In this document: piece by piece, positions 1-32,000 of the stretch
How the letters are laid out: every line of letters begins with the position of its first letter
How positions within the stretch are numbered: the first letter of the stretch is position 1
DNA from: an uncultured bacterium
Lineage (GTDB): Bacteria > Margulisbacteria > WOR-1 > CAVSGV01
Assembly: GCA_963699255.1 (NCBI GenBank)
Contig: OY969425.1
Coordinates: 1,530,001 to 1,562,000, forward strand
Direction of reading: 5' to 3'
DNA: 32,000 nt
The notes under the pieces: generated by a model
Databases searched by the model: none
What the model was told of the DNA's origin: nothing
The model's input: only the letters and a program-made list of their open reading frames with translations
Made by a program: the position numbers and the translations under genes

Positions 1-250
1 CCGACGTGGGATTCACCTTCTTGAAATAAGGTATCACGTTCAGGTTCGTGTGGTCAAGCTTGGACAGGCAGAACTGGAGCAGAAGCCTGATCTCCTTAAA
101 GTCCCTGACCATCCCGAGACTATTGAGCCTGTCGCTCTTAATGTGTATCTGGACCTTCCACGTGTGCCCGTGAAGCTGCTCGCACGGGCCGTCGTATCCG
201 ACCAGCTGATGCGCCGCGTCAAAGGTGCCTTCCACCATCAATTCATACAT
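1..250 (-). CDS. queD: 6-carboxy-5,6,7,8-tetrahydropterin synthase (QueD/PTPS family), N-terminal 83 codons; runs off the window edge
   Basis: Absent from the ORF track because it is open at the edge. Reverse-strand ATG at 250 gives MYELMVEGTFDAAHQLVGYDGPCEQLHGHTWKVQIHIKSDRLNSLGMVRDFKEIRLLLQFCLSKLDHTNLNVIPYFKKVNPTS. The FxAAHxL, CxxLHGH and LDHxxLN...NPTS motifs are QueD hallmarks. Confidence 0.8.
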   Translation of the reverse strand, partial: MYELMVEGTFDAAHQLVGYDGPCEQLHGHTWKVQIHIKSDRLNSLGMVRDFKEIRLLLQFCLSKLDHTNLNVIPYFKKVNPTS

Positions 251-271
251 ATTTTGATTTTACCTTCCGCC

Positions 272-1162
272 TCAGCCTTTTACAATAGAGATTTCTTCGA
301 CGTTCGTGACGGGATGTCCAAGCAGGATAGAGCCGAGCTCCTTGAAGCTGGAGCCGGATCCCGTAACGATGAACCTGTGCTTCGGCGGGATATTGGTGGT
401 GTTCATCATCTTTCCCCTGGTCAATATGTCCCTGGCGGTCCTTGCCGCTTCATCCGCGGGATCTATCAGCGCGACACCGGGGCCGAGTATGCCCCTTATC
501 GTCTTTATCAGGTGCGGGTAGTGAGTGCAGCCCAGCACCAGGGTATCGATCTTTGCCGCCATCAGGGGCCGAAGGTATTCCTTCAGTACGTTTTCCGTTT
601 CCTTGGAAGACGCGAAACCGCCTTCTATGAGGGGAACAAGGAGGGGGCAGGCGACGCCGAAAACTTCCGCTTCCTTGTTAAGGCTTTTTATCGCGTTCTG
701 GTACGCGAAGGAATTGATCGTTCCGACCGTCGCGATGACGCCTATCTTTTTGTTCTGTGTGGCGGTGGCCGCGAGCTTTGCCCCGCCCTCTATCATTCCC
801 ACCATAGGGACCTTGTATCTGTCCTTCATTACGGGATATGCGATCGCCGACGACGTTCCGCAGGCGATGACTATCAGTTTTACGCCGAAACTCACCAGGA
901 GATCAAGTATCTCCTTGTTTATTTTCAGTATCTCGCTGTTGGATCTTCCGCCGTAAGGCACCCGGGCGGTATCCGCCAGGTAAATGATGCTTTCTCTGGG
1001 AAGGAGCTTTGTCGTTTTTTCAAAGACCGTAAGCCCTCCGACGCCTGAATCGAACATTCCTATAGAGGAAGACTCCGCCACCGGGGGTTTTTCTGACAGT
1101 TCGGAGATCTTATGGGTCACTTTTCCGGATAATACGTTCCTTACTTGCGAGATCTCTGCCAT
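272..1162 (-). CDS. murI: glutamate racemase
   Basis: 296-aa ORF with DSGVGGL, VIACGTSS and LGCTHYP motifs (the two catalytic Cys regions of MurI). Confidence 0.9.
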   Translation of the reverse strand: MAEISQVRNVLSGKVTHKISELSEKPPVAESSSIGMFDSGVGGLTVFEKTTKLLPRESIIYLADTARVPYGGRSNSEILKINKEILDLLVSFGVKLIVIACGTSSAIAYPVMKDRYKVPMVGMIEGGAKLAATATQNKKIGVIATVGTINSFAYQNAIKSLNKEAEVFGVACPLLVPLIEGGFASSKETENVLKEYLRPLMAAKIDTLVLGCTHYPHLIKTIRGILGPGVALIDPADEAARTARDILTRGKMMNTTNIPPKHRFIVTGSGSSFKELGSILLGHPVTNVEEISIVKG

Positions 1163-2433
1163 GAACTTATTTTAACATATTCCCGGATGCCTTTATACAT
1201 TCCGTACGCCACCCGGTCCTGGAATTTCGGATCGCATATCAGCCTTTCCTCTCTCGGATTCGTGAGGTAGGCGGCTTCCACGAGGACGGACGGCATTTTT
1301 GTGTGGTGGACCGCGTAGTAGGTGACCTTTTTCACGCCCCTGTTCTTCAGCTTTATCGTCCGGCTAAGGTTCTTCTGCATTATTTTCGCGAACGTCCTGC
1401 TCCGCGGCGTGAAATAGTACGTTTCGCATCCTCCTATCCGCGGCCTCGAGTAGGCGTTCAGATGGACGGCCACAAAGATATCGGCGCGCCTGCTGTTCGC
1501 TATCCTGACGATCTCCCTGTTCCGTATGCTTACATCCCTGGTCCTTGTCATTACGACCTTTGCTCCCGCTTTCTTAAGGAACTTCTCCAGCCTCAGCGCT
1601 ATCTTCAGGGTCAGGATCTTCTCAAAAATGCCGGATTCGCTTATGAATCCCGGATCCCTTCCTCCGTGCCCCGGATCCACGACTATGGTCTTGCCCTGCA
1701 GCGTGAGCGGGATCTTGGATATCTCTACCGGCGGTATGTTCGATATCTCCACCGGCTGTATCTTTTTCACGGGCTTTTCTACTTCTTCGGGAACTTCCTC
1801 GGAGACTTCCGTTACCGGTATCGATAGCGTAGGCGCTTCCTCCACCTCGACGACGGTCGGCTTTTCCATCTTAACCGCCTCCGGAGTCACCGGCCTTATT
1901 TTTTCCGGTCTCACGGCCTCGACGGTTGACGGAGCGCTCGGCGCGACTATTTTCGTGCTTTCGGGCCTGGCCTTCGTGAATTCCAGGATGAATTTGTTCC
2001 TTCCGATTATGCTCGCGTAATCGTAGCTCAGCGTTTCGCTGGGCTCCACGATGACGTACACCGTCTTTTCGTCGAACTGCGCCGCCTGGATCATGCTGAT
2101 GAGAGAGGACGCGCCCGGCATTGTCACCGGGGCGTCGATTGAGGCGTTGGAGAATGCCAGGGCTATCCTGTTCGGCGACTCCAGCATTATTATCTCCGGC
2201 TTTATGTTCTCGGAGGTGAAGACGGAGACCTCCTCGTACGCGTCGATCTTTTTGGTTTCGACCTTGAGGATCTTCACTTTGCTATTGGCATAGCAAGGAA
2301 TGACCAATGACCAAATTCCAATGACCAAACAAATTCCAATGAGCAATGACCAATAACCAGAAGACCGTTTGAGATTTCGGATTTGGATATTGCTTGGAAC
2401 TTGGTGCTTGGTAATTGGTAATTTGCTGATCAT
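1141..2433 (-). CDS. N-acetylmuramoyl-L-alanine amidase (N-terminal membrane anchor, AMIN-like domain, Pro/Glu/Val-rich linker, Amidase_3 domain)
   Basis: 430-aa ORF. The C-terminal part reads VVDPGHGGRDPG...VAVHLNA...CETYY...VLVEAAYLTNP, typical of Amidase_3. The start ATG overlaps the cca stop (ATGA), and the 3' end overlaps the murI start by 22 nt. Confidence 0.85.
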   Translation of the reverse strand: MISKLPITKHQVPSNIQIRNLKRSSGYWSLLIGICLVIGIWSLVIPCYANSKVKILKVETKKIDAYEEVSVFTSENIKPEIIMLESPNRIALAFSNASIDAPVTMPGASSLISMIQAAQFDEKTVYVIVEPSETLSYDYASIIGRNKFILEFTKARPESTKIVAPSAPSTVEAVRPEKIRPVTPEAVKMEKPTVVEVEEAPTLSIPVTEVSEEVPEEVEKPVKKIQPVEISNIPPVEISKIPLTLQGKTIVVDPGHGGRDPGFISESGIFEKILTLKIALRLEKFLKKAGAKVVMTRTRDVSIRNREIVRIANSRRADIFVAVHLNAYSRPRIGGCETYYFTPRSRTFAKIMQKNLSRTIKLKNRGVKKVTYYAVHHTKMPSVLVEAAYLTNPREERLICDPKFQDRVAYGMYKGIREYVKISSWQRSRK

Positions 2434-3758
2434 CGATTATTTTTTATCAACGCCGTTAAACTGGTTTTGGTGTTCAACTTCGGGTTATCCAGAACTTTAT
2501 CAAGCAGCTTGTTCAGTGCTTTGCCGACCTTCGGCCCGGGGCCGATGCCCAGGATCCTCATCACGTCGTTGCCGTCAAGAGCCAGGTCCCTTACATGGAG
2601 CGCGTTCTGCTCCTGGATTATCTTTTTTATTCCTTTCCTGAGATCTTTCGGATATCCGGGCTCCACGTCCCTTCCCATGGACCTGATATCCGCTATACGG
2701 AGATCAAAAAGATCGTTGACGCGGTCCAGTCCCACGCGGATCATGAACCGCCTTATAGCGGAATCGGACCATTCTTTCGTGTAATTGAACATGTGGTTCT
2801 TTATCATATTTGTCACGTAATAGATATGTTCGTTGCTGAATTTGAGCCGTTTCATTATCTTTGCCGCGATGTCCGCGCCTTTGTTCTCGTGGCCGTAAAA
2901 AGTGTTCTTCACCTTGCACCGCGGCTTGGCGATGTCGTGAAGAAGGGCGGCGAGCCTCAGGACCGGCCTGTCTTTTGAAACTTCGTCGCAGGTGTAGAGG
3001 TTGTGCCAGTAGACGTCGTCCTTATGGAAGGGCCTGGGCTGTTTTACGCCGATGCCTTTTAAAAGCTCGGGAATGTAAATTGTAAGGAGTCCCGACTTTC
3101 TCATCAGGTCAAGCCCGATCGACGGCTTGTCCGCTTCGAGCATCCTCATCAATTCATCGTGCACTCTTTCCGGGGAAACTTTTTTCGCGACTCTCAGGCA
3201 TTTGGGGATGGCTTTAAGCGTTTTATCTTCGATCCTGAAACCAAGTTTTGCCGCGAAACGGCAGGCCCTGACGGGGCGCAGCCCGTCTTCCATGAATCTT
3301 TCCACCGGATCTCCGACCGCCCTGATGAGTTTTGCTTTCAGGTCTTTTTGCCCGCCGAAGATATCTACAAGTTCCCTGGCCGTCGGGTCATATGCGATGG
3401 CATTGATGGTGAAATCCCGCCTTGATAGGTCCTTGCGGAGGTCCTTTGAGAACGTGACTTTGCTGGGATGTCTTCCGTCGATATATCTTTCATCGGAGCG
3501 GAAAGTGGTGATCTCATATGGGATCTTATTGATAATAACGGTGACCGTTCCGTATTTTATTCCGGTAGGGACGACCTTTTTGAACAGCTTTGTTACTTGG
3601 GCGGGAGTTGCGTCGGTCGTCAGGTCCCAGACTTTCGGCTTAAGTTTAAGCAGGAGGTCGCGCACCCCGCCGCCGACGATGTAGCACTGGAAACCTGCGC
3701 GTTTGATGGTTTTTATAAGACCTATAAGGTCTTTCGGGAAAGCTTTATTGTTTATCAT
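2430..3758 (-). CDS. cca: CCA-adding tRNA nucleotidyltransferase / poly(A) polymerase family protein with C-terminal HD region
   Basis: 442-aa ORF with CYIVGGGVRDLLL, DLTTDATP and RRDFTINA nucleotidyltransferase motifs, plus LLHDIAKP (HD). Confidence 0.8.
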   Translation of the reverse strand: MINNKAFPKDLIGLIKTIKRAGFQCYIVGGGVRDLLLKLKPKVWDLTTDATPAQVTKLFKKVVPTGIKYGTVTVIINKIPYEITTFRSDERYIDGRHPSKVTFSKDLRKDLSRRDFTINAIAYDPTARELVDIFGGQKDLKAKLIRAVGDPVERFMEDGLRPVRACRFAAKLGFRIEDKTLKAIPKCLRVAKKVSPERVHDELMRMLEADKPSIGLDLMRKSGLLTIYIPELLKGIGVKQPRPFHKDDVYWHNLYTCDEVSKDRPVLRLAALLHDIAKPRCKVKNTFYGHENKGADIAAKIMKRLKFSNEHIYYVTNMIKNHMFNYTKEWSDSAIRRFMIRVGLDRVNDLFDLRIADIRSMGRDVEPGYPKDLRKGIKKIIQEQNALHVRDLALDGNDVMRILGIGPGPKVGKALNKLLDKVLDNPKLNTKTSLTALIKNNR

Positions 3759-3816
3759 TGCGATAAATCTTACAGGAGAGGCTTATATATGTAAAGTAGA
3801 TGGAATCGTTGAGGTT

Positions 3817-3993
3817 GGTAATTAGGTGAGGGTAAAGAGGCCAGTATGGAAGTTGGGGTTAGGGTTGGGCCACACACTTCCAATCCTTACTTCTATACTG
3901 GCTTCCTAGCCTTTACCTAATTTTCTGGTTTTCAGGGTTGGGCCACACACGTCCAAACCTAACTTCTATACCGGCTTCCTAACCCTAACCTAA
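3817..3993 (+). repeat. Long imperfect hairpin (arms 3822-3853 / 3889-3920) followed by a second copy of the 53-nt right-arm module (3869-3921 and 3941-3993)
   Basis: In my hand pairing of the two 32-nt arms, 25 positions are Watson-Crick, 5 are G-T/T-G and 2 are mismatches. Module 3941-3993 matches the reverse complement of 13684-13736 at 49/53 positions. Confidence 0.7.
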
Positions 3994-4079
3994 TACCTAA
4001 CTTCAATAATATGGCTAAACGATGTATAATCATGCATAGCAATTGGTTATAGGTCCTTGCTTAACCAAAGCTGGTTTCT

Positions 4080-4436
4080 GGGGGTGTAAGGGTTTTGACG
4101 GGAAAGCGGGGGACCGGGTTGCGAGCCAAGGATGATACTGTCCTTGTAAAAACGTATCAAAACACAAACGCAAATCAAGAATTTGCACTTGCTGCCTAAT
4201 AAATAACGGCGGCTTCGTCTCTTAGGCCTCTTTCGGCAGGGCTTAAATAGACGTTATTTTGCCGGATACTGTTCTGCCCTGTTTGTGGAGCAGAATGGGA
4301 AAACTTTCATAAACTAGCGTAAGATGCGCCCCGCCTTGGGCATATTCTTAAGCGAACTAAAATATAAAGGACACGCTCGTAGTAACCTGATCTTATGCTT
4401 TTTCGGACGAGGGTTCGACTCCCTCCACCTCCACCA
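4080..4436 (+). ncRNA. ssrA: tmRNA (SsrA), 357 nt
   Basis: 5' GGGGGTGTAAGGGTTTTGACGGG and 3' GGACGAGGGTTCGACTCCCTCCACCTCCACCA. The 7-bp acceptor stem GGGGGUG/CACCUCC includes the G3-U pair, and a T-arm GAGGG-TTCGACT-CCCTC is present. The tag reading frame ends GCA AAT CAA GAA TTT GCA CTT GCT GCC TAA TAA (..ANQEFALAA**, 4170-4202); the resume codon is uncertain. Confidence 0.9.
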
Positions 4437-4940
4437 TGAAGTATTCCCCGCCTTCGGCAGGTAAACTTCATGGCGGGCCTTTGATATGAAATATAGCTAT
4501 CTATTCTACTTTTGTTATGGGGAATTACTTCATGGTCCACCAAGCTATAGCTTCGAATTATCGTTACAATCGATCAGATTTGTCGAGGGGAGTAGGTCGC
4601 GCAGCGACCGTTGAGGGGTGAAACCCCTCAAGGCCGGAACGCAGCCAGCTTCATAACATATCGTGGTGAGACTCCCCTCCACCTCCACCATGAAGTATTC
4701 CCCGCCTTCGGCAGGTAAACTTCATGGCGGGCCTTTGATATGAAATATAGCTATCTATTCTACTTTTGTTATGGGGAATTACTTCATGGTCCACCAAGCT
4801 ATAGCTTCGAATTATCGTTACGATCGATCAGATTTGTCGAGGGGAGTAGGTCGCGCAGCGACCGTTGAGGGGTGAAACCCCTCAAGGCCGGAACGCAGCC
4901 AGCTTCATAACATATCGTGGTGAGACTCTCCTCACCTCCA
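4417..4940 (+). repeat. Tandem duplication (period 254 bp, two units). Each unit ends in a copy of the tmRNA 3' terminus, and the third copy is degenerate.
   Basis: Unit bodies 4437-4669 and 4691-4923 differ at one base (a4568 vs g4822). GACTCCCTCCACCTCCACCA (tmRNA, 4417-4436) recurs as GACTCCCCTCCACCTCCACCA (4670-4690) and degenerately as GACTCTCCTCACCTCCA (4924-4940). Confidence 0.9.
4582..4637 (+). repeat. Twin-hairpin module GGGGAGTAG / hairpin 1 / CGTTGAGGGG-loop-CCCCTCAA, with a second copy at 4836-4891 and an inverted copy at 17514-17573
   Basis: The sequence is GTCGAGGGGAGTAG-GTCGC-GCA-GCGAC-CGTTGAGGGG-TGAAA-CCCCTCAA. The inverted copy keeps the flanks, but its hairpin-1 stem is CCCCGAC/GTCGGGG. 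Confidence 0.7.
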
Positions 4941-4954
4941 TTTTTACTTTCTTG

Positions 4955-5151
4955 CTTAATACAAAAGCATTTCCTTTCCACTTTCTTTTACCAGAAAAGA
5001 AAGTGGAGCAAAGAAAGCTGGCCTAAGGGGAGAACCCCCTTAGGTATCCCCCTTTCAGCTCACAAAACTCAGCCGACTCGCCCTTCAGGCTCGCGGCTTC
5101 AAACAGTTGCTCGCAAGGTAAGGAATTACATCCGGAATTAAATATAAACAT
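4955..5151 (+). repeat. Dispersed ~197-bp multi-hairpin repeat, copy A (the inverted copy B is at 17682-17879)
   Basis: Hand alignment to the reverse complement of 17682-17879 is collinear over the whole length with scattered substitutions. Copy A contains the hairpins CCACTTTCTTTT-ACCAG-AAAAGAAAGTGG and CTAAGGGG-AGAA-CCCCTTAG. Confidence 0.8.
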
Positions 5152-5472
5152 CCCGAAGGGATTCCTTGTTAGGCCTTCTGTTTGAGCCGTACGAGGCCGA
5201 GCGCAGCGAGGACGAGAAGGCGAGTCAAGGCCGTCGGGGGTACAGGGGGCGGGCCCCCTGTCGGCGTTCTTTTCCCCATTTTCTTTCGCTGCTGAAAGAA
5301 AATGGGCGGGAAGAGAGGGGAAGTCTTATGCAACCACAAAAATATCCACGTAAGGGCAGCGCCCATCGTCACGAAAACTTTAGTTTAACATTTGCGATTT
5401 TTCACCCAAAAGCCGCTTGCCAATTTTATCCCTCGGTGTAGGATTGCCCCGGACTCAAAAGGAGGAATATTT

Positions 5473-6108
5473 ATGCTGAAAACAATAAAAGCTATCATTG
5501 CAGTCTGCATGGTATTTTCCATTATCCCGCTTCTCTGCGGGTGCTGCTGCGGCGGTTTGGATATAAAAGACACGTCGGGGATAAGGGATTACCTGTCCAC
5601 GCAGGCCAGGTGCGAGCTGCTTGCCATCAGGATAAAGAAGTACTATTCGACGGCGCCGCAATACCAGAAGGCGGAAGCCGCGTACAACACGGCGGCTGCC
5701 TACGGCAACGCATACATGGCGGACCTGATAGTTTCGATCAAGACCAGCCGGGTGGTGGATGTGCCGGATGAAGCGTTCAAAAGCTCCGATCTATTCGCGA
5801 AGATGCAGAGTTTCCTGGCTTATGAAGCGTTAACGAACCAGAAAGCGGAAGTTCCCGCAGGGCAAAAGCCGAAAGCACTGGGCGTTTCCCCTTCGGAAGT
5901 GATAGCGGCTGAAGACGCGGTAAAGGGAGCGATGGGGATTTTTGCGAGCATGCAGGACCGCATTCAGGCGGAAACGGACGCCAATTTGAAGGTGCTGGAG
6001 GAGGAGTGGTTCAGCAGGGTATATTGGAACTCTTTTGATAAAACGACCGAGGATTCGTTCAATATGAAATGGACGAGATCGACACAGGCGACGGGGAAGA
6101 CAAAATAA
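5473..6108 (+). CDS. hypothetical lipoprotein
   Basis: ATG at 5473 is preceded by AAGGAGG. The N-terminus MLKTIKAIIAVCMVFSIIPLLCGCCCGG resembles a signal peptide plus lipobox. I chose this start instead of the longer track ORF that begins at 5392. Confidence 0.6.
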   Translation: MLKTIKAIIAVCMVFSIIPLLCGCCCGGLDIKDTSGIRDYLSTQARCELLAIRIKKYYSTAPQYQKAEAAYNTAAAYGNAYMADLIVSIKTSRVVDVPDEAFKSSDLFAKMQSFLAYEALTNQKAEVPAGQKPKALGVSPSEVIAAEDAVKGAMGIFASMQDRIQAETDANLKVLEEEWFSRVYWNSFDKTTEDSFNMKWTRSTQATGKTK

Positions 6109-6254
6109 CAGTTCATTTGAGCCGGAAACGCTGTTGTTCGCGATACAATATTCTGCGCTAGCCTCTTGACCCTTGTCCCTTGCTCTTACCAACCCTCCTC
6201 CTTGTCTCCTTCTTTGCATAAGAGTAGAATTGACCTAATAAAACAGGAGAAAAT

Positions 6255-7193
6255 ATGGCAGAAGAGCCAAGGAAAATATCATTTCAAGAAGCTATCGACA
6301 CATGTGTGCCTTTTTATAATAACGCTGCATTAGAACAAAAGTTTGATGAATTTATTGAGGCGAAAGCTGCTGGCATATCTGCTTATGCTGACGATGAAAC
6401 ACAAGAGATTTCTTTAGATAAAGTAATTTCTTTTTTGAGGGATCAAGAAGATGGACTAGAAATGATATTGGGCATTCTTCATATTCCAGAAGAAAAATTT
6501 AAACGAATAGTTACCCTATTGAGAAAGATTGATGGATCTTTCAAGACAGAATGGGGCATTGACAAGATTAAGGAGTTAATTCAAAAGAAAGACGATTTCG
6601 CTAAGAATATAGCACATATATTTATTGACGGCAAAAATGATGCAACTTTAATAGAATATCTCCCAAAAACTTATCGAGAACGGTTAAATCTAAGATCTTT
6701 GCACAAAGAAGAAGCTCGAGAGGATATTGTAATAAGGCTAAAAGATCAATATATAGGAACATACAGCAATTGGAAGGGCGATCTCATTGAAGGGATTATT
6801 AAGGCGAAACTGGAGAAAATAAAAAGTCTTTATGGAATTCCATATGTTGCTGGGCTTACTCCTTTGATTGATGTTACTGTTGATTGGGCCATTCCTAACT
6901 TAGAAGATCCTTATGTTATAATAATGTCTTCTTATCAAGAGACCACCTCAAGTGGGCAGTCAACAAAAGCAAGGGATATGATGGCTTGTTATCAGAAAAT
7001 AGATCTTAGAAATATTCAGCGAGGTGAAAATAGGGCTTTTGTGAATTTTGTTGATGGGGGTGGTTGGCTTGCACGTCAAAATGACTTAAGAAGATTGGTG
7101 GATGGGTGCCATTATTTTCTTAATATTAAGACATTGGATATGCTAGAAAGCATAATATTAAGACATGTTCCCAAACAATATTTTAGTACGTGA
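6255..7193 (+). CDS. putative type II restriction endonuclease (C-terminal region resembles the DpnII/MboI family)
   Basis: 312-aa ORF lying 3 nt upstream of a DNA methyltransferase gene. The tail ..VDWAI..SSGQSTKARD...FVNFVDGGGWLARQNDLRRL...LNIKTLDMLESIIL parallels my recollection of the DpnII C-terminus (DFVI..SGSGSKLNETAR..FMWITDGQGW..NNLRE..NINDLEHNIL). The gene is AT-rich. Confidence 0.5.
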   Translation: MAEEPRKISFQEAIDTCVPFYNNAALEQKFDEFIEAKAAGISAYADDETQEISLDKVISFLRDQEDGLEMILGILHIPEEKFKRIVTLLRKIDGSFKTEWGIDKIKELIQKKDDFAKNIAHIFIDGKNDATLIEYLPKTYRERLNLRSLHKEEAREDIVIRLKDQYIGTYSNWKGDLIEGIIKAKLEKIKSLYGIPYVAGLTPLIDVTVDWAIPNLEDPYVIIMSSYQETTSSGQSTKARDMMACYQKIDLRNIQRGENRAFVNFVDGGGWLARQNDLRRLVDGCHYFLNIKTLDMLESIILRHVPKQYFST

Positions 7194-7196
7194 ACT

Positions 7197-8162
7197 ATGC
7201 ACAATAAATTACTAGATAGATATATTAATAGAGTCCTATTAGGCGATTGTATAAGGATCATGCGGCAGTTGCCAGATAATTCAATTGATATGACGTTTGC
7301 CGATCCACCATTCAATTTAAAGAAGAAATATAATCACTACGAAGACTCAAAAGAAAAAACAGAGTATCTCAATTGGTGCAACCTCTGGATTGATGAGATG
7401 GTGAGAATAACAAAGCCAAGTGGGGCTATCTTTGTGCATAACATACCACGGTGGCTTACCCATTATGCTGAGCATCTTAATAAAACAGCCTATTTTAGGC
7501 ATTGGATTTCTTGGGATTCAGGAGGGGCACTTTTAGGAAAAACATTATTACCTAATCACTATGGCATTTTATATTATACGAAATCTAAATCTTACAAAGA
7601 GTTTAAATTTTATGATATCAGAGCGCCACACAAACGGTGCAGAATATGTAAGGGTTATATAAAAGATTATGGTGGGAAGAAGGATCAAATGCATCCTTTC
7701 GGGATGTTATTATCAGATGTGTGGACTGATATACATAGAATTAGGCATAAAAAGCGAAGAGATGAACATCCATGCCAACTGCCGATCCCCTTGCTAGAAA
7801 GATTGATATTAATGACAACAGATGAGGGGGATGTTGTATTAGATCCTTTTATTGGAACAGGCACAACCGCTGTAGCAGCTAAATCGCTTGGCAGGAGATA
7901 TATTGGAATCGATTTAGATAAAAAATATATTGAAATTGCAAAAAGGAATATCAAAGAAGCGATCGAAACAAAAGTAAGCGGTAAATATGTTTCAATTTAC
8001 TTAAACCAGATACGAACGATGAAAGACGTTGATTTTAAAGAGATACTTAAGAATAAACGTTATAATTATATGGAAAATCATAAAATCTTATTAGATATTA
8101 ATAAAAAAACGCACTCTCATATTATAAGTGTCCCTTCAAATGAATTAGTTATTTCAAAATAG
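7197..8162 (+). CDS. DNA methyltransferase, beta-class (N6-adenine or N4-cytosine; PF01555-like)
   Basis: Motif IV (FADPPF) lies near the N-terminus and motif I (VLDPFIGTGTTAVAAKSLGRRYIGIDL) near the C-terminus. HPCQLPIPLLERLI is also present. Confidence 0.85.
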   Translation: MHNKLLDRYINRVLLGDCIRIMRQLPDNSIDMTFADPPFNLKKKYNHYEDSKEKTEYLNWCNLWIDEMVRITKPSGAIFVHNIPRWLTHYAEHLNKTAYFRHWISWDSGGALLGKTLLPNHYGILYYTKSKSYKEFKFYDIRAPHKRCRICKGYIKDYGGKKDQMHPFGMLLSDVWTDIHRIRHKKRRDEHPCQLPIPLLERLILMTTDEGDVVLDPFIGTGTTAVAAKSLGRRYIGIDLDKKYIEIAKRNIKEAIETKVSGKYVSIYLNQIRTMKDVDFKEILKNKRYNYMENHKILLDINKKTHSHIISVPSNELVISK

Positions 8163-8259
8163 ATTTCTATGAGGGATGAGTTTTTGATTTTGTTTATAAG
8201 CTATATAGGCTGCTGGAGGAAGATAGGATGGTGGAAGCTGTGAAGAAAAGGAGGTTTAA

Positions 8260-8685
8260 ATGAAGAGAAAAAAATCGGGTAAAGGAAAACTGGTAAAGGG
8301 ATATATTCCATCAATATCAAGAGATTTTCTTGAATTTTCTGTATTTAGGGACGAAATTGGGAAAATGCTCAAGGGGAATTCCGGCGTATATGTTTTATAC
8401 AAAAAGAATAAATTATATTATGTTGGTATAGCGGGCGACCTTTTCTGGAGATTGCATCAACACACTAAAGATAAACACAAAGATAATTGGGATAGGTTTA
8501 GTGTGTTTATTATTGCCAAAGGTAGTTATTTGAAAGACATTGAGAGCATGGTCCACCGTATTTCAGAAACAAAAGCTAATGTCGCAAAAGGAAAATTCAA
8601 GGCGCATTATGAATATGACAAAAAAATTAAAAATATTGTGAGAGAAATTTCTCGAAAGATAAGAAAAATCCAGAAATCCCAATAG
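8260..8685 (+). CDS. small GIY-YIG domain protein
   Basis: 141 aa. GVYVLYKKNKLYYVGIAGDLFWRLHQH matches the GIY..YIG..R pattern. An AAGGAGG sequence lies 5 nt upstream of the ATG. Confidence 0.6.
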   Translation: MKRKKSGKGKLVKGYIPSISRDFLEFSVFRDEIGKMLKGNSGVYVLYKKNKLYYVGIAGDLFWRLHQHTKDKHKDNWDRFSVFIIAKGSYLKDIESMVHRISETKANVAKGKFKAHYEYDKKIKNIVREISRKIRKIQKSQ

Positions 8686-8999
8686 AATCTTGTATAAAGA
8701 TGGTAAGAATTATTGCTTCTTGTCTTTATGAGTTAAAAGGCCTTTCCCAAGTATATTCTATCTTCCTTTTTACCTTCTTCCCTATACAAACCTACCCGGC
8801 GACTATCCTGAGTTTTGCGAAAGAAACGAAGGGCTTGTTTTGAAAAAGGCAAAGGGCTGCTTCGCCCCTCAGTTAAAGTTGTTTTCATCTCTATAATTGA
8901 ACTGACAAATTATTCCCTATTAAAAGGAGTTCGATCGCTTTATATTGCTGAAAGGGTTGGCAAATTATGGTATATTAAATTAATTGTAGCTGTGTTGAA

Positions 9000-9005
9000 T
9001 ATAAT
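9000..9005 (+). promoter_or_regulatory. candidate -10 box (TATAAT) 6 nt upstream of the OLD gene ATG; no SD
   Basis: The sequence reads TGTTGAATATAATGAATTTATG. Confidence 0.3.
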
Positions 9006-9011
9006 GAATTT

Positions 9012-10697
9012 ATGTATTTTAAGTCAATTCTAATAAAAGGTTATAAAGGATTTTCCGACACGGGAGAAATTCCACTACAAGTGCCTGATGGTACAACCCC
9101 GGGTAGTGGGCTCAATATATTAGCAGGAGAAAACGGCAGCGGAAAAACATCTCTACTAAAAGCAATCAGCTTTTTAACAATTAACAGCTTCTCTGGACAA
9201 AGTAGGATTTCATATTCGGATTTCTTTAATGGCCAAGATATTATTAGTATTATTGGGATTTTGGATGCCACTGTACGATATAAAATGCCCTCACCATGGA
9301 AAAAGGTGCTTGATATTAAAAAGTTCCAAATAGAAATAAAAAAACGCGAAAGAAAAACCCCAGGGAAATATTTATCGCCCCCTTTAACAATATCAAATAT
9401 TCTTGAGCCATCTACACGAAAACCAGAATGGTATAAGGAGGGAGAGATAGGCGATTTTTATCTGGGATTTGATAATGAAAGGTTTGATGATGATGAATTA
9501 AATGTATTTTATTGGGATGAAGATAGAAATAGACAATTAAAAAAAGGATTTTCAACAACCCTTACGCGAATTATTGACGACTTGAATTGGAAATATATTA
9601 AAGGTGCTAACAAAAGGGAGATATATTCTAAATGGGTTGAATTCTCTTCAAAAATAGTAGAAGGGGATATTGTGAAAGATATAAAAACTCTAATGAAAGA
9701 TGTGTTTGGCAGGGAAGATTTATCCAGTCTTAATCTTGAATTATTTAATTTGCAAGAGCCATTTTCGCAAGCATTTTTTGCGCTTTGCAAGGGACAAGAC
9801 TTATTACAAGTGCCCTTGAGTGATTTAGGGTCCGGCGTTGATTTTTTATTTTCAATATTATTTTTAATGGAAATGGCGAAAAAATCAAAAGGAACGATCG
9901 TTTATTGTATTGATGAACCAGAACTGTCTTTGCACCCCCAATGGCAAAAAATCCTTTTTGAGATATTAAAAGATGAGTCAAAAAGAAATCAAATATTTAT
10001 TGCTACACATTCTCCTTATTTTATTGATTTTCAGGTATTGCGAGGATTAAAAAAGCTTGATTATAGGAAAAGTGTAATTTCTATTAACTGTTTAAAGCCC
10101 GGTCAATTGACAGATCCTAAGATGCATGGCCTCTTTAGCTTAGAAAACCGTGAAATTCTTTTTTCAAGAGCAACAATATTGGTAGAAGGATGGGAAGATA
10201 GGAATAGAATTCGGAAATTCCTGCAATCCAATAACAATGATATTTTTGTAATTGATGGTTTACAGAATCTCGAGAGGATAAAGAGGGTGTGCAATGACCT
10301 TGGTATAAACTTTAAGGCAATTGTTGATCTTGACTATTTAAGGAATTATGAGGATATGCTACCCAAATTGGATAGTGATGATATTGAAGCATTGGAAGAA
10401 CTAAAACATTTAAGTTTAATAAAAGAAAGTGCTGTGCGCGATGAAAAGTTGAGCAAAGAAATCTCAAAGGTTATGGAAAAACTTAAAGAGGACAAATTAA
10501 AATTCATGGGGTCAAAAATAACTCTTGCGATGTCAAAAGATGCTGAATATCGAAAAAAAGTTCAAAAAAAGATTGAAGAGCTAAAATCACAAAGTATTTA
10601 TGTTTTGCCTGGGGGTATGATAGAAGATTATTTAAGTCCGGATGGTAAACCTATATCTGAAAAACTAGGCAAAGAATTATTCTCGATAATTTTCTGA
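9012..10697 (+). CDS. OLD-family nuclease (N-terminal ABC-type ATPase plus C-terminal TOPRIM/DUF4435-like domain)
   Basis: 561 aa. Walker A is GENGSGKTS, Walker B is IVYCIDEPELSLHP, and IFIATHSPYFI follows. The TOPRIM-like part reads ILVEGWEDRNRI...VIDG...AIVDLDYL and ...IYVLPGGMIEDYL. No helicase gene is adjacent. Confidence 0.75.
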   Translation: MYFKSILIKGYKGFSDTGEIPLQVPDGTTPGSGLNILAGENGSGKTSLLKAISFLTINSFSGQSRISYSDFFNGQDIISIIGILDATVRYKMPSPWKKVLDIKKFQIEIKKRERKTPGKYLSPPLTISNILEPSTRKPEWYKEGEIGDFYLGFDNERFDDDELNVFYWDEDRNRQLKKGFSTTLTRIIDDLNWKYIKGANKREIYSKWVEFSSKIVEGDIVKDIKTLMKDVFGREDLSSLNLELFNLQEPFSQAFFALCKGQDLLQVPLSDLGSGVDFLFSILFLMEMAKKSKGTIVYCIDEPELSLHPQWQKILFEILKDESKRNQIFIATHSPYFIDFQVLRGLKKLDYRKSVISINCLKPGQLTDPKMHGLFSLENREILFSRATILVEGWEDRNRIRKFLQSNNNDIFVIDGLQNLERIKRVCNDLGINFKAIVDLDYLRNYEDMLPKLDSDDIEALEELKHLSLIKESAVRDEKLSKEISKVMEKLKEDKLKFMGSKITLAMSKDAEYRKKVQKKIEELKSQSIYVLPGGMIEDYLSPDGKPISEKLGKELFSIIF

Positions 10698-10742
10698 GAA
10701 GGGGTTAGGATTAGTAAAACAAAAGAGGATAATTGTTTCAAT

Positions 10743-10788
10743 CCCTTGATATTACTTTCTACAAGATCGATGAAGGCTTGCGCCTGTT
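10743..10788 (-). pseudogene. orphan fragment homologous to the 3' end of CDS 15053..15514
   Basis: 39/46 nt are identical to 15066-15111 in my hand alignment. The fragment encodes ..KQAQAFIDLVESNIKGLK compared with EQAQAFIDLVESHIKEIKS*. An in-frame stop lies immediately upstream of the fragment. Confidence 0.7.
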
Positions 10789-10848
10789 TCTACCAAGAAG
10801 GGTAGGGCTTATTCCACAATCCTTATCGTCCAAAAATCATAGCAAAGT

Positions 10849-10920
10849 AGAGACTAGAAATTGGAGAGCAGAGACTGGAGAGCAGAGACTGGAGAGCAGA
10901 GACTGGAGAGCAGAGACCAG
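10849..10920 (+). repeat. tandem 14-mer GGAGAGCAGAGACT x4 (two heptamers per unit) plus one degenerate leading unit
   Basis: Perfect copies at 10863, 10877 and 10891; the fourth, at 10905, ends in C. Confidence 0.9.
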
Positions 10921-10995
10921 GGGCCAGTGGCTGTAGAATATTTACTATTATCCTTTCTTTCGCAAGAGTATAATCCGACGTTGAGGTGAGGGCAA

Positions 10996-11445
10996 ATGAA
11001 TGAAAAAGAATTTGTGGACCAATGCTTCTCCAACAAACTGCACGGCGTTCCCGACACTATAAGCTCTTTAACGAAAGTTGTTGATGATATTACCTATATG
11101 CTTACTACTCCGGGCCTGATAAATATAACCAGAGAAGATATAAAGGAGATCGCTGATTCAAGTAAACATCTACTGGGCATCTCTGCGGAAGCAAAAGGGA
11201 GATATCGCGCGGAAACGGTGGGGCATGAGCTGGTCTCTCATTACTCAAGCGCTTTCAGCACTAAAGCAGATAGCGCTATTTTCAATGTGACCGGCAGCTC
11301 GGACCTTACATTGTACGAGGTCAACGAAATAGCCGAACAGATCTATCGCGTGGTCCATCCCAGAGCCAATTTTGTTTTTAGCGCAATAATCGACGAGAGT
11401 AAGAAGGATTATCTGAAAACGACAGTGATATTAGGGAATAATTAG
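10996..11445 (+). CDS. FtsZ C-terminal-domain-only protein (lacks the N-terminal GTP-binding domain)
   Basis: 149 aa. ..TTPGLINITREDIKEI...GISAEAKGRYRAETVGHELVS....ADSAIFNVTGSSDLTLYEVNEIAEQIYRVVHPRANFVFSAIIDESKKDYLKTTVILG is collinear with E. coli FtsZ ..TRPGLMNVDFADVRTVM...GSGVASGEDRAEEAAEMAIS...ARGVLVNITAGFDLRLDEFETVGNTIRAF...ATVVIGTSLDP..DELRVTVVATG (from memory). An SD (GAGGTGAGGG) and a TATAAT box lie upstream. Confidence 0.65.
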   Translation: MNEKEFVDQCFSNKLHGVPDTISSLTKVVDDITYMLTTPGLINITREDIKEIADSSKHLLGISAEAKGRYRAETVGHELVSHYSSAFSTKADSAIFNVTGSSDLTLYEVNEIAEQIYRVVHPRANFVFSAIIDESKKDYLKTTVILGNN

Positions 11446-11623
11446 AGCAAAGGGAAGGAAGAAGGCAGAAGTAAGAAGTAAGAAGGCTGAAGGATGAAAG
11501 AAGAAGTAAAAAGAAGCGGGTAGCAGAAGAAGAGAAAAAAGGAGAAGGCGGAAGGGAAAAGGCAGAAGGAAGAAGTAAGAAAGAAGAAATAAGAAGGACG
11601 AAGTAAGAAGGCAGAAGGGGAAA
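11446..11623 (+). repeat. ~180-nt almost pure purine tract made of degenerate GAAGNNN heptamers
   Basis: For example GAAGGCG GAAGGGA AAAGGCA GAAGGAA GAAGTAA GAAAGAA GAAATAA GAAGGAC GAAGTAA GAAGGCA GAAGGGG. It forms the left arm of the inverted repeat around the four-helix-bundle gene. Confidence 0.85.
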
Positions 11624-11986
11624 TCATATAAGATGACTGGAAGGATTTGATTTGGCGGTCTTAAGAGAGGCGACGATTATCGAAGTTATCTCGTTTGCCT
11701 CATCCAGCAAGGGCCGGACCTTTTCAGCAGGGATAAGACAACTTTCAATTATTAACTCAAGCCAATAGATCGTCTCATCCGCCTCTTCCAAAACTATCCC
11801 AAGCTTTGCGATGAACTCGACTTTTGACCTCGCCCTTAAACAGGCCCTGTAATTAGCTCCAATTGATGTGGCCGACCTTATTATCTGTTTAGCAATGACA
11901 AAAGAGGTGGTGTTTTTTGGCAGATCATTGGTGAACTTGATTATCTTTAGCGCAAACCTCTTTGTCCGGTCTTTTATCGTCTCCAT
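11624..11986 (-). CDS. four-helix-bundle protein (23S rRNA intervening-sequence protein family, PF05635/TIGR02436-like)
   Basis: 120 aa. ..IIRSATSIGANYRACLRARSKVEFIAKLGIVLEEADETIYWLELI.. matches the family signature S.GANY.EA..R.S..DF..KL.I...E..ET.YWL.L. Confidence 0.85.
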   Translation of the reverse strand: METIKDRTKRFALKIIKFTNDLPKNTTSFVIAKQIIRSATSIGANYRACLRARSKVEFIAKLGIVLEEADETIYWLELIIESCLIPAEKVRPLLDEANEITSIIVASLKTAKSNPSSHLI

Positions 11987-12016
11987 GATCTCTTCTCCCT
12001 CATTCTCATTTCATAT

Positions 12017-12107
12017 TTCTAACTTCTAACTTCTAACTTCTAACTTCTAACTTCTAACTTCTAACTTCTAACTTCTAACTTCTAACTTCTAACTTCTTAT
12101 TTCTTAC
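12017..12107 (+). repeat. tandem heptamer TTCTAAC x11 perfect, then TTCTTAT and TTCTTAC
   Basis: Direct count from 12017 to 12093. The complement reads GAAGTTA, one mismatch per unit from the GAAGTAA units of 11446-11623. Confidence 0.95.
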
Positions 12108-12646
12108 TTTATAAACCCGATCTTGCTTGGCTTTCCTGTTTTCTCAATGGTCAACTTTCGAATATCTCGTACGAGCTCGCGAATGTCGCTATCATGCTTC
12201 AAAACTCGCTTTTCCAGCTGCTCGAACTTTACGGACAATTCCTTGCTGTTCGCCATTATTTGGCGAAGCCGTGAAAATGTCCTCATTATCAGTATGTTTA
12301 CATCTATTGCTCTTTGGCTGTTTAGGACAGATGACAGCATGAGGATCCCGTGTTCCGTAAAGGCATAGGGAAGATAGCGCCTGCCGCCATATTTTAAGGC
12401 CACAAATTGTGACCTTGAACTTGAGGTTGCAAAATGCAACCTCAAGTTTTCCGCTTCATCCCTGGTTAATTGGAACATAAAATCTTCAGGGAACCTTTTT
12501 ATGTTTCTCCTAATCTGTTGATTTAGATACTTTGTTAATACTCCATAGAGGCCTGCTAAATCCATATCCAGCATCACTTTTTGCCCGCGGATGACATATA
12601 TCTTATTTTCGATCAATTCGATCGGAACTATTTCCATTTCATTCAT
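12104..12646 (-). CDS. ORF6N (KilA-N-like) domain DNA-binding protein
   Basis: IRGQKVMLDMDLAGLYGV.TKYLNQQIRRNIKRFPEDFMFQL...RSQFVALKYGGRRYLPYAFTEHGILMLSSVLNS.RAI.VNI.IMR.F. I chose the start at M14 (12646) because AAGGAG lies 8 nt upstream. Confidence 0.8.
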   Translation of the reverse strand: MNEMEIVPIELIENKIYVIRGQKVMLDMDLAGLYGVLTKYLNQQIRRNIKRFPEDFMFQLTRDEAENLRLHFATSSSRSQFVALKYGGRRYLPYAFTEHGILMLSSVLNSQRAIDVNILIMRTFSRLRQIMANSKELSVKFEQLEKRVLKHDSDIRELVRDIRKLTIEKTGKPSKIGFIK

Positions 12647-12756
12647 GATAATTGCTCCTTTTACGATAGTATCAGCAATTAACATGCCAGGAAAGTGAAC
12701 TCAAGTATTTATATTTGTTGTTGGGGGATTCGACAGTTGTAGAGGATTAAGGCAGA

Positions 12757-12857
12757 GGAGGAGACCAGAGATCAGAGACCTGAGACCTGAGACAAGAGAC
12801 CAGAGACTAGAGACCTGAGACCCGAAATCTGATCTCCGGTCTCCAGTCTCTAATCTC
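12757..12857 (+). repeat. heptamer-built hairpin: (AGACNNG)x9 left arm, shorter complementary right arm CTGATCTCCGGTCTCCAGTCTCTAATCTC
   Basis: The sequence splits as AGACCAG AGATCAG AGACCTG AGACCTG AGACAAG AGACCAG AGACTAG AGACCTG AGACCCG / ATCTCCG GTCTCCA GTCTCTA ATCTCAT. The right arm resembles 14547-14576. Confidence 0.8.
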
Positions 12858-13626
12858 ATTCCACGATCCTAATCGTCCAGAAGTCATCAGCCAAATTCTC
12901 GTTCTCAAGGTATTCATATGGCAAAGTAAAATATCCCTTCATTCCCCAGCCGGGGCCCCAGGAATTCCGAACAATAAAAAACCGATTTTCATCGTCATAT
13001 CCGACAGCCATTACCGCATGCCCGCCTTCCATCCTTTCATCCGGCCCGGGCATACTTGCGTGCCCGGTCTTTGCCACGGCCTGGGTCATGAAACTCTCAT
13101 ACACGGAAAATCCGAACACGAACGGGTATCCCGACGCAATACAGCCTTTCATCTGGTTGGCGAGCCGGCTTACACGCTGGTATAAAACAACCTTGTGCTT
13201 CACGGCATTCTGATAGCACGATTCCGAAGGCTTCTGGGCGAATTTCGCGATATCATACTGCCATAACTTCTCGGGACAATCACCCTGCTTCCCCACACTC
13301 TTGATCCCATCCCTGATCTGCGCGCCGCTGTCGGAGCTGACGGAGTGCTCCATCACGCGCTCGTTATAGTAAATGAACAGGCGGGAAGGCATGAAGTATT
13401 TTTCCTTCTGCTTTATCTGCTCGAATTCCATCGCCGCAGCTATGGCGTTCGCCGTGCAGCTGCCCAGCTGGCCCTGATCGTATATATCAGGACATTGGGA
13501 GCGCAGATCGACTTTCGCCGGAAGCTTCGCGATCCATTCCAGAGGCGCAGCATACGAGTGATCCCGGCTGTCCGGGACATCCGGCAGCCAGCCGAAGGAT
13601 CTTATTAGTTTAGCTTCAGCGCTCAT
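12856..13626 (-). CDS. C1 (papain-like) cysteine peptidase, with no signal peptide or long propeptide
   Basis: 256 aa with DQGQLGSCTANA (catalytic Cys), GGHAVMAVGYDD (His) and VRNSWGPGWGMKGYF. Confidence 0.85.
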   Translation of the reverse strand: MSAEAKLIRSFGWLPDVPDSRDHSYAAPLEWIAKLPAKVDLRSQCPDIYDQGQLGSCTANAIAAAMEFEQIKQKEKYFMPSRLFIYYNERVMEHSVSSDSGAQIRDGIKSVGKQGDCPEKLWQYDIAKFAQKPSESCYQNAVKHKVVLYQRVSRLANQMKGCIASGYPFVFGFSVYESFMTQAVAKTGHASMPGPDERMEGGHAVMAVGYDDENRFFIVRNSWGPGWGMKGYFTLPYEYLENENLADDFWTIRIVE

Positions 13627-13683
13627 GTTTTTTCGGGGATATTATAAGCCTTTCTTGGGGAAGGAGACAAGGTCATTTGGAAA

Positions 13684-13783
13684 ATTAGGTGAGGGTTAGG
13701 AAGCCGGTATAGAAGTTAGGATTGGAAGTGCGTGGCCTAACATCTTAACCTAACCACCATACCGGTATCTTTACCTTCACCTA
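13684..13783 (+). repeat. long imperfect hairpin of the same family as 3817-3993
   Basis: The left arm 13684-13736 is the reverse complement of 3941-3993 (49/53). The right arm CCTAACCACCATACCGGTATCTTTACCTTCACCTAA pairs with it imperfectly. Confidence 0.75.
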
Positions 13784-13987
13784 ACAACCATTTTCAGAAT
13801 TGAACTGGTCACAATTTGTGACCGGTTGTCGAAATAGGCGACTATTGTCAGAAAACGCTACAAATACACATCAAATTTGGCTCAATTTACGTATGGTATA
13901 TTGGCAAAATAATTGCTGCTATTATCCTTAAGAGGATCCTTTTGGAAAGAGGTGGTGCCAATTTGGCACCACCTATCGGAGGCAAAT

Positions 13988-14516
13988 ATGTCAGATGCAC
14001 TCGTTACTCAAGAAACAATTGAAAGCAGAATACTCGTCATAAGAGGCCATAAGGTGATGATTGATAGAGATTTGGCGGAATTGTATGGAGTTTCGACTAA
14101 GAGATTGAATGAACAGGTAAAAAGGAACATTGAAAGATTCCCAGCAAACTTCATGTTTCAACTGTCAGAACAGGAAAAATTAGAGGTGGTCGCAATTTGC
14201 GACCACCTATCTGATCTCAGATTTTCACATCAATTACCCTATGCTTTTACCGAGCATGGGGTAGCCATGCTATCCAGCGTCTTAAATAGCGATAGGGCTG
14301 TCAAAATGAGCATATTTATCATCAATACTTTTATCCGCCTAAGACAGATACCTGTATAGCCATAAAGAATTATCAGAAAAACTGGATAAGGTCGAAGAAA
14401 GAGTGCTGCTTCATGATAAAGCGATAATTGCGATCGATCATGCGATATCAGAACTGTCCGCGCCTAAACCGGGCAAAGAAAAGAAAATAGGGTTTATTAA
14501 AGAGGGAGGAGAATAG
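13988..14516 (+). pseudogene. ORF6N domain gene, frameshifted near 14350-14360 (or a sequencing error)
   Basis: The ATG at 13988 follows GGAGG. IRGHKVMIDRDLAELYGVSTKRLNEQVKRNIERFPANFMFQL...LPYAFTEHGVAMLSSVLNSDRAV..IFIINTFIRLRQI is followed by a stop. Another frame then continues HKELSEKLDKVEERVLLHDKAI...KPGKEKKIGFIKEGGE*, which matches the tail of the 12104 paralog. The 529-nt length is not a multiple of 3. Confidence 0.75.
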
Positions 14517-14573
14517 AGACCTGAGATCAGAGAGTAAGAGATATTTAGTCTCTGGTCTCCGATCTCTAATCTC
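14515..14573 (+). repeat. heptamer-built hairpin AGAGACCTGAGATCAGAGAGTAAGAG / ATATTT / AGTCTCTGGTCTCCGATCTCTAATCTC
   Basis: Dyad symmetry is visible by eye. The right arm is similar to 12829-12857. Confidence 0.75.
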
Positions 14574-14590
14574 ATTGGAATAACGGAGGT

Positions 14591-15007
14591 TTATCTGGGT
14601 TTTATGGCCAGCCGAATATTCGGGATATCACTTAGAAAATGCGTGACCACGGCGATCGATATGGGCAGAAGATACGCGGGCCAGAAACGATAAGCCAAAA
14701 ACGGCAAAGCCAGGAATATAGCTATGTGACTTATCATGGCTAATTTTATTACTCCGGTATCGGTCAGCGTTTGCATGAACAGCTTGAACTCGGTGAATAT
14801 TCTTATAGGGTTATAGAATCTGCGGAATGAGGGGATGGAGACGCCCTTTATAGCGACCCAAAATACAACATCAATGTCTATTGCCGCTGAAACCGCGCCT
14901 GCGATCAACGCGCAGCTTGCTATTGCCGGATAGTTTTGCGGATATGCGACCGCAGCGACCGGGACCGCCGCAAGCGCGGATATCATAAAATGATCCTGAG
15001 GCAACAT
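14591..15007 (-). CDS. hypothetical integral membrane protein
   Basis: 138 aa with several hydrophobic segments and a C-terminal THFLSD. I am not confident of any family assignment. Confidence 0.5.
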   Translation of the reverse strand: MLPQDHFMISALAAVPVAAVAYPQNYPAIASCALIAGAVSAAIDIDVVFWVAIKGVSIPSFRRFYNPIRIFTEFKLFMQTLTDTGVIKLAMISHIAIFLALPFLAYRFWPAYLLPISIAVVTHFLSDIPNIRLAIKPR

Positions 15008-15052
15008 GGGTTTATTCTAACAAATTATGTCTATTGTGAAAAGTTGTAAGAG

Positions 15053-15514
15053 CTAACTCTTAATTTCCTTGATATGGCTTTCGACAAGGTCGATGAAGGC
15101 CTGAGCCTGTTCGGGGGTAAGGTTGCTTTCAAGAAGATCGGCCAGCGCTTCCCAGGCTTCCGCTTCTTCCATCAGCTCTTTGTTGCTCTTTATCTCATCA
15201 AGCACCGCGTCTATCTCTTTCTGCATCCTCTTGTTAACTTCTTCCATCGCGGCCTCGGGATTCGTCATTCCCGTTTCCTCTATGGCGCGCTCGATTATGT
15301 CTCCCATCGAAAGCTCTCTCTCTTTCGCTTCCATCGCCAGAGCCGCGAAACGGACAGCCATCGCGTGGGAATCAAGGGCCTGTAATCCTTTTTCGCCGCC
15401 TTTGGTCGGCGTGGGCAGGGCAGGGCGCGTGGTTTCTGTCCTTTCCTCTTTCTTCGGAGGGACCGGCGGTACTGCCGGAGGGGTAATGCCTGAAGGCGGT
15501 ATATTGATTCCCAT
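15053..15514 (-). CDS. hypothetical protein (Pro-rich N-terminus, acidic helical C-terminus)
   Basis: 153 aa. An SD (GAGGT) and a TATAAT box (15532-15537) lie upstream. Its 3' end is duplicated at 10743-10788. Confidence 0.6.
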   Translation of the reverse strand: MGINIPPSGITPPAVPPVPPKKEERTETTRPALPTPTKGGEKGLQALDSHAMAVRFAALAMEAKERELSMGDIIERAIEETGMTNPEAAMEEVNKRMQKEIDAVLDEIKSNKELMEEAEAWEALADLLESNLTPEQAQAFIDLVESHIKEIKS

Positions 15515-15599
15515 GGTTTTACCTCGGGGAGATTATATATAAATATGTTGCCGAAGGCAACACCTTAATTGGTCATTGTGTAATTGTTAATTGTTAATT

Positions 15600-15803
15600 T
15601 TAAAGGTCGCCTTTTATGACGGTTTTTACTAGCAGCTTGGAGAGGTTCGCTATTGCCGAATCCGGGAGTTTTTTCCCGATGTCATCGTCCTTCAGGATCT
15701 GTTTTGTCGCATCCAGAAGGTCCTGCATCGTGTATGTCTTTTTCCCGCCTTCGCCCTGGTTTTGGCCGCGTGACGCGGGGGCCTGTTGATATGATTTGCT
15801 CAT
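15600..15803 (-). CDS. hypothetical small protein, translationally coupled to smpB
   Basis: 67 aa. Its ATG overlaps the smpB stop (ATGA at 15800-15803). Confidence 0.45.
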
Positions 15804-16267
15804 TTTTTCTTCTGCCTGTCCGCGAAAGCTCTCTCTACCTCCCGCGCCGCTTCTTTTTTCTTGATCTTTTCCCTCTTCTCATACTCTTTCTTGGATTTCG
15901 CGAGCGCAAGGTCGACTTTCACCCAGTTATCCATCAAGTATAGCTTAAGGGGAATTAAAGTTAAACCTTTTTCTTGAACGCGCCCGATCAGCTTCTTCAT
16001 CTCGCCCTTGTTCAGCAGGAGCTTGCGCTCCCTTATCGGGTTCAGGTTGTAACGCCCTCCCTGCTCATAGGGGCTTATGTGCATGTTGTAAAGCCAGATC
16101 TCGCCGTTCTCCACCCGGCCGAAACTGTCCTTGAGGTTCGCTTTTCCCAGCCGTATCGATTTAACTTCCGTGCCCTTAAGGGCTATTCCCGCCTGGAATG
16201 TTTCCAGTACCGTGTAGTCGAAGAACGCTTTGCGGTTTTCTGCCAGGACCTTTTTATAGCGCGGCAT
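15800..16267 (-). CDS. smpB: SsrA-binding protein
   Basis: 155 aa. ..[38 protein letters not shown]......[14 protein letters not shown]...N..P.R.RKLLL...E..KL is a typical SmpB sequence. Confidence 0.9.
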
Positions 16268-16276
16268 AGTTGATGA

Positions 16277-16305
16277 AATATATCACACAAGGAAAGGCAG
16301 TTCAA
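16277..16305 (-). promoter_or_regulatory. candidate promoter TTGAAC-17-TATATT, with the -10 box 9 nt upstream of the smpB ATG; no SD
   Basis: The reverse strand reads TTGAACTGCCTTTCCTTGTGTGATATATTTCATCAACTATG. Confidence 0.4.
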
Positions 16306-16330
16306 TTGAGGGAGGTTGAGGGTAGGGGCC

Positions 16331-16500
16331 AATACAAACACATAACACAAAAGGCATTTCATTCTTACTTTCTTTTGCTTGACCAAAATAAAGTAACAAA
16401 GAAAACTCAAGCGTTTCTAACGAGCTAATTGCTTCGTCCTATAATATTCGCAGCCCTAGAAACGCGTTTTGGTCTTGCTGATAAGCCTCATTATTAAAAC
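16331..16500 (+). repeat. intergenic repeat upstream of smpB, with a related copy upstream of dapB (17407-17650)
   Basis: Shared blocks: AAAAGGCATTTCATTCTTACTTTCTTTTGCTTGAC vs CAAAATGCATTTTCTTCTTACTTTCTTTGTCTTGAC, and ATTCGCAGCCCTAGAAACGCGTTTTGGTCTTGCTGATAAGCC vs ATTCGCAGCGTTAGAAACGCATTTTGGTCTTGTTGTAAGCC. Confidence 0.75.
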
Positions 16501-16575
16501 CTTTAAAGATAAATACATATTGGAGAGTAGCAAAGCGTTGTCCGCCTTAGGCGGGCAAATGTCGACCAGAAACAA

Positions 16576-17376
16576 CTAACTCAGAAGGTGCTCCAAACCA
16601 TATACAAGACCTTTAAGATTGCTGACTTTTCGAATGCCCATTATCACGCCCGGCATGAACGATTCCCTGGAAAGCGAGTCGTGCCTTATGGTAAGCGTTT
16701 GCCCGAGACCTCCGAAAATGACCTCCTGGTGAGCCACAAGTCCGGGCAGCCGCACGCTGTGTATGTGTATCCCGTTCAGGTCACCGCCGCGCGCCCCGTC
16801 AAGCTTCTCGATCTCAGCCGCCTTGCCTTTTTCTATCCCTTTCGCCGCTTCGGACTGCAGGATCAGTTCGGCCGTCTTTATCGCTGTTCCGGAAGGGGAG
16901 TCGGCCTTGTTCTCGTTGTGCATCTCGATTATTTCCACGTTCGGCATGTATTTGGCGGCCGTTTTTGAGAACAGCATCATCAGGACGGCGCCTATCGCGA
17001 AATTCGGGGCCACAAGGCAATTGACCTTGTTGGCCGCGCAGAGCTTCTCTATCTCTTTCAAGTTCTCTTCAGTTATACCCGTTGTGCCTATGACGGCATG
17101 GACCCTGGACCCGAGTATCGTCCTTGTGTTGATCATCGCAAGATTGGGATGAGTGAAATCTACGGCGATGTCCGGTCTCGAATCTTTTATGGCGGATTTA
17201 AGGTCCTTTGATATTTCCACTCCTAGGGGTTTTATGCCCGCGTTGACGCCCGCGTCGATCCCAACCTGGACGATATCCACCGCCGCGACAAGCTTCATAT
17301 CGGCTTCTTTCGCAACGGCCTTTACGACCTCTCTGCCCACTTTTCCCGACGCGCCGCTTATTAATACCTTTATCAT
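16576..17376 (-). CDS. dapB: 4-hydroxy-tetrahydrodipicolinate reductase
   Basis: 266 aa with MIKVLISGASGKVGREV (NAD(P) binding) and EMHNENKADSPSGTA (the E-x-H-H/N-x-x-K-x-D-x-PSGTA motif). Confidence 0.9.
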   Translation of the reverse strand: MIKVLISGASGKVGREVVKAVAKEADMKLVAAVDIVQVGIDAGVNAGIKPLGVEISKDLKSAIKDSRPDIAVDFTHPNLAMINTRTILGSRVHAVIGTTGITEENLKEIEKLCAANKVNCLVAPNFAIGAVLMMLFSKTAAKYMPNVEIIEMHNENKADSPSGTAIKTAELILQSEAAKGIEKGKAAEIEKLDGARGGDLNGIHIHSVRLPGLVAHQEVIFGGLGQTLTIRHDSLSRESFMPGVIMGIRKVSNLKGLVYGLEHLLS

Positions 17377-17385
17377 AGTGGGGCA

Positions 17386-17414
17386 ATTATAACAAATATC
17401 CGTTTCAATACAAA
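17386..17414 (-). promoter_or_regulatory. candidate promoter with TATAAT 9 nt upstream of the dapB ATG; no SD
   Basis: The reverse strand reads TATAATTGCCCCACTATG. A weak -35 (TTGTAT/TTTGTA) sits at 16-17 nt spacing. Confidence 0.4.
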
Positions 17415-17650
17415 TGCAATAAGAGGCGGATTCTTTATATAAAAAAGCAACACAAAATGCATTTTCTTCTTACTTTCTTTGTCTTGACACTTTTTATGTG
17501 GTTGCTATTTCTTGTCGACAGTTGAGGGGCAAGCCCCTCAACGCCCCGACTTTGTCGGGGCTACTCCCCAACGTTCACTTATCTTTTTGTAAATTATTCG
17601 CAGCGTTAGAAACGCATTTTGGTCTTGTTGTAAGCCTAAACTCATAAAAC
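17407..17650 (+). repeat. intergenic repeat upstream of dapB (second copy of 16331-16500), with a different central segment that carries the twin-hairpin module 17514-17573
   Basis: See the alignment blocks under 16331-16500. The central 61 nt of copy 1 is replaced here by about 107 nt. Confidence 0.75.
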
Positions 17651-17681
17651 AAAAGTAAATGCATTTTTTGCTTTTGTATTT

Positions 17682-17879
17682 ATGTTTTTATCTGATTTCG
17701 GATTTAATTCCCTTTCCTTGCGAGCAACTGTTTGAAGCCGCGAGCCTGAAGGGCGAGTCGGCTGAGTTTTGCGAGCTGAAAGGGGGATACATAAGGGGAT
17801 TCTCCCCTTATGCCAGCTTTCTTTGTCCTACTTTCTTTTCTGGCAAAAGAAAGTAGGAAAGAGCGGATTCTGTATTAAG
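17682..17879 (-). repeat. dispersed multi-hairpin repeat, copy B (inverted relative to 4955-5151)
   Basis: The reverse complement aligns with copy A from CTTAATACA to AAACAT. Confidence 0.8.
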
Positions 17880-17958
17880 TCTTTTAAGGCTATAGAAGTA
17901 AGAAAGACTCTTGAGTGTTGACCCCCTTCATTATAAGATATACATGGAGGTGACCATC

Positions 17959-18243
17959 ATGATGTCAGAAATACCGTTGAATTTATCGAAAGTAAGGAAA
18001 GAGGACCTGGATAAGGAAATATGCAGGGTAGGGATGATAGCGGAACTTGACGCCGTGAACCTTTACGAGCAGATGGCCGCGATGACCGAGAACGGCAGCA
18101 TCAGGAAGATGCTCCTTGATATCGCCAAGGAAGAAAAAACGCACCTGGGAGAATTCCAGACCCTGCTTCTGATGGAGGACAAACAGCAGGAAAAAGAGCT
18201 GGAAGCCGGCAAGAAAGAAGTCCTGGACGAGCTGAAAAAGTAG
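17959..18243 (+). CDS. small ferritin-like / rubrerythrin-superfamily protein (EncFtn-like motif)
   Basis: The ATG at 17959 follows GGAGGTG. AELDAVNLYEQMA......IRKMLLDIAKEEKTHLGEFQTLLL matches the E..A...Y / EE..H.GE di-iron pattern. Confidence 0.65.
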   Translation: MMSEIPLNLSKVRKEDLDKEICRVGMIAELDAVNLYEQMAAMTENGSIRKMLLDIAKEEKTHLGEFQTLLLMEDKQQEKELEAGKKEVLDELKK

Positions 18244-18246
18244 AAG

Positions 18247-18699
18247 CTAAACTCCGGTGTGGCCGAACCCGCCGGTGCTCCTTGAGGTTTCGCTCAGGTC
18301 GGTGACGGCCTCGATATCGGCCTGCTCCACTTTATTGATGACCATCTGAGCTACGCGGTCCCCGCGCTTTATCTTGAAAGCCTCTTTGCCCAGATTGATA
18401 AGTATTACGCCTACTTCGCCGCGGTAATCCTCATCGATGGTTCCGGGCGTGTTCAGGACGGATATCCCGTTCTTTATCGCCAGCCCCGATCTCGGGCGTA
18501 CCTGCGCTTCATAGCCGACTGGAAGGGCCATCTTGAACCCGGTCGGGACAAGCGCTCTGTCGCCCGGGTTCAGCACGACCTCGTTCTCCACGGCCGCGTA
18601 AATGTCCATTCCGGAAGCCGCGTGGCTCATGTATTTTGGAAGCGGCACGCCTTCCCCGTGCGGAAGCCTTAAGAATTTGACCTGAAGTTTTTTGCTCAT
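18247..18699 (-). CDS. dut: dUTP diphosphatase
   Basis: 150 aa with SGMDIYA, RPRSGLA, GTIDEDYRGEVGVILIN and GGFGHTG motifs. Confidence 0.9.
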   Translation of the reverse strand: MSKKLQVKFLRLPHGEGVPLPKYMSHAASGMDIYAAVENEVVLNPGDRALVPTGFKMALPVGYEAQVRPRSGLAIKNGISVLNTPGTIDEDYRGEVGVILINLGKEAFKIKRGDRVAQMVINKVEQADIEAVTDLSETSRSTGGFGHTGV

Positions 18700-19953
18700 A
18701 CTATCGGCAGCTCCTTTTCCGTAATGTCGCCTATCACCGTCAGCGTAAGGTATTCATCCCTGATGTACTTGTTCGCCGCGGCCATTATATCATCAAGGGT
18801 TATCCTGTCGACTTTATCGAATATCTCGTCTATCGTGATGATCCTGCCGTAATAGAACTGACACCTCGCAAGGTATGACATCCGGCTGGATGTTGCTTCC
18901 AGTCCCAGGACAAGGGATCCTTTGAGATGCTCCTTGGACCTCTCCATTTCCTCTTTTGTTATCCCGTTCTTCTTTATCTTTTTGAAATTCTTCCATCGTC
19001 AGGTCCACCACTTTGTTCAGGTTCTCCTTGCTCGTCCCGGCATATACCACGTAAAGCCCGCAGTCTTTCAGCGCGCCGTTATATGAATATATAGCGTAAG
19101 CAAGCCCTCTCTTTTCCCTTATTTCCTGGAAGAGGCGCGAGCTCATGCTTCCGCCGATGACGGTATCAAGCACCGAGAAAGCGTACCTGTCCTCATCAAG
19201 CTGCGAAGGCCCGGTGGTGCCCAGGCACATGTGCACCTGTTCGGTCTTTTTGTGCTTCAGTTTGACGGCTTTGTTTATCGTCGGACGGGTCTTTTCCATT
19301 GACGGGAGCTTGCCGCGCATCGCGGAAAAAGCGGGCCCGACAAGTTCCACGGCTTTTTCGTGTTCTATGTTCCCCGCCAGGGCCACGATGATGTTGTCGG
19401 GCGAATAGAATTCTTTAATGTAGTCGATCATGTTCTCTCTTCCGATCGACCTCACGCTTTTTTCATTCCCTATCGTGGACCGTCCCAGCGGATGCCCTTT
19501 ATAAATGGTCTCGGTGAAGAAGTCGTGGATAAGCTCGTCGGGTGTATCCTCGTACATTTTTATCTCTTCCACGATAACGCCTTTTTCAAGCTCGATCTCC
19601 TTGCTGTCGTAAACGGAATTAAGGAAAATGTCGGACAGCACATCCGTCGCTACGGGGATATGCTTGTCCAGAGTGACCGCGTAGTAAGTGGTCAGCTCCT
19701 TGCTGGTGTAGGCGTTCATCTTGCCTCCCACGGCATCAAGCTCCGAGGCGATGTCAAAGGCCGATCTTTTTTTTGTCCCCTTGAAAGCCATGTGCTCTAT
19801 GAAATGCGAGATACCGGCTATTGTGTCTGTTTCAAGCCCGGACCCGGCTCCCACCACTATGCCCATCGCGACCGAGCGGACGTCGCTCATTGTCTCCGTT
19901 AAAAGTTTTACTCCGTTTTCGAGGACTGTGATCTTATGTTCCGGTATAGCCAT
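18696..19953 (-). pseudogene. M16 (pitrilysin/insulinase) family zinc peptidase, split by a +1 frameshift in a 5-nt homopolymer (T5 on the plus strand, 18979-18983), or a sequencing error
   Basis: HFIEHMAFKGT is the HxxEH motif. Track ORFs 18814..19953 and 18696..18947 join to ..MEEFQK/IKKNGITKEEMERSKEHLKGSLVLGLE.. if one A of CAAAAAG is removed. The 1258-nt length is 3n+1. Confidence 0.8.
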
Positions 19954-20551
19954 ATAGTTTATGCTCCTTTATATATTCGATGACTTTTTTATCCAGCAGT
20001 CTTGCCGGAATGGCCCCTCTTTTTATCGATTCCCTTATCTTTGTGGATGATACGTTCATCTTTACCTCTATCAGGTGTATCGTGTCAGCATGAAGCTTCA
20101 CCGGCGGGAATTTCAGGATCCTGCGCATCGTCCTTATCTTCGCTCCCGGCCTGGTGGCCACTATGAACTGGCATATCTTGAACAGCTCCATGGGCTTTTT
20201 CCAGGTAAGGATCTCGTTGATGGAATCCATTCCCATTATGTAATAAAGCCGGGCGCTGCCCCTGTATTCCTTTTTAAGCGCGTTAAAAGTGTCCACCGCG
20301 TAAGAATAGCCGGGCCTGTCAAGCTCCACTCTTGATATGATGAAGTTCTTATGTCCCGCTATCGCCAGCTTCACCATCCTGAACCTGTGTTCCTTTGGAG
20401 CTATGTATTCGCTTGTCTTATGCGGCGGTGTTCCCGAAGGCACGAAGATCACCTTGCCCAGGCGGTATTGTTTTTTTGCGGCTTTCGCTATGGCGATGTG
20501 CCCCTTGTGCACGGGGTTAAAGGTCCCGCCCATTATTCCGATCTTCTGCAA
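19934..20551 (-). CDS. nadD: nicotinate-nucleotide adenylyltransferase
   Basis: 205 aa with GIMGGTFNPVHKGH and a C-terminal SSTKIR motif. Confidence 0.9.
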   Translation of the reverse strand: MQKIGIMGGTFNPVHKGHIAIAKAAKKQYRLGKVIFVPSGTPPHKTSEYIAPKEHRFRMVKLAIAGHKNFIISRVELDRPGYSYAVDTFNALKKEYRGSARLYYIMGMDSINEILTWKKPMELFKICQFIVATRPGAKIRTMRRILKFPPVKLHADTIHLIEVKMNVSSTKIRESIKRGAIPARLLDKKVIEYIKEHKLYGYTGT

Positions 20552-20552
20552 T

Positions 20553-21800
20553 CTATTTCCTTATCTGACCGTTGCCGATCACGATGTATTTGTAAGAGGT
20601 AAGCTCGGCCAGGCCCATGGGCCCTCTCGCGTGGAGCTTCTGGGTGGATATCCCTATTTCGGCGCCGAACCCGAATTCCCATCCGTCGGTGAAGCGGGTG
20701 GACGCGTTCACGTAGACCGCCGCGGCGTCCACTTCGTCCGTGAACCTTTTCGCGGCCGCCTTGTCGCGGGTAATTATGGCTTCGGAATGCCTTGTCCCGT
20801 AAGTATTGATGTGTTCTATCGCTTCGCCGGTCCCGGAGACCACTTTAACCGCCAGTATCAGCGCCAGATATTCAGTTCTCCAGTCCGCTTCGGTCGCCGG
20901 TTTTATCGACTGATCGATGGCCCTGGCTTTTTCGTCGCCGCGAAGCTCAACATGGGCTTCTTTCAGGCGCTTGAAAACGAGCGGAAGGAATTCTTTCGCT
21001 ATCGCTTCGTCCACGAGCAGCGTTTCTATCGCGTTGCAGACCGAAGGCCTGCTCACTTTCGCGTTGTAAACTATCTCCACGGCTTTCTTCAGGTCGGCGG
21101 TCTTTTCGACGTAGGCGTGGCAGTTGCCTTCGCCGGTCTGGATGACGGGTATCGTGGAGTTCTCGATGGTGTGTTTTATCAGTCCCGCTCCGCCCCGTGG
21201 TATTATCACATCAATGAAATGATTCAACTTAAGCAGCTCGGTCACGGATTCCCTGTCCGTGCTTTCGATAAGGCTTATGGCTCCTTCAGGAACACCCGCT
21301 TTACCAGCCGCTTCCGATATCAGTTTCACGAGTATCTTGTTCGAGTTTATCGCGTCGGAACCGCCCCGTAAAATCACGGCGTTGCCGGCTTTAAGACACA
21401 GAGCGGCGGAATCAACGGTCACGTTTGGACGCGCTTCATATATAATGCCTATAACACCCAGCGGCACTCTTTTCTTTGCGATATTCAGGCCGTTAGGCCT
21501 GGTCCATTTCGCTATTATCCTTCCTATCGGGTCCGGAAGTTTCCTGACGATCTCCAGGCCTTCGATGATCTCTTCGATCCTTTCTCCGTCAAGGGAGAGC
21601 CTGTCGATGAGCGCCTTGCCGACGTTCTTCTTGTATGCCGACTCCATGTCAAGGCTGTTCGCGTCGATGATATCCTTTGCGCCCGAGCTTATGGCTTTTG
21701 ACATTTCGTCCAGCGCCTTGTTCTTTATGTCAGCGCTTAAATTGGCCAGCCTGTAAGAAGCCTCTTTCGCCAGCCGCGCTTTTTCTATTACCTCACTCAT
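20553..21800 (-). CDS. proA: glutamate-5-semialdehyde dehydrogenase
   Basis: 415 aa; aldehyde dehydrogenase-like with a ProA-typical sequence (..PLGVIGIIYEARPNVT.., ..NASTRFTDG..FG.GAE.GIST.KLHARGP). The gene follows proB with a 4-nt overlap. Confidence 0.9.
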   Translation of the reverse strand: MSEVIEKARLAKEASYRLANLSADIKNKALDEMSKAISSGAKDIIDANSLDMESAYKKNVGKALIDRLSLDGERIEEIIEGLEIVRKLPDPIGRIIAKWTRPNGLNIAKKRVPLGVIGIIYEARPNVTVDSAALCLKAGNAVILRGGSDAINSNKILVKLISEAAGKAGVPEGAISLIESTDRESVTELLKLNHFIDVIIPRGGAGLIKHTIENSTIPVIQTGEGNCHAYVEKTADLKKAVEIVYNAKVSRPSVCNAIETLLVDEAIAKEFLPLVFKRLKEAHVELRGDEKARAIDQSIKPATEADWRTEYLALILAVKVVSGTGEAIEHINTYGTRHSEAIITRDKAAAKRFTDEVDAAAVYVNASTRFTDGWEFGFGAEIGISTQKLHARGPMGLAELTSYKYIVIGNGQIRK

Positions 21801-22933
21801 TGTTCAGTTCCCTGTTCGCCTATGGCGGACTTTTCCATCAGGACAAGATTGTCCCTGTGGATGACCTCGTCCACGTATTCTATTCCGAGCACTTCCGATA
21901 TCTTGTCGGACCTGAGCCCGGTTATCTTTTTAAGGTTGTCGCTGTTGTAATTCACAAGCCCGCGCGCTATCTCCAGCCCGGCCTCGTTCTTTACGGATAC
22001 CGCTTCACCCAGGTCGAATTTCCCCGATATTTCCCTTATGCCGACGGGCAGTAGGCTCTTGTTGCCTTTTATGAGCGCCGTTTCCGCTCCGCCGTCGATC
22101 ACCAGCGTCCCTTTTACTTTAAGGCCGTGCGCCAGCCAGCGCTTACGCGATTCCAGGTGCGAGATCTTCGACCTGAAGATGGTCCCGACCTTGCCGCCCG
22201 CGATGATCTTATCAACTACGCCGGGAGTCCTGCCGTTGGCTATCGCCGCCTCTACACCGGCATCGGAGCATATCTCCGCCGCCTGGATCTTTGTTATCAT
22301 CCCTCCCACGCCCATCTGCGTTGATGGGTGTCCGGCCGCGTCCCTAACTTCCTGTGTTATTTCTTTTATCTCATTGACGACCTGGAGCTCCCCGTCCTCG
22401 TCGGGCATCATGAAACCGTCAACATCTGTCAGCATCACCAGAAGGTCGGCGCCTATCAGGCTCGCGACAAGGGCTGACAGGGTGTCGTTGTCTCCGATCT
22501 TTATCTCTTCAACGGACACCGTATCGTTCTCGTTCACTATCGGGACAACGCCCATTTCAAGAAGCTTCGAGATGGTATTCCTTGTGTTCAGATAGCGCTG
22601 CCTGTCGGAAACCTCGTCCCTTGTAAGAAGGATCTGGGCCACCGTAAGGCCGTGTTCGCCGAACGCCCTGGAGTATTCCATCATCAGAAGGCTCTGCCCC
22701 ACGGCCGCCGCCGCCTGGCTTTCTGGTATTGACCTTGGTTTTTTCTTGAACTTCAGGCGGTCCGATCCGGTCACTATCGCTCCGGAAGTGACGACGGTTA
22801 TCTTTTTTTTCGATCTGACAAGTTCGGCGAGCTCGCCGGCGATACGTTTCAAATTGGCCGTGTCAAGGTTGCCGTCCTTGTTCGTCAGGGTGGAGCTGCC
22901 TATCTTTACGACTATGTTCTTGAATTTGCTCAT
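21797..22933 (-). CDS. proB: glutamate 5-kinase with C-terminal PUA domain
   Basis: 378 aa. VVKIGSS.LT...G, VTSGA and NENDTV..EEIK.GDNDTLSALVA motifs; the PUA-like tail reads G.L.IDGGA..AL...KSLLP.G. Confidence 0.9.
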   Translation of the reverse strand: MSKFKNIVVKIGSSTLTNKDGNLDTANLKRIAGELAELVRSKKKITVVTSGAIVTGSDRLKFKKKPRSIPESQAAAAVGQSLLMMEYSRAFGEHGLTVAQILLTRDEVSDRQRYLNTRNTISKLLEMGVVPIVNENDTVSVEEIKIGDNDTLSALVASLIGADLLVMLTDVDGFMMPDEDGELQVVNEIKEITQEVRDAAGHPSTQMGVGGMITKIQAAEICSDAGVEAAIANGRTPGVVDKIIAGGKVGTIFRSKISHLESRKRWLAHGLKVKGTLVIDGGAETALIKGNKSLLPVGIREISGKFDLGEAVSVKNEAGLEIARGLVNYNSDNLKKITGLRSDKISEVLGIEYVDEVIHRDNLVLMEKSAIGEQGTEQ

Positions 22934-22942
22934 GGTGGAGTG

Positions 22943-22971
22943 ATTATAGTTTAAAGCGGGAAACTAGTCTA
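22943..22971 (-). promoter_or_regulatory. candidate promoter TAGACT-17-TATAAT, with the -10 box 9 nt upstream of the proB ATG; no SD
   Basis: The reverse strand reads TATAATCACTCCACCATG. Confidence 0.4.
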
Positions 22972-23079
22972 GTGGCGGCGATGCTCGTCTGGATGCTCGA
23001 TTATCGAGGTTTAATGAAGAATTTTTTCAAATTTCGATTTCGAACTTCGTGACGAGCTTCGATGCCGACAGCCGAAAAC

Positions 23080-24069
<990 letters not shown>

Positions 24070-24306
24070 TTAGGGGATCACGCTGACTCTGGAGCCTTGA
24101 AAAAGGATCTTTCCGGCAGCTTTCGCGAAGAGGGTATCGTCGCGCCCCAGCCCGACGTTCTTGCCGGGCATGAATTTTGTCCCGCGCTGCCTCAGTATCA
24201 CGCTGCCCGCGGTCACCAGCTGTCCGCCGAAAGTTTTTATCCCGAGCCTCTGCGCGTTCGAGTCGCGCCCGTTGCCTGTTGATCCGCCGCCTTTTTTATG
24301 CGCCAT
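24070..24306 (-). CDS. rpmA: 50S ribosomal protein L27
   Basis: [49 protein letters not shown]. Confidence 0.95.
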
Positions 24307-24309
24307 CTG

Positions 24310-24627
24310 TTATTCTCCCTTTATTGATTCTATCTTGACCCTGGTGTATGTCTGCCTGTGGCCAAGCGTCCTGTGATAGTTCGTTTTTCTTTTAAATTTG
24401 AAAGCGGTTACTTTTTTGTCCTTGGCGATAGAGAGGACCTTGCCTTCTACCGTGGCATCCTTTACGTATGGGGATCCGACTTCAAGCGAGCCTTTCTTAT
24501 TGAGGAGGAGCACCTTTTCAAATGAGACGGCGTCGCCCGCTTTCTTATCCGAAAGAAGCTCGACGTCCAGCTCGGAACCCTTTTCAACCTTGTATTGTTT
24601 CCCGCCTGTTTCTATTATTGCGTACAT
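24310..24627 (-). CDS. rplU: 50S ribosomal protein L21
   Basis: MYAIIETGGKQYKVEKG... I chose the start at 24627 (M19 of the track ORF) because it gives the canonical L21 N-terminus and sits just downstream of a consensus promoter. Confidence 0.9.
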   Translation of the reverse strand: MYAIIETGGKQYKVEKGSELDVELLSDKKAGDAVSFEKVLLLNKKGSLEVGSPYVKDATVEGKVLSIAKDKKVTAFKFKRKTNYHRTLGHRQTYTRVKIESIKGE

Positions 24628-24636
24628 AGAACGTGC

Positions 24637-24665
24637 ATTATACATAAATGAGGCCGTTATGTCAA
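24637..24665 (-). promoter_or_regulatory. consensus sigma70-type promoter TTGACA-17-TATAAT, with the -10 box 9 nt upstream of the rplU ATG; no SD
   Basis: The reverse strand reads TTGACATAACGGCCTCATTTATGTATAATGCACGTTCTATG. Confidence 0.65.
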
Positions 24666-24687
24666 CGGCGGTAAACCTCACCCCCGA

Positions 24688-24712
24688 CCCCTCTCCTTAC
24701 TAAGGAGAGGGG
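24688..24712 (-). terminator. strong hairpin CCCCTCTCCTTA-C-TAAGGAGAGGGG downstream of yajQ (no clear U-tract)
   Basis: A perfect 12-nt dyad about 60 nt past the yajQ stop and upstream of the rplU -35 box. Confidence 0.4.
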
Positions 24713-24770
24713 AGCAATTACGTATGTTGCAGTAGATCATGAAACCGACAGACTCCGGGGTGAGGTGATA

Positions 24771-25265
24771 TTACCTGAAGTTTATGAACTGAAGCTCTAT
24801 GTCCAGGTTCGCGGCCCTTAGCGCCTGTATGACGGACTGGAGGTCGTCCTTGCTTTTGCTTGAGACCCTTATCTGGTCGCCCTGGATCTGCGACTGGACC
24901 TTCAGCTTTTTCTCCTTGATCATGGTGTTTATCTGCTTGGCTTTTTCCTGCGGGATGCCCTGCTTCAGGTTTATCTCCTGCTTCACGCTGCCCCCCAGTG
25001 AAGACTCGACTTTCCCGTAGTCCAGGAATTTCAGCGAAATTCCGCGCTTGATGAGCTTATTCTGGAGGATATCGATCACGTTCTTAAGCTTGAATTCGTC
25101 ATCGGAGACGACGGCGATCTTCTTGTTCTCCTCGTTCTTTATGGAGCTGACGCTGCCCTTAAAATCGAACCTCTGGGATATCTCCTTCATGGACATGTTT
25201 ATCGCGTTGTCCAGCTCCTGGAGATCGATCTTTGAAACTATATCAAATGAGAATTCCTGCGCCAT
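24771..25265 (-). CDS. yajQ: YajQ family (UPF0234/DUF520) nucleotide-binding protein
   Basis: 164 aa. [33 protein letters not shown] is the typical YajQ N-terminus. An AGGAG SD is present. Confidence 0.85.
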
Positions 25266-25274
25266 ATAGAGCTC

Positions 25275-25811
25275 CTATCTTTTATAAAGCCCGGTCAGGA
25301 TCGCCTTGGATATTATATGTCCTTCCATGGCTTTTTCAATTTGATCTTTGTTCGCCCCTTCTTTTAATGCCAGCAGCGTGTCCAGGGCATAGAGCTTGAA
25401 TTCATAGCGGTGAGGCTTGCCTGGCGGAGGGGACGGGCTGACGTATTTTGTATTTCCCTCGCTGTTGCTTCCCATTACGGCTCCGCGGGGCGCTTCTCCT
25501 TCTCTTATCTCTCTTGTTTTCGGCCCGATATTGAAGATCAGCCAGTGGTCGAATGTCCCGTATGGAGCATCAGGATCATCCATTATCAGGACAAGGCTTT
25601 TCGATCCTGCCGGAACATTTTCAAACACCAGAGGAGGATTTATTCCTTTACCGTCCCCGGAATATTTTATCGGCAGGGATCCCATGTTCTTGAAAGCTGG
25701 GCTTTTTATCGAGATATTATAAGCGGTCATTTTCCTGCCCCCCCTTTTCGCGTACGCGGCTATTCCTGCGGCAAAAACGGCTATAAGGAGCAACGCCAGG
25801 ATCTTTTTCAT
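25275..25811 (-). CDS. YbhB/YbcL family (PEBP / Raf kinase inhibitor-like) protein with signal peptide
   Basis: The start at 25811 gives MKKILALLLIAVFAAGIAAYA. Also present: SP.F......P..Y.....G.N.PL.....P.G.KS..L...DPDAP.G.F.HW...NI and ..PP.G..HRY.F.LYALD. Confidence 0.85.
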   Translation of the reverse strand: MKKILALLLIAVFAAGIAAYAKRGGRKMTAYNISIKSPAFKNMGSLPIKYSGDGKGINPPLVFENVPAGSKSLVLIMDDPDAPYGTFDHWLIFNIGPKTREIREGEAPRGAVMGSNSEGNTKYVSPSPPPGKPHRYEFKLYALDTLLALKEGANKDQIEKAMEGHIISKAILTGLYKR

Positions 25812-25821
25812 AGCATGGAAA

Positions 25822-25850
25822 ATTATAGCTTTGGGATGTTTTATAGTCAA
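25822..25850 (-). promoter_or_regulatory. near-consensus promoter TTGACT-17-TATAAT, with the -10 box 10 nt upstream of the PEBP-family ATG; no SD
   Basis: The reverse strand reads TTGACTATAAAACATCCCAAAGCTATAATTTTCCATGCTATG. Confidence 0.55.
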
Positions 25851-25942
25851 ACGGGAGAAATCGATTTCCAATCGTATTATTTTGTGCTAAAATGCCAAAA
25901 TTTTATTATCTTGCTGTGTCTTATCTGACTGGAGGTGTGTAA

Positions 25943-26458
25943 ATGTTGTTTGGGTCCAGGTTTAATGGAAATTCGCCGATGAGATTTTTCAAGATATTCA
26001 TGCTTCCTTTCAAATTCCATCCAACCAGATCTGTTGTTATGGAAGGAGAAGGGAGCCTGTCCAAGACATTCTCTTTTAATGATGAAACTAAAAGATTGAT
26101 CATGGGAGTCAGGGCGCATACAATGCCGGATAACTCGGAAAGGCTTAGAAAAGGATTGATCAATTTCGAAAAAAAGGAAATGATCTTGGGTGAGGAGGAT
26201 AAGCATGAAAAGATCGCCAAGAGATATAACCTCCAAATCAGGACAGTTGATGAAAAAAACAATCCCCAAACATTTCTCCAAAAAGGCTGGTACGGGTTCT
26301 CCATAGATTGCAGTAATATTGAAGCAAGCATTGTGTTTTTTAACCGGAAAAGCGGTTATTACGGCAGTATCCCAGGAAAATACGCGCCTGCTTTTGAGGC
26401 CCTAATGATAGAATTGTTTCATGATTATATTGAGGAATATGCATTTACAAATGTATAA
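25943..26458 (+). CDS. hypothetical protein, paralog P1 of an unrecognised family
   Basis: 171 aa with a GGAGGTG SD. It shares GLINF...M.L, KGWYGFS.DC and IPGKYA..FE with P2-P4. Confidence 0.65.
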   Translation: MLFGSRFNGNSPMRFFKIFMLPFKFHPTRSVVMEGEGSLSKTFSFNDETKRLIMGVRAHTMPDNSERLRKGLINFEKKEMILGEEDKHEKIAKRYNLQIRTVDEKNNPQTFLQKGWYGFSIDCSNIEASIVFFNRKSGYYGSIPGKYAPAFEALMIELFHDYIEEYAFTNV

Positions 26459-26517
26459 GGATTATTATCACAAGGCCTCCTTAAGCGATATAACAAGATA
26501 AATGCTTTCCTATAATA

Positions 26518-26523
26518 TATAAT
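26518..26523 (+). promoter_or_regulatory. candidate -10 box (TATAAT; a second one at 26511-26516) 8 nt upstream of the ATG at 26532; no SD
   Basis: The sequence reads CCTATAATATATAATCAGCTTGTATG. Confidence 0.3.
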
Positions 26524-26531
26524 CAGCTTGT

Positions 26532-27095
26532 ATGCCTGAAAATGCCATTAAACAGCGGCTTGAGGACATTAACGCGATATCGATCGCCATAGACACTTAT
26601 GACGATATATTCTCGGACTTCGATCCGCGCGACCTGACGCAGAGGGACCTTTCGGAGGACTTCATCATAGAGATCACAAGGCGCCACAGGCAGGACATAA
26701 AGGGTAAATATGACGTTGTGCTTGTGGCCCCGAAGTCGATAGAGGACCCCGTCGCGGAAAAGAAGATAATCTCCAGGCTTAACAGGTACTTCAACCAGAA
26801 ACACGCGAGATATGTGAAGGCGATACACGAGATACGGATAAGGGGGCTTATCTACATCGCCTCCGGCATGGCGCTGCTTATCGCGCTTACCCTCCTTACA
26901 TATTATAGGAAGCTGGATACCCTTACCCGCGAGATAGCCGGGATCATGTTCATGCCGCTGGGATGGTTCGGCATCTGGGAGGGCTTTTCAAAGATCGTGG
27001 ACATACCGTTCAAGCTTGAGAGCGACACGCAGGTGTACAGGAAGCTTGCCCGTGCCGCGTACAAATTTGACCACATCGGAGAAGCGAAAAAGTAA
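26532..27095 (+). CDS. hypothetical membrane protein (soluble N-terminal half, then two closely spaced TM helices)
   Basis: 187 aa. The hydrophobic segments are GLIYIASGMALLIALTLLTYY and IAGIMFMPLGWFGIWEGF. Its GC content is visibly higher than that of the flanking paralogs. Confidence 0.6.
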   Translation: MPENAIKQRLEDINAISIAIDTYDDIFSDFDPRDLTQRDLSEDFIIEITRRHRQDIKGKYDVVLVAPKSIEDPVAEKKIISRLNRYFNQKHARYVKAIHEIRIRGLIYIASGMALLIALTLLTYYRKLDTLTREIAGIMFMPLGWFGIWEGFSKIVDIPFKLESDTQVYRKLARAAYKFDHIGEAKK

Positions 27096-27178
27096 CCTTC
27101 GGAAGCACCCCGTTGATATTGAACATCTGCTGAAATTTTGGCCTCAAATATCCGATAATCCTTCAGGAGGCATCCTTA

Positions 27179-27783
27179 ATGAGAGCAAGTAAAATTGATG
27201 TAAATAAGCTTGCCATGCGCGTTATGCCGCAAAAAATGCCGGCTCGGCGCTGTAAGATCGCTGACATAAAGATCAATTTTGACGCGCTTACAGGATCTGT
27301 ACTTGAAAAGATCGGGTCCGGAACGATGCGCGATTTTTTTCCGGTTTGATAAATTTCAGGTCAGGCCAGATAACTCTAATGAGCTCAGATAGTCACAGGG
27401 AGCTGTTCCAGTTGAAAAAGCTGGTGATGAGCAAAAAAAACCCAATAAGCGGCTGGTATGGTTTCCGTGTCAGTTATTATGATTTTTACCGGAAGATCAT
27501 AACAATTTCCCCGGGCAACGCGCAATTTCCCAGGATACCGATAAAATTCTCTTCGGTTTTTGAGCGCCGCATGAATGAACTGTTTGGAGAAAAAGCGGCC
27601 ATGATACTATTCCAGCAGATGAGTTATGACAGGGGTCTATCCAAGGGAGAACAAGAACGCTGGCAGACCGTTCTACAAGCGAACAACATGTTGCTGGTGA
27701 CAGAGAGCATATCAAATGACGATCTAAGAAAGATCGTCCATAAAATATCAAAACATCCTAATCCCTCAATTTTGTTGAAATAA
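27179..27783 (+). pseudogene. paralog P2 of the unrecognised family, with a single-base frameshift near 27318-27325 (or a sequencing error)
   Basis: The ATG at 27179 follows AGGAGG. Frame A reads MRASKIDVNKLAMRVMPQKMPARRCKIADIKINFDALTGSVLEKIGSG, then frame B reads NDARFFSGLINFRSGQITLMSS... Joined, the two are collinear with P4 LTGSIVEKIRAQSDVSIIKGLINF. The 605-nt length is 3n+2. Confidence 0.65.
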
Positions 27784-27857
27784 ACTGAAATTTCGCTCTC
27801 ATAATGACGATAATAGGCATGTAGCGGTTGGAACATTGGCTTTAGGAGGTAATATTT

Positions 27858-28400
27858 ATGGATATTAGAGCAGTTAAAGACAGCTTTTTATTCTGTCAAA
27901 CGTTTAACAAAAAATTAAATATCAGTTTTCCAAATCCATCGACAAAGGCGGTTTTTGACAAGATCGGCGTTCAAAGCGATCTGAAGCATGTTACCGGCAT
28001 GATCAATTTTAGATTACGCCAGATGCATCTTATGGAATCCGGCTGTCACGAAGATCTGGCAAAACAAGAAGGTTTACAGGTAAGCACATTTGTTTTAAAA
28101 AAGGGTTGGTTTCCTTTTAGCCTGAACTGTGCCGATATCCATTCGGGTCTTCTGGAGGTGTCTACCTTTAGCAGCCCATTCGGCGGGATGCCCATAAAGT
28201 ACTCTTCGATCTTTGAAAAAAGCATTAAGGGGTTATTCGGCAGTAAAGCGGACAGGATCTTATTCCTGCAAATGGGTTATGAGAGGGGCATATCTGACGC
28301 TGAAAAAGCGGATTGGACCAAAATTTTACGCTCCAGAGACATGTTGTGGGCGTCGACAAGCCTGTCAAATTATGAAATAGAAAAATTTCTTCTCAAATAA
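27858..28400 (+). CDS. hypothetical protein, paralog P3
   Basis: 180 aa with an AGGAGG SD. Motifs: GMINFRLRQMHL, KKGWFPFSLNC, MPIKYSSIFEKSIKGLFGSKADRILFLQMGYERGISDAEK. Confidence 0.7.
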   Translation: MDIRAVKDSFLFCQTFNKKLNISFPNPSTKAVFDKIGVQSDLKHVTGMINFRLRQMHLMESGCHEDLAKQEGLQVSTFVLKKGWFPFSLNCADIHSGLLEVSTFSSPFGGMPIKYSSIFEKSIKGLFGSKADRILFLQMGYERGISDAEKADWTKILRSRDMLWASTSLSNYEIEKFLLK

Positions 28401-28487
28401 TTGATCTATATGTTCTGAAAAGTCTTGAAATATCGCTTTTGTATTTGGAGATGTGAGCATAGAAAGGCATGAAAAGGAAAAACGTAT

Positions 28488-29057
28488 ATGGTTCATACGG
28501 TAAAGATAAAAGGCGTCAAATTCAACACCTGCAAATTCTTTTGCGAAAAAGCGGTCCCTCTTAGAACGATCCTCAAGAACCTGAAAACAATAAAATATGA
28601 CGTAAACGGGGGGACCACAGATCGCATCGAAGACCATTCTAATATAAAGCTCCAATACGATAAGTTAACGGGATCCATCGTTGAAAAAATACGGGCTCAA
28701 AGTGACGTGTCGATCATCAAAGGGTTGATCAATTTTAAAACAGGCGGGATGCATCTGGGTGAAGTGAAAGAGGCCGAGTATCTGGCAAAGCAAAAAAGAC
28801 TTCTAAAAAGCGAAATAGCTTTAAAGGAGGGATGGTATCCCTTTGTCTTGGATTGCAGCTATGTAAAGGCGGGAGTTCTTCTGGTGAGCCCGTTCAGCGA
28901 TGTGTTCGGAGGAATTCCAGCTGAATATTCTTCCATTTTTGAAAGCCATATAAGGGGTTTATTCGGCGATAAAGTGGAAAACATCTCTTTTTTAAGGATG
29001 TATTATCGGGGAAACGTGCCGCAGGATAATACGTCGAATAAAACACACTCCCTGTGA
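28488..29057 (+). CDS. hypothetical protein, paralog P4
   Basis: 189 aa. Motifs: GLINFKTGGMHL, KEGWYPFVLDC, IPAEYSSIFESHIRGLFGDK. Confidence 0.65.
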   Translation: MVHTVKIKGVKFNTCKFFCEKAVPLRTILKNLKTIKYDVNGGTTDRIEDHSNIKLQYDKLTGSIVEKIRAQSDVSIIKGLINFKTGGMHLGEVKEAEYLAKQKRLLKSEIALKEGWYPFVLDCSYVKAGVLLVSPFSDVFGGIPAEYSSIFESHIRGLFGDKVENISFLRMYYRGNVPQDNTSNKTHSL

Positions 29058-29100
29058 CCAAATCGATGAACATTTCTCCCCCTAAATAAGTACCTCGTTC

Positions 29101-29109
29101 TGCTATAAT
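29101..29109 (+). promoter_or_regulatory. extended -10 promoter element TGCTATAAT
   Basis: It matches TGnTATAAT. An ATG (29116) lies 6 nt downstream with no SD. Confidence 0.45.
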
Positions 29110-29115
29110 TACCGT

Positions 29116-29277
29116 ATGGTCAAAAACTTCCTCATAAAAACCTACGGCCCCGACACTCCCGACACCGTGGTCGGGACAAGTTCGGTCGGGGCAAGCTGCC
29201 ACCCTCCTGCGCTGAAGCTTCCGCCTTCGCCAAGGCTTCGGCGGACAAGTCGTAGGGCAGGGATGAACGATCTATGA
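29116..29277 (+). other. 53-codon upstream ORF / structured GC-rich leader of miaB; its first 11 codons mimic the MiaB N-terminus
   Basis: MVKNFLIKTYGPDTPDTVVG... compared with MiaB MKYFIKTYGCQMN. The stop TGA overlaps the miaB ATG (ATGA at 29274-29277). The nested hairpins read CCCCGAC..CCCGAC-ACCGTG-GTCGGG..GTCGGGG. Confidence 0.35.
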
Positions 29278-30644
29278 AGTATTTCATCAAAACCTATGGA
29301 TGCCAGATGAATGTTAATGATTCCGAGATGATGGCGGGACTGCTTTCTGAGGCAGGATACGTCCAGGCCGATTCTCCCGGTAGCGCAGATGTCATCCTCA
29401 TCAATACCTGCTGCGTCCGCCAGAGGGCTGAGGATAAAGCGATTGGCTACGCGCTGGGCCTTGTCGCGCCGAAAATGAGAAAGCCGGGTAGGGTGATCGG
29501 GATCATCGGATGCATCGCCGAAAAAGATAAGAACGAGATATTCAAAAAACTGCCGTTCGTAGATCTTGTGGTCGGGCCCGGACAGGAAGCGAGGGTCGTC
29601 CAGCTTATAGAGGAGGTAAAAAGCGGCGGCGAAAAGGCCGCTGTCGTTGGAGATAACTGCGGGGAGTACCCGTCAAGATCGGCAAAAAGGAAACCCTCGG
29701 TGCAGGCGTATGTCACGATCATGTTCGGCTGCGATAATTTCTGCTCATACTGCATCGTTCCGTATGTGAGAGGAAGGGAAAGAAGCCGCCCGGCAAAAGA
29801 CATAATAGGGGAGATCGAAGAGCTTGATAAAAGTATTTATAAAGAAATAGTTTTGCTGGGGCAGAACGTAAACAACTACAGAGATGCGACAATTGGTACC
29901 CGCAGAGACGAGCTCTGCTCTTCAAATGTTGAGAGCGGAGTTTATCTCCGCGAACAATTGCCTACAGCTTCCGGAACTTATGGATTAGCAGAGTTGTTGA
30001 GGGATGTCCACAAAATTGACGGCGTTGAACGCATACGGTTCTTAACTTCCCATCCACGCGATATGTCAGATGATATCATCGATGCGGTGAGCGACCTGCC
30101 CAAGGTCTGCGAATATTTCCACATCCCTCTGCAGTCCGGCGATGATGAGATACTTAAAAGGATGAACAGGGGATATACTTCCGGCCAGTTCAGGGAGCTG
30201 GTCAGGAGGATCAGGTTAAAGATCCCCGAAGCGGCGATCACTTCCGATGCTATTGCGGGATTCCCCGGCGAGACGGATGAGCAATTCAAACATACGCTCG
30301 ATCTTATCTCCGAACTTGAGCTCGACCTTGTCAATACTTTTTCATATTCAACGCGTCCCGGCACGCCTGCGGCAAAAATGGACGGCCAGATCGACGAAAA
30401 AGCAAAAAAAGAAAGGCTTCAGGCGCTTATGAAAGTTGTTGAGGGGACTGCATTAAGAAAAAATCAGGGATTGATGGGGACCATCCAGGAGGTCCTTATA
30501 GATTCCAGTTCAAAGGACGGGCTTACTGGAAGAACGAGGGGAAATAAGATCGTTCAGGTCGACGGGGCGGATGGAGCGGTCGGGAAACTCCTGAAAGTGA
30601 AGATCACAGGCGCCAGCGCGTGGGGATTGAAGGCGAGTATGTAA
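29274..30644 (+). CDS. miaB: tRNA-2-methylthio-N6-dimethylallyladenosine synthase (radical SAM methylthiotransferase)
   Basis: 456 aa with KTYGCQMN, INTCCVR, GCDNFCSYCIVPYVRGRERS (CxxxCxxC) and a C-terminal TRAM-like region. Confidence 0.9.
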   Translation: MKYFIKTYGCQMNVNDSEMMAGLLSEAGYVQADSPGSADVILINTCCVRQRAEDKAIGYALGLVAPKMRKPGRVIGIIGCIAEKDKNEIFKKLPFVDLVVGPGQEARVVQLIEEVKSGGEKAAVVGDNCGEYPSRSAKRKPSVQAYVTIMFGCDNFCSYCIVPYVRGRERSRPAKDIIGEIEELDKSIYKEIVLLGQNVNNYRDATIGTRRDELCSSNVESGVYLREQLPTASGTYGLAELLRDVHKIDGVERIRFLTSHPRDMSDDIIDAVSDLPKVCEYFHIPLQSGDDEILKRMNRGYTSGQFRELVRRIRLKIPEAAITSDAIAGFPGETDEQFKHTLDLISELELDLVNTFSYSTRPGTPAAKMDGQIDEKAKKERLQALMKVVEGTALRKNQGLMGTIQEVLIDSSSKDGLTGRTRGNKIVQVDGADGAVGKLLKVKITGASAWGLKASM

Positions 30645-30646
30645 GT

Positions 30647-30655
30647 TGATATAAT
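30647..30655 (+). promoter_or_regulatory. extended -10 element TGATATAAT upstream of prs
   Basis: It is followed by a leader carrying the AAGGAGG SD before the GTG start at 30688. Confidence 0.4.
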
Positions 30656-30687
30656 CAGGCTATCTGATCCGATAAGGAGGAACAACA

Positions 30688-31629
30688 GTGCCAAACAATG
30701 AAATGAAGATCTTTTCCGGTACCTCTCACCCCGAATTTGCAAAGAATATCGCGAAGATCCTGGGCAAGGACCTTTCAAAGATAAACATATCAAGGTTCTC
30801 AGGCGGGGAGATATACGCCAGGCTTACAGATAATGTAAGGGGCGCGTCGGCCTATGTCATCCAGACCTGCACACACAGCGTCAACGATGACCTGATGGAG
30901 CTTTTCATAGTCATCGACGCGCTGAAAAGGGCGTCGGCAAAGAGCATCACGGCGGTCATTCCGCATTTCGGTTACGCCAGGCAGGACAAGAAGTCCGCTT
31001 CAAGGGAGCCGATATCGGCCAAGCTTGTCGCCGACCTCCTCACCACCGCCGGGATAGACAGGATAATCACCATGGACCTGCACTCCGACCAGATACAGGG
31101 GTTCTTCAACCTGCCGGTCGATCATTTGACCGCCATGCCGATACTGGCTGGCTATGTCAAGGAGAAAAAGCTCAAGAATCCGGTGGTCGTTGCCCCGGAT
31201 ACGGGCAGGGCAAAGACCGCCAAGAAACTCAGCGACAGGATAGGCTCTCCGCTGGTCATTCTGCACAAGACACGTCCGGAACACCAGAAGGCGGAGATAA
31301 TGCATGTTGTCGGCGACGTGGCCGGCAAGACGCCGATAATGATAGACGACATGATAGATACGGCCGGCACCGCGACAAGAGGGGTGGACATACTCAGGGA
31401 GCAGGGATGCATCGATGAGATATATTTCCTGTCAACCCACGGGATATTTTCCGGACCGGCGGTCGAGAAAATGAACAAGGCCAGGTTCAAGGAGATAGTC
31501 GTGACCGATACGATCCCTGTCGGAGGAAAGGACATAAAAGGGCTGAAGGTCGTTTCCGTGGCTCCGCTTTTTGCGGAAGCGATAAAGAGAAGCTATGAAA
31601 ATCTCTCCATAAGCTCTTTGTTCGATTAG
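30688..31629 (+). CDS. prs: ribose-phosphate pyrophosphokinase
   Basis: 313 aa with F.GGE...R..E.VRG, YARQD(K)K and a PRPP-binding loop IMIDDMIDTAGT. Confidence 0.9.
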   Translation: MPNNEMKIFSGTSHPEFAKNIAKILGKDLSKINISRFSGGEIYARLTDNVRGASAYVIQTCTHSVNDDLMELFIVIDALKRASAKSITAVIPHFGYARQDKKSASREPISAKLVADLLTTAGIDRIITMDLHSDQIQGFFNLPVDHLTAMPILAGYVKEKKLKNPVVVAPDTGRAKTAKKLSDRIGSPLVILHKTRPEHQKAEIMHVVGDVAGKTPIMIDDMIDTAGTATRGVDILREQGCIDEIYFLSTHGIFSGPAVEKMNKARFKEIVVTDTIPVGGKDIKGLKVVSVAPLFAEAIKRSYENLSISSLFD

Positions 31630-31663
31630 AGGGTAGGGATCAGGGGTTAGGAGTTAGTGATCA

Positions 31664-32000
31664 GTGAATAATAAGATAAAGATAGGCATCATCGGATTGG
31701 GGACAGTGGGCTCGTCGGTCGTGAGCGTCCTCAGGAAAAACTCCGCCCTGATAGAGAAGAGATCGGGCGTGAAGATAGAAATAAAGAAAGCGGCCGATGT
31801 AAGGAACAAGAGGGACGTCGCGGGCAAAGCATACGTGAAGAACGCGCTTGATGTCATATCCGATCCTGATATTTCCATCGTTGTTGAGACCATGGGCGGC
31901 GTTACCCCGGCAAAACAGTATATCCTTTCCGCCATCAGGTCCGGAAAGTACATCGTCACTTCGAACAAAGAACTCATAGCCAAGCACGGGAAGGAAATAT
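31664..32000 (+). CDS. hom: homoserine dehydrogenase, N-terminal part; runs off the window edge
   Basis: The GTG at 31664 lies 10 nt after AGGAG. The translation reads VNNKIKIGIIGLGTVGSSVVSVL...DISIVVETMGGVTPAKQYILSAIRSGKYIVTSNKELIAKHGKEI. It is absent from the ORF track because it is open-ended. Confidence 0.8.
   Translation, partial: MNNKIKIGIIGLGTVGSSVVSVLRKNSALIEKRSGVKIEIKKAADVRNKRDVAGKAYVKNALDVISDPDISIVVETMGGVTPAKQYILSAIRSGKYIVTSNKELIAKHGKEI

Follow-up and report, generated by a model that had tools for sequence, protein, structure and literature searches.

The window analysed here is a stretch of 32,000 nucleotides from an uncultured bacterium (GCA_963699255.1, OY969425.1:1530001-1562000). 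It carries a gene for a 23S rRNA-intervening-sequence protein (PF05635) that lies directly downstream of an ORF6N gene and between two arrays of 7-nt units; hairpins and single arrays built on the same period lie elsewhere in the window (Table 1).

Table 1. Heptamer tracts and associated genes of the window, numbered from its first nucleotide.
Feature	Position	Strand	Support
Heptamer hairpin (ATTACCA / TGGTCAT units), in frame at 5' end of AMIN-amidase gene	2285-2430	-	TRF 2299-2359 and 2391-2423, period 7
Pyrimidine-rich tract, 7-nt period unsupported	6162-6217		Lag-7 identity 0.43, no TRF call
Single array (GAGAGCA GAGACTG) x4-5, period 14 = two related heptamers	10850-10920		TRF 10862-10917
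Downstream arm, degenerate (CTTCNNN) x~24, pyrimidine-rich on the gene's sense strand	11446-11623	-	TRF 11454-11618, period 7 x23.7
PF05635 gene (S23p, Avd-like four-helix bundle), 120 aa	11624-11986	-	Pfam 72.5 bits, E 4e-20
Upstream arm, (GTTAGAA) x13, purine-rich on the sense strand, 11 units perfect	12003-12113	-	TRF 12017-12109, period 7 x13.3
ORF6N (KilA-N-like) gene, on the cassette's strand and directly upstream of it	12104-12685	-	Pfam PF10543, E 1e-34
Gene-less hairpin, nine GAGACYN units followed by four complementary ones	12745-12865		TRF 12761-12822, period 7 x8.9
Gene-less hairpin, GAGAYNN / NNRTCTC family, between convergent genes	14495-14585		Lag-7 identity 0.58, p = 2e-4
Single short array (TTAATTG) x5.6	15565-15603		TRF period 7; lag-7 identity 0.68, p = 6e-4
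Short degenerate array, GGKTAGG-like, 5 units	31631-31665		Lag-7 identity 0.64, p = 6e-4; below TRF threshold

The tracts are true 7-base repeat runs. The initial annotation had resolved all low-complexity tracts into 7-nt words, and for eight of the nine tracts that it named the identity at lag 7 is significant against 5000 shuffles (p <= 6e-4); a TRF run, which it had proposed, calls tracts of the window at period 7 and one at period 14. The word 'all' does not hold: a period-blind scan of the window returns 41 low-complexity segments, about 30 of which are weaker, lack a 7-nt period and are mostly intragenic A-rich stretches. For the remaining named tract (6162-6217) a 7-nt period is not supported, its lag-7 identity being matched at lag 8 (0.43 vs 0.44, shuffle p = 0.17). 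The run at 12017-12107, described as TTCTAAC x11, is a heptamer array, but of 13 units, 11 of them perfect (TRF).

The same period dominates the genome, which was surveyed as one contig of 1.77 Mb (95% complete). Non-redundant TRF arrays number 51 at period 7, 62 at period 14 and 17 at period 21, compared with 1 at period 6, 5 at period 8 and 7 each at periods 10 and 13. A strict detector (four or more copies with an identity of 85% or more) finds 55 arrays at period 7 and no more than 3 at each of periods 4-6 and 8-13, and none in locally shuffled sequence. Autocorrelation has peaks at lags 7, 14 and 21, and these are confined to non-coding DNA. Period 7 is thus clearly in excess over neighbouring periods by all three measures, so that the comparison which the initial annotation had named as able to refute its claim does not refute it, and the genome has 7-nt tandem arrays that are longer and more numerous than chance and other unit lengths provide, the property that defines LSSR. 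The majority of the 139 arrays have no PF05635 gene beside them; ordinary genes (glpK, rpsF-ssb, the fumarase genes) are enclosed by some, and the genes adjoining arrays have no common function.

Heptamer repeats of this sort are an already known class (STRR, LSSR). STRR are 7-nt tandem units, dispersed, mainly intergenic and hairpin-capable, whose function is stated as unknown (PMC2670836), and the arrays found here are of that kind, as had been suggested. The word TTGGTCA, which had been likened to an STRR unit, is present as (GGTCATT)n, another rotation of (TTGGTCA)n. Both (GGTCATT)n and (AATGACA)n of this genome resemble the near-identical (AATGACT)n and (GGGGACT)n of sampled cyanobacteria, and the PF05635 genes of Fischerella PCC 9431, Umezakia and Chroococcidiopsis lie between arrays of GGGAACA, GGGAATA or CCCCACT. 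However, the dominant words here are GAGATGN, GAGAYNN and GAAGNNN, and neither the genome size of 1.77 Mb nor the gene content of the window, which lacks photosynthetic genes, suggests a cyanobacterial host. We found no paper that ties STRR to a gene family, nor one that links heptamer repeats (STRR, LSSR) to PF05635.

The PF05635 protein of the window scores well above the Pfam cut-off of 33.8 bits and matches PDB entry 2RLD, which has five chains, at E 2.6e-23. On the plus strand the downstream arm of its cassette reads GAAGNNN (lag-7 identity 0.65, p = 2e-4). The upstream arm is far more regular (lag-7 identity 0.96; 96% matches by TRF over 12017-12109), and its far end overlaps the ORF6N stop codon. 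Segments 11573-11617 and 12065-12109 are 80% complementary, and in the predicted fold of the transcript the arms pair around the ORF (-185 kcal/mol, z -3.1; MFE and centroid agree). ORF6N and PF05635 genes are adjacent at three loci of the genome and also in the closest metagenome relatives. In relatives with 67-78% protein identity the place of the upstream arm is taken by heterogeneous GAAGTNN units in other copy numbers, so the perfect GTTAGAA run of the window looks like the product of a recent expansion from a single unit. The genome has 10 copies of the PF05635 gene, all with inverted low-complexity flanks and with a word that differs from cassette to cassette; the strict detector places arrays on both sides of 3 of the 10, compared with 13 of all 1537 genes.

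Avd, the accessory protein of DGRs, is a PF05635-type pentameric four-helix bundle that binds reverse transcriptase (RT) and nucleic acid. The cassettes might on this ground be parts of a DGR or another RT system, the repeats being copied from an RNA template and the Avd-like protein acting with the RT. A search for RVT_1 (PF00078), in which control genomes were matched, gives no match in this single-contig, 95% complete genome with its 10 PF05635 genes and 139 arrays. Since the genome has no reverse transcriptase the cassettes are not a DGR; barring an RT too diverged to be recognized, this highly improbable reading is ruled out for the genome.

The pair 11446-11623 / 12017-12107 brackets the PF05635 gene, a context that the initial annotation had missed and that recurs across phyla. 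Two independent samples, one of 80 named genomes selected by protein similarity alone and one of 80 metagenome contigs with PF05635 genes, were scored for flanking arrays of at least four heptamers. In the first, lag-7 arrays lie upstream at 28/80 loci and downstream at 31/80, with both flanks arrayed at 23; other lags give at most 4, and positions 1.5 kb away give 1/67 and 2/69. In the second the counts are 51/80 upstream, 34/79 downstream and 30 on both flanks, other lags giving at most 3 and control positions 1/56 and 2/57. Taken together, 35-64% of PF05635 flanks are arrayed, compared with at most 5% for other periods and 2-4% at control positions, and at the loci of the first sample array density is 2.28 per kb near the PF05635 gene vs 0.145 per kb elsewhere (16-fold). 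ORF6N genes of the same class, taken as a control, have arrays at 0/30 upstream flanks and two genuine ones at 30 downstream flanks. The association of heptamer arms with PF05635 genes is specific and spans many bacterial phyla. Per genome, PF05635 and array richness co-occur strongly in large cyanobacterial genomes (0-3 arrays per 80 kb in PF05635-negative and 9-32 in PF05635-positive ones), a relation confounded by relatedness; the co-occurrence is weak within one flavobacterial family and absent in small genomes with one or two copies.

The arms have a polarity. The upstream arm is purine-rich on the sense strand in 28/34 arrays of the first sample and 46/66 of the second, and at 51/79 loci the arms pair more stably on the sense strand than on the other (p = 0.002). 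Arm words agree at 5.7 of 7 positions within a cassette vs 3.8 of 7 between cassettes. A word is held in common by 21% of protein pairs with at least 60% identity vs 2-6% of more distant pairs, a correlation of protein with word that could be due to shared host ancestry. One and the same core has AACAATK, AGACTCA, GGGATTT or AAAGTCA arms according to genus. The heptamer words change quickly, while the period and the complementarity are kept.

Elsewhere in the window the heptamers stand without a PF05635 gene. The complementary pairs pointed out in the initial annotation are real hairpins by folding (12745-12865, 14495-14585 and 2285-2430). The first, between the stop of a papain-like peptidase gene and the ORF6N start, folds with -53.8 kcal/mol (z -3.5) on the minus strand and -38.8 kcal/mol (z -2.6) on the plus strand, the second with -33.5 kcal/mol (z -3.95) and -30.8 kcal/mol (z -4.18). 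The two are of a common GAGAYNN / NNRTCTC family, and the right arm of the first is 81% identical to 14540-14576. The single array at 10850-10920 is 83-84% complementary to 12829-12857; it lies upstream of an FtsZ_C-only ORF and is called by TRF as 4.0 copies of period 14 with 100% matches. The TTAATTG array comes from an AACAATK/TTAATTG family dispersed in the genome, and folding at 15565-15603 finds no hairpin (z +0.9).

The third hairpin (-44.8 kcal/mol, z -4.8) is a special case, for the tract at 2290-2425 is translated, not intergenic. The start codon of the amidase gene abuts the stop of the CCA-enzyme gene; the A-rich arm codes for the polar n-region of a signal peptide, and the T-rich arm for its hydrophobic h-region and the CYA|N cleavage site. 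The frame is open through the hairpin in four genera (G000, G001, G002, G003), across which the word is altered in place. It had been argued that coding and a 7-nt unit exclude each other. Coding is indeed not the source of the period and a DNA- or RNA-level process behind the repeats is supported, but the incompatibility argument fails for this in-frame hairpin, and helical phasing, one of the mechanisms proposed, has no support.

The arrays could be regulatory or structural signals kept by selection for their benefit to the host and not as selfish DNA, either as transcribed hairpins acting in mRNA stability, separation of cistrons by RNase III, translation coupling or termination, or as binding sites of a regulator. 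The gene-less hairpins are placed tightly at stop/start junctions, cassette arms pair more stably on the sense strand, the GC mini-stem of the dispersed elements described below has UUCG loops, the genome encodes RNase III, and one hairpin is a signal peptide conserved in four genera. In other bacteria, STRR hairpins between hupS and hupL have been proposed as transcript stabilizers (PMC2670836), and in Nostoc and E. coli the output of recO and recF reporters changes when heptamer repeats are deleted (10.1101/2022.06.06.494920). The stand-alone hairpins show no preference for the transcribed strand, where 9/19 have the better fold, and this leaves an RNA role for them unsupported; none fits the intrinsic-terminator pattern, and convergent junctions are not enriched in them. 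Nor is there support for tracts as marks of operon boundaries, as had been considered, hairpins occurring at co-directional junctions in the ordinary proportion of the genome. Words and lengths change rapidly, the adjacent genes share no function, and one junction, that at ribF, functions insert-free in two genomes. We consider a host-signal function doubtful.

The ribF junction also bears on insertion of the elements. It is tight and empty in G002 and G006, has a gene-less hairpin in G005 and a gene-bearing element in G000 and G003, and all three occupied sites have the mini-stem TGTCGC-NNN-GCGACA. An AACAATK-armed element of about 125 nt, composed of arm, GC mini-stem, AT spacer and arm, is present in at least eight copies with unrelated flanks (seven gene-less, one gene-bearing). 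Like MITE and REP/BIME sequences these elements are short, bounded, hairpin-forming, multi-copy and at gene junctions, have the same ends as a longer gene-bearing relative and leave an orthologous site either occupied or empty; short multi-copy elements with inverted ends and unrelated flanks, as MITEs are, describe the AACAATK element well. They differ in that their arms are internally periodic, with a sequence that turns over while the period is kept. The aligned AACAATK copies show no target-site duplication at their boundaries, and in place of the transposase-encoding parent of a MITE the sole gene carried is PF05635, a small four-helix bundle that is not a known transposase. It is from distribution alone that we infer mobility.

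A rival is that the arrays are neutral microsatellites, slippage favouring 7-nt units because of the stretch of DNA that the polymerase covers, with no tie to an element or a gene. The polymerase footprint was proposed as the origin of the 7-nt period by Mrazek, Guo and Shah (2007), and in many genomes long simple repeats are most often heptamers (Mrazek 2007, as summarized in PMC4679880 and PMC4692102). In keeping with slippage, words drift in place in the amidase hairpin, the 11 perfect units of the window contrast with mixed units in relatives, and copy number varies among Coxiella strains (PMC4990558). However, a universal property of polymerases leaves unexplained the difference between PF05635-negative and -positive cyanobacteria, the 16-fold concentration at PF05635 gene ends, the complementary pairing with fixed polarity and the composite elements at eight unrelated sites. 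We regard neutrality as unlikely, and less likely still than host signalling.

Our preferred reading, to which we give a probability of roughly 60%, is that the tracts belong to a single class of palindromic element built of 7-nt units, as its arms or as remnants of them. A full cassette would consist, on the sense strand, of a purine-rich array, a ribosome-binding region, the PF05635 gene and a complementary pyrimidine-rich array that begins a few bases past the stop codon. Hairpins without the gene (two arms around a short loop or core) and single arrays would be derivatives or relatives of the cassette that have multiplied in the lineage of this genome at gene junctions. Slippage in one-unit steps would lengthen, shorten and homogenize the arrays, and the arms may stay complementary because the hairpin is selected for or because replication switches template from one arm to the other. 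The elements may spread as selfish DNA.

The proposed build is that of an ORF-bearing 23S rRNA intervening sequence placed outside rRNA. In Leptospira and Coxiella burnetii such sequences likewise hold a PF05635 gene inside a long stem of complementary termini; that of Coxiella has, ahead of the ORF, two to three tandem copies of the heptamer GACAGAT, variable in number between strains, with RNase III cleavage at the first heptamer repeat (PMC4990558). By analogy, the arms could form a long stem around the ORF in transcripts that RNase III could cut. The window cassette has both the S23p gene and complementary termini in a predicted long stem, but it is not inserted in helix 25 or 45 of 23S rRNA: Rfam on the window finds only tmRNA, and none of 20 heptamer-flanked PF05635 loci checked in other genomes lies in an rRNA gene. 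The arms are also far longer arrays, and gene-less derivatives are scattered through the genome.

Two further repeat systems are similar in part. LSSR and the Xanthomonas repeats with the unit GGGAATC (Rehm et al., 2015) also have period 7 as the commonest, are intergenic, partly in inverted pairs, and vary in array length between relatives (PMC4692102); the papers on them account for the period by a polymerase footprint and treat them as isolated repeats, whereas here the arrays are the arms of elements, concentrated at PF05635 gene ends. The TAACTGA repeats (MacGregor, 2015, PMC4679880) are intergenic heptamer direct repeats, usually of two to six copies, near start codons and patchily spread over the same phyla (Beggiatoaceae, cyanobacteria, Bacteroidetes). 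They have one fixed word, are almost always direct and are read as a translational signal, whereas the elements described here vary in word, come as inverted pairs and are linked to a gene. That link to PF05635 gives a lead, open to test, for explaining bacterial heptamer repeats, which have long lacked an explanation.

Each low-complexity tract named by the initial annotation between positions 10849 and 14573 coincides with a period-7 or period-14 array detected by Tandem Repeats Finder (TRF), and arrays are likewise detected outside this span at 2299-2423 and 15565-15603. Measured as lag-7 identity per tract against 5000 shuffles, the seven-base period is present in eight of the nine listed tracts (p ≤ 6e-4) and is not supported at 6162-6217 (p = 0.17). 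The claim that all low-complexity tracts are degenerate heptamer repeats is overstated: a period-blind scan finds 41 segments in the window, and the weaker of these, mostly A-rich coding stretches, lack the period. The complementary pairs are hairpins (three in the table), with z-scores of -2.6 to -4.8 relative to shuffled controls.

The genome-wide comparison of period 7 with its neighbouring periods, proposed beforehand as a refutation test, reveals an excess by TRF, by a TRF-independent detector and by lag identity. In the host genome, G000 (a single contig of 1.77 Mb, 47.5% G+C), periods 7, 14 and 21 account for 130 of 347 non-redundant TRF arrays, compared with 1, 5, 7 and 7 arrays at periods 6, 8, 10 and 13. 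The independent detector (at least four copies, at least 85% identity) identifies 55 arrays of period 7, at most three for each of the periods 4-6 and 8-13, and zero in locally shuffled sequence. Identity is raised at lags 7, 14 and 21 in non-coding DNA and is flat in coding DNA. The approximately 139 merged arrays belong to a few word families (GAGATGN, GAGAYNN, AATGACA/AATTACC, AACAATK and GAAGTAA); many form tight hairpins or inverted pairs enclosing one to three genes, and arrays also adjoin ordinary genes such as glpK, lexA, truB, rpsF-ssb and the fumarase genes. Among stand-alone hairpins the transcribed strand is not favoured (9 of 19), and their distribution over co-directional, convergent and divergent junctions roughly follows that of the genome. 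A reading of the hairpins as intrinsic terminators is not supported, since none matches the terminator pattern and convergent junctions are not in excess. In three GAGATGN arrays ATG recurs every 7 nt and hence in all three frames, so that the longest ORFs of downstream genes extend into the arrays, with N-termini such as MRDERCEMR; at such sites automatic annotation of this genome probably calls the start too far upstream.

The two longest arrays of G000 bracket the PF05635 gene of the window. To our knowledge, PF05635 proteins, which are pentameric four-helix bundles, have been described only as the orphan ORF of 23S rRNA intervening sequences (IVS) and as the Avd protein of diversity-generating retroelements (DGRs). 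The only solved relative of the window protein is an uncharacterised Bacteroides protein (PDB: 2RLD, an entry with five chains). Read along the sense strand, the cassette runs from (GTTAGAA)13 through a ribosome-binding region and the ORF to a degenerate (CTTCNNN) array of about 24 units, with 80% complementarity between the two arms. The 681-nt cassette transcript is predicted to fold with its arms paired around the ORF (-185 kcal/mol, z = -3.1), and none of 20 shuffles folds as well. The genes beside the cassette are two ORF6N genes, a papain-like peptidase gene and an ORF matching only the FtsZ C-terminal domain, which may be a fragment or a stand-alone domain; between them lie a perfect (GAGAGCAGAGACTG)4 array and two GAGAYNN-family hairpins that carry no gene. 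The closest relatives of the PF05635 protein (67-78% identity) retain GAAGNNN/CTTCNNN arms and an upstream ORF6N gene. Since these arms have mixed units and differing copy numbers, the 11 perfect GTTAGAA units of the window look like a recent expansion of one unit. All ten PF05635 genes of G000 have inverted low-complexity flanks, each with its own word and most with a 7-nt period, and under the strict detector arrays lie on both sides of 3 of the 10, versus 13 of 1537 for all genes.

Table. Features of the window and related sites in G000 (contig C1) and comparison loci.
Feature	Position	Strand	Remarks
Heptamer hairpin	2285-2430	minus	within AMIN-amidase ORF
GGTTAGG/CCTAACC-like palindromic element	3820-3994, 13680-13775		
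tmRNA gene	4080-4436		tag ANQEFALAA
Perfect 254-nt tandem duplication	4421-4674, 4675-4928		begins inside tmRNA 3' end
169-nt inverted repeat	4955-5123, 17711-17879		90% complementary, 12.6 kb apart
ORF, 149 aa	10996-11445		FtsZ C-terminal domain (PF12327, E 2e-13); between heptamer arrays
PF05635 gene, 120 aa	11624-11986	minus	72.5 bits, cut-off 33.8
Adjacent ORF6N and PF05635 genes	11624-12685; C1:676488-677323; C1:1269883-1271137		
CAATTTG/CAAATTG palindromes	12385-12450, 13800-13830, 13945-13975, 14184-14208; G000:C1:1768009; L098, L106		
Heptamer hairpin	12745-12865		
Heptamer hairpin	14495-14585		
Partial direct copies of 169-nt repeat	16332-16480, 17437-17630		either side of dapB
GAGATGN arrays	G000:C1:716296-716329, 1179465-1179498, 1307072-1307111		ATG each 7 nt

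The association of PF05635 with heptamer arrays extends across phyla. Eighty PF05635 loci from named genomes were selected on protein similarity alone (Bacteroidota, Acidobacteriota, Patescibacteria, Chloroflexota, Planctomycetota, Cyanobacteriota, Verrucomicrobiota, Nitrospirota and others), and flanks were scored for at least four heptamers within 150 nt of the gene. Arrays occur upstream in 28 of 80 and downstream in 31 of 80, with 23 loci carrying both; any other lag from 4 to 12 is found at four loci at most, and control segments 1.5 kb away contain arrays in 1/67 and 2/69 cases. Close to the gene ends there are 2.28 arrays per kb, versus 0.145 per kb in the remainder of the loci, where lag 7 still dominates over all other lags. 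An independent sample of 80 metagenome contigs, retrieved with the window's own PF05635 protein, replicates the association: arrays are upstream in 51/80, downstream in 34/79 and on both sides in 30, other lags reach at most three, and control positions score 1/56 and 2/57. A few flanks carry period-8 arrays instead (four upstream and four downstream in the first sample, L009-L088; two and three in the second, L262-L341). A location in rRNA genes was sought for 20 heptamer-flanked loci of the first sample and found for none, and no reverse transcriptase is present in G000, which excludes an origin from a DGR or other reverse-transcriptase system and a DGR-type role of these Avd-like proteins here. 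We read the heptamer arms as intrinsic to PF05635 cassettes everywhere and the proliferation of gene-less arrays as lineage-specific.

The arms are usually about five units long, and the median distance from the stop codon to the downstream arm is 6 nt. Their words agree at 5.7 of 7 positions within a cassette versus 3.8 of 7 between cassettes. Purines predominate in the upstream arm as read on the sense strand (28 of 34 arrays in the first sample, 46 of 66 in the second) and pyrimidines in the downstream arm; of the two possible duplexes, that of the sense strand is more stable at 51 of 79 loci (p = 0.002). Cassettes share words in 21% of protein pairs that are at least 60% identical versus 2-6% of more distant pairs; word sharing is associated with protein identity (Mantel p = 0.011), for which shared host ancestry is a possible source.

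Comparison with related genomes of different genera shows both empty and occupied sites. The ribF junction is tight and without insert in G002 (13 nt) and G006 (2 nt), is occupied in G005 by a hairpin that lacks the gene and has (AGACTCA)n/(CTTGAGT)n arms, and in G000 and G003 carries a PF05635 gene with AACAATK/TTAATTG arms; a mini-stem, TGTCGC-NNN-GCGACA, is common to the three occupied sites. The AACAATK build (arm, GC mini-stem often with a UUCG loop, AT spacer, arm) occurs at eight G000 sites with unrelated flanks, one copy bearing the gene, and no target duplication is visible at these copies. In other genera the same core is found with GGGATTT or AAAGTCA arms, so arm sequences turn over without loss of period or complementarity. 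GTCGC-loop-GCGAC was rejected as a countable marker because in relatives it shows no excess over the reversed control; it is informative only as individual matches with the right flanks. A change of word with period, complementarity and polarity preserved argues for an active process, not mere inheritance. The heptamer-armed elements may be mobile and their arrays subject to slippage, and RNase III, whose gene is present in G000, may process them; any role of the PF05635 protein is putative.

The argument that a 7-nt unit cannot be maintained by coding constraints fails for the hairpin of the AMIN-amidase ORF, which is in frame and translated in four genera (G000, G001, G002 and G003; loci L218, L219, L220). 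In all four the amidase start codon abuts the stop codon of the upstream CCA-enzyme gene and the reading frame is open across the entire hairpin (48-58 codons). Of the two arms, the A-rich one specifies a polar n-region and the complementary T-rich one the sole hydrophobic stretch (h-region) ahead of the AMIN domain, followed by an AxA-like cleavage site. The words vary among the genera and the 3' end is homologous, which shows that they drift in place.

PF05635 is found in 19 of 21 genomes of the window's class and in 44 of 101 sampled Cyanobacteriota genomes. In 80-kb cyanobacterial samples taken away from PF05635 genes, five large positive genomes, including Fischerella PCC 9431, have 9-32 heptamer arrays (other lags 0-5) and six large negative genomes 0-3, counts that support but do not prove the link, as the groups differ in relatedness and G+C. 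Small cyanobacterial genomes with one or two PF05635 copies mostly have no arrays. Within one flavobacterial family the contrast is weak: positive genomes yield 14 arrays over 600 kb, found in 4 of the 10 genomes, and negative genomes none over 145 kb.

ORF6N genes were considered as a second heptamer-armed cargo and rejected: among loci from the window's class, arrays are upstream in 0/30 and genuinely downstream in 2/30, one of the two being the arm of an adjacent PF05635 gene. The two genes are adjacent at three G000 loci; several relatives and the metagenome loci closest to the window cassette (L262-L266) show this adjacency as well, which suggests a two-gene module. In or just 5' of ORF6N coding sequences lie perfect palindromes centred on CAATTTG/CAAATTG, e.g. 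AGGTGGTCGCAAATTGCGACCACCT; their DNA sequence is conserved in other genera, and they could be binding sites of the ORF6N protein itself.

Other elements surround the cassette. The 254-nt duplication at the tmRNA gene looks like a duplicated attachment site, and the next 11 kb contain a DpnII-like restriction gene, a methylase gene, a GIY-YIG gene and an OLD-family ATPase-nuclease gene; the heptamer-rich segment may therefore lie within an island integrated at ssrA. The 169-nt inverted repeat encloses the defence genes, the cassette and dapB. A second dispersed palindromic element, with GGTTAGG/CCTAACC-like words, is represented by two to three adjacent copies beside the tmRNA gene; a further copy, a hairpin, lies upstream of the peptidase gene (89-91% complementary).

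Strain fingerprinting has made use of heptamer repeats since about 1990. According to Mrazek (2007), as relayed by later papers (PMC4679880, PMC4692102), they are over-represented and the commonest long simple repeats in prokaryotes. Short tandemly repeated repetitive (STRR) hairpins are described as of unknown function (PMC2670836), TAACTGA repeats have been reported (PMC4679880), and in the Coxiella IVS strain-variable heptamers precede the S23p ORF and are cut by RNase III (PMC4990558). A Nostoc study postulates an as yet unidentified partner of heptamer repeats (10.1101/2022.06.06.494920). Full-text search, covering few subscription journals, returned no paper tying PF05635 to heptamer repeats in general. 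We propose, with a probability of about one in four, that PF05635 is the missing factor of bacterial heptamer repeats: each paralogue would recognize its own 7-nt word, at about one unit per protomer (proposed because the arms usually have about five units), and binding of the arms would create, maintain or mobilize the hairpin elements, making STRRs, the heptamer excess among LSSRs and the arms of ORF-bearing IVSs one phenomenon.

In many phyla such arrays flank one small gene family, a finding backed by controls and a replication; its protein is a candidate partner of the repeats, amenable to purification and to gene deletion. For annotation, heptamer tracts account for many ORF starts that are called too far upstream and for unusual N-termini in genomes of this kind. 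The amidase indicates that a repeat hairpin can be co-opted as a predicted signal peptide, one arm supplying polar codons and its complement hydrophobic ones. This is a simple way for selfish DNA to become a functional part of a protein.

What the first reader, a model, noticed from the sequence alone, without database searches (positions are those of the whole stretch)
10996..11445. Stand-alone FtsZ C-terminal domain with expression signals
The 149-aa ORF aligns, from memory of E. coli FtsZ, from the end of helix H7 and the T7 loop through the whole C-terminal subdomain. The T7 region reads PGLINITREDIK versus PGLMNVDFADVR; the Asn and second Asp are kept and the first Asp is changed to Thr. 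It completely lacks the N-terminal GTP-binding domain, and no such coding sequence lies upstream, where the 14-mer repeat array sits instead. It has its own SD and a TATAAT box. It may be the remnant of a decayed ftsZ paralog. Alternatively it may be a functional 'bottom-face only' protein able to cap FtsZ filaments, which would suit a mobile-element or toxin function in this accessory segment.
Basis: partly seen in the sequence, partly recalled or inferred. Interest (0 to 1): 0.6.

Follow-up and report, generated by a model that had tools for sequence, protein, structure and literature searches.

The report
Stand-alone half of FtsZ, under selection
An uncultured bacterium carries, in a defence-gene island, a small conserved gene that encodes only the filament-docking half of the cell-division protein FtsZ; it most likely binds the cell's real FtsZ as a dead-end subunit, a kind of natural division regulator I found no description of.

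Summary
ORF 10996-11445 (+, 149 aa) is a real FtsZ_C-only protein (Pfam E 1.8e-13). The AF2 model (pLDDT 92) superposes on FtsZ residues ~183-313 (Z 17.3, 2.5 A), which are the end of H7, the T7 loop and the whole C-terminal subdomain. It has no GTPase domain, linker or tail.

It is not a decayed remnant. It belongs to a monophyletic family of 141-155-aa proteins:
- about 10 clusters at 50% identity;
- a second copy in this genome, in a WYL-FtsZ_C-ClpP operon that this scan already reported on other DNA (e1-2551532);
- copies in only ~5-6 of 61 related genomes.

All frames are intact and dN/dS is 0.10-0.34. Identity to the host FtsZ concentrates in the bottom-interface segments. The Leu matching E. 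coli L272 is invariant, and the Asp matching D212 is kept in 15 of 16. A -10 box and SD are conserved with the gene. The upstream 14-mer array is ordinary repeat filler found genome-wide.

Contexts are defence or mobile: an ssrA-smpB island with RM and OLD genes here, WYL regulators, AbiU and type III RM elsewhere, and one HNH-nuclease fusion.

Best reading (0.45): a non-extendable half-subunit that docks on the GTP face of FtsZ and blocks assembly. Main rival (0.25): a decoy or bait for phage FtsZ inhibitors. No experiment supports either.

The parts
10996..11445 (+). CDS for a 149-aa stand-alone FtsZ half. It has a family-specific N-terminal helix and strand (aa 1-19), a shortened H7 (aa 22-37), the T7 synergy loop (aa 38-48, PGLINITRED) and the complete C-terminal subdomain (aa 46-148). 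There is no GTPase domain, linker or C-terminal peptide.
10967..10995 (+). Conserved expression block: GAGTATAAT (-10, TATAAT at 10970-10975), an 8-nt spacer, TTGAGGTGA (SD), then 6 nt to the ATG. It is conserved in all five window-type orthologues, while DNA further upstream cannot be aligned.
   Evidence: alignment A5. One search found no canonical -35.
10862..10917 (.). Tandem array of 4 x TGGAGAGCAGAGAC. This is generic heptamer-based intergenic repeat and is not part of the gene unit.
11454..11618 (.). Purine-rich degenerate heptamer tract (GAAGGAA, ~23 copies) that fills the convergent intergenic space downstream. No intrinsic terminator was detected.
4080..4436 (+). tmRNA (ssrA) gene, the left anchor of the island hot spot. 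A 254-bp x2.1 direct repeat (4417-4940) overlaps its 3' end.
6255..10697 (+). Low-GC (0.32-0.36) defence block upstream: DpnII-like REase, N6/N4 MTase, a GIY-YIG protein and an OLD-family ATPase-TOPRIM nuclease (Old/AriA/GajA-like).
10743..10788 (+). Left copy of a ~46-nt direct repeat (about 39/46 identical). Its partner at 15066-15111 lies in the 3' end of CDS 15053-15514. The pair brackets a 4.3-kb segment that holds this ORF.
   Evidence: lead from e1-2551791
15800..16267 (-). smpB, the right anchor of the ssrA-smpB island hot spot.

Best explanation
The ORF encodes a functional 'half-FtsZ' carried as an accessory gene. Shown: it is a compact, independently folding copy of FtsZ's H7 end, T7 loop and C-terminal subdomain. 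It is under purifying selection, brings its own -10/SD, and sits in defence or mobile islands. Inferred: its preserved bottom (T7) interface docks onto the GTP-bearing top face of the host's FtsZ, on free FtsZ-GTP monomers and on the filament end that exposes the nucleotide. It has no top face of its own and no membrane-tether peptide, so nothing can add onto it and it cannot join the divisome. It would therefore act as a chain terminator or monomer sequesterer that lowers Z-ring assembly and delays or blocks division. This would serve a mobile element or a defence or stress programme. In the window subclade the first T7 Asp (E. coli D209) is Thr, so this copy may be a non-hydrolysing or weaker binder, whereas paralogues with Asp or Glu at that position could also trigger GTP hydrolysis in the bound subunit.
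For: The fold and its boundaries match FtsZ residues 183-313. The family is conserved at constant length. dN/dS is 0.10-0.34 with every frame intact. The family is monophyletic and evolves faster than the host FtsZ. Identity to the host FtsZ concentrates in the longitudinal-interface segments: T7 0.57, S8-H10 loop 0.72 and S9 0.73, against 0.18 in H8-S7-H9. The residue matching E. coli L272 is invariant and D212 is kept in 15 of 16; L272E locks FtsZ as a monomer (PMC12754632). An engineered FtsZ C-fragment that retains H7 binds an N-fragment head-to-tail in a GTP-dependent way (PMC4496089). The genome has no orphan GTPase half, so this is not a split FtsZ. WYL regulators sit upstream of family members in three independent loci. 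Neighbours are defence or mobile genes.
Against: No binding, localisation or phenotype data exist, and I could not run multimer modelling. The window copy has a constitutive-looking -10/SD and no adjacent regulator or antidote, which is awkward for a potent division inhibitor. D209 is Thr here, and D209C makes FtsZ monomeric (PMC13423816), so affinity for the top face may be low. The conserved segments are also among the most conserved parts of FtsZ in general, so folding constraints could explain part of the pattern. The same surface is the target of SulA, MciZ and Gp0.4, so its conservation fits a decoy equally well.
Confidence: 0.45

Rival explanations
1. Decoy or bait. The protein mimics the FtsZ surface that phage and other FtsZ inhibitors attack (the synergy-loop face). 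It either soaks up such inhibitors to protect the Z-ring, or acts as the sensor module of defence cassettes and passes the signal to variable effectors such as ClpP, AbiU, HNH or OLD.
For: T7 Gp0.4, SulA and MciZ all bind the synergy-loop surface. The HDX-protected FtsZ segments 199-206, 262-270 and 292-303 all lie inside this protein and are its best-conserved parts. Immunity that monitors FtsZ-inhibitor complexes exists (CapRel-Ebc, PMC13423816). Neighbours are defence genes that vary between loci while the FtsZ_C module stays constant. One relative is fused to an HNH nuclease. A constitutive promoter and the D209T change suit a harmless bait.
Against: No effector co-occurs consistently; only the FtsZ_C gene itself recurs across loci. 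At ~38% overall identity to a very conserved host FtsZ it is a poor mimic outside the interface. The near-invariant catalytic Asp (D212 equivalent) has no obvious use in a bait. No PADLOC model contains an FtsZ_C component.
Confidence: 0.25
2. Protease- or effector-linked adaptor. The half-FtsZ recruits full-length FtsZ (or is itself the regulated substrate) for a partner enzyme such as the ClpP paralogue, so its action is FtsZ turnover and not capping.
For: The in-genome paralogue lies 15 nt upstream of a ClpP-like gene whose Ser/His/Asp motifs are recognisable. An identical arrangement occurs in a metagenome contig (L087). FtsZ is a known Clp substrate (PMC3983244 and PMC7327170, titles and abstracts).
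Against: ClpP is absent next to the window copy and next to L088, L089, L004, L005, L084-L086, L121 and L122. The association is therefore confined to one subclade.
Confidence: 0.1
3. It has a function unrelated to FtsZ. The FtsZ_C fold would have been re-used for some other partner or for self-assembly, and the interface conservation would reflect only fold stability.
For: The protein evolves fast and carries a family-specific N-terminal element. Stand-alone FtsZ_C clusters also exist in other lineages, including archaea.
Against: The solvent-exposed T7 loop with its catalytic Asp and the interface Leu (L272 equivalent) is conserved. That is hard to explain by folding alone.
Confidence: 0.15
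4. It is a decaying fragment of a duplicated ftsZ, i.e. a pseudogene remnant.
For: It lacks two thirds of FtsZ and lies in an island rich in repeats.
Against: dN/dS is 0.10-0.34. Ten DNA copies have intact frames of 147-151 aa. The start, SD and -10 are conserved. The AF2 model has pLDDT 92. The family is monophyletic across several bacterial families.
Confidence: 0.02

Closest known systems
FtsZ (TIGR00065; Pfam Tubulin + FtsZ_C)
   Same: The region from the end of H7 through T7 and the C-terminal subdomain is homologous and superposable (Z 17.3, 2.5 A). It is 38% identical to the host FtsZ over that region and keeps N207, D212 and L272 (E. coli numbering).
   Different: It has no GTP-binding N-terminal domain, no linker and no C-terminal peptide. 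It has an 11-residue deletion in H6/N-terminal H7 and a new N-terminal helix and strand. It evolves roughly 10-30 times faster. It cannot polymerise as FtsZ does.
Protein inhibitors of FtsZ assembly (SulA, MciZ, T7 Gp0.4, MipZ)
   Same: The proposed outcome is the same: a longitudinal interface of FtsZ is occupied so that subunits cannot add. The genes are small and often carried by stress, phage or island DNA.
   Different: Those proteins are unrelated in sequence to FtsZ and bind its bottom (T7, 'plus-end') face (PMC13423816, PMC9897490). This protein is itself that bottom face, so it would bind the opposite, nucleotide-bearing face.
Engineered FtsZ fragments and interface mutants (C-terminal fragment + H7 in PMC4496089; L178E/L272E/D209C/D212N mutants)
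   Same: These are laboratory versions of the same idea. A C-terminal fragment with H7 forms a GTP-dependent head-to-tail dimer with an N-terminal fragment, and one-face-defective subunits are monomeric or stabilise filaments.
   Different: Those are man-made. This is a natural, selected gene family with its own stabilising N-terminal element.
WYL-regulated stress and division modules, and the paralogue operon WYL-FtsZ_C-ClpP in this genome (scan note e1-2551532)
   Same: It is the same protein family. Three family members lie directly downstream of HTH-WYL-WCX regulators (L002, L121, L122).
   Different: The window copy has no WYL gene, no ClpP and no shared operator-like palindrome. It relies on its own conserved -10/SD and belongs to the subclade with Thr at the D209 position.
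Truncated FtsZ paralogues of Hyphomicrobiales (FtsZ1/FtsZ3 of Agrobacterium; bioRxiv 10.1101/2025.09.29.679267)
   Same: These are extra, shortened FtsZ-derived proteins proposed to tune or inhibit division.
   Different: The abstract describes them as duplications of the FtsZ GTPase protein. That they lack the linker and tail is my recollection and was not read here. The present family is the reverse truncation.

Membership tests
FtsZ (TIGR00065 equivalog) | N-terminal tubulin-type GTP-binding domain (PF00091, G-box) | tested here: not met
   Pfam finds only FtsZ_C. TIGR00065 scores 56.8 bits against a cut-off of 295 and matches profile positions 194-321 only. No such coding sequence lies upstream. 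The genome's only PF00091 hit is the canonical ftsZ.
FtsZ (TIGR00065 equivalog) | C-terminal subdomain (PF12327) preceded by H7 and the T7 synergy loop | tested here: met
   FtsZ_C E 1.8e-13. Structural match of model residues 20-149 to FtsZ 183-313 with Z 17.3. T7 aligned to E. coli 203-212.
FtsZ (TIGR00065 equivalog) | Both catalytic T7 aspartates (E. coli D209 and D212) | tested here: not met
   D212 is Asp (D48) but D209 is Thr in the window protein. Eight of the 16 family members compared keep both Asp.
FtsZ (TIGR00065 equivalog) | Disordered linker plus a conserved C-terminal peptide for membrane tethers | tested here: not met
   The protein ends 3 residues after strand S10 (VILGNN*). 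The host FtsZ carries ...IELPAFLKNI.
Pfam FtsZ_C (PF12327) domain family | Score above the gathering threshold | tested here: met
   51 bits against 27. The same holds for paralogues and orthologues.
Short FtsZ_C-only family defined here (141-155 aa) | End-to-end alignment including the N-terminal (Y/C)F.NK(L/V)..(V/I)P motif, the PGLI(N) T7 loop, the DLTL(Y)EVN motif, and an end shortly after S10 | tested here: met
   Alignments A2 and A4, the profile search and monophyly at SH-aLRT 97.
Known FtsZ inhibitor families (SulA, MinC, SlmA, MciZ, Kil, CbtA) | Sequence homology to one of these families | tested here: not met
   Pfam, NCBIfam and PADLOC return only FtsZ-related hits.
Known FtsZ inhibitor families (functional class) | Binds FtsZ and blocks polymerisation or division | not testable with these tools
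   This needs biochemistry or expression experiments.
WYL-controlled operon (as for the paralogue at G000 ~881 kb) | An adjacent HTH-WYL-WCX regulator and a shared operator | tested here: not met
   No WYL gene lies within 32 kb of the window copy. The palindrome from the L002 intergenic region has no match with up to 3 mismatches. There are no inverted repeats upstream.
Toxin-antitoxin pair (e.g. type IV CbtA/CbeA-like) | A conserved adjacent partner gene across loci | tested here: not met
   Only the FtsZ_C gene recurs across 12 loci, and the neighbours differ.
Known anti-phage defence systems (PADLOC-DB 2.0) | A match to a component model | tested here: not met
   The only hit is a marginal E1-E2 match at E 8.4e-4 and 16 bits. 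The neighbours do match Old/AriA/GajA and AbiU.

The most novel reading that the evidence does not exclude
The family is a modular 'FtsZ-surface' sensor or effector used by defence islands. A free-standing copy of the face of FtsZ that phages attack would be paired with interchangeable effectors (ClpP, AbiU, HNH, OLD). It would either guard the divisome by baiting phage division inhibitors or shut down division itself as an abortive response. That would be the first case of immunity built from a fragment of the cytoskeleton protein it monitors, and the first natural protein known to target the nucleotide (top) face of FtsZ.
Probability: 0.2. Interest if true: 0.85.

Novelty: new variant of a known kind. 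Interest (0 to 1): 0.62.

Why it matters
The characterised protein inhibitors of FtsZ read about here (SulA, MciZ, Gp0.4, MipZ) are unrelated to FtsZ and bind its T7 (bottom) face. A natural, selected half-FtsZ that presents that face itself would be a new way of controlling the Z-ring: a self-derived dominant-negative subunit acting on the nucleotide face. It would give a ready-made tool for probing filament polarity and treadmilling. Its repeated placement next to WYL regulators, restriction systems, AbiU and OLD nucleases, plus one HNH fusion, also links the division machinery to mobile-element or phage conflict in a little-studied phylum (Margulisiibacteriota-like). The test is easy: a 149-aa soluble protein, an FtsZ polymerisation or GTPase assay, and a filamentation assay.

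Tried and rejected
I got contexts from `search for related loci`, `genome search` and `fetch from genomes` instead.
- Viral contigs: no relative was found in IMG/VR with the patterns used, so there is no evidence that the gene is phage-borne.
- Sequencing runs: none was listed for window:10700-11700 and no RNA holder was listed. I therefore have no expression data, and `read laying` was not used.
- Canonical sigma-70 promoter: no -35/-10 pair was called on the + strand upstream, and no intrinsic terminator was called downstream.
- The 14-mer array as a gene-specific regulatory element is rejected. It is absent from the orthologues, and heptamer-based arrays occur genome-wide.
- Split FtsZ with an orphan N-terminal half is rejected.
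- P0012 (840 aa) as a fused form is rejected; it is a tandem of two full-length FtsZs.
- A shared WYL operator upstream of the window copy was not found.
- Rfam finds only the tmRNA between 3500 and 16500.
- A conserved partner gene (antitoxin or effector) was not found.
- Literature searches for stand-alone FtsZ_C proteins found no description. Only open-access full text was searched.

Full report
**1. Observation**

- Pfam gives one significant hit, FtsZ_C (PF12327), at E 1.8e-13 and 51 bits against a cut-off of 27.
- The NCBIfam ftsZ equivalog matches only profile positions 194-321 of 353 and scores far below its cut-off (56.8 against 295 bits).
- Against PDB sequences the best hits are all FtsZ. 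M. tuberculosis FtsZ residues 189-309 align to ORF residues 27-146 at E 6e-16.
- An AlphaFold2 model built on the family alignment is confident throughout (mean pLDDT 92.3, pTM 0.84, no segment below 70).
- Every top Foldseek hit is FtsZ. VIA-align gives Z 17.3 at 2.5 A over 129 residues, with model residues 20-149 on FtsZ 183-313.

The protein is therefore the C-terminal part of helix H7, the T7 synergy loop and the whole C-terminal subdomain. It ends three residues after the last strand and has no linker or tail.

N207 and D212 are kept and D209 is Thr, as stated.

**2. Not a remnant: a family under selection**

- A word-indexed search of 5.8 billion proteins found eight further proteins of 149-150 aa at 45-89% identity.
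- An exhaustive profile search of 1.84 billion representatives found about ten clusters (at 50% identity) of 145-155-aa proteins that match end to end. All other hits were canonical FtsZ or fragments of it.
- The window's own genome is a single 1.77-Mb contig. It holds a canonical ftsZ (355 aa) and a second short copy (147 aa, 47% identical to the window protein) about 650 kb away.
- No orphan GTPase half exists in the genome, so this is not a split FtsZ.
- I obtained DNA for ten copies. All frames are intact at 147-151 aa. Nei-Gojobori dN/dS is 0.10-0.34 for every pair with unsaturated dS; window against L004 is 0.14 and window against L084 is 0.16.
- A maximum-likelihood tree of the shared region puts all 21 short proteins on one side of a branch (SH-aLRT 97). 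That clade sits in an unresolved fork with the host-class (Margulisiibacteriota/Saganbacteria) FtsZ clade, the cyanobacterial and Sericytochromatia FtsZs, and one long-branched actinomycetotal FtsZ (L006). Its terminal branches are 0.08-1.6, against 0.01-0.06 for canonical FtsZ of the host class. This was a quick search on 149 columns, and long-branch effects cannot be excluded.
- The window copy and the second genomic copy are deep paralogues. Each is closer to copies in other genomes than to the other.

**3. What is conserved**

I mapped the family on E. coli numbering.
- The Leu matching L272 is invariant in 16 of 16 short proteins. L272E is an interface mutation that locks FtsZ as a monomer (PMC12754632).
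- D212 is Asp in 15 of 16.
- P203-G204-L205 and N207 are largely kept.
- D209 is Thr only in the window subclade. It is Glu in three members, Asp in eight and Asn in one.

Identity to the host FtsZ is uneven:

| Segment | Mean identity to host FtsZ |
|---|---|
| T7 loop | 0.57 |
| S8-H10 loop | 0.72 |
| S9 | 0.73 |
| H8-S7-H9 | 0.18 |
| H7 remnant | 0.09 |
| Overall (E. coli 188-316) | 0.37 |

The conserved segments are the ones that form the bottom longitudinal interface. They are also the FtsZ segments protected by T7 Gp0.4 in HDX experiments (199-206, 262-270 and 292-303; PMC13423816).

Relative to FtsZ the family has an 11-residue deletion in H6/N-terminal H7. It also has a family-specific N-terminus, (Y/C)F.NK(L/V)..(V/I)P, modelled as a helix and a short strand. 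In many structural alignments the aligned range runs from model residue 1 and FtsZ residue ~11. That suggests, but does not prove, that this element packs where part of the N-domain packs on H7. I could not inspect the coordinates.

**4. Expression signals**

- The SD (GAGGTGA) lies 6 nt before the ATG, and TATAAT is at 10970-10975.
- The consensus scan calls no -35/-10 pair.
- In all five window-type orthologues the block GAGTATAAT-N8-TYGAGGTGA-N5/6-ATG is conserved, while DNA further upstream cannot be aligned. So the -10 and SD travel with the gene.
- The 14-mer x4 array is not conserved. In this genome 177 of 407 tandem arrays have period 7, 14 or 21, so the array is ordinary filler.
- No inverted repeat and no copy of the palindrome found between the WYL gene and the paralogue occurs upstream of the window gene.
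- No RNA data could be obtained.

**5. Context**

In the window:
- The tmRNA gene is at 4080-4436, and a 254-bp repeat overlaps its 3' end.
- A low-GC block (0.32-0.36, against 0.475 for the genome) carries a DpnII-like endonuclease, an N6/N4 methylase, a GIY-YIG protein and an OLD-family ATPase-TOPRIM nuclease.
- The short FtsZ gene follows, and then a 23S-IVP four-helix protein, two ORF6N genes and a papain-like peptidase.
- smpB is at 15800-16267.
- A ~46-nt direct repeat (10743-10788 and 15066-15111) brackets the 4.3 kb that holds the gene.

So the gene lies in an ssrA-smpB island hot spot.

In other loci:

| Locus | Arrangement around FtsZ_C |
|---|---|
| L002 / L087 | WYL regulator - FtsZ_C - ClpP - DprA-like |
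| L121 | WYL - AIPR/AbiU - FtsZ_C - small Cys-rich ORF |
| L122 | WYL - two unknown ORFs - FtsZ_C - homologous Cys-rich ORF |
| L086 | type III RM Mod/Res - FtsZ_C - DprA-like |
| L004 | PD-(D/E)XK - FtsZ_C - methylase |
| L005 | integrase fragment - AAA - unknown ORF - FtsZ_C - unknown ORF - YdjM |

- One representative (P0020, 296 aa) is a fusion of an HNH nuclease, a coiled coil and FtsZ_C.
- Across 12 loci only the FtsZ_C gene recurs. The exception is the peptidase shared at 85% identity with L005, which points to a common chromosomal site.
- Among 61 genomes of the same class nearly all have canonical ftsZ, but only G000 (two copies), G001, G002, G007, G050 and perhaps G060 have a short copy.
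- No relative was found in IMG/VR.
- The ESM Atlas lists further FtsZ_C-only clusters of ~142-145 aa in other bacteria and in archaea. This is a lead only and I did not test it.

**6. Mechanism**

Shown: a stable, selected, independently expressed copy of the FtsZ bottom face exists in conflict-type genomic neighbourhoods.

Inferred: it docks on the GTP-bearing top face of FtsZ. That is the interaction seen when an engineered C-terminal fragment retaining H7 meets an N-terminal fragment in the presence of GTP (PMC4496089). With no top face and no tether peptide, the protein cannot be extended or recruited, so it would sequester monomers or terminate filaments.

In the literature the C-terminal interface is called the plus end, and MciZ caps it (PMC9897490). 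This protein would act on the opposite face.

The D209T change in the window subclade may make it a non-hydrolysing or weaker binder, since D209C renders FtsZ monomeric (PMC13423816). That, together with the constitutive-looking promoter, is the main reason I give the inhibitor reading only 0.45.

The chief rival (0.25) is a decoy or bait for inhibitors that attack this same face. The CapRel-Gp0.4-FtsZ work makes this plausible, and the variable defence neighbours and the HNH fusion add to it. A ClpP-adaptor role (0.10) fits only one subclade. A role unrelated to FtsZ (0.15) cannot be excluded. The pseudogene reading is refuted.

**7. Comparison and novelty**

The protein is a member of the Pfam FtsZ_C domain family, but it is not an FtsZ: the GTPase domain, the tail and one catalytic Asp are missing. 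It shares no homology with known FtsZ inhibitors.

The truncated FtsZ paralogues of Hyphomicrobiales are described in the abstract as duplications of the FtsZ GTPase protein. That they lack the linker and tail is my recollection and was not read here. On that basis they are the reverse truncation.

My open-access literature searches found no description of a stand-alone FtsZ_C family. This scan had already reported the paralogous WYL-FtsZ_C-ClpP operon on other DNA of the same genome (e1-2551532). I re-derived the facts about that locus myself.

I class the finding as a new variant of a known kind: a protein regulator of FtsZ assembly, here derived from FtsZ itself and aimed at the opposite face. 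The function is untested.

Noticed in passing
window 4080-4940: The tmRNA gene (4080-4436) is followed immediately by a 254-bp direct repeat (2.1 copies, 98% identical) that starts inside the last 20 nt of the tmRNA. This looks like duplicated att sites from island integration at ssrA. smpB lies about 11 kb away, not adjacent.
   Followed up: partly
whole genome G000; window 2299-2359, 10862-10917, 11454-11618, 12017-12109, 12761-12822, 15565-15603: Heptamer-based tandem repeats are a genome-wide trait: 177 of 407 TRF arrays have period 7, 14 or 21. They recall the STRR heptamer repeats of cyanobacteria (from memory), and the host's FtsZ groups with Margulisiibacteriota/Saganbacteria, which are sisters of Cyanobacteria. 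AATGACC is a rotation of the complement of TTGGTCA.
   Followed up: partly
window 12856-13626 (-) and L005:10942-11709: A papain-family (Peptidase_C1) cysteine protease is 85% identical between the two genomes and lies near the short FtsZ gene in both, while the FtsZ_C genes are only 45% identical. This suggests the same chromosomal hot spot carries different FtsZ_C subclades.
   Followed up: partly
L121:5275-5583 and L122:7273-7611: A small (102-112 aa) Cys-rich ORF with no Pfam hit (shared motif ...CxHxW...KC.KCQK.W.DP.LRGIP) lies directly downstream of the WYL-linked FtsZ_C genes in two different bacterial families. It could be a partner protein of that subclade.
   Followed up: no
P0020 (metagenomic protein, 296 aa): This is a natural fusion of an HNH endonuclease (aa 19-59), a coiled coil and a complete short-family FtsZ_C module. 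Its T7 reads GLITIDEEE.
   Followed up: partly
L002:2640-3197, L086:3314-3814, L089:937-1554: The same DprA/Smf-like gene (DNA_processg_A), which has unusual composition with many overlapping open frames, lies just downstream of FtsZ_C genes from different subclades. It may mark a second island hot spot or be part of the mobile unit.
   Followed up: no
window 12104-12685 (-), 13913-14359 (+) and six other genome sites: ORF6N-domain (KilA-N-like) genes form a family of 7-8 members scattered over the genome, and two of them flank the peptidase gene here. They may be markers of mobile elements.
   Followed up: no
L004:9851-11189: A Cys/Met-metabolism PLP enzyme gene appears split into two ORFs (112 aa and 267 aa) near the FtsZ_C orthologue of MAG MFD01476.bin.2.44. 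It may be a pseudogene or an assembly frameshift.
   Followed up: no
ESM Atlas clusters: Other FtsZ_C-only protein clusters of ~142-145 aa exist: 53 members in Bacteria (Bacillota noted) and 220 members in Archaea (Thermoplasmatota noted). The stand-alone architecture may therefore have arisen more than once.
   Followed up: no

Follow-up and report, generated by a model that had tools for sequence, protein, structure and literature searches.

The intervening sequences (IVSs) of ribosomal RNA, which gave the PF05635 protein family its name, have posed a puzzle of origin and purpose since about 1990. Bacterial genes are widely annotated as "four helix bundle protein", a label without assigned function, and relatives were found here in more than 10 phyla. 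The locus described below raises the question of what a gene of this family is doing between two tracts of heptameric repeats in a stretch of DNA of 32,000 nt (hereafter the window) from an uncultured bacterium, away from rRNA and behind a protein-coding gene. Our preferred explanation, to which we give a probability of roughly 60%, is that the window element is an IVS-type cassette in an mRNA context, in which a promoterless PF05635 open reading frame (ORF) lies between inverted heptamer arrays.

Anatomy of the cassette and predicted pairing of its arms

The four-helix-bundle (4HB) gene encodes 120 aa on the minus strand (11624 to 11986). Its assignment to PF05635/TIGR02436, first made by a sequence-only reading of this DNA, was borne out by both profiles (PF05635, E 4e-20, 72.5 bits against a cut-off of 33.8; TIGR02436, E 2e-27, 95.4 bits against a cut-off of 24) and by matches to PDB entry 2RLD (E 2.6e-23 as a single sequence and 3.4e-30 as a profile), which comprises five chains. 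Xcc0516, a protein of the PF05635 family, is a pentamer (PMC4990558, PMC3936711).

Upstream of the gene, the sense strand carries a 5' arm of 13 GAAGTTA units (12017 to 12109, minus strand; TTCTAAC on the plus strand), for which TRF gave 13.3 copies with 96% matches, in agreement with the 13 TTCTAAC copies counted before. This arm starts at the stop codon of an ORF6N-domain gene, and its last GAAGTTA lies 30 nt ahead of the 4HB ATG, with a Shine-Dalgarno-like GAGGGAG inside the spacer (11987 to 12016, minus strand). Scanning the ORF6N-to-4HB interval for promoters and terminators gave nothing informative, with no promoter-like site predicted. On the sense strand, the 3' arm (11446 to 11620, about 175 nt, minus strand) reads as about 24 degenerate NNNCTTC heptamers; on the plus strand it is a purine tract, and its outer end is the stop codon of a convergent FtsZ_C-like ORF. 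TRF supported the period of 7 that had been proposed for this tract (11454 to 11618), with matches of only 68%. In Logan contig L001 (1.16 kb, same organism), the assembly breaks within the GAAGTTA array.

The ORF6N-domain gene (12104 to 12646, minus strand; PF10543, E 1e-34) is a PADLOC candidate of type PDC-S05 (E 1e-56), and its true start is likely the ATG at 12646, because AAAGGAGCAATTATC-ATG is conserved and common to the window and the related locus L002. As host or partner, it lies immediately 5' of the cassette. ORF6N and 4HB form a conserved gene pair in which the 4HB gene comes second, and the TTCTAAC array is therefore an intra-operon spacer. The cassette is located in an accessory, defence-type island with ssrA on one side and smpB on the other, and its neighbours are protein-coding; an Rfam scan of the window found only tmRNA and no rRNA, so the placement of the gene away from rRNA stands. 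The only long repeat in the window (4417 to 4940) begins within the 3' end of the tmRNA gene.

The sequence-only reading had proposed that the flanks are inverted repeats with about one mismatch per heptamer, able to form a stem of 90 nt or more. The inversion was confirmed, but the best arms are 45–60 nt long and 73–80% complementary, with about 1.4–1.9 mismatches per heptamer. A continuous 90-nt helix between the two flanks is absent; RNAduplex instead joined some 110 nt on each side through a series of short helices separated by internal loops. The duplex of the flanks is more stable than that of shuffled sequences, in line with what had been expected of them (−76.7 kcal/mol in comparison to −55.5 kcal/mol for dinucleotide shuffles; z −5.2 in sense and −2.7 in antisense orientation). 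When the whole 676-nt region was folded, the minimum free energy structure also paired the flanks, with a z of only −2.2.

Arms in close relatives and in 80 related loci

Close relatives of the window 4HB protein (72–91% aa identity) occur in four different downstream contexts, and all of them have (GAAGNNN)n ahead of the ATG and (NNNCTTC)n behind the stop codon, with 5–6 GAAGNNN units where the window has 13. Recent slippage, expanding the usual arms of about five units, probably accounts for the unusually long arms in the window. Every close relative (L002–L013), and also L018 and L094, has a co-oriented ORF6N gene directly upstream of the 4HB gene. Homology between the window and L002 stops inside the 3' arm, which provides partial presence/absence evidence for the window's own copy.

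Two further 4HB genes adjoining homologous ORF6N genes have arms of other units, namely AAGGTAN/NTACCTT in L009b and GAGACNN/NNGTCTC in L094. Both encode canonical PF05635 proteins, matched by PF05635 and PF22296, whose BLASTP similarity to the window protein is 26% or undetectable. The arm unit thus tracks the 4HB subtype and neither the host genome nor the ORF6N partner. ORF6N as a general 4HB partner was rejected, the pairing being specific to the window's clade: ORF6N was upstream of the 4HB gene at only one of 80 distant loci, and a 4HB gene was downstream of ORF6N in one of 55 determinable homologues (about 50–60% identity, searched with a narrow HMM that misses divergent subtypes).

A protein search for 4HB relatives placed 2686 of 2699 scored candidates at E ≤ 1e-5, and 80 loci with related 4HB genes from more than 10 phyla were surveyed. 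In 48 of the 80 loci, a locus's own flanks aligned in inverted orientation better than the 99th percentile of shuffles, and in 27 better than that of other-locus pairs; in direct orientation, just 11 loci exceeded the 99th percentile. The paired arms had a median length of 33 nt and an identity of 87%. Arrays of period 7 occurred at 1.38 per kb within 200 nt of a 4HB gene and at 0.05 per kb elsewhere, a 28-fold enrichment, and 8 was the sole other period enriched near 4HB genes. The arrays were strongly polarized: 33 of 35 had more G than C in the 5' arm (p 4e-8), and 26 of 28 had more C than G in the 3' arm. Their unit is a conserved 4-nt core plus three variable bases, the core being GATT in 16 of 45 upstream arrays and otherwise GAAG, GAAT or GATG. 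Arm lengths clustered at 31–34 nt, with about 32 nt (4×7+4) typical, and the number of cores per arm had a mode of five (30 of 74 arms) within a spread of 3–16 units. The lengths of the 5' and 3' arms were not significantly correlated (rho 0.28, p 0.11), since the majority of arms fall near 32 nt.

Canonical PF05635 genes on named plasmids of cyanobacteria and Azospirillum also had complementary flanking arrays; together with those of all close relatives and the 48 distant loci, these arrays support the expectation that other members of the family have them too. About 40% of the relatives have no detectable inverted arm pair, and a few (Pseudanabaena, Gemmatirosa and L092) have direct instead of inverted arrays. 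Unit sequence differs between elements while both arms of one element co-vary, and ORF-decayed as well as ORF-less versions were found. In many phyla, arm-ORF-arm units occur at mRNA operon junctions, beside tRNA genes and within cas operons. A pattern search of viral contigs for canonical PF05635 found no relatives, the degenerate SISANIAEG pattern matching only a phage tail protein. Overall, this survey demonstrated that arm-ORF-arm is a family-wide unit of fixed polarity.

The survey also addressed the orientation of neighbouring genes and the kind of pairing between arms. Of 77 loci, 71 had an upstream neighbour co-oriented with the 4HB gene, and the median spacer was 58 nt; the downstream neighbour was co-oriented in 54 of 72. 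An RNA duplex z below −3 was obtained in 33 of the 80 loci. Mismatches between arms had no G-U bias on either strand (45 versus 44 of 224), and duplex energies were similar for the sense and antisense strands (p 0.35); RNA pairing is therefore not singled out over plain DNA complementarity as the property under selection.

Occupied sites, empty sites and solo hairpins

Comparison of related cyanobacterial replicons identified junctions that are occupied by a cassette in one replicon and empty in another. Picosynechococcus PCC 7003 has a cassette between cas10 and cmr3, and the same junction in PCC 7002 is empty. In a Nostoc operon of three genes (A-B-C), the A|B junction is occupied in pNPUN01 and pNPUN02, the B|C junction is occupied in pNsp_c by another 4HB subtype, and the junctions are empty in two plasmids. 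The empty sites have no arms, and replicons either carry or lack arm-ORF-arm in its entirety at exact boundaries between genes, in support of the mobile cassette suggested from the window alone. Heptamer number varies at one site, with 8 units in pNPUN01 and 5 in pNPUN02, and homologous cassettes of Geminocystis and Nostoc edaphicum have both arms changed in concert. A possible target duplication of about 10 bp including the upstream stop codon was seen in pNPUN01/02, representing one insertion lineage, and is absent from the other two empty-site cases. Insertion of the ORF into a pre-existing host hairpin is disfavoured, as arrays are missing from empty sites and the arm unit goes with the 4HB subtype.

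The sequence-only reading also listed four ORF-less hairpins of the same heptamer style in the window as possible solo derivatives. Two of these (12757 to 12857 and 14515 to 14573) are GAGACNN-type heptamer hairpins, while 3817 to 3993 and 13684 to 13783 proved to be copies of an unrelated repeat of about 58 nt that forms palindromes of about 100 nt. The first heptamer hairpin, (GAGACNN)4-loop-(NNGTCTC)9 (12750 to 12860, minus strand; fold −52.2 kcal/mol), lies directly 3' of a Peptidase_C1 stop codon with the GA arm leading, and its unit type is that of the L094 4HB cassette arms. The second, (GAGANNN)5 with a 7-nt loop and four complementary units (14495 to 14580, plus strand; fold −33.5 kcal/mol), lies directly 3' of a frameshifted second ORF6N gene, and the orthologous L002 site is without it. 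The two hairpins have a 28-nt end in common. At five other loci (L019, L031, L049, L054 and L058), ORF-less hairpins share the unit of the cassette in the same locus. Heptamer arrays with units other than that of the cassette are present in the window at 2299–2423, 10862–10917, 12750–12860, 14495–14580 and 15565–15603.

Readings of the arm-ORF-arm unit

The IVS-type explanation is preferred because the Coxiella 23S IVS likewise has tandem heptamers before a 4HB ORF, and the analogy to rRNA IVSs drawn earlier is strengthened on the same ground (PMC4990558). In Coxiella, two or three full GACAGAT heptamers, depending on the strain, and one degenerate copy occupy the 5' stem region just upstream of the ATG of the 4HB (S23p) gene; the terminal stem is 28 bp, and RNase III excises the IVS with a cut at the first repeat (PMC4990558). 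The likeness to the rRNA IVSs of Leptospira and Coxiella burnetii extends to the ORF family, the position of the ORF in a loop between terminal inverted repeats, GA-type tandem heptamers directly upstream of the ATG (GACAGAT rotated reads GATGACA), a variable copy number, a decay-prone ORF and an element embedded in, and in the window's case presumably co-transcribed with, a host transcript (PMC4990558). Unlike 23S IVSs, which lie in helix 9, 25 or 45 of the rRNA gene, the window element is outside any rRNA gene and behind a protein-coding gene in a defence-type island, and its arms of 13 and about 24 units, in comparison to 3–4, are less complementary; RNase III excision is known for the rRNA IVS. 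In the literature searched, the PF05635 family was tied to flanking heptamer arrays solely in the Coxiella IVS paper (PMC4990558).

According to the IVS-type explanation, the cassette, lying co-directionally right after the ORF6N stop codon, would depend for its transcription on read-through from the gene upstream. Its arms would pair imperfectly over about three helical turns, leaving the ORF as the loop of the stem. RNase III, shown to cut the 23S IVSs of Coxiella, Leptospira and Salmonella, may cut this stem as well, which would liberate the RNA of the ORF and divide the host transcript at a fixed position. Alternatively, the upstream co-orientation could be caused by replication-strand targeting.

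A different reading, possible although we hold it doubtful, is that the arms are primarily protein-binding arrays, where a putative 4HB homopentamer would engage five heptamer cores on single-stranded RNA or DNA, one per subunit. In the manner of TRAP-type rings, the 4HB protein could control translation of its own mRNA or serve to mark the element, a role compatible with the IVS-type explanation. The period, strictly 7 and rarely 8, the conserved 4-nt core beside three variable bases, the mode of five cores on arms of about 32 nt in a homopentameric family (2RLD, Xcc0516), the association of unit type with 4HB subtype and the lack of a G-U signature of RNA pairing are all consistent with binding of this kind. 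However, equating five cores with five subunits is numerology, the spread is 3–16 units with only 3–4 in Coxiella, the complementary arm would show an RNA binder a different motif, and simple co-inheritance also predicts that unit and subtype go together.

The arms can also be interpreted, again with less confidence than an even chance, as DNA-level terminal inverted repeats of a transposable cassette with an incidental RNA stem, mobilised in trans or via single-stranded DNA hairpins in the way of integron attC sites or IS200/IS605 ends. Gain and loss of the unit together with its arms at exact junctions, strand-symmetric arm mismatches, the possible duplication in pNPUN01/02, the solo hairpin indel between the window and L002 and the same-unit ORF-less hairpins, which resemble non-autonomous derivatives, argue for this interpretation, but the duplication in a single insertion lineage is not independent evidence. 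No recombinase or nuclease is encoded by the cassette and none is consistently adjacent, and co-orientation that is more frequent upstream than downstream better fits a dependence on transcription. Among known mobile systems, RAYT/REPIN elements share a small gene framed by an inverted short repeat that recurs elsewhere in the genome as ORF-less hairpins, but the 4HB protein is not a known transposase or nuclease, and tandem heptamer arrays take the place of single palindromes. Integron cassettes are similar in that a promoterless ORF, delimited by an imperfectly palindromic site, is placed co-directionally downstream of an external promoter; here there is no integrase and no attC-type site, and the palindrome is split into arms flanking the ORF.

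It is quite unlikely that the element is a contingency locus, in which a slippage-prone heptamer number would tune or phase-vary expression of the 4HB gene or its neighbours. The perfect 13-copy array against 5–6 units in relatives, the 8 versus 5 units at the same site in pNPUN01 and pNPUN02 and the variation between Coxiella strains (PMC4990558) agree with such a role, but it accounts neither for the second, complementary arm and the fixed polarity nor for the gain and loss of whole units and the tight modal length, and the change in copy number is more likely a by-product. Chance placement of two arrays around a 4HB gene in a genome rich in intergenic heptamer microsatellites, suggested by the several window arrays that carry other units, is effectively refuted by the 28-fold enrichment near 4HB genes, locus-specific complementarity, conserved polarity and recurrence in more than 10 phyla and three divergent 4HB subtypes.

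Two other systems are related to the cassette in part. The accessory variability determinant bAvd of diversity-generating retroelements (DGRs) belongs to a homologous four-helix-bundle pentamer family (PMC10053308). No Pfam reverse transcriptase family was matched among the island ORFs scanned, and a DGR/Avd reading was rejected for this reason; a template/variable repeat pair was not noticed either. Framing by heptamer arrays is not known for Avd genes. The heptamer repeats of cyanobacteria and Beggiatoaceae (STRR; TAACTGA direct repeats) are intergenic tandem 7-nt units, mostly forward and just upstream of start codons (PMC4679880). Rotated, TAACTGA reads GATAACT and is of GA type, and the range of these repeats overlaps with that of the cassettes (Cyanobacteria, Bacteroidota); these arrays differ in being described as direct and without a complementary partner, and PMC4679880 mentions no link to PF05635.

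In summary, under the IVS-type explanation a general cassette, selfish or regulatory, would have the rRNA IVS as just one of its insertion niches, and the culturable cyanobacteria offer natural occupied/empty pairs of it. No paper generalising arm-ORF-arm beyond rRNA was found in the literature searched, which is not proof of novelty. Genes annotated 23S_rRNA_IVP, repeatedly listed as associated with CRISPR-Cas and defence loci, may be insertions there and not functional partners. A broader reading, which we consider unlikely, would make PF05635 proteins the cognate partners of a widespread class of heptamer-array hairpins whose putative spread they drive. The pentamer may bind arms of five units, both those of the cassette that encodes it and those of ORF-less copies at other sites in the genome, and spread into transcribed gene junctions and rRNA or tRNA operons may possibly proceed via an RNA intermediate, by analogy with Avd assisting a reverse transcriptase. 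If true, this would explain the origin of rRNA IVSs and at least part of the STRR-like intergenic heptamers in cyanobacteria and other phyla.

A four-helix-bundle gene between heptamer arrays

The minus strand gene at 11624-11986 encodes a 120-residue four-helix-bundle (4HB) protein of the '23S rRNA IVS' family (PF05635, E 4e-20; TIGR02436, E 2e-27) that also matched the five-chain PDB structure 2RLD (E 3e-23; profile E 3e-30). On the sense strand, the 5' arm consists of 13 copies of GAAGTTA (12017-12109, 96% matches; TTCTAAC on the plus strand) and the 3' arm of degenerate NNNCTTC heptamers in a pyrimidine tract of about 175 nt (11446-11620, period 7, 68% matches). These arms are inverted repeats, of which the best stretches of 45–60 nt are 73–80% complementary, and in RNAduplex some 110 nt of either flank paired, in short helices broken by small internal loops. 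At -76.7 kcal/mol, the duplex was more stable than dinucleotide shuffles (-55.5; z -5.2 on the sense strand and -2.7 on the antisense strand), and a fold of the entire 676 nt also paired the flanks with a z of only -2.2. The sequence-only reading had nested the gene in a giant inverted repeat, which the family matches, complementary flanks and duplex z value bear out, albeit with a stem more imperfect than claimed. The length of the window arms, with 13 perfect and about 24 degenerate units, looks like slippage expansion of the usual five-unit arms.

Directly upstream and on the same strand lies an ORF6N-domain gene (12104-12646; PF10543, E 1e-34; PADLOC candidate PDC-S05, E 1e-56). The 13-copy array begins at its stop codon and is therefore an intra-operon spacer, and a promoter and terminator scan predicted no promoter-like or terminator-like site between the ORF6N and 4HB genes. 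The cassette region belongs to an accessory island of ~11 kb between the tmRNA gene (4080-4436) and smpB (15800-16267), which also encodes a DpnII-like restriction-modification pair, an OLD-family ATPase and a papain-like peptidase as well as another ORF6N gene, this one frameshifted. A DGR reading of the locus was rejected, the scanned ORFs having yielded no reverse transcriptase. Among named organisms, Candidatus Margulisiibacteriota gave the closest homologue of the Obg protein of this uncultured bacterium (66% identity).

Several other features in and around the island were recorded. The tmRNA gene encodes the tag ANQEFALAA and is followed by 2.1 copies of a 254-bp unit (98% identity; region 4080-4940) beginning inside the tmRNA 3' end, while smpB lies 11 kb away on the opposite strand; the stretch between the two has the look of at least one island inserted at ssrA. 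A 149-residue ORF convergent on the cassette (10996-11445) matched FtsZ in its C-terminal domain alone (PF12327, E 2e-13) and represents either a fragment or an independent FtsZ_C protein of the island. The second ORF6N gene (13913-14516) is split by a frameshift into 13913-14359 and 14343-14516 and is followed by an ORF-less GAGANNN hairpin, not a 4HB cassette. A conserved palindrome of the type TCRCAAWTTGYGA (e.g. ggtcacaatttgtgacc) recurs beside ORF6N genes, often directly after the stop codon (window 13806-13826; ~940-960 and ~2140 in the related contig L002; just past the ORF6N stop in many of loci L096-L168), and may be a terminator or the site bound by the ORF6N DNA-binding domain. Upstream of ORF6N starts lies a conserved GATAATTGCTG motif.

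Four ORF-less 'solo hairpins' had also been proposed as relatives of the cassette. Two of these are GAGACNN heptamer hairpins, at 12750-12860 (-52 kcal/mol) and, as GAGANNN, at 14495-14580 (-33.5 kcal/mol), each directly behind the stop codon of a gene and with the GA arm leading. A 28-nt end is common to both, as is the unit, which is that of the cassette in contig L094. The hairpin at 14495-14580 is missing from the orthologous L002 site, which has a small palindrome instead. The other two (3817-3993 and 13684-13783) belong to a different repeat of ~58 nt, present in three copies with 89–93% identity (3868-3925, 3941-3994 and 13680-13737) that build palindromic hairpins of ~100 nt (e.g. 13675-13795, -48 kcal/mol); they form a REP/MITE-like family of their own, separate from the heptamer arrays.

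Further arrays in the window include a perfect four-copy 14-mer TGGAGAGCAGAGAC with two GAGA-type heptamers per unit (10862-10917). It stands between the gene for the OLD-family ATPase and the FtsZ_C-like ORF, no complementary partner lies nearby, and the Logan contig L001, which matches the window's own 4HB protein, ends inside it. Between the amidase and CCA-adding-enzyme genes (2299-2423), (AATGACC)n is followed in hairpin-like form by (TTGGTNA)n, and TTGGTCA is the unit of the cyanobacterial STRR2 repeat. A TTAATTG array of 5.6 copies (15565-15603) separates smpB from a 153-residue ORF (15053-15514) that matched no Pfam family.

Heptamer arms across the PF05635 family

One genome per species was scanned, yielding 80 loci with 4HB proteins 49–63% identical to that of the window, from Planctomycetota, Acidobacteriota, Verrucomicrobiota, Bacteroidota, Chloroflexota, Nostoc, Nitrospirota, Desulfobacterota, Patescibacteria and others. 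In most, a 7-nt array precedes the 4HB gene and its reverse complement follows, the unit varying by locus, as in GATTTTA/TAAAATC (Nostoc), GATTGCC/GGCAATC, GAATGCG/CGCATTC, GATCGGGT/ACCCGATC, GATGGCA/TGCCATC and AAATAGT/ACTATTT. Against shuffles, inverted alignment of a locus's own flanks surpassed the 99th percentile in 48 of the 80 loci, and against other-locus pairings in 27; direct-orientation alignment did so in 11. Arms had a median length of 33 nt and 87% identity; the 5' arm ended a median of 28 nt before the ATG and the 3' arm began a median of 17 nt past the stop.

Up to 200 nt from the 4HB gene, period-7 arrays reached 1.38 per kb, and in the remainder of these loci 0.05 per kb; for period 8 the densities were 0.32 and 0.014, respectively, and periods 5, 6, 9 and 10 were essentially absent. 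Array polarity is fixed, with G exceeding C in 33/35 upstream arrays (p 4e-8) and C exceeding G in 26/28 downstream arrays. The unit consensus is G-A-T-T-[T/G]-[C/T]-N, and GA was present in 31/33 period-7 upstream arrays. Five cores per arm is the mode (30/74 arms; four in 19 and six in 9), and arm lengths concentrate at 31–34 nt on both sides. The upstream neighbour shares the 4HB strand in 71/77 loci, separated by a median spacer of 58 nt that the arm mostly fills, and the downstream neighbour is co-oriented in 54/72; four loci adjoin tRNA genes on the same strand. ORF-less hairpins with a short loop, built from the unit of the neighbouring 4HB arms, were found at L019, L031, L049, L054 and L058, the 4HB gene of L079 is truncated between its arms and the Nostoc L063 copy is frameshifted. 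Some genomes appear saturated with period-7 arrays: one locus of a Chloroflexota MAG (L045, 2291-4615) carries at least five more with unrelated G+C-rich units (GCGGTGG, CCCGGCT, GTCGTCA, AACGCAG and others).

Arm units, 4HB subtypes and empty sites

In all close relatives (contigs L002, L003, L004-L008 and L009-L013; 4HB 72–91% identical to the window's), an ORF6N gene lies immediately upstream of the 4HB gene, a 5' arm of 5–6 GAAGNNN units abuts its ATG and an (NNNCTTC)n 3' arm starts 0–10 nt past its stop. Downstream neighbours vary (SnoaL, DndB-linked, MmeI-type RM and AEP-like genes), and DNA homology between the window and L002 stops within the 3' arm. L009 has a second ORF6N-4HB pair, whose 4HB shares just 26% identity with that of the window and whose arms are AAGGTAN upstream and NTACCTT downstream. 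In L094, the ORF6N gene shares 79% identity with that of the window; behind it come (GAGAATG GAGACCA GAGACTG GAGATCG), then a canonical PF05635 gene lacking BLASTP similarity to the window 4HB, then (NNGTCTC)x13. Both arms complement each other in each of these three cassette types, and since different units stand beside homologous ORF6N genes, the arm unit tracks the 4HB subtype and not the ORF6N gene or genome. The two convergent pairs of L009 (3175-9586; also L010 and L011), with their different units, enclose two genes, one AEP-like and one for MmeI-type restriction-modification; housekeeping genes lie outside, and the arrangement resembles a bounded defence module.

Canonical PF05635 genes of named plasmids share the arm-ORF-arm layout, with CAGGAGT-type arms in Nostoc punctiforme pNPUN01, GGAGATA/TATCTCC between cas10 and cmr3 in the Picosynechococcus PCC 7003 plasmid (L178), GAGGACG in Azospirillum lipoferum and AAGGGAA/TTCCCTT in Geminocystis. 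The exceptions are direct arrays in a Pseudanabaena galeata plasmid (L181, between cas6 and cas4) and Gemmatirosa; both PCC 7120 copies adjoin IS elements and retain only the downstream array. The Geminocystis cassette is homologous to that of Nostoc edaphicum (~72% DNA identity, different neighbours), where the arms are ACAGGGA/TCCCTGT; both arms changed in concert.

Comparison with related replicons revealed cassette-free junctions. Picosynechococcus PCC 7002 pAQ6 and PCC 7003 share cas10 and cmr3 at 93% identity, with a junction of 12–24 nt in the former and ~430 bp of arm-4HB-arm in the latter. A conserved three-gene operon (A-B-C) of Nostoc plasmids is empty in C052 pC052_B and N. flagelliforme pNFSY08 (junctions 'TAG att ATG' and 'TAA ATG'), carries a cassette exactly at A|B in pNPUN01 and pNPUN02 (8 and 5 units, respectively), and in Nostoc ATCC 53789 pNsp_c carries a different 4HB with (GGGAAAA)x5 / (TTTTCCC)x5 arms exactly at B|C. 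No arrays occur at the empty PCC 7002 and Nostoc A-B-C junctions, and the arms therefore belong to the cassette, which is gained or lost as a whole unit. A possible target duplication of ~10 bp including the gene A stop codon accompanies the pNPUN01/02 insertion, although this comes from one lineage and is weak evidence.

Relation to rRNA intervening sequences

In Coxiella burnetii, the 23S rRNA intervening sequence (IVS) spans 428–444 nt, has a 28-bp terminal stem with an S23p (PF05635) ORF in the loop and is excised by RNase III (PMC4990558). Its 5' region is made up of a Shine-Dalgarno-like sequence and then, ahead of the ATG, tandem GACAGAT heptamers (3 or 2 full repeats depending on strain) plus a degenerate one; RNase III makes its 5' cut at the start of the first repeat, and the ORF is decaying (PMC4990558). 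Read in another phase, GACAGAT becomes GATGACA and fits the GA-type consensus of our surveyed arms, so that a genuine IVS, too, has a stem built from heptamers. The anatomy of the window element matches, with another transcript as host, and it is an IVS-type element outside rRNA.

The cassette would be promoterless and transcribed by read-through from the upstream gene, its arms pairing as an imperfect stem of about three helical turns that RNase III may cleave, by analogy with rRNA IVSs. The strict 7-nt period, conserved 4-nt core, modal five cores and homopentameric family structure suggest that the 4HB protein is a putative binder of the arrays, one core per subunit, albeit this is so far numerology. 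Arm mismatches showed no G-U bias on either strand (45 vs 44 of 224), and selection for an RNA stem is thus not yet distinguished from plain DNA terminal-repeat complementarity.

Outside subscription journals, we found no description of PF05635 genes as generally framed by inverted heptamer arrays or as operon-junction insertion cassettes. The literature yielded only the Coxiella observation, reports of 23S_rRNA_IVP genes within cas loci (PMC3936711, PMC10910872) and work on TAACTGA/STRR repeats (PMC4679880), and the family-wide generalisation therefore appears to be unreported, those journals aside. Given the cassettes within cas operons and the empty cas10-cmr3 junction of PCC 7002, the 'association' reported between 23S_rRNA_IVP and CRISPR-Cas loci may stem from insertions and not from a partnership in function.
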